A stretch of 61,765 nt of DNA, filler included, from Platydemus manokwari (Eukaryota): NCBI GenBank assembly GCA_037951405.1. It is 4 parts of 4 records of this genome, joined end to end, with 100 filler letters (N's around TTAATTAATTAA, not from the genome) between each part and the next. Parts side by side here need not be neighbours in the genome. Positions count along the whole stretch, not along the records: positions 1 to 22,737 come from JBBMOY011178099.1; 3 more parts are not named here. One strand, given 5' to 3'. The notes below the pieces were generated by a model. The model saw nothing but the letters and a program-made list of their open reading frames with translations. It was not told the origin of the DNA and ran no database searches. Shown here piece by piece: positions 1 to 61,765 of the stretch. Position 1 is the stretch's first letter; every line of letters begins with the position of its first letter. The position numbers were made by a program, and so were the translations under genes.

Positions 1-80
1 AATTAAATTTATTCATTGAAATACAAATTTTAACTCATTTTTGTAAAAGCCGGAATCATACTAATACACCTAATAATTCG

Positions 81-105
81 ATATATATATATATATATAT
101 ATATA
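81..105. repeat. (AT)n microsatellite
   Basis: Direct dinucleotide run. Confidence 0.9.
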
Positions 106-958
106 ATCTCTATTCAATCAAAATCTTCCTTATTTACTTGAGCCCATACTCACCAAATCCAAAGTGAAGTATTTTGTAATTTTTAAATCGAATGAATTTT
201 CTGAAATAAAACCAAAGACTGTCTCTCAACTAAGATAAGTGATGTACGAATGTCTATCACAGTTTCATCTATTAACAAGTATTTTTAATGTGAAATTATG
301 GTCAGTATATGACGCTCATAACACTAATTTTAAAATTTCCTCAAAAATTCATCAATCAAAAAAAGATTGAATAATTACTCCAATATTGACGAATTTCGGC
401 AGATAGTTATCTCAAATTGATCGAATCATATCGTAAATATGGGTATATTATATTGAATTTAAAAATTCTTACAATAAAGAGAGTAATTTTTAATATGAAG
501 CCATTAATTGCAAAGTCAATACTAATAGAATAGGATAACATTGGACCATAAACGATTTAATGATGAATTCAATGAGCAATGATTTAAGAAGAATCTATTG
601 GATTGCCGTGAGATCAATTATGGGAATGGAAAATGTCTATCTATATCGAATAGATGAAAACTGTAAAAAATATTATAGTTGTAATATGTTATCAATTGGT
701 GAAGCATCGAATATCTATTGAAATCTTTTGGTTGGAATATATCAAAATATTATTGTATCGATATTTAATCGATATTATTTCAATAAAATAGAATAATAAT
801 TGATTATTATTCTCAAGGAATTTCTTAATCAGTTTCGCCAAAATTTCATAAATCGTAGAAAATGTGCGGGTTGATCGATTGGTTTAACCCTTTGAATAAT
901 TAACGTTTATTTTTCCAAATCTATCAACATGATCTGTGAATATTATATTCATTTTCAG

Positions 959-2985
959 TTAGTGGAAATTTGAAAAATTTCAAGAAACAACCACCAGCTC
1001 CAAATGACAATTTGTTTCTTCATAATGAAATTTTTATTTATGAAAGTATTCAAAATGCTGATAAATGTGGTGGATGTTTCAAGCAAATCTATCGAAATGA
1101 AATGGCTTTGCATCATAAAGGAAGAATGCAAAATTCTTCAGCTAATGCTCCAATGACATCTCAGTATTACCATGTGTCCAACCAATGCTTACAATTGCGT
1201 GGTTTTACAAGCGATTATCTATCTTCAATAAAATGCAAAGGTTCCGTACCCGGTAACAATCAATTTGCAGTTGTTAAAAGTCTGATTAATTGTGGTTTCC
1301 GTAATGAGGTGATTTTAGAATTTGTGTGTGGAAGAACAGTAATATTTGTATCTATTTTCATAGAATATTGATTTTAATATGAAGCCGATTCAAGAAACAA
1401 AAGGATTTGAAGTAGAATCTCGTTAGTTATCTGTCTATTTATATATTTTATGTATTTTCCGGACTATGATTAAATTAACAATGTATAGCAAGATTTAATG
1501 CTCTTCATCATCTAAAATGTCACATCCGCTTATATTAACATCATCTCCATCTTTTTTTTTAAATATTTCAGACTTAATAAATCCTAGAAGTTATGTTTTA
1601 AGATGCGTTTTTCAGTCCGGAAAATACGGCATAGATATACATATGTGTGTGTATTTAAAATTGATGTCATTCAAGACCTAAAGTTGATTTCTGATCAATT
1701 TAGTTCTTGGATTATTAATTTGTGACCCGTTTTGGTTAAGGGCAGTTTTCATACTCCTATTAGCAATAATAATGTATTAAAAATTACACTTTCCAAATAT
1801 TGATAATTTATATGGAAGTTATACGCTCAGATAATTTTACAGCTCGTAATTTGTTTGTTTACTAAAATTTCAAATGGAATATTCGTTAAATTCCCGGTCT
1901 AATGATTCCATGTGAAGTGTTTATTGTTCTAAAATTTATAATTCAATTTAATTATTTTATTTAATTAAATTATTTAACTGAAAATGATTGCATTGAAAAT
2001 TCCAAATCTTTCGATGACAGTGGGTGAACCTTTGACATTGATAACTGTTATCTGAAGAACATATTTAATTGATCTCAATATTTTATCTTTTCATTTATGA
2101 GATTATTTCTGAAACATTTCGTGAGATAATTTTTCAATTCGAAATTACCATTTTAGCTCGAAATACGGATGATGAGTTGAAATTATTTGTCGATACTTGT
2201 AACAATTATTCAGTCTGTTGTGAAGGATGTGGATTCAAGCTGATGCCAAGACAAGCGTGTTTCGTATACTCAAAAGCTCCTGTACAAAATAGTAATGCAA
2301 AGATGTTTCATATTCGTCGCAATTGTTTGGAATCTTGTTTTACCAAAACCGAAATACGTGGCCTTGTGTGCATCACCATAAATATGGAAGATGTGAGTCC
2401 CAATGAAATCATTAATTGCGGGATTTATAAAATTGTACGATTTTTGATTTGTGTTTTCAAATTTCTATGTATATATATAAGCATATTAAAAATATTATTT
2501 ATTTAATAAATAATGATAATTGTTAATCAAATTAAAATCTATCGATAAATGAAATTCAAAATTATTTCATTTTCCATCTCAGATTCCAAATAATGATTAT
2601 GTCGCTCCACCAAATGTTCATAGAGAAGCTCATGGTTCGATTTAGATTGGAATTAATTATTGATTTGTAAACAATATTTCCAGGAAATGATATTCCCAAA
2701 CATAGACCAAAGAAACCAATATCATTTAAGGTTGACATCATTGAAATGGATGGCTATATTTGTTGTACGTGTAAAAAGAAAATTGTTATGGATAAATATG
2801 TTTTGGAAATACAAAATCCTGGATCAGTGAAATCAATGGTGCATTTGGATTCTGTGTGTATTGGAAAGTTGGGAATTTCAGAAAGGGAGTTAGGAAATTA
2901 CAAATTGTTATCTAATGTTTATATTTCATTTGATATGATTGAAACGTTGAAAAAGTGTGGATTTAGAAATTTCCCAAATGTTTAG
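959..2985 (+). CDS. Multi-exon protein with three tandem C-x2-C...H-x4-C (PARP-type zinc-finger-like) modules; 5' end unresolved
   Basis: Phase-compatible GT-AG exons 959-1300, 2157-2434, 2583-2634, 2684-2985 join three ORFs. Modules: CGGC...YYHVSNQCL...LINCGF; CEGC...MFHIRRNCL...IINCGI; CCTC...MVHLDSVCI...LKKCGF. Confidence 0.7.
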
Positions 2986-3754
2986 ACGTTCAAAATTTTT
3001 TAACCTAAATGTGTAAAAATAAAATTTCAGAATTTTTGAATTTTTGATTTTTCCAGACAAATTCACAGAATAATTGTTCAAGTGTCTATTGACATTATGG
3101 TTATCAGTATTCAATAATATTTATTTTATTAAAGCACTTTGTATCAGTTAATAATTAAGTAGATTGATAACTTTTTATAACAGATTTTTTATTGGTACAT
3201 GTGTGAATTATGTGTTTCGTTTCTTAACCAAGGTTTTTTGTTTCAAGTTGTATGGGTGCTATTAGAAATTTATATTCAAATTTTAACTTCACTCACAAAG
3301 AAACTCGAAAGAAAACTTACTTATTCATTTGAGTCACAATTTTTGTTCGAAGAACATTTATTGCAAGAGGTTAGACTTGTAACATTATTTTTTATGTTTT
3401 TATTTAAACGTTTTTCAATCGGTAAATTATTTTAAGCTAACCTTAGTAATTTTTGATAACCATTTAATATTTAACTAAAGTTCAATCATTGAATAATTAA
3501 TCAACTATTTCGTGATCTTCTCCGCCCGTCTTATGGTTTAATGGACGATATGAATAACTTTGCCAAATTTCGTTTCTTTTGTTTTTGTATTTTAGTCAAC
3601 AAATGTAGTGCTTCTCAAATAAATAATATTTATAACGTCGTGAGTTCTGATGTTTGGTAGAAGTAGTTCATTTTTGAATAATAATTAATTCAAATCATAT
3701 TTCTCTCAAGTTCTTTAGCTGTAATCAGTCACAAGGTTAAATAATCTATGTACC

Positions 3755-3791
<37 letters not shown>
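3755..3791. repeat. compound (TA)n(TG)n microsatellite
   Basis: Direct sequence. Confidence 0.9.
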
Positions 3792-3895
3792 CTAATTTAT
3801 TAATCGAATGCTATATTTAAAAAATAAAATATTTATTTACTGAAAATCGTTCACATTATTTTATATTTATGACAAATGAAAATTTCGATCTGATT

Positions 3896-6800
3896 TTATC
3901 TATGAGATCTGAAAAATCTGTATAGAACTTTTGTATCTCGTTCCACGGTACAGTGTTGATCAATGAGAGATACTCGAGTTTTGTTCAGAATCAATAACAG
4001 TATGGCCAGCATGGCAAGATAGAATGTCTAAACAACAATTAAATATTAAATCAAAATCAAGCTTCACCTGAACAACGGAAATAATGCAAAAGATGAAATA
4101 ATAACTAATTTCGATATTCTTTCCAATTCCGCATATAATCAATAGAGCACTTGCCATTAAATTAAAAATTCCAAATATAAATGCCACGATAAATCCATAT
4201 AGTTGGCGTATATCTTTGGTACACAGATATGTTATGATGCACATGGCTATCGTGACAACAATCAACAATACACTAGGTAATAGTATAAACTGTATATTGA
4301 GAGGGATTCCCAAATTAAATCTAGATAAAAATTTCAAAGTAATCATTTCTATTTGAACTTAAAAGCATAACGATCCATCAAAAATTCGATGTGAAATAAA
4401 AATTTATTCTAAAATTTCGAATATAAAGATATTAATGATTTTTTAAAAATAATCAGAAAATTTTCATAATTGAAGAAAGATAAATAAGATAATGAGCTTG
4501 TTATGTCGATAAACAATGATAAGCCAGAGTTGAGAAATAGATGAGGAAATGTATTGATCCGAATAACCATCGTTATACTCTTTATTTGGAGTTCGAATCC
4601 TGATTGATGCTAGTAAGAAAATGTTACAAAATCTAATTTTTAGACTTGTAACCACAATTAAACATAGTGATGATTAGTGGAACAATGTTTATCTCTTGAA
4701 ATATATATATAAAACTGATATACACAGTTTACGCTTGATTGATGTATATAATATTTATAAGATTAAAAACTGAGACTTTGGGTGTAACATGAATGGGTTA
4801 CCAAAGGATGGTCATTGTTGACCTAGTTAGGAACCGTTGTGTCAATTACTTCACATGTATCTATAAATCTTTTATAAAATTATTTGGAAATCTCAATGAA
4901 AGATTAATTTAAGATTTGGAATGATAATTTTTAAAATCTCAACAAAATTTTCAAACAATACTGTTGATTAGACATTTCGGTCTCTTTATACAGAACACAT
5001 TACTTCTATCACCCAGAGTAGCTACCTAGCAAGAAGGTATTGCAGTTTGAGATATTCATCAAAGAGATTCAAAAGAATATATTATAATTCGTCAAATATT
5101 ATTAACTGAGAATTACTTGTCTACATATGGATTGAGCGAAAATTTTGAGTACGTGAATATTAAAAGAAAAAATAACCAAATCCCAACAATCTTAAATTTT
5201 GGACAGTTTTTCGAATTTTTTAATGACTTATTTCTGATTTTATTGTAAATTTAAAAAATTACAGGGGCTAAGTAATGAAATTAATTGCTAAATAGTGAAA
5301 ATGAGTTTGGCTTTTAATTTTTACCGTATATATTAGTTAATATCTTATATTATAATCATAAAGATTATTTAACAAATCACAATGCAACTATCGATCATCC
5401 GTGAAGTAATTTGACTATGAAAAAATAATAAATAAAATTTAACAAACACTTCTGGGCTGCACTCCTGAATCCATTTAAAAGAAATAATCGAAATTGTTGC
5501 CGATGTAACTAAATATGAAATAAGAATCTAATTAATTATTAATATATTACTGGGTCCAGCTCCTAGTAAAATTGGTATAACAATGTTTTGGATAGTGTCC
5601 TGATTTTCTGCGACCGCCTTGAAGAATACGTACAGTTGCATGTAACACGGGGTTACAACATAATTCATATGAAATAAGTTTCCCATCACACATGTCAACT
5701 GAAAAAAAATGTAAAGAAAGCAAAATATGGTACATGTTTTACTCCTGTGTGGGCTTTTCGGTTGTACATTTTATAATATGTTATAAAAGAAAAGAGAAAC
5801 TGACTCAATCCCAAGCACATTAAAAAGATAAGTATTGTTATTGTTTCCCTAAAATCTACGTTTATTTGATTAAGAAGATACAAAAAATAACCTCATGTGA
5901 TAAAATCTGCTTCTGTTGAACATGAAACTACATCTAAAAATTAAATTAGGAGTAATAAAATCATGAATAAATCAAACATCAAATAAAAAAATAAGGTGAC
6001 TATTGTTATTGACAAAGCTTGCAACAAAATTTTCATCTCCATTATCACTGGTAAGAAATATCTTTTATCTTCGTTCAAATACTTAACTCTATCATCCGTT
6101 AAATCATAATCGGGAAATTCTCTATATAATATTAAATTAATTTTTTCCCTATTAGCTCCAGGAATAATCTAAATAATTTTAAATATCATTCTAAATAAAT
6201 ATAGAATACTTCTTTTAAAGCCAATAAACCCTCTTCGGTGCACTTACATTCATAAATAGTATCATTGTTATTATTGAATGTGGAAGTTACACATTCTTTT
6301 GATGACCAATCAACTGCAGAAATATTCCTTTTAATGCATTCATAAGTTTTATTTGTTAAAGGTTTTCTAAAAAACACTGAATAATTTACAAATTCAATCG
6401 AATTATTATATAATAGTAAAAATGTTTCAGAGTCGTTTATATTGATGTGGAAATTTTTTATTTTTTTTGGTAAATTAAAAACTCCAATTAAGTAAATTTC
6501 TTGTGTAGTTTGCTTGATTTTCAATTCCGTATTTCTTGATAACTTAAATTGAAATTTTGTTTAAATAATTGTTACATTATTGAGAGCTCACTTTAAAAGG
6601 TTGTTCTTCGTTATTATTTGTAATATAAACAAATAAGTGACTACCATTCGCACTTCTTTTTACATATTCACCCATCAAAGCATATCTTGCATATTTTAAA
6701 ATTCTAAAATAATATAACATCAATTTTAGATGCAAATAATTTATTGTCTCAAAAGAAAACATGATGAGCCACTAAGCGAAGATTTTATGAAAAAGCGAAT

Positions 6801-7750
6801 AAAGCTGGACGAAGATCTATTGCCAAGGAAAATTAAAACTTCAAAAACATTTTTATCAAAAAATGATATCATTTCATTATTAAAAAGTTCTGAATCCTTT
6901 TACATGGGTTTTGAGGAAGATTACCATATAGAGGTGTTGGAAAATTATTCCCATCTAAAAAATCCTTCAGTAACATGTAATGGTGTGGAAGCAGTTCAAG
7001 TTGAGAATATGGACATCGACGGAGATGAATATTTATATGATTATTATATTTATACAAAAAATGATGTGATTGAGTATTTTAGCGATGATGAAGCAGATAG
7101 ATATGAAGAATCAGATAATGATACCGACCACTGCCATGATGGAATATTTTTAAATTCAAAATCCGTTCGTTTTTTTTCGTAATAATAAAAATTTTGAGTT
7201 CTATTTTAATTTAATATTCTTACATGTTTATAATTTGATTTGTTATAACAAGGTCGATTTGTAATTTCCAAGATGTCTGCAAAATTCTGTTAATGATCGT
7301 TGATATTCTCACGAAATTATTGTATGTCGAATTATAATATAATATACTCAGTAAATCTGTAAATGTTTTTATCGCCGACAATTCATCAGTTGGAACCATA
7401 TTTTTTGCTTCTGCAGTGGAATATTTATTATAACTACAATTGTGAATTATTCACCAACCGATTATCAAACACTCAAACGGAGCCTCGGTGTTAATTGATG
7501 GAAATTCCAAACGGATAATTTCCGATTTTTTTCTTGTTGCATGGGTGATTTGTAAAATACAAATATGATATTGGCTTAGAATTGATTTGGAATAATAAAA
7601 TATTTCTTCTGAAAATGAAACATCATTTGACAATCTTGAAACGAAATGAAAATTTGAATGATTTCTCCAGAATATTGGATAAATAAAATTATTCTGACTT
7701 TTAGTACAATATAATATTAAGAAAATAAAGATAGAACTAATTAACAGCAT
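3896..7750 (-). CDS. Divergent adhesion-GPCR-like 7TM receptor (paralog A), ~621 aa: signal peptide, GAIN/GPS-like region, 7TM
   Basis: 11 phase-consistent exons: 7750-7459, 7410-7224, 6703-6592, 6542-6210, 6168-5978, 5933-5892, 5848-5734, 5698-5551, 5508-5448, 4320-4068, 4027-3896. Signal peptide MLLISSIFIFLILYCTKS. GPS-like ECIKRNISAVDWSSKECV...YECKCTEEGLLAL. Seven hydrophobic segments. TM7 YYFIFCIISVVQ carries a phase-0 intron after Q, as in family-B GPCRs. The 5448/4320 junction is the least certain. Confidence 0.75.
6730..7182 (+). CDS. SLC7A6OS: SLC7A6OS/IWR1-like RNA polymerase II nuclear-import factor, nested antisense in intron 2 (6704-7223) of the aGPCR-like gene
   Basis: Motifs match the family as I recall it: N-terminal LKRKHDEP...KRIKL (cf. 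VKRKRSAEP...KRLR), PSVTCNGVE (cf. PDVILCNSVE), DEYLYDYY (cf. DDYVYDIYY), acidic tail. Confidence 0.7.
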   Translation: MQIIYCLKRKHDEPLSEDFMKKRIKLDEDLLPRKIKTSKTFLSKNDIISLLKSSESFYMGFEEDYHIEVLENYSHLKNPSVTCNGVEAVQVENMDIDGDEYLYDYYIYTKNDVIEYFSDDEADRYEESDNDTDHCHDGIFLNSKSVRFFS

Positions 7751-8569
7751 TTAATAATATTTTATTTGATATTGATTTTAAATCAATTTTAAAACAACGA
7801 TTTCACTTGTTAATATAAATCTGTCTCAACAAAACTAAAAGTCAATAAATGTAATTATTGCAAACTTTCTTCTATAAATAAATAAATATTAATGTGTTAC
7901 CTAATGTACATATTAATTTTTGCTGTTTGATGTCTTCCCATGCTTTCTTTTGGTTATCACTTCATTTAATATCACACTTCCATCTAGATAGATATGAATC
8001 GGTTACATATAAAGTGGGTCTATTTGATTTCCCATCTTCAATACAAATGATATCATTCACTTCTAATTATTTCTGAGGATTTTAGTGCTCAATGAAAGTT
8101 AAACCATGAGAATCCTTCATGATCTTTTAAAATCCTAATTTTTGCATTGATTTGACTTCAACTAACTAATGATAAACGAATTAGGATAAAAATGATTGGT
8201 TGTACATTTTGATGTTGGAGACACATGTTAACATTTACAATGAGCAATGAAGATATTTAGTTAAATTTTTATACGAAGTTTAATATGTATCACGGGTTGG
8301 ATTACATGTTGCGATTCTAGTTTAATTTTATCTTATACAAATGTTGGGTATATCACAAATCAATCAAAATGGTCACAAGATGGTCAAATAATGGCCCAAT
8401 CAGATTCGTTCTAATATTAATTCATATTTAGACGCGAAGAATTGAAAGGCACATATCTACAAACGGCAGCAAGCTCAAATATCCGCCAATGGCACGAGAG
8501 ATAAGTGGGAAATTTCAAGTAGATCGATCCACTAACAAATTCAACAAAAGGAAAACGAAGATTCGTGAC

Positions 8570-9350
8570 ATCGAGCAGACAACCTCGATTGGTCTATAAA
8601 AGTGGTTGAGTTCCATTAATATCTCCCAGTCTTTTTTAGTCGATAACTTCAGTGTTTAGATTATCTTTTGTGATTTTTAATAATCAGTCTTTATTATTAC
8701 TTTCCATTCTGTTTTTGACTTTCAGGTGCTGATCCGGTCTCGAGTGATTTACTTTGTAAATTGTGAAAATATTTACTGTTGTTGTTGAGATTTTGATTGT
8801 GATAATTTTGTTAATACAATTATCAGATCTAAATTGCTGATTGATAACCCATCACAAATATTACATGTTCAGAAGACACCATCAGCATTGATTGAGAATA
8901 GGATAATAAACAAACCAACTGATTTTTCACTGCTTGTGTCATCTTAATTTTGACAAGGTTTATTTGAAATTGATTTGATAAGTAATTATGTAGATATTTA
9001 TGGTGAGTGAGATGAAATCTTGCTAAAGAAAAACGGATTTTCACCTCGGAACAATTGTTTTGGCACTTTAAACATTTGCATGCCTACACAACCATACAAG
9101 AATAGCAATCAACCAATCACAGCTGAGTTAGGTGGTAAACGACGATTGAACAAAGGGGCATAACCACATAGAAGGATTGTTCAATCCCACAAATACAAAA
9201 ACTAATAAGCCTAATAAAAATTTTTAAAAGCAAATATTAAATCAAAATGTGATACAAACATGACACAAAATTACACAGATATTGAGTATAAACCTCGATG
9301 TAAAAATGGCCAACTCCCAGTTGGAAGCCAAATTTTGATTACTTTATTGA
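8570..9350 (+). mobile_element. Longest copy of a dispersed repeat family (possible LTR/MITE relic)
   Basis: 8995-9350 is homologous to 39025-39375(-), 44085-44430(-), 46505-46690(+) and partly 28153-28320(+). 8570-8780 resembles 28980-29220 (shared gtctataaaag..gttga). Confidence 0.7.
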
Positions 9351-10329
9351 GTAGTACAAGTATTAGTTGTGAATCAAGTTATCTTGGAAGTCTTATTGAT
9401 TAGTACGCATATTATAAATAAGTCTATGGCCTTCGATTTTTGAAGTCAGTAATTATTTAGTCATTCATTTGTAAAATCCAACAATTATGTTTAATAAAGT
9501 ATAGGCAATATCTATTTTTATCGGAATTGAATTAAAAAAACATGTGTGATCTAGGATTAATAAAACCTAATATAATCTATTACTTCTCCTAAAATTGTAT
9601 GTAGTTAATTAGGCATAATGTAAGATAAAATAAATAGCTAATAATGATTGCAACAATAAATGAAAAATATCAAATGTACAAATCGATAGGTCTAAGTTAT
9701 TCTTTCTAAGCATTTCAAATAAATATTAAGATAAGTGATTTTAGTATACTTTATTGAAGTAAATATTCCCCTTTCCAAGAATTTTATCAAACGTTTGCAG
9801 TTATGAATTTATTTGGTGATCCTATCATTTATCTGGGATGATGTTTGCAGTTATAATAAAAGAAATTCAAATTAGCTTATAATCCCTTTGTCAGGATTAT
9901 TGATTTATAAAATTAGATTTGATAAAAAAAGAATCACAAATAAAATAACTATTTTACTAATCTTTACTAATCATCGATCGGTACCTCAACATGTAAACGA
10001 ATATAATATTTGCTTGTTTGTGATTAATACTTCTAGAGACATTCGTGCGACTGAATAATTTCTATCTTTGTACAATGACATATACCTCAAAACGGAACGC
10101 AATAATAAGGTCTAATTTTTGTAACTCAATTTTTGTACACTGATTATAATTGTACAAAATTATAATTGTAAAATAAAACTTCTTGCTAAATCAATAAGAT
10201 AGTCAACGGACAATACTAAAAAATCGTAAATCAAAGTTATTTAGAATTACAAAATTTCTGAGAGTCACAATAGATTCAGCACCCAAAATATCGAAACAAC
10301 AACAAAAGGTACCGATCATAAAAGACTAT

Positions 10330-10620
10330 CAGTTGCACTCGGTATTCGATTCCTATTATGGGTATGGAGTATATGTTGACCTGATGTCTTACAGTTTTTC
10401 TTTTCATTCGTTAAACCTTCTGGCAATTAACATATTGAGAGATTTCTTTTATTTTCCATATCACATTGACCTATCTCGTTAGTGTTCGCCAATCGTCAAA
10501 AGAATATTACTTATGGGTTGATATTTTTGAATAATCTGATTGGCTACTGGTACTTTCGTGCATCATGCCAGTATGTATCGATTTTTTGAGGATTATTCAC
10601 ATAGTCTCCGTAGACATTTT
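10330..10620 (-). mobile_element. Possible degenerate LTR-retrotransposon integrase fragment
   Basis: Stop-interrupted fragments PQKSIHT and TNEIGQCDMENKEI resemble the integrase motifs P..IHTDNG and P.TNGQ.ER.NK.I. Confidence 0.25.
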
Positions 10621-12020
10621 GATTATCTTTTTATAAAATACTCCGCAGTAGCATACATGTACCAACTGTATTATAACTAAATTTTAAATTCAGCTGTTTA
10701 TTCTATCAAAATTTAACGTTTATTCTAAACAGCTGGAAGGCTAAATACTCTTAATGACTTAATTTAATTAATTTTAATAGCTCAATCATATATAATTGCG
10801 TTTCTATGACTTCCACCTATAGTAAAAATTAACATTAACAATCTATAGTTGAATAATTCACAGAAATTCATTGGTCTGTTCAGGGTCATTGTGATTATTA
10901 TGGTGATCTATTAAACAAGTTAATGGATGAGTTTAAAGTTGGATATTAGTTGAAATATTTTGTTTAATATCAGAGTTCGTATGTTGTGAAATGAAAGGGA
11001 TTAGTGGTTAGTTGCTTGAACAAGGTATGGAGATTATTTATTCTACAGGGAGTTATCGAGTGGAGTTCATTGTTATTCGATGGATTTTTTGGCATATTAT
11101 CTATTTCTGAGGTTGGCAAAATATTTTATGGATTATGGATTTCACAAGAGAGTGTTATGGTGGTATGTAAAATTTAACTTCCAAATAAAATTATAAAAAA
11201 TAGCTACTAAAATTAATAAGGATACTTTTTTAAAAAACATTTTGAAAATCGTTCAGCATCAATAGTGTTTGGCCATAAAATACTTTGCATGTTAAGGCTA
11301 TTATTAAGCTTTTTGAGAATTCTAACAATAAAAACTTTGGTGGTATTTATCATTATTATTTATAATTATTTATTATTTTAATTATTCTTAGCGTATTATT
11401 GTGATTACAAAATATTTTCAGTCTTAGTTATTTTGATCATCATATTTGTATTTATGAATAAAAGTACGCAATATACGATATATTCACTGATAAATGTTAG
11501 ATATTTGATAAAATAATTGAAATCAAATATCTATTTTTAGCTGCATTTCTCATTTATCATTCGAATGATTAAAAATTTGTTGTGGTTAATTTGGATCATC
11601 TCTACACCAGAAGGACTATGACATCACTTAATGTTTGTGTTCATTCTGAATATTTTAAATGCATCTCGTCTTTGTCTATATTTAAAATCAAATGGATATT
11701 TTTAAAGGTTAAATAAAAATAAAAATTAAACTTAATCAAACCTTAAAATCAATAAAACCTATTATCGTTCTCATAAGAACTATAATAACAATAGTAGTAA
11801 GTTAAGCTATATATGTTATCAAATCTAATTAACGAAATTTAAAGAACGAAAAAGATTTTAAATTTAAGCTGAAAATATATTTCAGGTACACAAAATGAGA
11901 TATTTTCATAAAATTAGCAAAGTATTCTTCTCTTTTTATTCTTTAATTTGATGAAATAAATAAATTCTATTCGAAAATCTAAAAATGAAAATAAAATCAA
12001 AGCAGATAAACATAATTTTG

Positions 12021-15000
12021 TTACATACTAGAATCACGCTTTCCGAAAATTGTCAGATTTTTCATTGGTAAAATAGCTAGACTAATCAACCAAATTAAAA
12101 GATAAACCGCTTGGAGAAAGACTCCAAAGGAATAATAGAAATATCTCAAATTATCGTAGTTATACGAGTCTCTCATTTGTGCAACTTGATAAAAGATTAG
12201 ACCATGCATGAGTTCTAAGGGATAAATAGCGATCATTATTAATAATCCACCTCCTCTTTTTGGTAGAAAAGTTGCAGCACCGGTCAGAGTCAACGATAAT
12301 GACACAACAACAGTCATTGGTACCAAAACGAAAAATCCTGCCCCATAACCCATTGGTAAAAGGCTACAAAATAGAAAATACAGAGCAGAAAATATACATC
12401 TGCTTACGTGGCACGATTGATTGATATTAAAGCTATATCGAACATTGCTCCGATGAATATCAGAGTCATAACTAAATAATTCAATTTCATGGCAAATTAG
12501 CTAAAACAACTCACAGCAACAGATTATTACCACGGTTGTCAAAATCGAATCGAAAAACCTGAATGTCCAGAGATTGATGTTTACTGTTTGTACGAATAAT
12601 ACAAGCTGCATACCTCCAAGTAGAAGAGTATATGTAGTAATAGAATAAAGAGTTAGAATGCCCCAAGACTAGATGGATGAATTATATTTCCGAATGCAAA
12701 ATGGTTTCAACTTACCAGATATTCACTGCCTATGCGTGATGCTAGAACCATTTTAAGGAAATTTACAACCGGTGGTTGTAATAACAGAATATTAAACCAT
12801 AAAATTATGAGAAGGCAAACGGATTGACGACTGAAAATAATTTAATCTGAAATCAATATAATAATTCCAAAAAATAAAACTAAAATCAAATATTTCACTA
12901 TTTGAAAATACTGGATCTTAATCGTTAAAAATTTTCGATAACATTTTTTGAAACCATTTATCGAAAGTAATTCAATGAATGATAAACGAAAGTGATTTTT
13001 AAATAGGTGTTCAACATTGTAGATATTCAAATAAATTTAGACCTGTGAAGTCATTGATTCTGGATTTCATTTATGAATTGATATCCTCTTCTTCATTATA
13101 CTAGAAATTGCAGCCTCCTAAAGTGGAATAGCTAAGCAAATGCGACCAGAGGTGGTTTACATATTGAGCTGAATATTTTTTTATGGAATAATTTATTGAA
13201 AGGGAATTTATATTTGTATTGTGACGAATAACTCCATTTGATAAAAGTATTAAACTTATCATATTACATTATTTGATATCAATAATGGTTTAAAAATACT
13301 TCTCCATTATTTCTGAATAATTTTTCAACTTTTAAGGTAATAAAAGAGACATTTCAATAGCTCTAAATAAACAATAGGCTTGTTCTAGTTATTATCATTA
13401 AAGTTGTAATATATTGTTGATATCACTAAAGTATTTTCGACTTGATTAATAGTTTTAGGGAAAAATTAACATTATTTTTAATATAATGTATTACCAAGAT
13501 GTTAGGTTTCATCATTTATCAAGTTATTTACAGTTATTTTTTGTTTTAAATTATGAATTTCATAAAGGTCTTGGATAAAGTCAAGAATAGGAGTCCTAAA
13601 ATAAAATTTTTCATTTATTGAGTATATTGCTAAGATATACATTTAACTATATTCTTTAAAAACATTTTGAATTTTTTATTTAAGTACTTAAGAAGGATTT
13701 TAGTTGTTTGAAATCAAATATTAAACACACCAGAACTTCAAAATTTCCTAAAATTTGATTATTTGAAAAAGGTATACAAGTTTTATTGAAAAAAAATTAT
13801 TGAAAATTATCGAGGACTCCTTTTTTAACATTTGAAGCAAATTTAGAGATATTCTCAAATTTGCAATTATTTTACAAAACTAAGCAATGTTATTGTTAAA
13901 CATGTCTGTATTTAGGTAATTCGATCTATAATAATTTAAATTTAGAATCTCAAATAACATAGACGTGTTGTTATTATAATAGGAATTTGGTTTTAAAACT
14001 ATGTTTGTAACTGTTAGACATACTAAAAAGTGAGATATTGACTGATTTATAAATTGTTATAAATAATTAAGTTATAAAATAATCTCAAGCGCAAAAAATT
14101 CATTATTACTAAAGTAAGTCAAATGGCCCCTTTTCTTAACTTAAGCCAAACTATTTATACGCAATTTATAACAAAACTAAAATCAACTTGAAAACTTGTC
14201 TAATTTGAACCCATTTAAAAGTATTATATTTTCAATTTTTAATTTTTAATATTTTAATTTCTAGTTTTTAACAACTTGTTTTATATATTTTATCAATCAT
14301 AATGAATTGAAAATTGAACAATAATGGATTATTTTTGCTTAATAAAATTCAGAATACATATTAAACGAGAAAATCCATTATTGACGAAACAAAACCTAGT
14401 TCGGATATACCTATAAATGAGAACATAAACCAAACCTGTTGGATAATTACGAAATGTAACCAAACTATGGTTGTATTTTAGTCTTGCCAGAAAACTCACA
14501 AAACAATGCACTTTACCAGTTTATTGATTAATTATTTGGAGATAAATAGATTAATTACCTTTGACTAATGGAATACTTTTTTTAGGGAAATGCAATTTTA
14601 AATCACAGATTTCATACGATTTAGATCTATTTAATTTATTCGATTCACATACTTACATTGGTAGGATATCAAGAAAATTTTTTAATGTAGATTTAAATAA
14701 AAATTTTAAAATCTATTATATCAATGTAAACGTTTGTTTCATAGTTTGAGTGAAATATATTCTGATAATGAATTGAAACAGGTAAGTGATAATACAGTTG
14801 AATAAAGTTGTCATGGATTAAAACATACCATAGAGCGAATTATTAAATCATGAGTCCTAGGTATTATATGGGTCAGTGAAACGAGGTTTTCGATGAACTA
14901 TCTGCTGTGATTGTCAATGGTTCGATCAATAAACCCTCCTAACCACAACAGCTAATACTGAAAAAGCAAAACTTTTCACTACGATTCTATAAATAAATAA

Positions 15001-16273
15001 ATATTTGCTAACTTAGTTGGAGAGACAGTAGTCCACATTTTCGAATAATAAATCCTGTAAACATAAATGATTATCTTATATAAAATCTCGAAAATGCTTA
15101 CAGCAATACCAAAATAATAATAATATTGATGGTACAAATAGTTATGGTTAATACAAGAAGTGTCTGGGATATTTTACCGAATCGATAATATTTTTCCAGA
15201 GCAATACGCATATCATTGGTAATAGGCTTCTCTACTGGCTCAAGTTTTACTGGATCTTTCACAGGATCATTTTGATATTTCCTACCATTGGAAAGCTAAA
15301 ATAATCGTTAATATTTATCATTTTATTTTCTGATTATTACGAAATTTCTTTTGAAAGTGATTTTCACTAGCCCAAACCTGTCACAAAAACAGCTTGACCA
15401 ACCCATCATTATATTCGTAGTATTGCATACTTTCTGGTAAGAAGAGTTGCCTTGCTTGTATCTCACTTCACAATTGGATGTTTCAATAATTGATGCAGTT
15501 CGTACCAGAATCTCATATTTAAATGAGGATGTATTAAGATCGTCTCCCAATACCAAATAAAGTATTTTTGAACTCATTTTAATTGCAAGAGACGCATAAT
15601 TTGTTGAGTGTTTATTGTCGACAAATTTTACGTATAATCGTTGATCAATTCCCTGCACATGTTTTACATTAAAAACTACATAAAAACGATTTTGAATTGT
15701 ATTAACCTGCCCGACAAAGCTTGTTTTTGGATTTATATATTTATGATAAATTACGTTTTTCGCATCGAGAAAACTGGAATTTGATGAATTATCGTTATTG
15801 ACCAATAAAGTTTGAGTTACTCGAATCAACCTGTATAATAAAAAAAATCAGGGATGAAAACCAAGACTAAACAACAAGTGTAAATTTTCGATGAATTACG
15901 TGATGACTGTGAAACTGCGATCGAGGATTTTGAAGTGTGTTCACAGCGAATCAATGAGTTTCAGTGCTATTCGGAATTGACTTAAACAATATGAATTGTA
16001 CAACGAAAAATTATTTCCCACTGGCTACTAGTTAAGAAAGAGAAATAACTTTGTTATGTAATAAATATTTACAACTTATTGCTTGATAATTTTATTTAGG
16101 CGGTCATCTTCAGAAAGAACTAATCAGGAATCACTTTTTGAAAATAAGTTTATTAAACTTTATTAAAACATTGTTGAATAATTTATAGAAAAGTACACTT
16201 GTACACGAAGCTGATTAGCAGTACTGTGCGGTAAATAAATTCTTAGAAAATCAATGTTTTCAATTCTGATCAT
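12021..16273 (-). CDS. Divergent adhesion-GPCR-like 7TM receptor (paralog B); 5' end disrupted or unresolved
   Basis: Exons 16024-15945, 15830-15341, 15295-15102, 15054-15013, 12830-12716, 12668-12515, 12471-12408, 12363-12021. Same intron phases as paralog A, with identical 42-nt and 115-nt exon lengths. GPS-like CEVRY...KVC...SSCFCDRFGLVKI. TM3 MQLVLFVQTV vs paralog A MQLYVFFKAV; TM5 FVLVPM vs FILLPS; TM7 YYSFGVFLQAVYL vs FIFCIISVVQTFYL. Confidence 0.7.
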
Positions 16274-16480
16274 TTTTAAATGGAATATTTTTAAGATGTT
16301 ACAAATGAGGTGAAGCTCTATGTACTTTTTTATGATATTTCAAATTATCTGCTTTAAAATTATGCTTTGTTGTTACTTTTAGTTGCCAAAATTTCTTAAT
16401 CCTCGAGATTTCAATAAGAAGTCATTTTTATCAGAATAATAATATATTTATTATTAGATCAATTTTCAAACAAATTTAAA

Positions 16481-16775
16481 AATTTCAAAATTAAAATTTG
16501 TTCATCAGATTTGTCTACATTTTTTAAATTAAAATATAAAAATTCCCACATTTTTATATTATATCTTTTTAAATAAAATTTTCAATTTTATTTTAATAAT
16601 TTTAATGCTGAGAGTTTAATAGTATTGATTAGCAAGGTCATTTTTATAAATGTTAATATGGTATGTTTATTTTTAATATAATTTTTTTAATATTTATATT
16701 TCGACTCAATTTTTTTTTAATAATTTTTATCTTATGTAAATATTAATTATCTGTCGTATTTTTAAATAAACCTTA
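16481..16775 (+). repeat. Dispersed ~290-bp AT-rich repeat, copy 1
   Basis: Collinear with 27723-27997 (aatttcaaaattaaaatttg...aaaatataaaaattcccacatt...aaataaacctt). Confidence 0.75.
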
Positions 16776-17109
16776 CGGTCGTCAAGCTCATAGCGCAAGC
16801 CCTTGTGGTCTAAATCGAATCAGTGTCATAGAAACAACAATGATACTATTGATATTAGTACTCCTTATTGGAACTCACTACTTGTAAATTTACATTGTTA
16901 AAATTTTGTGACACCCTCACATATCACATAATTTTATAAAAGTGAATGTTGGTCTTTGTCGAGTCAGGTTGTCTTTAATACTGGTGTTACATGATTTGAA
17001 ATCATTTTACTTGACATAATCAAAAAACACGAAATGAAAATCCATTAATTTGACATTCATATAAGACGACAACATATGGGCTTTATATGATATAAATGAA
17101 TCAAAACCT

Positions 17110-19536
17110 CACATTATCATTCCACACGAGCACGTGTTATCATATCCGTCTTCTGAAACCATGTTATTCAAAAGAGTATAAATGAAAGAAATTAATATAT
17201 CTGGCTCTGAATAGATATGTTCGATTATGTGATACCTAAACGAATAGAATTCCAATCAAAACACACATCGACGTTTGTGATATAGATTTTTACCTAGAAC
17301 TGAATTGGGAATTTGCATTGATAAAATTGAACAGAGAAACGATATAATCTGTCAAATCGAAATCATTCTTTATACTCAGATGTAATACGTTTCTACAATC
17401 TAAATTTTCACTTTCAATAACAATTTTCCAATTGATATGGTTTTGTTGATCAATGCGATTGAATATCCTGGATTAACAAAATTGATTAAAGAAAACCAAA
17501 ATTCTAAAATGAAAAATAAAAAAGTTGATTGCACTCACAAGTCTGACAACAATAAAGATTCAATGCTATCCAAACAAAGGAAATTGAACAACGATTTGTC
17601 GAGGTCCGATTGAGATTTTTTAGATAAAAACTGATACTCTTCTTTCGACAGTGTTGCGTGATATATTTCTAAGAATAATGTTTAGAAATATAATACACCA
17701 TGTATGTGAAGTTTTAAACCTGTAAAGCAATAGAAAATCGATAACCAAGTTTCGTGAGATATACACGACGTAATCCAATTTCGAAGTTCTTTGAGATTTG
17801 TAACTGAATGAAAGAGCAAAATCATTGACTCGATCCATAATCGATCCGTTTCTTGTGGCCATATTTCTTCATTCAATAAATCCAAGAGATGAGGATATCT
17901 ATATGTTTTCTCAATAACGCGTTTTTCAAACCAATCAACGGTTTGAGTTGATTTTTCATTTATGGAATCATTTATATTCGCAACATCAGTCAGATTCATA
18001 CAATATTTTGATTTATTGATATTATTAATATCGCAAATATCCATTATTAATGCGGGAAATAAGGGAAAAATTCTATATGAGAAACAAAGAGTTAACAGTG
18101 TTGATGTCATCGACATGATTTTATCTGAGACTGGCAGAGGCTTTCTCCATTCTGAAATATGTATCGGATTTGACCAGCTATTACTAAACAGATAATCCAT
18201 TTCATCATAAGGCACAAAATTTTCATTAGAGCCATCATATACATCGAAAAATTCCGTGGATTTTGGGGAAAAATTTGGAAAAGTTCCACTCAAATTCAAA
18301 ACATCTAATTGAACGGTAAACAATTTTTGCCAGTGAAGTAAATTTAAAATCAGCCACGATTCACAGAAATTGGACAAGGATTCAAGGAACTCGTCATTGG
18401 AGTTTGTTTTACTGCTTGTTCCAAGATGTTTAAATTTTTCCCTAAACCATATACAGTCAAATAAGGTGTCTGAGAACATTTACCATGCTATGTACACGTT
18501 GGCTTCCAATTCCATGAGGTTTATCTTGGATTGGTTTGTCTGGAATTGTGAAAAATAATTTTCAAAAATAAAAAGAAATGTCACAGAAAGTTAGAATTTA
18601 TTTGAATAACAAGTTAGAGGTAGTACAATTTTTACCAGAAACCTAACGTCCATGTTATGGGGAGGCAGCTGTTTTATTATCGATAATTATACCTATAAAT
18701 ATTGGAACAAGATTCATTTTATTGGGAAAGGTTATCTTTATTTTTATCGAATTTTAATTATCGACAATTATTCTTAATTTCACCACAAAATCAATGACAC
18801 TAATGGATTGTAGCTCATAATTGTATTTAACTGATTTATTCATTCTTTCAAGTTCAATAAAACAAACATCGAACTTTGCTCTTCTAAATAATGGAGATAT
18901 TATTCATTACAACATTCATTTTTCATCATAATCGATAAACACTTTATATATAAAATACAAGAATTATATCTTTAATACAAACAAATGATCGTTATAATAT
19001 TATGACATCATTTTTAAGATATTGAAATATTTATTATAGAAAATTAAATATTCTCAATTGGATGCAGGATCTCTCAATATTATTATGCAATAGATATTTC
19101 TGTATTCAAATTATATAGCTATTGGAATTAAGATTATAAAAATATCTGTAAATTATGATTCTACTAAATTAAATTATGTTTATTTTATTAATAGAGCGGG
19201 GAAAAAATTTTAAAAATAATATGAGATTCAAATCATGAATTATATTTGCTTTTAATTCTTGTGGATTTTAAAGTTCCGATAAAGACTTAAATATACGTAA
19301 AATCTAATCAATACAAAAATATAATTACCGATAATAAGAATGGCTTATAATCGTATAAAACAATTAACCATGAAAAACTAAATTAAAATGAACTTGTCGA
19401 ACCAATAAGGAAACCCATAGTAAGTGAAGACCGAGTTACATATATGGAAAAATAAGTAAATCGCCGATATTAACGTATTATTATTGTTGTCATTTTTATT
19501 TTATTATTATTAATATTATTATTATTATTATTGATA

Positions 19537-19568
<32 letters not shown>

Positions 19569-21650
19569 TAAGCCAAGAACCAAAAGTAGAGAGAGAATTA
19601 TTAAAGATTCTTCGACCACTTGACAGTTAATAATTGATAGATAATAAAAATCAACTGACCTCATCAAAATGTTTAGCACAACTTTGAGCAAATGTCAAGC
19701 CTTCGTTCATGAATATATTATCACGAGAATTACGAGAAAAGGAATCCATCGAACTTATAGAGCTAATAAGATCCATTTGTGAAATATATTTCGATGTTTT
19801 ATCGAACAGTGTTTTCAGTATTTTAGGTGCTCTTCTCTTTAAATTATCCGATGCTTGCATTTTGATTGAGGACGATACATCTAACAGAAATATCGATTTC
19901 CAAAATAGAAATTAAAATCTATCCGAAAACAATACCTGATTCCGCTGAAAGATCATTGGACGATTCTCCATTAAAATCATTGACGCCAATATTACAATTT
20001 CCTACTGGCATAATCATATCTCCTCGAATTGAGCAATACAATTTTTGATATTCTTCATTGTCTCTGATCTCCACTTGCAATTTATTGGCTTCTACGAATC
20101 TGTATTCCAATTCGGCAGCCTTTTCGACAATTAAAGTTAGAAGATTGGGAGTAAATGTATTGTAAATATTTCGAATTTCCAAATTGTCTTCCTGTATCAT
20201 ATAATTATCAGAATCGGAAGTGAGAGATAGAAACAAATCTATCGCTGATTTCGGATCACTATTTTCATTAATGATTCTAATCAAAGCCTCACTCATCGAG
20301 ACAATGGAAACAATGACTATTTCTCTAATATTAAAATAAAAATTATCCAATCAAATCATTGAAAACTAGTGAAAGGTATATTTAAACTAGCATACATATG
20401 GTATAAGTATATATAAAACTATAGAAGTGACTTTCACAAGAAATAAAATGCAATTCTTGTTTTATAAAAAGCTTTAAGAATTTTAAAAGATAATTTATTA
20501 AATTTCTATATTTATTATGATTATTATAAAGACCAATAAATGTTTGATAAAAAATCGGCCCGCTGGTATGCGCTTGACATATAATGAATCCATGCGATTC
20601 ACATTGTGAGATGACGGCAACCAAAGCAATACTGAAAAAAACCGAGAACATTTGGTCATGCCTAATGTCAAAAATTATCAATAACTTGCAAAATCAAATC
20701 GAATAATTTTTATTGATTGCAGATGTGATAGTAATGGATATTAATGATCACTTCTGATAATCTATCCTTAAATTATATATTGATTTTAGTTACTACTTTT
20801 ACTATGTATAATAAAACAGAAATATTTCACATAAAAATCTATAATATCGTTATATATCGTTATCGATCGTTATATATATCGTTATATATTCAGAAATATT
20901 TCGACATAGTAGTTGGAATACTTAAGCTTGTAATTATTGGAAATTAAACGACCGGCAATTACGATAATTAGTCAATCGATAGACCGATTACAAAGATTAT
21001 TTTATCAGTTAGAATCGTGTAGTAACTTGAGTCCACAATTACCTGATTGGCTCAATATGATACATTATTCTATGACTCAGTATATCAGTATTCGATTTCA
21101 TAATAATTCATCAAATAATTTAATAACATAATAATTTAAAGAGTACCAGTAGTAGATATGTTCTAGTAATCAATTATTTAGCACAATACGCCATAAAAAT
21201 AAATAAAACGCAACAATTCTCAAATGCAATATACCTTTGAAAACTCAAAATCATTATTCCGTGATTGGAATAAATAGTTTTCGTTAAATTGGTGCCACAA
21301 TCGATCGTTATCAAGCATGATTTTAAAATTAAATCAATTACAAATATCAGCCCTCCAATATCACCGGCAAATATGAGATTATTTCTAAAAATACGAAAAG
21401 TATAAGAAAAAATAAACATATATGATGCATTTAAATGAATATCGACAATATTAAACAATGTTGAGAAAACACTTCTGAACTCAAACTTCAGATCCCGATA
21501 TTGGATCGTCTTTGTCGGTTTTGTATGACAGTAACATTTCAATTTTATTTCTAACACACTAATATGGAAAATGAAATATTTCAAAAATAATTCCGAGGTA
21601 TCCGCAAATATAATTGGGAAGCCATCTCCAAAACAGCCGTGGCATCGATC
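17110..21650 (-). CDS. Multi-exon gene(s) with WD40-like N-terminal blades and a helical C-terminal region; tentatively HPS5/TECPR2-like
   Basis: Same-strand coding blocks 21174-21584, 19919-20350, 19651-19860, 17682-18479 with canonical splice sites. HTKPTKTIQY...LIFAGDIGGLIFVIDL...IMILSFQR resembles the HPS5 blade H...VTALCW...VFVGDHAGKV...LLISSLTR. Boundaries are approximate, and it may be more than one gene. Confidence 0.45.
19501..19570. repeat. (ATT)n microsatellite
   Basis: Direct sequence; produces the spurious poly-Asn ORF. Confidence 0.9.
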
Positions 21651-22737
21651 CCGATTGAAAATGTTTAGCTAAACACTTTCGGCACCAACCCTATGATATT
21701 ATCAAACTTATTTATCAACTTTTAACTAATAAAGGCATGAAAATAACTTCAAAGATTTCCGAGAAATTATTCCATTTAAAACACACTTGTTCTTAGAAAA
21801 AGAAAAGACGCAATTATATATTAAGTTTAAAGTAATGGTTCAAGATCGATTTTTTGCATACAGTTTAACAGTAGTCATAAAATTAATTTTCTACTTATCA
21901 GTAAGATTTGAATATCAAGATGGGAATATATTTAATATAATTCTAAAGTTAGAAAGGGCTACAACAATTAGACCATTTGGATATTTCTGTTGTGATTATC
22001 AATTACCTCATTAATAAACCTTTGCAAATTTTAATTATCTTGAACACTTACTTCCAATGTACTAAAAGGCTATAATCAATAACTTTCAAACATATCATAG
22101 AATCATATTATGCAGCACATTAGAAACTACCTGAAATACTGTTCTCGATAAAGCTTGTTTCAGTAAAGAAAATAAAGATTTGTAACGATAATATGTCGTA
22201 AGACAAGTGTATTACAAACCTCTTCTATCAATTCCAAATATAAAAGTGATTTTTACTATCACGAAAACAAAATCCAAAGAATAAAACCACCAACCAACTA
22301 AGTGAAAATTGGAGCAATTAAATCGATATTGATTTTCATTTTTCGATAAGAAATCAAAACATGTTCGTTAAATGAGAATCATTTCGTAAAAGATGAGTTA
22401 CAAAAAACAAAAGGCCCACATACAGTTTTAGGTAAAAATCTCCAATTCTATTACATGATTCGATATTTTGTTTGATTCTATTTTAATCTATCAACTTGCT
22501 GAATTTGATTTTCCGCATGGGGATTTTTAAAAAAAATCAAAAAGTTAATTTGATTAGAAATTCATAATTTCGGCATAAATCAATTTCTGTATGTTCCAGT
22601 ATATAGATGGAATAAAATTTTAACAAGACAAAAATGATGGAAAAATAAAAATTCAAATGCCAAACAAAATTACTTAATGGGACACAGCCATTGGAATTGT
22701 CCATTTCCTTCCAGATCATTGTCCGATTTCCTGATAT

Positions 22738-22837
22738 NNNNNNNNNNNNNNNNNNNNNNNNNNNNNNNNNNNNNNNNNNNNTTAATTAATTAANNNNNNN
22801 NNNNNNNNNNNNNNNNNNNNNNNNNNNNNNNNNNNNN
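22738..22837. other. Artificial contig spacer N44-TTAATTAATTAA-N44
   Basis: 100-nt gap with a 12-mer that has stops in all six frames; identical to the two other spacers. Confidence 0.95.
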
Positions 22838-25800
22838 GTTAAAAGCACATTCCGTCATAATATTTATTTGAAAAAACTGCAATCAACCGCCAATCAATTA
22901 TTTAAACAAACACCTTGTGTTTATATATTTAATCACGTTACTAGTAAGAAATGAAATCTAATTCAGTTTCCCATAATTACATAAATTTTAATTGGCTATT
23001 TTAAAAATGTTTAAAATTATTATAATCTCGCGTTTACAAAATAAATCTTTTTAATAATCCTCGCAGACAGCAATGGACAAAGTTAATTCTTTCAAATTCA
23101 GTAATTCAATTCAGTACATTGTTGTATTCAGTGTCTACATGATGGTTTCCTTAAATTTAATAATTCCAGTGATTAACTGATTTTTCTAGTATTTAGATTT
23201 TTTACAATAGTATTATATACAAGTTTCAAATGTTTTGGTGATTTGTTCATATCCAAATTGAAGGTTTTGCTTCTTATAGACAGTATGATCACATACTAAT
23301 TTTATTTTTCATAAGTCAATTCTGCTACTTCTTTAACTTTTTTCTTTTGTGAGGAGCGTATATGATTTGATAAAATTAAGTTTCAATTGATTTCGAAAGA
23401 TTTCGAACAAAGGACAATCTATACACCAAAAGATATTGAGAAAACAAAAAGGGGACTTGTTTTTCCTCAATAACCCGTTATTATGTCTATGTGGACCTGT
23501 AAATATTTATATTCTTACAGTATCGGATGATAACTATAGTTCATTCCCAGTCCGAACGTATCAAAATCGTTCATTCCATGAAACAAATTATTTTTGGATA
23601 TCTATTCGCTAATCGTACGATTAATTGTTGAAGAATTAGCTCAGATGATGAGTGTTTACTCTTTTATCGGAATAAGTTGTAGACCTTAGCTAATGTCATA
23701 CAAATGATCACTGTCAAAGAGCTCCGTGCTGAAATTTATATTTTGAAATTAATTGGAGACAGTGACAGGAATTATGAATAATCTGTAATGATAGACAACT
23801 TACCATATCAGGAGCTTTATCCAACCTGTATTAAGGCTATATTATCATTCTATCCTACCATTTAATTGAACAGAACGAAGTTCATAGGTAATTCAGAAAG
23901 AATTAACCACAAAATTTGATATAAGACAATTATTCAAAAATAATGAGTTTCATCATAAGGTTGCCTACAGTTCTACATGGAATAGGCACTAAATTTTAAA
24001 TAAAAACCCAAGAATGGGCAGTGTTATCAACCTGGCATCCACGAATCAACACTCAAGCCACACATTAGAAAATCTATCAAAAAGAGGCGCAAGAAGACAC
24101 CAAAAATTAAGATAAATCACAGAAAGTGTGATAGGGAAAATATAAATGTGACACAGTATTTGGACAAATAAGTGAGTTCAATTAAACCTCGAGTAAATAA
24201 ATTAAAATTAATCAAAATTTCTAAACCCTAAGAGGAAAATCGTTCTACCTGGACTTGTATGATGAAATAGGTACAATAATTGCTCCTGTTCCTTCACCGT
24301 TTCCGTTATCTAATTAGTGCCAAGTGGATCTTTAATTTAGCTTTACAACAATATATGCAATACGGGACTGTGCCAGACGTCATAGGAAAACCACTCAACT
24401 ATGAAGGAAGTGGAGCTCACCAAATTATCATAATTTATGTAGATTATCGGTAGGCATGCTATCAATATCTTATTTCCACACTCTTACAAACGTGTGTATC
24501 TATATGGAACGACTCGTCCAGTCACCTTATATTTTGCAGGAGTATTGTAGCATGTTGGGCTTGAGTTCAACAATATTCTCTACATTTCTACCGTCCATAC
24601 CTACAAATTATCTACCTTTCTAATATGTGAAATTGGATATAAAGATATTTACAATATCATTAATACCCCTTTTACAAATGTCATTATACAGGCATTATTG
24701 TTCCACAGAAATCTATTATAAATGATCAAGTCATGGACAAGCCATGTTAATTACTGCTCAACTAGTAGCCACTAACATATACACTGCAATGGGAATATAT
24801 TAATCAATTTTTGTCAAATTCACTATGTGTAACATTGGAAAAATGAAGTCGAATCTGAAATCTGGCAAAAATGTTATATCATCGGTCAGTGGGATGAAGC
24901 CCTGCAATTAAAAAGATAAACCAAATAATGAATCAGAAATGCTAGTAAGATTAAGAATATCTGGCACAATAGAAGCACACAAAATACCGACACTAAACCT
25001 ACTAGAAGTATGTGATATAGATTATGAATCCATAAACCAAACTCAATTTAAATTTAATTGGATCTAGCAGCTAGTAGTTCTCAAAATTGCCAAAAATGAT
25101 AACACGGATTGTTAACTACAAATACGGAAGATGAGATTAAATTAATAATTAATTAATAATAATTAAAAATAAAAAGAAGTTTAAATATCGTATACCGCCT
25201 CCAACACTCAATAAACCAAATATCATTAAGGGAAATTCGTTAGTAACTTTAAAAAATCTTAAAAATAACTCAACGACGAGACATTGCAGGTTTGGCTGCC
25301 ATTTAGTCAAATGAAGAAAAAACAAATAAACCAATTACTATATCCACCGAGTTCGTCAATCAAACAAACAAGAAACAGTAAAGAACTTAATACTGAAAGG
25401 GCTGAAGAAACCCTTGTAATGCCGAATGAATGAAAAACTATTCCTGAAAAGACAAATTGGTTGATCAATCATCCTTGAAAAAAGCAGATGGTACATTGCT
25501 GGAATAAAGTATACAAGCAAAAGAAATGCAGAACATTCAATATCAAATTTCGGAATAGATTACTTGAAAATCTGAAAGCAAAATGTATCAATAGTAAAGC
25601 CTCAAAAATGATCATCGCCATAGTTGATACAGCATCAGACGTGGATATCGACTCTAGGTCCAAGGCTATTTAGCGATTCTAATCTTTGTACAGTGATTTA
25701 CATAAACTTTGAACTTTTTATAAGGTTCATAAATTTTTATCTTACTTAAAAATATCATTGGCCCGTATGAATACTGTAATATTAGCTTTCCTCAATTGTA

Positions 25801-26669
25801 AACATTGTATATTATGTGCTTTACTTTAGACATTTCCCAACTAAAAGAAATTATTATTACAATACAAAATTAGAAAAAATTATAGAAATAATAAATTTTT
25901 CAAAATTTATCGATAATTCGAAAATGTTCGAATTTCCATAATTAGGCTTTGTCCCAGATGAATCAATCGATTTCATTTTTTTCGAAACATAAAGAGACCA
26001 ACAGAAAAGTAGAACCAAAGAAATCTAATCAGATAGATAACCAAAAACTCAACGTGTTACCTAATTTCAGGCTTCGTTTTCGGAGAATCCGAACAAAGCA
26101 ACATTGACCATTAAATGAAAGACCTTGTTATTAATCACAAAGACAATCTCGCCAAAGATATTTACACTATTTAAGCAGACCTTTTGAAGACATAAGTTAA
26201 AAAAAATCAAAGAGACAGGAACCACATGAGTATCTTTTTCAGGCAATTAGTCTTATCCAAATATGAATTTCATTATCGCAAAAATTTATTGGAGAAGTCC
26301 CTCGCTACAAATTTTTCCATAAAAAATATAAAATATATTTAAAATTTAGTTTTTAATCTTTAAAACTTACTTTTCAATTTATACAAAGTTTACATTGACT
26401 GGATGGGTTGATTGAAATAATAGAAATAATAATTATTATTGCTTTCTATAATGTATTTAGAAATAATATTTCAGAAAGATTGATAAGAAATTGTTTACAT
26501 TATACAGACAATTTATAAATAGAAAGCTTTACAATTGAAATAAAATTAAAACTTCTTGTAAAATAATTTAATTTATTTTATCCAATAAAATGAAAGATAA
26601 TTAAAATAAATTAATTTTTTTGTATTTAACTGACAATTAGAGATTAGAAAAATTAGAAAAAAATATATA

Positions 26670-27545
26670 ATGGAAAGTAATATAATTGAAGTTGAATGTC
26701 CCATTTGTTTGTGTGTCATTAAGGAGTCGATAGCAATATTAGATACATGTCGACATCAATTCTGTTTATCATGTATTACAGAATGGTTAACAGAAAAATC
26801 TGTTTGTCCTATGGATCGAACAGAAATATCAAGAATCATTTCACACTCTAATGATGGTGTTCATTCCATATTATCTTTGAATGATATTCACAAGAATTAC
26901 ATATTATCAATGACGAAAGAAGGATATCAATTGATTGAAGAAACACGAAATGTTTTACAAAGTCAATTAGATATTCTATCATCAGAGAAATTATTTATTT
27001 TTGATAGAATTAACATTATTGAGAAAGTGATTTCTCGAATACGCTTCATAAATGGAAAAATATTGAAATATAAAACATGTAGGAATAACATAAGAAAATA
27101 TTCTTTAGAAACTCGTCTAATAATCTCAAAAGAGTTAATAACATGTATGAAAGAATTCTATAGAATACATAAGTTATATCGTCAAAATTTGGCAATCTCA
27201 AAAAAATTTGACGAATACTTAATAAAGTTAGAAAATGTCGAAAATACTGAAGAGATAGAATCGATAAGCGATGTCTACACGACTTGTAGAAGTTTAGCAG
27301 ATGGAGTTTCTTCTATATATAACTTGTGGTTTATAATTAAATTGTTAATGAAAGATGCTATAGCTTTGTATCAATGTTTCTATCCTTTGTTGCGACCAAA
27401 AAGAAAGGAAAATACATTGATATATATAAGACCCAATAATTATTCAGGTCTTGAAAAATTCAAATATTCTTTAACACAGATGACTTCGATCATATCGAGA
27501 AATATTTCCCATGTAAATCAACTCATGGAGCAAAGCAGTTATTAA
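26670..27545 (+). CDS. Intronless RING-HC (C3HC3D) finger protein, putative E3 ligase
   Basis: CPIC-x13-CRHQFCLSCITEWLTEKSVCPMDR with Asp as the 8th ligand (PHRF1/SCAF11-like CPxDR), followed by a long helical region; 291-aa uninterrupted ORF. Confidence 0.85.
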   Translation: MESNIIEVECPICLCVIKESIAILDTCRHQFCLSCITEWLTEKSVCPMDRTEISRIISHSNDGVHSILSLNDIHKNYILSMTKEGYQLIEETRNVLQSQLDILSSEKLFIFDRINIIEKVISRIRFINGKILKYKTCRNNIRKYSLETRLIISKELITCMKEFYRIHKLYRQNLAISKKFDEYLIKLENVENTEEIESISDVYTTCRSLADGVSSIYNLWFIIKLLMKDAIALYQCFYPLLRPKRKENTLIYIRPNNYSGLEKFKYSLTQMTSIISRNISHVNQLMEQSSY

Positions 27546-27722
27546 ATTTTGTAAGTAATACATTTTTACAAAACAATACTTTTGTTCTTTACTCAAAAAT
27601 TATATTTGCTAATTATATTATAAATAATGAATTTATTTTATAAAACAACAATCCACATTGAATATACTGTCTCTACAACTTTGAGGATTTGGTTTTATTG
27701 AGTGTTGTCCATCCATTCCTTA

Positions 27723-27997
27723 AATTTCAAAATTAAAATTTGTCTCATTAGATTTGTTTATATTTTTTTATCAAAATATAAAAATTCCCACATTATTTCT
27801 TTTATAAAAAATTTTCAATTTTATTTTAATAATTTTCATACTGCGAGTTTAACATTATACTTTCTTGGCTTTAATAAATGTGGCTATTTATTTTTAACAT
27901 AATTTTTGAATAAGTTTTTGAATGATGCAAATTTTAATTATTATTTTAATTATTTTAGTTATTAAAAGATCATTTTGGTTCCTTTAAAATAAACCTT
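27723..27997 (+). repeat. Dispersed ~290-bp AT-rich repeat, copy 2
   Basis: Collinear with 16481-16775. Confidence 0.75.
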
Positions 27998-28152
27998 GTG
28001 TTTTTAGTAGCTTTGCATTGCTTTTCTGATTGAATATTTCATCACATAGCTTCCATTTCATTGATAATCCCGACTGTAACTGTTTTTGTGTGAATAGGCT
28101 GATTTCTGATTTTGTTTCTTAATCCAATTCTTAAATATTTATAATAATAATA

Positions 28153-28320
28153 TGCTGAGTGAGACGAAATCTTCCTTGCACCGATGGCAAACTGCCAGTT
28201 GGATGTGAAGTTTTGGTTACGTTTTTTGAGACATTGTTTTGAGTTTTAAAGTCCTAGTACTGATTGAAAGTTGAAAGCCAAGTTTTTGTTGTAATTTTGT
28301 GATACTTTGTGAGTCGTAAT
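28153..28320 (+). repeat. Partial (internally deleted) copy of the 350-bp dispersed repeat
   Basis: tgagtgagacgaaatctt and tggcaaactgccagttgg / gttgaaagccaag match both ends of 8995-9350. Confidence 0.55.
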
Positions 28321-28906
28321 GTTAGAAATAAAACTTGCAACCTTCGATTTTGGGAGTTAGGAATTATTTGGTTATTCAGAATACAGAAGTGAATTCTTAC
28401 TGATTTCGATTCTTTTTGTTGTTAAGCAGGTGTGATCTATTTTGAGTTGTGACGCAGCTACTAATTATAAATTTGTACCCAATTTGTACGCGATAAAAAT
28501 TTTAATAACCTTTTATAATTATTTTAATTTTATTGGCTTTAGATTCTGTTTCTAATTCAAAAAAAATTTAAGATTACATTTTTAATTTTTAGTTAGTGAG
28601 TTAATCTTTTATAAATGTCATATGTTTATGTCTGTATTACATAACATTTTATTGTGTTTGCATTTATTTGTGACTATATTCAATCGATGATCTTTAGTTG
28701 TGTATTTATATTTTATGCCCAACACGTCTGATATGTAAATAAAATGTATTAATAAAAAGGGTAAATAAAACTTATTCATTTTTTTTAATTTAATTATAAT
28801 TTGTTTTAACCGACTATGTAACAAAAGCAAGCAACCAATCCAACAATAGATTTATGAACACCAAAAGCTGGCAAAACATAGGAATTAGAAGAAAACCAAA
28901 AATAAA

Positions 28907-28968
28907 TTACGTTTTTTTGTTAACTGCAACTATATAAAAATATAGTTGCAGTTAATAAAAAAAAGTAA
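28907..28968. repeat. Inverted repeat / hairpin with a perfect 16-bp stem
   Basis: ttaactgcaactatat (28920-28935), loop aaaa, atatagttgcagttaa (28940-28955); extendable by T7/A8 pairing. Confidence 0.85.
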
Positions 28969-29479
28969 AACTACGAAACAACAGGCAAACACACACGATG
29001 AGTCTATAAAAGGAGTTGAATCTCATGAGAATTCACCAATAATCGTTAAATTATAATCGGTAACTTTCTATCTTTAGGAGATCGTTCTGATGATCAATTT
29101 CTTACCGTTTTTATTTCCGTCACTGTTAAATCTTTTGCGTGCTGTTAACTGACTTTGTTTGTTTGATCCTGATTTAGAGTGAGAATACTGACAATTTGAT
29201 TTTCAAAGTGAAAATTCAGCATTAGCAACATCAACAGACTTTTAAATGACCAGATAGACAGGGGTTTTCTTTTTAAAGCTTCTTAATATATAATTAATTC
29301 ATAATTATCAAAAAATAAGACAAAAGTAATAAAAAATAATCATAAATAAATAAAACCAAATTGCAAACTAAGAAAACAAATATTCGAAAATCAACAGTAG
29401 TGCCACTATGCAAAAATAGAGAGACAAACTTTGCTTCATCTTCACCGTTACAGTCTCAATGTTTATATTTCGAAAGTGA

Positions 29480-29850
29480 ATAAATCATGTATATCGTGGT
29501 AAATTGGGACACTGTACTTACACAAAGCAACATGCTCCAACCCGTTCTTTGAGTATTTCTTGTCTGTCTTCTTAATAATCTTTAAATTCCTGACTATTGA
29601 CAAAGCCGTTTTATAATGTGGAACACACCTTCATTATTTCCCAGGTTCACCAGGGTCGATTTCCCAAAGACATATTGGGCTTCTAGATTCCATCACATAA
29701 TTTTTAGGGACTCCGGGATTGGATGTCAATGTAGACACTGAATTAGTCGTTGAAACTAGCCTCAATTTTCTAGCAAATCTGATCATTCGGAACCAACCGA
29801 CACAAAATCAAGCACGATGTTGCTTTAAGCAAAATCCCAAGATCGATAGT
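29480..29850 (-). mobile_element. Degenerate hAT-like transposase C-terminal fragment
   Basis: Interrupted reading EIDPGE..HYKTALSIVRNLKII and EDRQEILK resembles the C-terminal pattern DP..W...Y..A...V..LKVVND / E...Q.LL of hAT-like transposases. Confidence 0.35.
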
Positions 29851-30471
29851 CTTTTTTACGTAATAAAATCCACTTGAAATGTATTACTATATTTTTCAAA
29901 TTACTAAATAGTGACAGTATAATGCTAATAAATATTAATGATTGAACTCAAAGCACAACGATAAAAAAGAAAAGAGGATCGATGATAACGTTGTTGTTGT
30001 AGTATATTGAAATAACATAATAAATAAGTTTTGTTGGTCTTAGAAGTCCTTAAATTTTTACATAAAAATTTTAATGGTTAACATGCGAGGAGATCAATTA
30101 TTAATCGCATAATTTGTGCTAATAAAATAAGTTAATAACTTTACAAAATATTCTAAGATTAAGATCATCAAAATTTAGTCCCAAAAATTCTTAGAAAATA
30201 GAATTTTAAAATGGGTAACAGGGTTATTTAAAATTTTTTAAAATCAAACATCTTGATTCTAAATTTCAAATAAACGTAAAGAGTTTTTAATTTTTAATTA
30301 TTTGAATTCACTTTAAATTATTGGATCATGGGTGCAAAATTTGTTTTATTCATTTCAATAATCAAAAATTGTGTTTAATTATACAGCCTGATATACTTGC
30401 TGTTGTACTATCTAGATGTACTATCTGTTGTACTAACTGATTAAATTTCTAATTTTATTATTTAAGTTGGA

Positions 30472-31346
<875 letters not shown>

Positions 31347-31441
31347 TAGCTAATTGAAATTATCTATAATCTACCTCTTCAAATTAACCTCTTCAATGTA
31401 CATTATGTGTAATCGTGTGTATTAAATCATAATCTATAATT

Positions 31442-31569
31442 TGTGACCAATATGCTAAAGTTGATTTTTTTTCAGTGACTAACATGTGACTAATATGATA
31501 AAATCGATTTTTTCAGTGACTGCTATGTGACTAATATGATAAAGTTGATTTTTTTTAATTGACCTAATA
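31442..31569. repeat. Minisatellite, ~3 x 41-43 bp, in the PRPS intron
   Basis: Unit tgtgac(t/c)aatatg(a/c)taaa...gatttttt.cagtgac starting at 31442, 31485, 31526. Confidence 0.8.
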
Positions 31570-31735
31570 CTAAGTGGTTCTGTCCATCTATTGAGATATA
31601 TCAATTTATCAAATAACTTGATTCCTAAGGCATCAAGTGATTTAAAGGGTTAATATTGATATATTGTCAATTTTATAATTACAAATTTTTCGTTAAGTAT
31701 TGAAAGGCGTATGTTTGATAAATAATTAATATTGT

Positions 31736-31835
31736 NNNNNNNNNNNNNNNNNNNNNNNNNNNNNNNNNNNNNNNNNNNNTTAATTAATTAANNNNNNNNN
31801 NNNNNNNNNNNNNNNNNNNNNNNNNNNNNNNNNNN
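31736..31835. other. Artificial contig spacer
   Basis: N44-TTAATTAATTAA-N44. Confidence 0.95.
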
Positions 31836-34800
31836 TTTTTTAACTCGAGAAATTACAGTAATGTTTTGAGCAAATAGAAATATAAAATATTTTTGATATA
31901 ATCATTTGGAAATATTTTTTAATTATTAATGATAACCTTTTTACATTTGAATTATTTTTAGTATTGTAAAATACACCTAACAGCGATCAAAGAGCGTAAA
32001 AATTAAAAGAAATATAATAAAAATTAATTTAAATAATAACAATATTAATAAAATATTAATTGATGAATTAATTAAAAAGATCTCATCACAAAAAATGTTC
32101 AAACTGAATAGAAAGTTTACTTAAGATTCACCAAAATAAAATCCCAAACCAAATGAACCATTAATAAACATAAAAATAAATAAAAAATATTTTAATATTT
32201 AATCTTGATCTTCTGAATAATACCAAATAATTCTTGACTGCATAATTTGCAGCACCTGATAGCTAATTTAATATGAAAAATAAAGAAAAAACATATCTCT
32301 TAACATGATTTTCCTCTGGAGTGATCTCACAATGAATCGATTTAAAAACAAAAAAATCAAATTTTTATCTACTTTATTTGATTAGTATTTTCTCCTTACA
32401 ATTTATTTTCTAAAATAATTTATTTTTGCTGATTTTCCTCTCATAAAAAATCAATTCTCCGAACCATTCTGTTCACTATTCCACCAAAACAGGCTCAAAT
32501 CCATCGATTTATTAGCATGTCATCAATAAATTCAACTTTATTTATATGAGCCTTTGTCCTTTTGTAAGGCTTTTCAATCTATTTAGTCTAGAACTTCATC
32601 TATGTCGCTCTACATTATGCTCGCTCTTCATTGTACTCGCTCTACAAGTATTACCTTTATGTTAATTAGTTTTGTTTTCGAATAATTAAAAGAAAAATAT
32701 CAACAACAATGATGATAATAAATTGAATCTGTGTAGAAGCACTTCAAATATATGTTAATAAGGGAGATATAAATTGAAAAAAAAATAAAATTTACAATTT
32801 TTATTGTGTTAATAGAATTTGTGATGAATATCATGCATACTGAACCAAACACTGTTTAGGTTTCGAATTATATCGCCAGTCTTTAAATTCCTTCTTCACT
32901 ACTGTGAGCATTTTAAATAGAATTAAGATTTCGAAAGATTTAATTTAAGATAAAATTTGATTCTGTAAATTTTTTTTCAAAAATCAAATCAACTTGTTAA
33001 AATAATTTTAGTTAAATAGAATTGGATTTCGTGACTTTTCACTTCGTTTTTAAAATAGTACCTGCTTACAACTATAAAGCTAAATTGAATATTGAAAGTA
33101 TTTGTTTGGCGACGATTTTATTATTTTAAAATTTTTTCGCTAATTTTCTGAAATCTGACAGACATACACTTAGTCTATTTTTTGGCCAAATAAATTTTAC
33201 GACAACAAAAAAACAATTTCCCACTGTTTTGTATTTGATATGGGAAAATCAAAATGCTCAGTGATCTTGTTTGTGATCAATTAATTGTCCACCATTGAAT
33301 GACTATAATAAGCAGCAGAAATTATCGGCCAGCCAATAAATTCTCTCCCGAAATTTAAACTAAAAACAATAATAAAGCTTTCTAATTTCATCTATTAATT
33401 ATCTTGCGGATAAATCTAAACTTTTATCCATCAGAAGAATGATTAAATAAATCTATTACAGAATAGCATTCGTCGGCCGAAACATGATCTGGGAATTTCA
33501 TCGTCTAAAATGTCCATAATTCCGAAAATTTATTTCACCGAAACATTCAATTAATATGATGTTATTAAAAGGCAATCTCATATTTCATTCCTGTTTTCTT
33601 TACATTCGGGAATTGTATGTTAATGCCTCTATTAGACTAACTTTAAATTTATTGAGCCTGCCTACTACCAAGATGGGTTCAGCAAAATTATCACAAAGAC
33701 TCGATTTCGTTTCGTGTTTAAATATTTATTACTTCACGTCTACTCTCAAAGGATGTAATACGATAGAGTTAAATTAAAGTCTCTCATATGTTATCGAAAA
33801 TACTGTTTGTTTATTTTTTCTGATTTTTATAATTACAAAATCAATTGCTGTGGAAATATATTTTATCATTGCATGTTGCATGAAAAAACAAAATTATAAT
33901 AAGATACTTTTCACCATTGTTTTTATCAAATAAATCACTTGTTTAATCAGAAAGTTCTTTAGAAGAATTTATTGATTGATGAAGATTATCTGAATATATT
34001 TTCATTTACAAGCACGGAAATATCATTCGGTTATTTATTTTATTTATATTTGTGGTTGAATTTATGTTGTCATTAAATTTTATTGGAGAAATAATCATAT
34101 TTTAAACTCCGTCGTCAGTCATAATATTTTTATTAAACTTTCGCTATTAATATATAATAATCTCTTTAAGACCTTCTCCAATTCTTCGGCTATTCTGTGA
34201 TCTTGTTTTTAGTGAATCTTGAAACTTCATATACACGTGACGTTTATATCAAAATGTTTAAATTCCCCCAATGGTCCTTTGTATTTATATTATTGTTTAA
34301 ACTTTTGTGACAATCTTTCGTATCAATCTTTTCTTCCTAATTTTAAGAATTATGTCTCTTTTATCTCTAACTATCATAGTAATATCCGAATTTTCACTTT
34401 CATGTCCCTAGACATATTCTGAATATGGGGTAATTTTGTAGTGTTCTGCTGTTTAGCATTGATGCAAAATTCTATCTATGGAAGAAGATCAATCCAGATT
34501 TTCATCCGTTTGAATGGAGCGTTTATCCAGTCAACTGGACTATCAAATTAAAATTTTCTCTTAGCTTATTAGGTAGTTAGGAATCGATCAGGAAATTTAT
34601 TGATTTTCGACAATTTATTTCGAATTTAGTTGAGTTATAAAATTCATAAATAACTGATTGTTTCATTTTATAATTTTTAAAATAAGAATTATTACAAATC
34701 ATGAAATCAAAGCCTTCTTCAAGTTAAACTTTAATATTGATTTATTTAATATTGATTAATTAATAATTTATTTATATTTCTGACAAAATTCCATTCAATT

Positions 34801-35623
34801 AGGTTGTACATTTTAGTCCTTGTTAATCAATATGTTTGGCTTATGCATTTAGTTTCGGGATTCTTAGTTCTCTTTTCTAAATGATCTTTATAAAAATAAT
34901 TTTGATTAACAAAGTTATTAATCTGTCTTTATTAACTGACTGTATTTAAAGGAAATATAAAAACAAAAAACATAAAAACTTATTGAAATCCTAAATTAAG
35001 CCTTACAATAAGTACTTACAAGCCTCAAACCCGAGGCTTTCTTATTAACCACCAATCTTAAGGCGGTCGATTAATAAGCACTGATAAAAATAAATAAAAA
35101 TCACAATCCTTTAATTACAACATATAAAGAATGGCAAATGGCTAATCACTGTCGTCCGTTAGGTTTGAACAAGAACAAAGAATGACAATCGAATTAAAAT
35201 ACATCGAAATAAAAAAACAAGTAGCTACTATATTGAACGGGTTTATTGAAGAAGTTTCTAGCCGTTGTCGGTGAATTCACTCTGTTTTTATCTTTTGATT
35301 CCTGATTCTTTTTCGATTTTGATATTGCTTTGATTTTTGGTCTTTGAATATTAGAAATTTGACAGACATGTTGTTAGTTATTAATTTTTGGTTAAAAATA
35401 GCATTTTATATTTCACAATTTAATAGATATTTATTCGATATTTTCTCTTATTTAATCTAACTAATAGTTCAAAATAATAAAATTAGAATTATATTTCAGA
35501 TTGATGACTGTTTTATTTTTTATCCGATCTATTTTTCTGAATGAAAATATGATGATTTAAATTCGATTAAAGATTTTCTTGATTTTTAAGAGATAATAAA
35601 ACTTATTTATTTCTGTAATTAAG

Positions 35624-36380
35624 GTATATTGCTATTTGTCATCCACTTCATCGGATTCTGAACATTTCCAAAGCAACCTCAATAATAGCTATGATTTGGA
35701 TTTCATCCGCTATATTATTACTTCCTTGGGCTCTTTTCTACAAAATCAATATAGAGGTCATTCAAGTTAATTCCAGTTCCTTACAATCGGTTAATCTGAC
35801 GAGAATCTCTTGTATTCAAGATTGGCCTGTGGATGATCAAGAAGGGAAAAATTATTTCATTTATGTCATTTTCATTACATGCTACATTATTCCACTGTTT
35901 CTGATATCAAGTTTCTATTTTGCTATTGCATCTCGAGTATATCGAAGAGCCAATTCAAATTCTAATCACGGCAAAAGTAAACGAATTCCTCTGATAAAAG
36001 TGTCATCTGGTGGAATAAGTCGAACGAAATCTATTAGAATCGTGAAAATGTTAGCCATTGTGGTTTTCATATTCGCAATTTCCTGGTTACCTGTTTATTC
36101 GGCATTTATTTACTATTATTACTCCGACAAAGCAAAATGGACTGCGGAGTTTTCGATGATATTTTATAATTTTCTAATACCGATTTTCCAATTGATTTCT
36201 GGTACCAATAGTTGCATCAATCCATGGATCTATTGTCTGTATTCACAAACCTATCGAGATGGTTTCAAGCACGTCATCATTTGCAAGAAGGTTACTGTTG
36301 TTGAACGAACGAAAACCAGTGTTTCATTGTCAGATAAATCAAAGCGAATTACGATGCATAAATCCGAAACTAACGTCTGA
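35624..36380 (+). CDS. Class A (rhodopsin-like) neuropeptide GPCR, terminal exon (end of TM3 to TM7); NPFF/SIFamide-receptor-like
   Basis: Phase-2 acceptor inside (D/E)R|Y, then YIAICHPL, TM4 IWISSAILLLPW, ECL2 CIQDWP, TM5 CYIIPL, TM6 KMLAIVVFIFAISWLP, TM7 NSCINPWIY. Upstream exons not identified. Confidence 0.9.
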
Positions 36381-37669
36381 TGGTTAATAAATTTATAAAT
36401 GAATTATTATTTTATCATTTGGAGATTACTCATTAATTTATTACTGATTACAGATCAAATCGATGTTATAGAAATAGATATTTTTAATTAGAATATTTTA
36501 TATTTCATATTTCGAATGTACAAAATGGTGACATCCTTTTCTATTTATTTATTGTTGTTAATTGTTGGTCTTTTGTCAAGTTCATTCTCGATATAAGTTG
36601 ATATTGAGAATTAAAATTTAATTGATAAATACAGACGATTTTTAAATATGTCATTTTTCATTTCAATTATGCAGAATAAACGATGTCAATGGACTGTTAA
36701 AGAAATCAAATACAATGGCAGTTCATTTTCAAAAATACCGCCAAATTTATTCGTAACTATTTTGGACTGTGATTATTTGTTAAAGTTAAAAGTAAATATC
36801 CTATCCCAACTTAAAATACAAGTTTATCATTGCATAGAAATTTTTCGAAGTTATATGTGAATTTACATGATTGAATGTATAGCAACTAATTGGGTATTGT
36901 ATTCGTTACTTTGGTGGTATTTAAAAGAAAAAATAACCTATTAAAAGTACTAAAAAGATGTTTGTGACATGCGTAGGCCGTTACATTTTATAAATTACGT
37001 ACTGAAAACGACTGGAAAATCATGCCACAAAACATTATATTTAACTACATTTATTCATATAATATCTTTTGATATCAATTTATAAAATCTTTTAAATTTA
37101 AATATTAAATTCCTCATATCATTCTCTCTTTAGGATCTTTGACTTTCTCTGCATTCCTAATGATTTCTTTTATAGAATTCTTTAGTTATTTATTGAAATG
37201 AAAATTTTAATTTCTTTTCTCTACTTTCTATTTTCTTTATTTCTACTCTAAATGCTCACTTTATTTTATCCATATCTTTTTATATCATTTCTATATTTTA
37301 TTTGTATCTTTCTCTTTCCTTATGAAAACAAATGAAAAGCCAAGAGACAAAATAATATAGTTAAGTAAAATTATATAAGTAAATTAATATCTTTTGACAT
37401 TTATAAAATCTTAAATTTTAATTTCCTTTTTAGACTGATAGATGCATTATATATATATATTGTTGTGTGCCATATCCGATTTGAAAGTCTGGTATTCAAA
37501 AAGGATAGTGAATTAGTAATTTGAAAATAATTGTTTACGCCGCCAAAGCTATTCGATAATATTCCTTGCGAACTCAGTAAATTTATTTTTTATCATCAAA
37601 TGGCTTACTGAAATTATTTTTATCCTTAAAAATTTTGTATAAAAAAATGAAATCCCTATAAAAAGGAAT

Positions 37670-38880
37670 TCTTATTTCTGCGACCATTTCTGGAGCGCTA
37701 ATGTTATGAGGAGATACATTTATCGATTATTAAATATCCCTGACATTATGCTTCCATCAAGAAATGAAATATGGCTACAGTAAATCATACAAAAATTCAG
37801 TTGTGTTGCTGTCTAATGAAATTAATTTAGTTGAATTTACGCTATCCTATTAAATTGTATCGGTAAATAATAATTTTATTGAAACTGCCTTATTATAAGC
37901 CAAATAACATTTTCAGATATTATGTCGACTTACTACGGCATTAGCTATTAATAATTTATTATTTCTTTTGTCTATGGATTTCTGATATTTTTTGACAAAC
38001 CATGAAATGCTGCCTATGATAAATGATCAATAAATTGTTGTGAAGTAGAAAATAATATGAAGAAGTTATACTTGTAATCTTTTGAAAAACTTTTAAGTGT
38101 TTTGGAGCACAAATAAGATTTTATCGCATCTAAAATTCAGAGTTGAACTAGCAAAAATAAAAAGAAGTTTTTAAACTTATTTAATCCTCATCATGAAATG
38201 ACAATTTAATCCGACATGGAAAATTCCACTGATGCCAAATACATTCAATGAGACACAATCCGTGATGGATTACGAGAGCCAACAGTTGGCTGAAATTTTC
38301 TGAAATATTTAAGTCGATTTCTGATAATTAACTAACTATCAATTCATAAAAATCAATAAAAGCCAAAGAAGAAAAAAAATGAGTTTGGAAATGAAGTTTG
38401 AAAAATTCAATCCAACAAAGAATTAATACCAGGGAATTATTTTTCTCATCGGTAAATCAATTAATCTGTTGATTCACAATCAATGGACAATATCAAATTA
38501 GAAGGACCACTGAAGTGTTCAAGTATGGAATTTCACAATTAAGAAAATCATATTCGAATAAAAATTAAAAAAGTATTGAAGTATTAACCATGTTTTTCTT
38601 CATTTTTTTGTGACCATGATTAATCTATACATTGTTTCTCTCAGTAATGGTTTATTGATGAATAGCGGAAAAAGTTTCTTGTTTATATTCAATTCTTTTG
38701 GAAGAGTTTTTAATTTCTAATGATGTCATCATACAACATGAGATTTATTACTTTAAATGGTTAATGCAAGAGGTTCGATTGAACAGTTAAAATATTCTTT
38801 GGTGAAGTATTTCTCGCTTTATTAGATAGCGAAAATAACATGATTTTTTATCAAAAAACCGTATGACTGGAGAATCTTTT
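37670..38880 (+). mobile_element. Highly decayed hAT/ZBED-like transposase relic
   Basis: Frameshifted remnants in the expected order: ISAT..WS, (C)AA(H/Y), PT.WNST-like, KNRMTGE. Confidence 0.3.
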
Positions 38881-39024
38881 TAAAGACTTCCATCAAAATA
38901 TTATTACATTGAAAATAAGCAAAGATAGTATGAACAAAAATATGGTAACATTTGTTGGGTATTTATGCACAATAAATAAATGACTCTAATACAAGGTGTA
39001 TTAATCAATACAAAACTACAAAGT

Positions 39025-39375
39025 CTTAACCCAAATTTGGCTTTCAACTAGCAGTTGTCCATCTTAATTAATTATTCGTGATCTGTTTGCATTTCTGTGT
39101 CATGTTGTACCATATTTTGATTTGATATTGGTTTTTCTATGTTCTAATTGGATTTTTAAGATTTTACATGATTGGGATTGGCCAGTCCCTATATGTGTGC
39201 TTTGTGTAGCTATGCCACTTTTCTAATTGTAATTTAACATTTAGCTTCACTGTAATTAGCGGATTTCTATACCTGTATGGCTGTGTAGACATGCAAATGT
39301 TCAAAGTGCCAAAGCAAGGGTTCCAATGTGTATTTTTCGTTTTTCTTTTTGAAGAATTTCATTTCACTCAACACA
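39025..39375 (-). repeat. Dispersed 350-bp repeat copy
   Basis: Reverse complement contains ttggcactttgaacatttgcatgtctacacagccatacag...atcaaaat...acatgacacag...agttgaaagccaaattt, matching 9060-9340. Confidence 0.8.
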
Positions 39376-41329
39376 TCTAACGTCTGGAGTAATGTTAGTG
39401 CCAATTATAAAATTGAAAGATGGTGGAACTTTATAATAAAAGCGGACTAAGCAATTCATAAATTATGCTACAGCTGTCAGAGAGAATTTGCAAAATAGTG
39501 AGTGAAATTAAAAATAAATTATATATAATCTATTTTCTAGTATTTATTTATTTCCAGCAGAGTTGTAAATTCGTTAATGAATCCAAATCTTTTAATCTAG
39601 CACTTCAAATGATATTTATTTTCTTATTCTCCCAGTAGATACGAAAGAAAAGTTTCTGAAAAATTCTACAAGAATTTCACTTAATTATACTATCAAACAA
39701 TTAAATGCAATCCCGGTCCTGGGGAAACAAAATGATATGAAATATATTATTTATTTTGTTTTATTTTCCAATCACCTTTGAATTGTGTTTTTTTGCTTCA
39801 ATCAAATAAAGATAGAAAATCAATTCACCATAAATTATTGTTTTCTCACAAAATACCGATTTCAAAGAGAAGAAAAATACTATCTAATAAAAAGCAAACT
39901 CATTAGCTTTTGTTCTTGGAAAAATTTTCTTTGCAAAAAGGAAATAATTTATGTTTCCTGTTCAGTAAGACAAAGTAATTTACTCAAAAGGCAATTCGAT
40001 GAAAATGTCGTAAAAAAAATAATTTTAAATTGTTCCCAGACAGCTAAATTATCATTGGCTGATATTCATAAAATAATTAAAATGCCCTTCATCATACTTA
40101 AACAATGACGATATAATAATGATATGTTTAATTTTAACTTGTATGGCGGTGTTATCGATTGACAAAACGAAGAAAATGTAATTAACTAATGGTTTTAGTT
40201 CCGTATTAGTGATGAAAGTATCTTGAGAGAAATAAACTTTTATGTTTTTTACAAATAAATAAACCAAAAAATAAACGAATATTTTTGGATATTATATTTT
40301 ATAGAAAAAATATCGAAAGATTAAAAAAATATAAATGATAATTTGATATGGATTTCGAAAGGAAATTTGTGTTTTAATAAATTTTTTGAAGAGACTGTTT
40401 TCATTGTATATCGTATGAGACATTGATCAATTGATAGAAGAGATTTATGAACTGATGAATATCCAATAAAAATCAATTATGTAGAAAAGCTCCGTCTATA
40501 GAAATGAATTAACTATTGATTACCATCGGTAATGAAAAAAAATCGATCAACTTGTTTTTCAATCTAAAAATTATAATTAAATCATTTTAAAAAAACAGGA
40601 AATATCGAAAGTGGAAGACTAATTGATTTCTCTTTGGTTCAAAATCTTCAATGAAAATCGAGAATGGATCAATTCTTCGAATTGTTATCACATAACAAGT
40701 ATTAAATCATTGTGTTTATTACTGTATTTGAAAGATTGATGAAAATCGATTCTCTGTTTTTCATGAGATTTAATCGACGTAGAAATATGTTTTGAAAAAT
40801 ATTTCGGCAAATCTAATCAATTGTGGATCAGGAAATGAAGCGAATTTCGGATTTCGTTTGGTATGAAAGCTATTTGGAAAAATATATCAAAACCAAAACA
40901 AACTCTTAAACAAACAACAAACGTCGATTTTTCAATCGAGATATCCATAAACACGATCCCCAGATTTCGCATGAAAACATGACACTTTTCCACTGGGGTT
41001 ATCAGGATTTTTAATATTAAATAGTGCTTTTCTTATTAAAAAAACATACACTGCATGTTATTTATTTTATATTATTCTCATTATTTTAAACATTTTATAA
41101 GTAAATTTATTAATTTATTAATATTTTGTTTAAGTAGATTATTGAGAAAAATCTTCTCCATTTATATACAAGATTCTTCTTTCTAGCCACATGCATTTTT
41201 AGGAAAATTAAAACTTATAATAGAAAACTCCTCCTAGCCACCAGTTCTGTAAACCACCGTATTTTTCAAAATTATTTTCACTATTTATTTTTATTTTTAA
41301 CATGATAATGGTGTTTTGATATTAATTGT

Positions 41330-41970
41330 TTATGGTAAAACGAAAGTGTGTAAAATTAACTTTTGTTGAAAAAATTGTTATTGTGAAGTAAATTTAATCC
41401 TGCTTATTCAAACTACAGAATAGCAGAAGTTTTCTCAAGTAAATTTCAAGAAGAACTATCAATGATACATTAGAAGAAACAAGGCTTTTTGATTGAAAAT
41501 TCTGATCTTTTAAACAAAAGTTGACGGCAAATTCCGGTTTTAAAGTTTAATATTTTAGGCAAATAATTATCCGCATCAGTTGATAGACTTGAAAAAGAGA
41601 TGCTATCATTACGGATAATATGATAAAAGAAAAGGCAGTTCAAATAGCTGATTTTAATGGCATACAATATTTTAAATCCTCAAATGGGTGGTGAAGAAAT
41701 TTTAAGGGAAAAAATTTGTTCAATTTAAGAAATCTACACGGTGAATCACATACCATTTTCACCATACAGTCTGAAGATTTTTTTGAATGAACTTAAATCT
41801 AAAATAGAAGAAGAATATGGACCTGAAAAAGTTTATAATTCTGATGTAATAGCTATCTTTTACTAACCTATTACGTCTAAATCAGTGTGTAAAAATGTTA
41901 GGAATAACTATAAAATATTGAAAAATAGAATCTCTGTTTTGTTTTGCGTAAATATGAAAGGAAGTCGTAT
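41330..41970 (+). mobile_element. Tigger/pogo (CENP-B-like HTH + DDE) transposase pseudogene
   Basis: ITDNMIKEKAVQIA..GIQYFKSSNGW*RNFK...LHGES, then YGPEKVYNSD..AIFY...KNRISVLFCVNMKGS; stops and frameshifts present. Confidence 0.8.
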
Positions 41971-42959
41971 GTTAATAACAGAATAAATAGCTCGATAAAA
42001 TCAATAAATCATAATTATTATTACTGGATCACAAATCTCTGATCAAATTTCGCAATAAATGCAACAATGCAAAAAGATTAGCAAAATTGAAATGTTAAAT
42101 ATCGATTAATATTATGGCAAATAATCGGGTATAAATAGATTCTTTTAATTAACAATTATATTGTTTCGAGGTTGTATTTTAAAAGAATTATATGATTGTG
42201 CCCGTAAGAGATCTATTTGCTAAGTAGTTTAGAGATGGTTAGGTATAATGTTTCCATAACCACAGAATTGGTGAACTCTAGTTGATAACGTGTTCAAATT
42301 AGTTTTACTGATGTTTTTGCTAGGAGTTAGAAAAATTTTAGAAATTAGAATGGCAGTGATGTGTTTGAATTCGTTTGAATTGGAAATATTCTTCCTAAAT
42401 CAAAATAAATCAGAATAAAATAACAATATCATAATCAGTTTGGTAGACAGTTATTATATTAATAATAATTATTCTCAATTTTGCGTTCGGTTTTAATAAT
42501 CACTCGTGGGAACTTTAAATCCTATGTAGGTTCAGCAGAATTGATTTATTGAAATTAACCCGATCAGGCCATTGAGAGTTCAGTAAGATCGGTTTATTGA
42601 GAATTTCGATTTTGTAAACTTATCGATTCTCAGTTAACTCCGATAATATTCAGACCTCTTAACGTAAATTATTTTAAGGTCAATTTTATTTTGATATCGT
42701 CTTATTTTTATTATTTTTCTAATTTATTTTTTATCTTTAATTTATTTTTTATTTTATTCTTGGTATTTATCTTAACATTTTTGTCCAATAATTTTTAAGG
42801 TTTCTATATTTTGTAACTTGTTTATTTCATTTTTATTTTTGTATGTTATTATTCCTATTTTAAGTAAAAATTATTCTGTTTCTATTATTATGATTGCAAT
42901 TATAAAATTCCATGATTAGCCACGAAATAAATTTATTATTTTTTTATTATAAGGATTGT

Positions 42960-43916
42960 AGCCAGCATTACAAATATTATACAAACATGTCGATGACTGT
43001 CCGAAATAACCAAACCATCATAGGTAACCAAATTTAAAACAATGCCAAAAATCTCGCAATATCGATTTTATATGTGATTGCATTGAAATAATATGAATAT
43101 CATGGTCATTCCAGCAAATTCTTCGACAAAATATTCTTCGACAAAATATTCTTCGACAACAAGTACAACATTTTTTTGTTATAACTGCAATTCTATATAT
43201 TAATGAGCAAATATTGTAGTTCGGAAAATATAGCAATGGTGCCGTATTCAAACATGACGGGTAAATTCTAATGCAGAGAGATGAACTAAAAATTATTACA
43301 AGAATTCCTCTCTTCTAGTTTGCAATTATCAATTTTTTGGTTTTGTTCTAGCATAGGATAATATAATATAAAATAGATTTAGACTTATGCTTCAGTATGA
43401 TTTGTATAAGATGATAAAAGTCAGGAAAAGACGATACAATTGGGTACTGCAAAGTGCAGAATAAATAATAATAATAATATAATCGATATTTCAATATAAG
43501 TCTTCAATTCTAATTATTAAAAGGACATTTAATTATTTATCGAACACTTTCATTCATATTAGAAATTTTGACTTTTGTAATAGGATAAACACAATATTTC
43601 AATATCTAAAACATAAAAATCGATTAACTAAAACAAAATTATCTCTTTAAAATAAAATTTAAGTGTATAAAACAAGAAATGAATTGTTTATGGTTCTGAG
43701 AATGTTTTGATCAATACATCTGTGACTTGAATTTGCATAAAATTGTGCTCTATCAATATTATTCAAACTCGACTCTATTGTTCTGGATTCATAATCGTTT
43801 AAACTAATGATTTTCTTTTCTTGTAAGGAGAAAAGCAAATCACAAATTAAAAAGTAGATAATTCCAAAAGAAAATTTACTGCTGCAGAGTGTTAAAGCTT
43901 GAATTGAGCAGTCCAT
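42960..43916 (-). CDS. Fragmented multi-exon coding region of unknown function (possibly downstream exons of the RCC1-repeat gene)
   Basis: Minus-strand ORF pieces bounded by GT/AG sites; no consistent model could be built. Confidence 0.3.
43118..43159. repeat. 15-bp tandem repeat (attcttcgacaaaat x ~2.8)
   Basis: Direct sequence. Confidence 0.85.
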
Positions 43917-44084
43917 AATTAATAATTTTATAATGAAAAATTTTAATTATAATTTCTAAGAGTTTTTGGCGTTTCAAAGAAATCAAAGGTTGCAATCTAT
44001 ATTTCTCAACAACAGATTAATCTGTACCTACCCGAAACAACTCTAAACTCTAAGCAAAATATTTCAGAATCAATAATATACAAC

Positions 44085-44430
44085 AACCTCCAAATTGGCT
44101 TCCATTTGAAAATTGAACATCTTTATATTAGTATTTGTACTTGAGATTTGTGTGTATTTTTTGTGTCGCGTTTTCATCTTTTATTTCTCAGGTTCTAATG
44201 GGATTTATTGATTTTTTGAATTCCGTATTGGTCAATCATTATGTGTATTTTAGTCACTGAGTGGCTACGTTCCTGTTTCGAATTAAAATTTTTCATTCAA
44301 GTCAACTGTGATTGATCAGTGGTTATGTCTGTATGATTGTGTAGGTATGCAAAAGCTTAAAGTGCTAAAATTGGGGTCTCAAGATGCTGAGTCGTTTATC
44401 TTTTGACAGATTTCATCTCTACTCAACAGA
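44085..44430 (-). repeat. Dispersed 350-bp repeat copy
   Basis: Reverse complement gagtagagatgaaatct...tagcactttaagcttttgcatacctacacaatcatacag...atcaatcacagttgact matches 9005-9130. Confidence 0.8.
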
Positions 44431-45263
44431 ATGAATAAAACCCACATAAAATCATATGTTTGTCACAATGCATTGATTTAACAAATCAATGAGGTGTCCT
44501 TGCTGCATTCTTCACCGCATAATTTTTGGCACTAAAAAAAATCATTTTGCATCCTTCATGATTCACTGTGAATGTCTCACTGTTTATGATGCCAATAAAA
44601 TGATTTAATATAAATGACAACATATACTTTTTATTTTTATAAATAATCGATTATTTTTATTATAAAATTTTACAAATTAAAATTTCCATATTTTATATCG
44701 ATTTAATTATAAAAATATCACATATTGATTATTAGGTAACCTGAAATTGTTAAAATTTTATATACATCAACATTCCCAATGTTAGCTCATATCAATCTTT
44801 CAATTTTTACTGATTCAACTCCGACAAATTTCATCACATTTGATGTACTGGCAATGTATGGAATTTCAATGTATGACCTAAAATTTTAATTTTTTCACAA
44901 AAAATTTGACAAATCACTTTACACCAATTAAATTAATAATTTATTTCAAATTACTGGTTGATATTCGACTGGTTTTTGGTCAAGACCTAGGATTCAAAAA
45001 TACTCATTATCATGCGGAATTAAACTTTAAGATCGGTCATACGTATCGGTTGAGTTTATCATTGAAGATTTCGGTTTTAAAATCGTTTAGTTAGCAAATG
45101 AAAATCAGAATTCATTGAGAATGGATGCAAATATATTGAGAACATAAAGAGCATATCATATAATTAACTATATTTCTGATATTGTAAAGCTTCTCAGAGA
45201 ATAATCTAAAATTGAAGTTACTAGTGCCTTCATAGTCATAGTAAATCAACTGAGGAAAACCAA

Positions 45264-45266
<3 letters not shown>

Positions 45267-45312
<46 letters not shown>

Positions 45313-45330
45313 TTAATAATAATAATATCT
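45267..45330. repeat. (TAA)n microsatellite
   Basis: Direct sequence. Confidence 0.9.
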
Positions 45331-45404
45331 TATTAATAATATTATGCTCAATAACAAATATTAAAAAAAATTCAAATCTTAATTATTACAAATCGAATTT
45401 CAAC

Positions 45405-45781
45405 TTTATCCTTGTTTGATTTGGATTTCAAACAGTTATGAGAAATTATTAATCTCTCTAATTTTCCTGATTTCATTATCTTTCCTAGTCTGAATAAAAT
45501 TACTTTGTGATTAATTTGGAATATAATCATACTGGTTGAAATTATTATTTCCCCAACCGTACACTTCACCATTGTCTATAAATACTTAATTTCGATATTT
45601 GATAAGTAAATTTAAAACTTGTTAAGATCATTGAATGACTAGAACCACATGCCACCGATTTGATAGCTTCATCGATTGAAAATTTATTTGAGTATCCGAA
45701 TTCCCGAGATATTACTTTTTTAACATCAATTAAGCATTGTCCGTGATGGTTATTACCCCAAGCAAATAACGCACTTTTCAT
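45405..45781 (-). CDS. RCC1-repeat protein, 5' exons (HERC/RCC1-domain family); 3' extent unresolved
   Basis: Exons 45781-45619, 45575-45533, 45489-45405: LFAWGNNHHGQC...IKSVACGSSHSMILTNNGEVYGWGNNNFNQLG, canonical RCC1 blades. Confidence 0.8.
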
Positions 45782-46504
45782 CTTCTCAATTAAATATAAA
45801 CTTAACCTTCCAAAATGTAAAGAGTGCATTTAAACACAACATTGGTTGCATAATAATTATACTGTATTTTAAAATTTTAACTTTATTGATTTTATTTTTT
45901 CTGAATATATAACTGGTAATTTGATGTTTTATTTCAGTAATTAATAATCTGTGTTTAATTTATTTTGTCACTTCAAGAGACACAAAATGATAAATATTAA
46001 ACATTTCGGTATTTGAAAATATATTTTAATGTTTCCTTTAATATTTCAAAACTTTATTCTATCACCAATATCTGATGAGAACATTTATGGATTATTTTAA
46101 TGCGTATTTTACTTTTTAATTTAAAAAATGAATTCTAGAATTTTTGAATATAGAATTTGAATTGAGTATTAAAACTGGAATTTAAAAGTTGCATGAAGGT
46201 ACTGTAGTTAGCTAATTACAAGAAAACATTCTAAGCTTTTCTAATTTCTGATCATCACTTTGTCACTGTAGAATATAGTTAATGTTTAAGGAGTTTAATT
46301 TCTTGCATTTTACATCTGATTGGGGAGAAAATAACGACGTATTAAATAATGAAAAGTTACTTGTTGTTATTAATCATGAGCGTACATAGAATATGTTGAT
46401 TAATCACGAAATACAATTATAAAAGTACTTAAAATAATTATTGTTGGAACATTTATTTCGTCGAATAATAACAATAATATTGTTGAGTAAAGATGAAATC
46501 TCAC

Positions 46505-46690
46505 AAAAATCTCAATCTCACTTTGCACCTTGGATCTCTTATTTTAGCATTAAGTATTTGCATTCCTGCACAACGATATAGGCATAACAACCAACCAATC
46601 ATAGCTGACTTAAATGGAAAATTATAATTCGAAAAATGGACATGACCACACAGCCATATACACATAGGGATTGACAAAATCAATAAATTC
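46505..46690 (+). repeat. Dispersed 350-bp repeat copy (partial)
   Basis: ttagcattaagtatttgcattcctgcacaacgatatag...caaccaatcatagctgactta matches 9060-9130. Confidence 0.75.
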
Positions 46691-48441
46691 AATTTGAACT
46701 TGGAAAGTAAAAAATCAAATCAAAACGGGTTGCAAAGGTGATAAAAATTTTTACACAAATCTCAAGTATAAATACTTATGTGAAGGTGCCCGTTGCTAGC
46801 CAGAAGTAAAGTTTTATGTTGATTCTTTATGTTAAAAATTTATCGATTTTTTAGTTATTCTAGTACTATTATAGTACTTTCCAGTAAAATACAGATTGAA
46901 ACCTTCGATTCTTTTGGAATAAAACAATATTAAAAAACGGGTCTATAGAAACGTTATCAAAACAAAATTAAAGCACCTGGTTTAGCAGCTAGTTAACCAA
47001 TGGAAGTAGTGATATATTTGTTACAGTAATTAAAAATTGAATTAGACTAAGAATTAACTAATCAAAATCTGCACAGGCATCTTTTGTTTTAATGATTAAT
47101 TAAATATGTCTTTCACCTTAAAAGCCACTTTTTATTATACAGTTAATTTTTGTTTAAATCCTTGAAAGTATATAAAATTTTAATCGCACTCCTAAATGTT
47201 TGTGAAATATCTTTGCTCGAAAAGACGTGTTAGATATAAGCCCATGGAGACAACATACATAGATATATAAATATACACATATATAAATAATGTATAAATA
47301 AAAATATAAAATGTGGGCGTAAAAAAGATGAAATACAAAAACTCAAAATTAAAGAAACTATAAAGGCAAATAGCTCAGAACAGAAGGCACACAAAATTTT
47401 TCAATACAATAACTATTCAATTTCCTCTACCATTTCGATATATGTGCTCATAAGCACCAGATTCAGGATCATTCAAATTATCTCTATGATCGTAAGCATA
47501 ATTTACAGAATTATAATTCGCATTCAAATTAATTATTCGCCAACGATTTTATTGTTCAATTGATTTTCAAACATGTTAAAAAATGATTAATGACATTATT
47601 TTCAACATTTTTGCATCAATTTCCGGTAGGAAATTCGTTGTAAAATATTATCATACTACCTTACTGAGTAGTTCATCGATACATTGTTGTTCGATCAATC
47701 TTTATCTAAAACTTTACTTTTTCGATAATTATTAACAACATCACCATCAATAAAATCAGTCTTACTATGATTGTAATTATTATGAAACGATTTAAATTGA
47801 ATTTCTACCTAAATGAGAACACAAAATTTCAACAATTATTTATTCAAATATTCTACACTAAAAGTATGAGCAAACTAATAACAAACTGAATGGACCCAAA
47901 CTGTTTATTTAACAAAAAGGAGAAGGCTACCATACAGATATCTTAAGAGGCGGTTTTATGAAATCGGTTTTTAAATAGAATTGATTGTTAAATATAACTT
48001 ATAAATATTAAATATAAATATAAATATAAATATTAACTTATATTTAAAATACATGTACTAACATTTCAAATTCAAGAAGATATCCATAATTTCTTTCATA
48101 GACCAAAAATCTCCAAATTTGTAAGGAACTTCCAATTTCTCGATGTCGATTTATTCTTCAAAATGTATTCACTAAAATTTACCAGTTCACAATGTCGATA
48201 TATTCTCTAAGATTTGTTCTTTAGTTTATGCTTTCGGTGTCCTTTTCTGACTGACGTTTTCAATTTATACCGTTTCTGATAGTCACAAATCATCATGTTT
48301 GTTTTTATTGGTTGATATTTATTTTGTTGTAATTATTCGAATTTTAATTATTAGTCACTCTATTCCTAGCACACTATTTTGAATCGATAATTCCTTATAG
48401 TGATTTTTCTAAAATAATCATGATTATCTGACTTAGTAATT

Positions 48442-48513
48442 TATTAGGTTGTCCCATATGAAATGTCCGATTTTCATGCACATATTTGAAGAAGCATAAC
48501 TCATAAGAAAATA
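48442..48513 (+). mobile_element. Possible mariner-type TIR at the contig end
   Basis: TA followed by TTAGGTTGTCCCATATGAAATGTCCGATTT, resembling TTAGGTTG-starting mariner TIRs; the contig breaks ~70 nt later. No partner TIR is visible. Confidence 0.4.
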
Positions 48514-48613
48514 NNNNNNNNNNNNNNNNNNNNNNNNNNNNNNNNNNNNNNNNNNNNTTAATTAATTAANNNNNNNNNNNNNNNNNNNNNNNNNNNNNNN
48601 NNNNNNNNNNNNN
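48514..48613. other. Artificial contig spacer
   Basis: N44-TTAATTAATTAA-N44. Confidence 0.95.
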
Positions 48614-49290
48614 GATAAATTTAATTATTAATTTCATTAATAAATTATTTTTACATATTTAATTAATTTGTTAATTTAAATTATTTTGATTAAAATATAA
48701 TTAATTAATTTAATTCTCAAATATGATTATTTTCATATTTTACTAATGAAATTTAATTAATTGATTCATTTAATTTTTATTCGTTTGATTTATTTTATTT
48801 AATCTTTATTAAATGAGTTTATTAATTTTCTCTTTTATAATGTAATTAATCCAGTTAATTTATTAATTAACTCAATGATTTTTTTATTAATTAATTAGGT
48901 AAAAATAATTAATATTAATGTTTTATTTGAATAAATTAATTTTAATATTTAATTAATTTATTAAAAGTAATTATTTTTCATTTTATTTTTTTAAATAATT
49001 GTTTTTTCACTTTTTTAAATTTTATAATAAATTTCATTGAATTTGATTAACAATCCTTAAATTAATTTATAATTTGATAAATTTAATTATTAATTTAATT
49101 AGTTAATTATTTTTACATATTTAATTAATTTGATTAATTAAATTTATTGTATTTGATTAATATGATCAATTTTTTTTTATTTTTTGATTAATTTTATACA
49201 TTTTTATTAATTTTCTTTCGTTTTATTTTTAATAAATTTCATTTAATTTAAATTATGGTTTATTAATTATTATTTTTAATTAATTAGTTT
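48614..49290. repeat. Extremely AT-rich low-complexity intronic tract with an internal duplication (offset 462 nt)
   Basis: gataaatttaattattaattt...atttttacatatttaattaatttg occurs at 48614 and 49076. Confidence 0.7.
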
Positions 49291-49330
49291 TCCATTGTAA
49301 TTAACTTGATTCTATCATATCATTGTTCAG

Positions 49331-52300
49331 ATATCAGTGAAATATTCAGCATTGGAACGAACAAGAATATTATTTCCACTGCCATTCCATTTGAAATGGA
49401 GACGTGGATATTGTGGACCATGAAAAATGTTCATCATTGTTCCACACATCCATATAAACGATATCAAGATTTGTTTAATGTTGGTTTCACCTTAATCCAT
49501 TCATTAATCATCAATAAATATTCCCATATTTCATTCAGAAACGATTTTTCGCCACACCAGAAAGTCAAAATTTGCGACCGTTTTTGATTCGATTCATCAT
49601 TCGAGTCTTCTATCCTGATAATGAAATGATCGGTTCAACATTGATCTCAAGATGGGCTACGATTTCCTGGTTAATTGTTCAAGCATCAGTAATGATTAAA
49701 CACTCATTTACCATGTTTTGATTTTATAATTATTATTATCATATCATTATAGTCACCAACAGTTGTTGCTAATTGTAAATTGGCTCTCATTTACGACTGG
49801 TTATTTTATGATAACAAATGTGATTGTATCATGGATATCGGTAGGTTTAGAGCTCTTTTATTTTATCTCTAACTCATTAATTCATTTCTTTACAATTTTT
49901 TTCAATTAAATATCATATATAATTATCTATTATTCATTTAATAATTAATTCGTGACATTTGTTGATCCTTTTCAATTGGTTAATTTATTGAAATTATTCA
50001 TTTAATAATTATTTTGTTTTAATCGATAAATTATATTATTTATTTATTAATTACATTCCATTATAAAATTATATTGTTAAAATGTAGCTTTTTTAATTGT
50101 GATAATGTCATTGTAATTCATTGATTGATTTCCTGTTAATTATTAAAGGGTGAATCTCAATTTAATTAATTCATATTATCCTTTGAAATACTGTTATAAT
50201 CATAGCTTTTAATTTCACTATTAATTATTATAATTAATGCTATTATACATATAAAATATTCTGGAGGCAGCATTAAAACAAACGTGATTCTAGTAATTAA
50301 TTTCAAAACTCGACAGCTCCAGTCTAATGACATAATTAAATGAATTATTTGTTTTTTCATTGAAACTGAAAGAAAAAAAAACTAAATGAAAACAAAAGTG
50401 ATTTGAAAATACACGCATTCACTCATTCGTGCATTAATTTTTGATTCTTGTTTACCATTGTTATCAGACATCCTTTAAAATTGAATTCTTTTTTTTTTGA
50501 AATTTGTTATTTATATCATGCTGTAGTAGTACATTGGTGTCCTGATTTTTGAAATTTAATTATCAACATTTTAATAGTGCTTCGGAATCCTTTCAATTTT
50601 CCAGGCTCAATCTCACATCATTTTCGCCAAGTTTCGTCCTGTACTCAGGTCTTATGCTTATGATCATTATTATTTATTAACATTAATTTAAAAATTATTT
50701 TTCATATTCTAAAAATAGTCTCAAAAATAATTTTATATCATATTCTTGATTGACTGTAATTTAAAATTAATCAGACTTAAAAGTCTTGAATTTATGCTTA
50801 GTTTCATTACCAATAATATAACAAGAATGTTTAGCTATTGTACCAGAGACGCTTACTATAACACAAATATATAATCATAACAACCTTTTATGAATAAATT
50901 CTAAATGTTGATTCTTTATATAATTTATGTTCTTTATTTATATTTCTTCATTATAGACAGATATCTAATGTTTTATAGTTATTTCAATAATTTTCAACTT
51001 GTATTATGAACAATGTACCACTGATAGCGGGTATCGCCCCTTTTCTGTATCCTTTCATTTATAAAATACAAATTTAACGTTAATATATTTCATTGGTTTG
51101 TTAATTAAAAATATAATATAATCCTCATTAATTAGACTTTTATGTAACAATTGCAATTTATTTTACATTGATATTCTTTCAGAACCAGCAATTCTCGCCA
51201 TAATGCATAACCTAACAAAATATTCCAACGTGTCCATCACTCTTGTTGATTTTCTTGTCAAGGTGGATTTTGTTTGTGTTGGAAAGCAGCTTTAATTTCA
51301 ATTTTTTTCTCCAGACGTCTAACCTGTATTTTCCTTTGATGAGAGAGCGCATCATAAATAGTGTCCGTTTTGGACTGAGTGAAGCATTTAGAGTAAACGT
51401 TTTCAGGTCTCTCGGTCCTTTGAATGACGTTTTACGACATCATCCGGAACTACACAAACAGTTTGCCGAACTCATCGGTGATAATTCCGTTAGTAATCCT
51501 ATTCCACAAATACCACCAAACACTATGGTTGTCACTCCGAAGGCACCGGATAATGGTAATTGCGCAATATTTTTATTCTAAAAATTTCTATTTCATATTT
51601 ATCATTAACAATAATACATTTGTTACATAATCAAAACAAAGCGTAATATTAAAATCCATGTCATGTGCACAATACAAGCTTAAATTTGATCAAGTTGATC
51701 ACACAACAATTCTAATATAAGCTAAACAATTGATATTCTGCAGATGTGTGAACTTTTTATAATAAATAAAGCTTGCACAATGAAACAGTAGAAATGATTT
51801 ACCAACGGTTGTGCAATCAGCGGAACTATTTGCAAATGGCTGAACTCAAGATATTCTTTAGATTGGTTTAATGTTTTTATATTATTAGCGCTCAATGTTT
51901 ATGTCTAATCGAAATTTGGCATTGTCTAATAGTGCAAGGCCTTTAACCATCAAATGATGAATTGCACTATTAAATAGTTTTGATGAAATCCTTTTATATT
52001 GTGGTAATTGTTACATTGTAGATAAGAATCAATGGCGACACTGTTGGTCAACTAAAAATAGATATATTTATGATTTTTCTTAACTGATCTGAGCCAATCA
52101 ATTAATAAAGATTCTGAATAATGATATTTATTTTTAAAATATTCGAGGCAAAGGAAATGAGCTTGACGATTTAAGAATGACCAATGTGATATCAATTCAA
52201 GCATTCTCCTTATCTATAAATGATAATATAACCACATTGGTAGCCTTATGATTGAACCATTGTCATTTCCAACTGACGGTTCATTGTCTGACTGCTCATT

Positions 52301-55300
52301 TGTGGGTTTATATAATTGACCATTTCACTCACATTTATTTTACGACTCAAAAATCAAATAAATATTAAAGAATTATTCACGATTAATCCCAAATTTCGGT
52401 GCCAGTTTAGTAATAAATAATAAAATTTTATATGAAAAATCATAATTTATTATCAAATCTGATTAAATTTTAATCTTTATTTTATTTTCATCTTATAATA
52501 GATGTTATATCAATTTTCACAATCACTATAAGTAAAATTAAATGCAGTTTTTTGAACGAACATTCTTTCAATTACTATGTCGATTTTGCATGTTTCTAAG
52601 AAATTTGACATTGAAAATGAAATGTAATGCCGATTAGTGTTGTCAAAACACGGACAAATCCAAACCGTATCAGTCGTTGCATTTATTAATTGGCATTGTT
52701 AAAAAAATCTGTTAAAATTCACCAACTGTTATATATATGTAATACATAATATATATATTCAATAATAACTATAAATTTGCACCAAAACTTTAAAATCAAC
52801 AAACTGTTGTTGCCTACGCATTTTTAAAGTGGTGATCATATTTCGATATTGTATTAAGTTGTAATTTATTAGTTCTGACAGCTATCAATCAGTTGAATCC
52901 CAGTACCCCGACCCCAGAACTTGTTGTCCAACGAGAACGAAACGGTACGCCTAAAACTCAATCACCAGTATATAAAGAAAAAACACTGGAACATTTGAAT
53001 AAAAATGTTGTTATCAACAAGTTGAATAATGCTCCCAAAATGGCTTTGTTTGAATCGAAGCCATTGGTCGACATAACTGAACTTGAACCAGAACCCGCTC
53101 AACAAGAAGATATTTCTTTCGGTAATTTTTAAATTTTTTTATTACATTCTGTCTATATTGATTATCTAAAGTTATGATTGTATTAAATTTTGGAATTTTT
53201 ATGTATGTGTTCTGAGTGCTGTTTAATGTTAGATTATAAATTATAACACTTATGGCGTCACATCATGTATATTATTCCTCTTCCTAACCGTCAATTACTC
53301 TTAACCGCCACATTTTTGAATTAGAAAAAACAAAAGTCCAGTTGATTGTTCCTCTATTATTTTTCTTATACAAAACCTCTTAACCGATCCATTTTTTAAA
53401 TTCCTCAAAAGTAGCGGTTAGGAGAAATGCTATATTCTTTTAATGGAAATATAAATATATAAACTGATTAATTATGAAATTTCGAAAATTGCTTTGTACA
53501 CGACAAATCATTTCATGATCATGAGTGAGAAAAGATTTTCAAATCAATTATATCCCATACAGATGATCTCAAACGGCGATTTATGAAATATTCGCTATCA
53601 TTTGATTATAATGTTGATCGAATCAATGTCCCACAAACGATTGCGCAAATCAATTCTTCTGTGACACCCGTTCTTGAAAGCTTGTATGAGACAGCAGAGA
53701 ATTGCAGATCATTAATCGTTAAAAGCAAAGGCAAACGTGAAAACAAGAAAACATCGAAACGAAGTCAAAAACGAATGGATACAATTGATGATAGTGAGTT
53801 ATCTGGTGGTTCTGGTATTAATAATGATATTTCATTTGTACTTGTTTTATTAACTTGTTTATTATTAGACGAGGAAAATCTTCAGGATTTATACGATAAG
53901 ATGGAACAGGTGGTCATAGCCATTCTAAATGATGATAATTTCGACGATCTCGGTACAGCCGGGAAAACAGCTGCAGTTATTTGTGAAATCTGCTATCCGT
54001 TTTTTGATCGCAAACTTTTTCCCGAGGATCCCGATGAAGAGTAATTCTTCATAGAGTCTTACAAAAGCTTTTCGTTTAACATTAATTTTTCCAGAAAACT
54101 CAAAGCATCATTGTCCTCACCGGTTTTTGTTTTATTTCGTAACATCTGTTCAATGAGCACACAAGATAATAAACGAGAACTCCTTTTGCTTTTGCTTTCT
54201 GAAATGCAGATGCGCCAACCGAGAGTGGGGTATTATCTTCTATATTACCTCAAAGTGGCGTAAGTGATGTTTAGATTGATTTTATATATGTTTGGCACTA
54301 TTAAATTGATTTTCATTTAATCAATTCACTTTATCAATTGAATTAGCATATGTTATTTTTGTATTTCGAATTCTATTTCGAATTATTCTTAATATGAATA
54401 TCATTTTAGCACATCATAAAACTAATATTTAATAAACTCCAAATTCAGACTAAAGTACATCATTGGTCAATCATTTGTTAGAAATTGTTACCATTACCCA
54501 TTTTGTTATTATTCTAATCATTATTTGGCTCGATTATACTATTAATATTGATAAAATTGGAGAGTTATAATTGCGATGATTATTGGAAGAACATGTGTGA
54601 ACTTATTTTGTCATTAACATTCTCTCTCTCTGTTTTCCATTGAATGATGTTGACATTATTCGTATTAATATTACGCACTGAATCCACTCTCATAAATCCA
54701 TTAAATATTTTTAAGCATTCTCATTTCTTCACAAATTCTATGTCGTGTGATGTTTATTATTAATAATTATATCATCTGGATTTGAAATAAAAAAACCATC
54801 GTATATATTCAATAACAATGATTCTATTTCAGAAATGTTGCTGATCCGGATTTGTCAACATATCGAAGTCTCTGCAACAGCTTGGAGAAACCAAATTTAA
54901 AAAATTCTCTTTACAAAGATCTTGAAGTAGGTATTTCCATTAGATGATATTTTATTATGATATAATCATGATAATTTATAATTTTATTTGAAACGGGATT
55001 ATAATTTAATATTTATTGATTAATTTAATGTCACACCGTTTATATTTATTTTATATTAACAACTTTATATTTATAATTTAATTATAATCTTTCGTTAAAA
55101 ATTGAATTATATTATTTTGTGTGTATATTTAGTAAATTGTTAAAAATTTTATCGATTGTTTATTATTGTATTTTATTATCATTTATATTTGGAGAAAAAA
55201 CTACTTTTTTCTTTTAAAAACTTATTATTCGGATAAACATATTCCTCTATTAAGTACATCTTTCATATTGAATTTAAAAATTATATTTTTTCATCAACGT

Positions 55301-58300
55301 TCATAGCATATATTTATTCATGCACCATTGATCATTAGTTTCTTTTCATCTCTCCGACACGAATCCCCCATTTCGGTAGTTAATTTATTCAATTTTGAGT
55401 ACTGATGTGTGTCTAGTAATGTTATTTTACGATATATGATGGATAACAGTATAATAGAAAAATAAAACAGCAAGGAAAAAACTAATACAAATAATAACTA
55501 TCTCGTTAAACTGAAATTAAAACCAAACACCAGTGTTATTAATTTATTCATTAAAGCACTTCATTAAACCAATATTTTCATTGCTCCAATTTCGTACACA
55601 TTTTGTAAATCAATTAAGCATGAAAATCGTTGACCACAACAAAAACAATGGGAATGAACAGGGTTGAATGAAATGTTTTGATGAAATGTTTTGTTGAGAA
55701 CAAGGTAATTGCACAAATTCCCATTCAGTTATGATAAGAACCCTGATTACGAACATTTTAAAAATCAATAATCTAACTATTTATCCATATTTGTTCATAC
55801 ATTTACGTTATTTATATAATTCGGATATTTATTAAAATAATTCATGATAGTTGTCTAATCGTTTAATGTTACGCCTTTTCTGATGATTTTCTAATATTTC
55901 ATGATATTTTAAAACCTTTTTTTACAGCTTCTTAGCAATGACGATTCAAAATTGATGGTGTACTTACTTCCTGGTCTTTATGCTGCGGTTAGATTTAGAT
56001 TTGATTTATTCTATTGTCACGTCCGATTCCATTTAGTTTTCCACCGAGATGGTAGGCAGCCCCAAATTTGCACATTTGATTATTTCATCTCTTGATGCAG
56101 CAGAAATAAACGAACTAGGCCTTGAAATTCAAAAGAAAAACTTGATTATGTTCGATACAAACTCGGTTGTTGAAATCTTAAGTAAATCGATAATATAGTC
56201 AATATTAGTGATTGAATTTTTATTATTCCAGAGGATAGTCTCGATTGGGGGACAATTGAGCAATATTTTCTCTGGGAATTATTGTTAGCTCATAATATTA
56301 CATCAAAATTTTTCTACGGCCTCATTCCGTATTTGGATTACAAAAGTATTATTAACATTGTCAATCACGAAACATCTCTGACTTTCTCTTTCATCTCTTT
56401 CATTTTAGAACATCCGGAAGCAATTTTCAGATTTTCAAATTTTCTTCGGCAGGAAAAGTAATCAATATAAACATTTATACATATTTTGAGAGAAATAAAA
56501 CAATAACAACTATTTCATCTATTTTCCAGACCAAATCATGAGCTAATCAAACTTCTGTTAAATCGGGAAGTAGAACGGGGCGATCAATTCACTTCAACTC
56601 TGTTGCATTTCTGGAGTTCTGAAACTAATTCCACAACATCAAAATTTGTCAGTATCCTCCACACGATTCTTTCGGCTTCTTTGGGAAATAATATGAAGGA
56701 TAAAAAGAAAAATAGGTAATATTTTAATTAATTGATTTTATCTATCTATATATGTAATGAAAATGCTCAAAAATGTGCTATTTAATATTGATTTATAGAT
56801 TATCATATTATATTCTATATATAGATTGGCACTTTATAACAATTATTGATTATTATTCAAGAATTTTATATTCACTCTTTAATAATTTTATTTATTCATT
56901 TCTGATTTTCCCTGATATATAAAATTTTCAAGGAATCAAATATGGCAAATCATATATGGAATTTTTGCTCTCTCCAACCCATTAAATAGAGTTATTGCGT
57001 AGTTATTGTATTTATATTATTATTTCATATGAAAATAAATCGTTTATTGATTTGAGACATTTAATTTAAATCAATTTATTTGTCAAATGAAATGGGAGAG
57101 TTTATTGATTTATAGATTTTCCTATAAAAATAACGCAAATTATGGAAAGACATCTGAATCTATGATTAAATATTGGAAGCACTTCATTAATAAATATATT
57201 ATTAATATTAAGCATCCATTCGACATGTGATATTATTAGATTTTTAAACATATTCTCTTGTATTTTCAGTTGTTATAGAAATAGAAGTAATAAATTCACA
57301 AAACCTATTGCATTTGTTTCCTGCCTTCTAACCAATATGCTGTTTCATATTCTCATTATAAACAATGATATCCATTATTATTATTATTATCTTATTGATT
57401 GTATGGTAACATTATAAGAATAATAATCGTTCTCTCATTCTTCATCTGTATGTAAAATGGCGTCAGTTCTATGTAGAAATTCTAAATGGGATATCATTTA
57501 TATGTATGTTTCCATTATTAGAATGATAGATATAATTTTTCTGCCACAATCAAATGTTCTCCTGTTTGAACTTTTAATGTGTACAATTCATTATGAATAA
57601 GTGATATTTAAGTTGATTAATTAATTTAATTAGAGCTTAACTTTGAGAAGAATAAATATGGATATTTATCAGGAAAATGTGGATATTTTCATCACAAGAA
57701 TTATTTATAGTTTTTTTTATGAATTATTGTAATAAGATTAAAAATAATAAGAAAAAAATCGTTGATGTTGTTTTCTGTGTGCGTTAGAAATTGTAAAACA
57801 GTGGTAATTATCGAATTTAATCTTATCTAACACCATCAGGCATTCACAATTTACCGACGAAGGCGGGATTGATCTGATAAAAATTTTAAGCCATTTGGAT
57901 TTTATGAGATTGAATTGTAAAAATATATCATGTGAGTTTTTGTTTTTTGTCGATGATGTTTTGAATCGAACCAATTTCTCCCAGTTCTGCAAGAAGAATC
58001 CATTCAGTCAGACTTACAACAAGTCGTGAATTCAAAGTCTATGCTCGATGAAATAAAATCCAGGTTTTCAGAACTGTTGGCATTTGTCGAAGAAGAGGAT
58101 GATTATTCTGATGAAGAAAATGTTAATGAAAAAAATACTTCCAGTGGTCGTGTACTTCGAAATCTCGATTCTCGTCGTTATCCATCTGATAAAAAGACAT
58201 TTGAAGAATCAAATTATCATAAAAGTGCTACGAAACGTCACTTGTTCAATGGTCCCGATTCGTCATCATCAGAAGACGATTCCGATACAGATGTCAATAC

Positions 58301-58355
58301 TCGAAAAACACATTATCCGTGTCGCTCAAAAAGACGCCTAATGATAGCAGATTGA
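49331..58355 (+). CDS. INTS3: Integrator complex subunit 3 / SOSS-A (5' exons lost in the gap)
   Basis: Exons 49331-49479, 49539-49688, 49753-49840, 51183-51262, 51315-51555, 52882-53121, 53563-54040, 54095-54259, 54833-54926, 55928-55987, 56037-56181, 56232-56345, 56409-56457, 56530-56715, 57840-57931, 57985-58355. Motifs KRYQDLF, KLALIYDWLFY...IMDIEPAIL, QPRVGYYLLYYLKV, SLDWGTIEQYFLWELLLAH, ILSHLDFMRL, KSRFSELLAFVEEED. AATAAA at 58432. Confidence 0.93.
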
Positions 58356-59527
58356 ATGTGTTTGATATGTAGTTCGTATAGAATTTGTTATGTAATATAA
58401 TGTTGTATTTCTTCGAAGTGTTTTCTATGTCAATAAATTATTACATTTTTATATTGTCGTTGTTATCATTGACATATACAATTTTAATATCGACATTTAT
58501 CTTATCGCACAGTCTTTGAATACAATTTTTTTTTGAGTTATAATTTGCACCGTAACGTTTTTCCTTACTCAGCTTATTTTTTGTAGCATTTCCTAACAAT
58601 TTGTTAATTGCGATTTTTTATCAATTTTCTCTCGAAAGCTTTGTTGTAAGATTTTAGTAACATAAAAGTTATTGTTTAAAAGTGTGACTAAATTGAGAAT
58701 TTGTACATTCTTTTGAAAAAACTTCAAGAGGAAATGTTGAGTTTTCGAGTTATATGTAAGTATACTTTGTTCATAAATTATAAATAGAGAATAAATCTGT
58801 TCCAATCATAAACCAATGTTCACAATTATTTACCACGTTTTTCTGTTGTTACATTTATTGTTTTTATCGGGTAGGACAGATCGAAAATTTTATTTGCCTT
58901 TAGAGTTTTTAAATTAAATTCCTTGCTTATAAAATAGAAATAATATGGGTTGGAAGGATTGGTGAGGAAATTTGTAGACGCAATATTTTATTAAATTATT
59001 AGACTGATTAAATTTATTTATTAATTAAAATTTTTAATTAATTATTGGAAAATATAGTGCTGATTCTCCCTTTCTTATTAATATATGATTATATTAACAT
59101 TTGATATTTTATACTTTCGAATTTTAATTCACATAAGCATCAAAGATTTCATTTGTATATAATATTAAATATTTGTATATACATGTGTGTGTGTTATTTT
59201 TGTGGACTATAATATTCTCATTATTATGATCTTTATATTGTATTGTTCTGTTGGCCTTCAATATCTACCGCTTAGGTCGGTCTCTTGAGTTCAAGTAACC
59301 CTCAAGCAGTAATTAAACATTCATCTAATGCTTATCCACCTCGACATTTAGCAACTTGTATGGAGGCAAGAGAAATGGCATAATAAGTGATTTTATTATG
59401 AATTTTAGTTTTATTATGATTCGATTTCTCTTAGTGTTTTGTCTCACAAGAGTTTTGTATCTTTCTCGAATCAACTTGATTGTTACTTTTATCAGTCCCC
59501 TTTTAGGAAGTTATTACAACTTGGCAA

Positions 59528-60519
59528 CAATGTTCCTTGTAAGCTGATTGCGTGTGCGTGCAAATATAAGGAAAGCAAGAGTTTACAGTTGTAAATGTCT
59601 GCGCACAAAAGTTTCTTACTGAGAACAAAGTATTGGTTCAATGTCAAAAACTTTATCTAAATATCGGTTTTGAGAACGGAATTTCAATTTTTTTAGCAAC
59701 GAAAAAATTATTCAAGTATGGTTTATGATTGTTGAAAACAAGGCTACTTAAATCCCCGATAATCGTGCATAGTGTGGTAAACTTCCCTTTCGTGGTTCAG
59801 TGTGTTTGCTCTGTATTGTAGACTAAAAAACTTGCACATGGCACCAAGCCTGTTTACTCAATATTGTGTATTTGCAGAAAGGTTAAATAATGACTTTCGA
59901 CTTGCAAGACTAGTTTTAATAAATTAGTGTAATATTAAAACCTGGCTTTTGTGTTTATATGAAAAAAAAATTCACTGGACAAAGAAAATTGAAATCAAAA
60001 TATGTGAACAGTTTTCTAGAACTTGTGCAACTTGCTTATAAAAGTCAAAAATATTGTGATTTGGTAAAGTTGTTGGACATTGCTGGAACATTTATGACAT
60101 CAAGTGCAGAATGTGAAAGGGGATTTAGTTTAATTAATTTCATTAAAACCATGCAAAGAAATAGAATGGGTAATTGTAAGAATTAAGAGCTATATTCAAA
60201 ATTATGGTGTCGTTGATTTAGATTGAGTGTGCAAAGCATGGGTAAAAGAGAGAAGAATTAGAATGTTTATATACAAGTGACATAAACAAAAAGTAGAATG
60301 TACAATTTATTTGTTTTAAGTTATTGTTTTATTGTAGCTTTATTTTATCCCTACTATTAGTCTTTTAAAAAAATAAAGAATCTATAAAATGAATAAATTG
60401 TTTTCTTGTCTTATGTTCATTCTTGTGCGCATAGTCCACATAATTAATTTCAGTTTTTCATATTTTGCACAACACCAAATATTGCGCCCAGAGACTTGCA
60501 AAAATTAGAGAGAACATTA
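59528..60519 (+). mobile_element. Non-autonomous hAT element (~990 bp) retaining the C-terminal dimerisation domain
   Basis: Imperfect TIRs caatgttccttgtaa / ttagagagaacatta; 8-bp flanks cttggcaa / cttgataa (6/8 identical, decayed TSD); ORF 59959-60186 LVKLLDIAGTFMTSSAECERGFSLINFIKTMQRNRM. Confidence 0.85.
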
Positions 60520-61765
60520 CTTGATAATAGATTATTTCTTTAATGAAATGATTATGATCTATATACGATCAATAACCAATGTAGGCTCAGTTACAATATG
60601 TTTATTGATATCACAAATGAAATAAAATTCCTCCAAAATTACAAATAACAGCCACTTTTATGCTACTTTACAAGATAAAACTATAATTATTCACGAAATA
60701 CAACATCTTGGAAATTTAATGATTAATAAGCCCCTATTGGGCAAAATGTTTACCAGATATTTGATACCAAGATCACTGGCAGGAACATGCGGCTTCTAGT
60801 AGCGATACGCTTACTAATTTCGGTTCAAACTTTTTGGACATGATTTTGTTAAGTTTTCTATGCGTTATCATATTTTACTCTAGATTTATTAATTTAAAAG
60901 AGCTCAACTAATATGTTAAAATCAGTGAGTTTTCACGATTTAAAATAAGTTTATGGAATATGATTGGTAATTATTTTAAAATTCTGACCTCAATATGTGA
61001 AGCTACTATTCGGAAATTCAGCAACTTAAAATATAAATAAAATTAGAAAAAATTATAAATATTACAACAAAATATAATCCGTAAACCAAAAGAGAGTACA
61101 ATAAAATACAATAACAAAAATTATCAAATATGATATAACAAATAAACAGTTTGAATATTTATTGTAAGGGTCATTGTTTGAAAGTAACTGTTAAGGACAT
61201 CTCTCATACTTTTACCGTAAGATCTCTACTCCCATTTTAATGATTTAATAAGGGTGGTGCCTATAAGTTCCAGCAAACGCTCTTCTTTAATTTGATTTTA
61301 CGCTATTATTCATAAATTATTTATTTATTGGACTGAGTCCAAGGAAAGAATTTATTAAAAATATTTTTAATTCGAAAGAATCCATTTCAAAGGCAAGATT
61401 TCAATAAAATTATAAATTATAAAATAAAATTCGTTACTTTGAACTTTGCGAAAAATTGCGCTCTATATATTTAATAAATAGATTTTTCGGATGAAACTAT
61501 TTTATGAAATACATTAATTGCTTTAAAATTGAATTTACTTTCGTTAGTTTTTTAGACACTAAATATTTAAAGACGAGTTAAATTGTATTGATTGTCTATT
61601 TATATTGTGTTGGGAAAGCATAGATAGGTAAGTGCTCTACTTGAAATTTGGAAAAAAAATTAAATTATTATTGTTATAAGTAGTATTGGGATCTTATCGG
61701 TTATATGGGCGCAAATTTAAGTATGACTATTAATTATATAATATATCAATAACTTAATATCAATT

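Follow-up and report, generated by a model that had tools for sequence, protein, structure and literature searches.

Two genes on one strand of a planarian contig, each encoding a protein with seven transmembrane (TM) segments behind a cysteine-rich motif, raise the question of which receptor family they come from and whether their products could be cleaved as adhesion GPCRs (aGPCRs) are. The window, meaning the whole stretch of DNA analysed, comprises 61,765 nt from Platydemus manokwari (GCA_037951405.1), and both genes lie in the part taken from JBBMOY011178099.1.

Gene structure and the Schmidtea relative

The first-pass annotation proposed tandem same-strand paralogues, and these are indeed spliced 7TM genes, gene B being colinear with the cDNA-backed receptor GCR138 of Schmidtea mediterranea. 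Both models were built by hand from genomic sequence, with GT-AG at every junction. The features are listed below.

3896..7750 (−): gene A, ten exons, 582 aa; hand-built model, all introns GT-AG and 35-1127 nt long
7750-7479, 7433-7224, 6534-6210, 6168-5978, 5933-5892 (42 nt) (−): gene A exons 1-5
5848-5734 (115 nt), 5698-5551, 5508-5448, 4320-4068, 4027-3896 (−): gene A exons 6-10
6210..6534 (−): gene A exon 3, beta-rich ectodomain exon; GPS-like motif at its end, 6338-6210
5892..5933 (−): gene A 42-nt exon, basic, first intracellular loop; length and phase (2 to 2) match gene B 15054-15013
5734..5848 (−): gene A TM2 exon, 115 nt, or 106 nt with a donor at 5742
4068..4320 (−): gene A exon 9, TM5, TM6 and the first half of TM7; exactly 84 codons to a conserved Gln, as in gene B
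9120..10340 (−): probable third member of the family, decayed, lying between A and B; tblastn matches weak but colinear
11914..15830 (−): homology-supported part of gene B, eight exons, ~486 aa, from the ectodomain exon to a TAA stop at 11916-11914
15830-15341, 15295-15102, 15054-15013 (42 nt), 12830-12716 (115 nt) (−): gene B exons 1-4
12668-12515, 12471-12408, 12363-12029, 11978-11914 (−): gene B exons 5-8
15341..15830 (−): gene B ectodomain exon, 163 aa, all-beta; GPS-like motif at its end, 15472-15341
15013..15054 (−): gene B 42-nt exon; IYYSKMWTTVSPT aligns with LYYRIHWPSVSYS of GCR138 (tblastn)
12716..12830 (−): gene B TM2 exon, 115 nt, downstream of a 2182-nt intron; splice sites TTTCAG and GTAAGT
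16197..16273 (−): first-pass exon 1 of gene B, ATG at 16273, unsupported

Read exon by exon, hydropathy gives the gene A protein a signal-peptide-like N-terminus, an ectodomain of ~315 aa (rather than the ~350 aa estimated earlier), seven hydrophobic segments and a basic C-tail, which ends at a TAA stop (3898-3896). The model is uncertain at the exon 1/exon 2 junction (7479/7433) and at the exon 6 donor (5734 or 5743), where the 115-nt exon requires a 35-nt intron and a poor GTACCA donor; shortening the exon to 106 nt, which gives a 44-nt intron and a GTAAAA donor, is just as possible. On the opposite strand, within the second intron of gene A but not belonging to the receptor, lies an acidic 150-aa ORF (6730..7182, +) that is single copy in the genome and for which no Pfam family was found. 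The 3' end of gene B, at 11914, is reached via a GTATGT donor at 12028. The start assigned to gene B at 16273 has neither a signal peptide nor homology support.

The ectodomain exon of gene B had a sole detectable relative among 1.8 billion proteins, GCR138 (UniProt A0A193KUQ0, GenBank ANO39096.1; 642 aa), at E 1.8e-5. By BLASTP the two are colinear exon by exon, with E values down to 6.5e-32 and identities of 28-47% (28% in the ectodomain, 40-47% in the TM exons, 41% for the TM2 exon). In a numbering that keeps the first-pass exon as E1, exons E2, E3, E4, E5, E6 and E8 fall on GCR138 residues 202-305, 325-374, 376-386, 390-428, 431-478 and 503-612. Gene B and GCR138 are alike in architecture, Cys framework, the Gly after C-x-C-x3, a 52-aa stalk, multi-exon structure and the C-tail motif GKRD..F R.E.IY. 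They differ in a ~54-aa segment of GCR138 (two predicted helices, 143-181) that is missing from B, and in residues 1-100 of GCR138, for which no counterpart was found within the window; gene B has no detectable signal-peptide exon. Judged by these alignments, gene B is an orthologue or paralogue of GCR138. Gene A is far more distant, with exon 3 matching GCR138 211-307 at 24% identity (E 2.6e-6 against this single-sequence target) and exon 2 weakly matching 119-151. We place it in the GCR138 family because of the GPS-like exon match and the exon structure common to B.

GCR138, the sole catalogued member of this family, was published as a table entry alone, in which the GPS-like ectodomain goes unmentioned (PMC4862687). 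It is recorded there with 11 exons, seven TM segments by TMHMM, a confident ORF, the label "Srf/w" from CLANS clustering (S3 Data), a log2 sexual/asexual ratio of 9.07, an ISH signal in testes and no RNAi phenotype (Saberi et al. 2016, PMC4862687). By analogy with GCR138, genes A and B are probably expressed in the male germline.

Exon lengths in A and B run in parallel (191/194, 42/42, 115/115, 148/154 and 61/64 nt), and from the GPS-like exon on the two genes share every phase. The 42- and 115-nt exons, initially described as identical, are equal in length and phase but not in sequence. The very low mutual identity noted at first pass was borne out, with nothing significant between A and B exons by BLASTP, and 10/84 identities in the TM5-7 exon in a gapless exon-anchored comparison (overall z 3.2).

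As for their being a pair, two genes are intact, but the sequence at 9120..10340 is probably a decayed third copy. What remains is the end of a GPS-like exon, interrupted by two stops, then TM1-TM2 in a single frame that also has two stops, the end of TM3, frameshifted, and a segment resembling TM4 (CICGI). Its TM1 match of 28.9 bits lies above all 150 shuffles (maximum 28.1) and above three real-sequence controls (≤23.1); a family HMM gives just 2.3 bits. No further paralogue was found across the 911-Mb genome, which, together with the one relative among 1.8 billion representatives, agrees with the proposed lineage-restricted, fast-evolving family.

The GPS-like motif and the stalk

Across all six reading frames of the window, C-x8-16-C-x9-15-C-x-C is found at two places only, 6338 (A) and 15472 (B), making the four-Cys motif first seen in each gene unique to them there; shuffles averaged 0.13 occurrences, with two or more in 0.5%. 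In gene A the motif reads C-x14-C with W-S-S-x-x-C, then x14-C-K-C-TEE-G-LLAL, and in gene B C-x14-C-x11-C-F-C-DRF-G-LVKI. These are frameworks of the GPS two-disulfide type (A, C-x14-C-x14-C-x-C; B and GCR138, C-x14-C-x11-C-x-C), and their spacing agrees with C801/C820/C832/C834 of latrophilin (PMC3321182). The W-S-S-x-x-C of gene A matches NWSSDGC, from one of this genome's canonical GPS motifs.

The H-L-T/S triad expected after C-x-C-x is absent from all three proteins, which have TEE-G (A), DRF-G (B) and NRT-G (GCR138), whereas canonical GPS copies in this genome keep HLT, HLS or HMT. The first-pass reading of CKCTEEGLLAL and CFCDRFGLVKI as lacking the triad was thus correct, and P1' is Gly in A, B and GCR138. 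In latrophilin, position +4 after C-x-C is T838, and the T838G mutation abolishes cleavage (Araç et al. 2012, PMC3321182); the P1' Gly of the three proteins is this same change. The Stachel consensus T-x-F-x-x-L-M is absent as well (G-LLALKE in A, G-LVKITF in B, G-VLIIKK in GCR138). On sequence grounds, receptors A and B are likely uncleavable at this degenerate motif. With the triad replaced in every member, each protein would therefore be a single uncleaved chain in which Stachel release by autoproteolysis would be impossible, and any signalling would necessarily be cleavage-independent. The cleavage consensus is commonly lost in aGPCRs, and LAT-1 is functional without cleavage (Prömel et al. 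2012, PMC3776922).

The stalk, put earlier at ~45 aa, is present but longer: in A, B and GCR138 alike, ~52 aa separate TM1 from the Gly that follows CxC. This is three to four times the canonical aGPCR length.

Family of origin

Profile searches with PF01825 and PF00002, the check suggested at first pass, were negative for the A and B exons and for GCR138. At E≤1, Pfam assigned zero families to any A or B exon or to full-length GCR138, and sequence therefore does not place these proteins among the aGPCRs. PF00002 matched 90 places in the genome and PF01825 matched 10, none of them on the contig of A and B. An HMM of this genome's own PARF1 class-B receptors gave ~0 bits on every A and B exon, GCR138 and B together, compared with PARF1 by hhalign (probability 1.7%, E 0.03), did no better than with rhodopsin-like controls (E 0.088), and PDB sequence searches were empty.

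Feature and structure comparisons point, indirectly, towards aGPCRs. In the ESM Atlas, the nearest feature clusters of GCR138 were aGPCRs with 7tm_2 and GPS in 10/10 cases (best 0.92, 182/256 features), as were its nearest structure clusters (10/10; TM 0.54, 457 aligned residues, 13-611), although, as the Atlas itself states, ten consistent neighbours are also obtained by a third of shuffled proteins. A GAIN fold consists of a helical subdomain A and a 13-strand subdomain B. In the low-confidence AF2 model of GCR138 (pLDDT 46.7), residues 195-309 form two helices followed by ten strands. The top Foldseek match of this model in the PDB was the GAIN domain of BAI3 (4dlo, E 0.013, prob 0.96), and full-length CD97 (8ikj), CD97 GAIN (9mqr) and CELSR1 GAIN (8vy2) were also among the top entries; the GAIN matches are weak (E 0.013-0.06), and four of the six top entries from 350,542 chains searched carry GAIN. 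In a second aligner, VIA, residues 202-310 of the model aligned with BAI3 715-866 (Z 7.1, rmsd 4.0, 108 residues), and the last strand of the model coincided with the GAIN terminal strand. The gene B ectodomain exon modelled alone has nine strands (pLDDT 47), and its sole matches were generic sandwiches (Z < 5). The 7TM bundle is too poorly packed in the AF2 model for classification. The adhesion-GPCR relation claimed earlier is thus supported indirectly, by the Atlas neighbours and the weak Foldseek matches, but not by PF00002, PF01825 or profile-profile comparison, and VIA does not single out GAIN.

Several known systems bear on this relation. The aGPCRs that lack a cleavage consensus (CELSR/Flamingo, EMR and others; PMC3776922) likewise have a GPS-type two-disulfide framework placed immediately before the last ectodomain strand and the 7TM region, with catalytic residues replaced, LAT-1 being the precedent for cleavage-free function. 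Unlike A, B and GCR138, however, they match the PF00002, PF01825 and GAIN profiles, their linker between GPS and TM1 is short (~52 aa here), and they usually carry adhesion modules, which are missing here; the helical GAIN subdomain A appears reduced in GCR138 and A and absent in B. PARF1 (PMC3261222) is likewise confined to planarians and resembles adhesion receptors while lacking a canonical GPS. At least 13 copies without introns are present in this genome; they combine a somatomedin-B-like Cys motif with a clear 7tm_2 (59 bits), whereas A and B have 8-10 exons and no somatomedin-B motif. Polycystin-1 family proteins also carry a GPS-type motif (GPS/GAIN) ahead of the first TM helix, but they span the membrane 11 times and their first cytoplasmic loop contains a PLAT domain; in A and B that loop is only 14 aa, from the 42-nt exon, in a 7TM protein.

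An origin outside the aGPCRs, as an independent lineage-specific 7TM family whose disulfide-stapled four-Cys sandwich is generic and whose GPS/GAIN likeness is convergent or a tool artefact, is unlikely but deserves the most weight among the alternatives. It would account for the uniformly negative profile-based tests, the VIA ranking of a GH98 beta-sandwich (Z 8.1) slightly above GAIN, the generic sandwiches matched by the B exon model and the length of the stalk. It sits poorly with Atlas feature and structure neighbours that are exclusively aGPCRs over an alignment spanning ectodomain and 7TM, with GAIN in most of the top Foldseek entries, and with Cys spacing and a W-S-S-x-x-C that fit canonical GPS motifs of the same genome. 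The Srf/w label on GCR138 (PMC4862687) suggests instead a rhodopsin-like, chemoreceptor-type GPCR that acquired an unrelated N-terminal ectodomain. This we consider very improbable: PF00001 (7tm_1) matched neither GCR138 nor any exon, TM3 ends in TNLRIW, NINLW or FFKAV with no (D/E)R(Y/F) after it, TM7 by direct reading has no NPxxY, and in hhalign, 13 of this genome's rhodopsin-like receptors gave an alignment of only 24 columns, out of register. Rhodopsin-like clusters do not occur among the Atlas neighbours, and GCR138 has 11 exons and a 330-aa ectodomain against one exon in the table's Srf/w neighbours (PMC4862687).

Whatever the family of origin, one or both genes might be non-functional, unexpressed relics of a decaying tandem array. 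The lack of a detectable signal-peptide exon in gene B, the probable dead copy between A and B and the absence of an RNAi phenotype for the Schmidtea homologue (PMC4862687) are in keeping with this. Against it, the 10 and 8 exons contain zero in-frame stops, GT-AG is kept at each junction, phases are conserved, and in DNA of 27% GC chance would very rarely leave frames of 124-174 codons open, so that we regard decay of A or B as improbable.

Proposed architecture and significance

The gene structures, the tandem paralogy of A and B, their homology to GCR138, the Cys framework and the loss of the triad are established by the sequence, while the GAIN fold, class-B ancestry, lack of cleavage, expression and signalling are inferred. 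We favour, with a moderate lean, the reading that the two paralogues belong to a small 7TM family, confined to planarians, of diverged adhesion-GPCR origin, each product an uncleaved chain. The signal peptide would be followed by an ectodomain of ~300 aa, the last ~110 residues of which are modelled as a beta-sandwich closing with the two-disulfide framework (C-x14-C-x11/14-C-x-C) and one further beta-strand. A stalk of ~52 aa, its second half probably a helical extension of TM1, would lead to the seven TM helices, after which comes a short basic tail. The family would most likely descend from an adhesion (class B2) GPCR whose GAIN/GPS and 7TM core has diverged beyond profile recognition. In a fuller form, to which we give somewhat less than even credence, GCR138, A and B may be a planarian-only aGPCR branch invisible to profiles, all with the P1' Gly of a natural T-to-G 'mutant', with GAIN subdomain A reduced or lost and the long stalk extending TM1 as a helix. 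Such a branch would be germline-expressed, would have permanently given up Stachel release in favour of some other activation, and would evolve by tandem duplication and decay.

These results correct the filing of GCR138, which was clustered with rhodopsin-like chemoreceptors and yet has no class-A feature that we could find, and flatworm GPCR censuses based on profiles overlook such genes. The practical weight is modest, as uncleaved aGPCRs are already known, RNAi of the Schmidtea homologue is phenotype-free and the fold assignment is indirect so far. If the adhesion ancestry is true, the family would be a natural experiment, a lineage that keeps the GPS disulfides and terminal strand with a cleavage-dead P1' Gly fixed, a reduced GAIN and an unusually long stalk. 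It would then bear on the debate over how far aGPCR function depends on autoproteolysis and a released tethered agonist.

Structure of the two receptor-like genes

Two spliced genes for 7TM receptor-like proteins, A and B, lie on contig C1178099 of an assembly of 911 Mb in about 2 million contigs. The GC content there is ~27%. DNA so rich in AT should contain a stop roughly once in 12 codons, and open segments of 124, 132, 159 and 174 codons were on this basis taken to be real exons. Gene models were assembled by hand from GT-AG sites that preserve the frame; scripts joined adjacent exon ends only, as a test of reading frame.

Gene A: 7750 to 3896, minus strand, 10 exons, 582 aa, hand-built model
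Gene B, homology-supported part: 15830 to 11914, minus strand, 8 exons

The first-pass annotation had described a same-strand pair with matching exon phases, and this was borne out: from the ectodomain exon onward, the exons of A and B agree in phase throughout and pair in length as 191/194, 42/42, 115/115, 148/154 and 61/64 nt, and the TM5-7 exon runs for exactly 84 codons as far as a conserved Gln in both genes. The 42-nt exons are equal in length, as described. In A, a 115-nt exon is possible only with an intron of 35 nt and a poor donor, and a 106-nt exon is the alternative. The ATG at 16273 assigned to gene B lacks both a signal peptide and homology support, and the 3’ end of B was corrected to 11914, reached via a GTATGT donor at 12028. 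Most introns in both genes are 40-50 nt. Gene A also has large introns of 689 nt (with an ORF nested within it) and 1127 nt, and the B intron separating the 42-nt from the 115-nt exon (12831-15012) measures 2182 nt, compared to the usual 40-50 nt.

Hydropathy, calculated exon by exon, showed seven hydrophobic segments for either gene, in agreement with the 7TM architecture first proposed, and a signal-peptide-like start for A. The very low mutual identity also held, as BLASTP of A exons against B exons gave no significant match and a gapless, exon-anchored comparison gave an overall z of 3.2; judged by their predicted products, A and B are extremely divergent from each other. Among public sequencing runs, the locus was found in one DNA-type run, with a contig colinear with 3805-7757 that contains 0 differences and 0 spliced joints, and no RNA run containing the locus was found. 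The ORFs of the P. manokwari genome had no exact match in the protein collection.

Relationship to GCR138 and a probable third copy

Searches were run on single exons, with the full-length planarian protein GCR138 as a proxy for A and B. Exhaustive HMMER comparison of the B ectodomain exon with 1.84 billion representatives returned one protein, P0001 (E 1.8e-5), identified as S. mediterranea GCR138 (UniProt A0A193KUQ0). Word-index protein searches with the B TM exon, GCR138 and GCR138 residues 385-630 returned GCR138 itself only. The same single relative and the extreme divergence of A and B fit the lineage-specific, fast-evolving family that had been suggested; protein searches of the genome itself with four exons and with GCR138 gave no further paralogue, A and B missed each other in them, and the best match to GCR138 anywhere in the genome was 38-41% identical, too low for the genome to be that of S. 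mediterranea.

Gene B is colinear with GCR138 exon by exon, and this extends to the C-terminal tail as well as to the exons of 42 and 115 nt; since GCR138 is transcript-backed, this gives independent support for the splicing of B. A GCR138 segment of roughly 54 aa forming two helices is absent from B. Exon 3 of A matches GCR138 211-307 (E 2.6e-6, against a single sequence), exon 2 weakly matches 119-151 (TIINRI against TTINRI), and A is further tied to the family by the exon structure it has in common with B. The alignment used consisted of GCR138 and four B exons; a MAFFT alignment of all exon fragments with GCR138 misaligned most of them and was discarded. A and B thus truly belong to the GCR138 family, as tandem members that have diverged strongly.

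GCR138 has been listed with 11 exons, seven TM helices, a confident ORF, the CLANS label Srf/w and no BLAST hit (Saberi et al. 2016, PMC4862687). Its log2 sexual/asexual expression is 9.07, its ISH signal is in the testes, and its RNAi is without phenotype (PMC4862687). None of the papers searched mentions GCR138 in its running text.

Colinear remnants of the family were also seen between the two genes:

Probable decayed third family copy: about 10340-9120, minus strand, same strand as A and B

One remnant is the end of a GPS-like exon; it contains two stops and a conserved GTAAT donor following ...RNF. In another, TM1 continues through the counterpart of the 42-nt exon into the start of TM2 in one frame and intronless; this TM1-to-TM2 stretch contains two stops, and its match to GCR138 (28.9 bits) is better than that of any of 150 shuffles or any real-sequence control. 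The end of TM3 is frameshifted, and a TM4-like segment reads CICGI. The remnants probably represent a third copy of the family, graded as probable and not proven because the family HMM reaches just 2.3 bits.

Other genes of the window and 7TM receptors of the genome

Further open frames were observed around the receptor-like genes:

6730-7182, plus strand: acidic ORF of 150 aa inside intron 2 of A, on the opposite strand
970-2985, plus strand: a Cys pattern, CxxC ... Cys ... INCGF/INCGI/KKCGF, recurring in three ORFs (79-145 aa)
17682-18479 and 19919-20350, minus strand: two long ORFs (265 and 143 aa) of a further gene, which lies upstream of B

The intronic ORF is single-copy in the genome and belongs to no Pfam family; its length makes it unlikely by chance in 27% GC DNA. 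The ORFs at 970-2985, with sub-threshold Pfam matches only, look like a multi-exon or tandem-domain gene. Those upstream of B match no Pfam family and are unrelated to GCR138.

Elsewhere the genome contains at least 13 intronless genes (L007-L019, on 13 contigs) whose products of about 550 aa combine a clear 7tm_2 domain with a signal peptide and a CxCDxxCxxYGDCC motif like that of somatomedin B. They are PARF1, a family reported as planarian-specific (Zamanian et al. 2011, PMC3261222), and by this token the genome is that of a planarian. A canonical adhesion GPCR of about 1284 aa in a single open frame (L020, C859423:828-4679) carries Laminin_G_3, GPS (…CDHLTSFALLM) and 7tm_2; its GPS lies a mere 13 aa or so from TM1, and the protein would make a suitable positive control for cleavage assays.

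The GPS-like motif and family assignment

A four-Cys pattern had been noted in each gene, and it occurs exactly twice in the six frames of the window, each time closing an ectodomain exon (mean of 0.13 occurrences in shuffled sequence). Canonical GPS sequences of the genome read W-S-S-D-G-C-x11-C-A-C-N-H-L-T-N-F-A-L-L-M and similar.

Gene A: W-S-S-K-E-C-x14-C-K-C, followed by T-E-E-G-L-L-A-L
Gene B: C-x14-C-x11-C-F-C, followed by D-R-F-G-L-V-K-I
GCR138: C-x14-C-x11-C-Q-C, followed by N-R-T-G-V-L-I-I

Latrophilin has disulfides C801-C832 and C820-C834 and the triad H836-L837-T838, and any one of the mutations H836S, L837A and T838G is enough to impair cleavage (PMC3321182). The replacement of this triad was confirmed: all three proteins have Gly at the T838 position with no His or Leu before it, from which we infer, on good grounds, that A, B and GCR138 would not be cleaved at the motif. 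Such receptors are a known phenomenon, since adhesion GPCRs often lose the cleavage consensus and LAT-1 functions uncleaved (PMC3776922). In each of the three, about 52 aa separate the motif from TM1, rather than a stalk of ~45 aa, the second half being predicted by AF2 to be a helical extension of TM1; the ectodomain of A was likewise revised from ~350 to about 315 aa.

Sequence profiles were silent. Pfam gave no family for any open segment of A and B or for full-length GCR138, and the GPS and 7tm_2 profiles (PF01825, PF00002), suggested in the first-pass annotation as a check, matched only elsewhere in the genome. The PARF1 HMM gave about 0 bits on every A and B exon. With hhalign, GCR138 plus B aligned colinearly with PARF1 over TM1-TM4 (probability 1.7%, E 0.03), no better than against rhodopsin-like controls of the genome. 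In the PDB, neither the exons nor GCR138 nor the family profile had a match by sequence. GOLD-domain 7TM proteins (GPR107, GPR180, TMEM87) were dropped as candidates, with neither a Pfam match nor an Atlas neighbour pointing to them.

The ESM Atlas and a structure model did favour adhesion GPCRs. In the Atlas, each of the ten feature clusters nearest to GCR138 consists of adhesion GPCRs that carry 7tm_2 and GPS (best score 0.92, 182/256 features in common), and the ten nearest structure clusters are likewise adhesion GPCRs without exception (best TM 0.54 over 457 aligned residues, covering both ectodomain and 7TM); the B TM exon alone returned bacterial membrane proteins and was uninformative. 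The AF2 model of GCR138 has a low overall pLDDT of 46.7 (65-76 within residues 250-310) and shows two helices and then ten strands, the final strand immediately after C-x-C. Against 350,542 PDB chains, Foldseek ranked BAI3 GAIN, full-length CD97, CD97 GAIN and CELSR1 GAIN at the top (E 0.013-0.06). This result is weakened by a second aligner (VIA), which placed a GH98 beta-sandwich (Z 8.1) above BAI3 GAIN (Z 7.1) and CD97 GAIN (Z 5.9). Helical hairpins dominated the VIA wide result for the GCR138 model, owing to its TM bundle, which is packed too poorly for classification, and the B ectodomain exon modelled alone (pLDDT 47) gave generic sandwiches only, with Z below 5, in Foldseek, VIA wide and a second VIA look. 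Overall, a GAIN fold is the favoured candidate and not a firm assignment.

The Srf/w label would make the family class A receptors, a reading that finds no support here, as there is no 7tm_1 match, no DRY and no NPxxY, and hhalign gave an out-of-register alignment. Given the negative profile tests, A and B may also, with lower probability, belong to an independent 7TM family that converged on this architecture. One or both genes may also have decayed, but every frame and splice site is intact. The observation of the first-pass annotation is confirmed and its interpretation partly supported: A and B are most likely an uncleavable offshoot of the adhesion GPCRs that is invisible to profiles.
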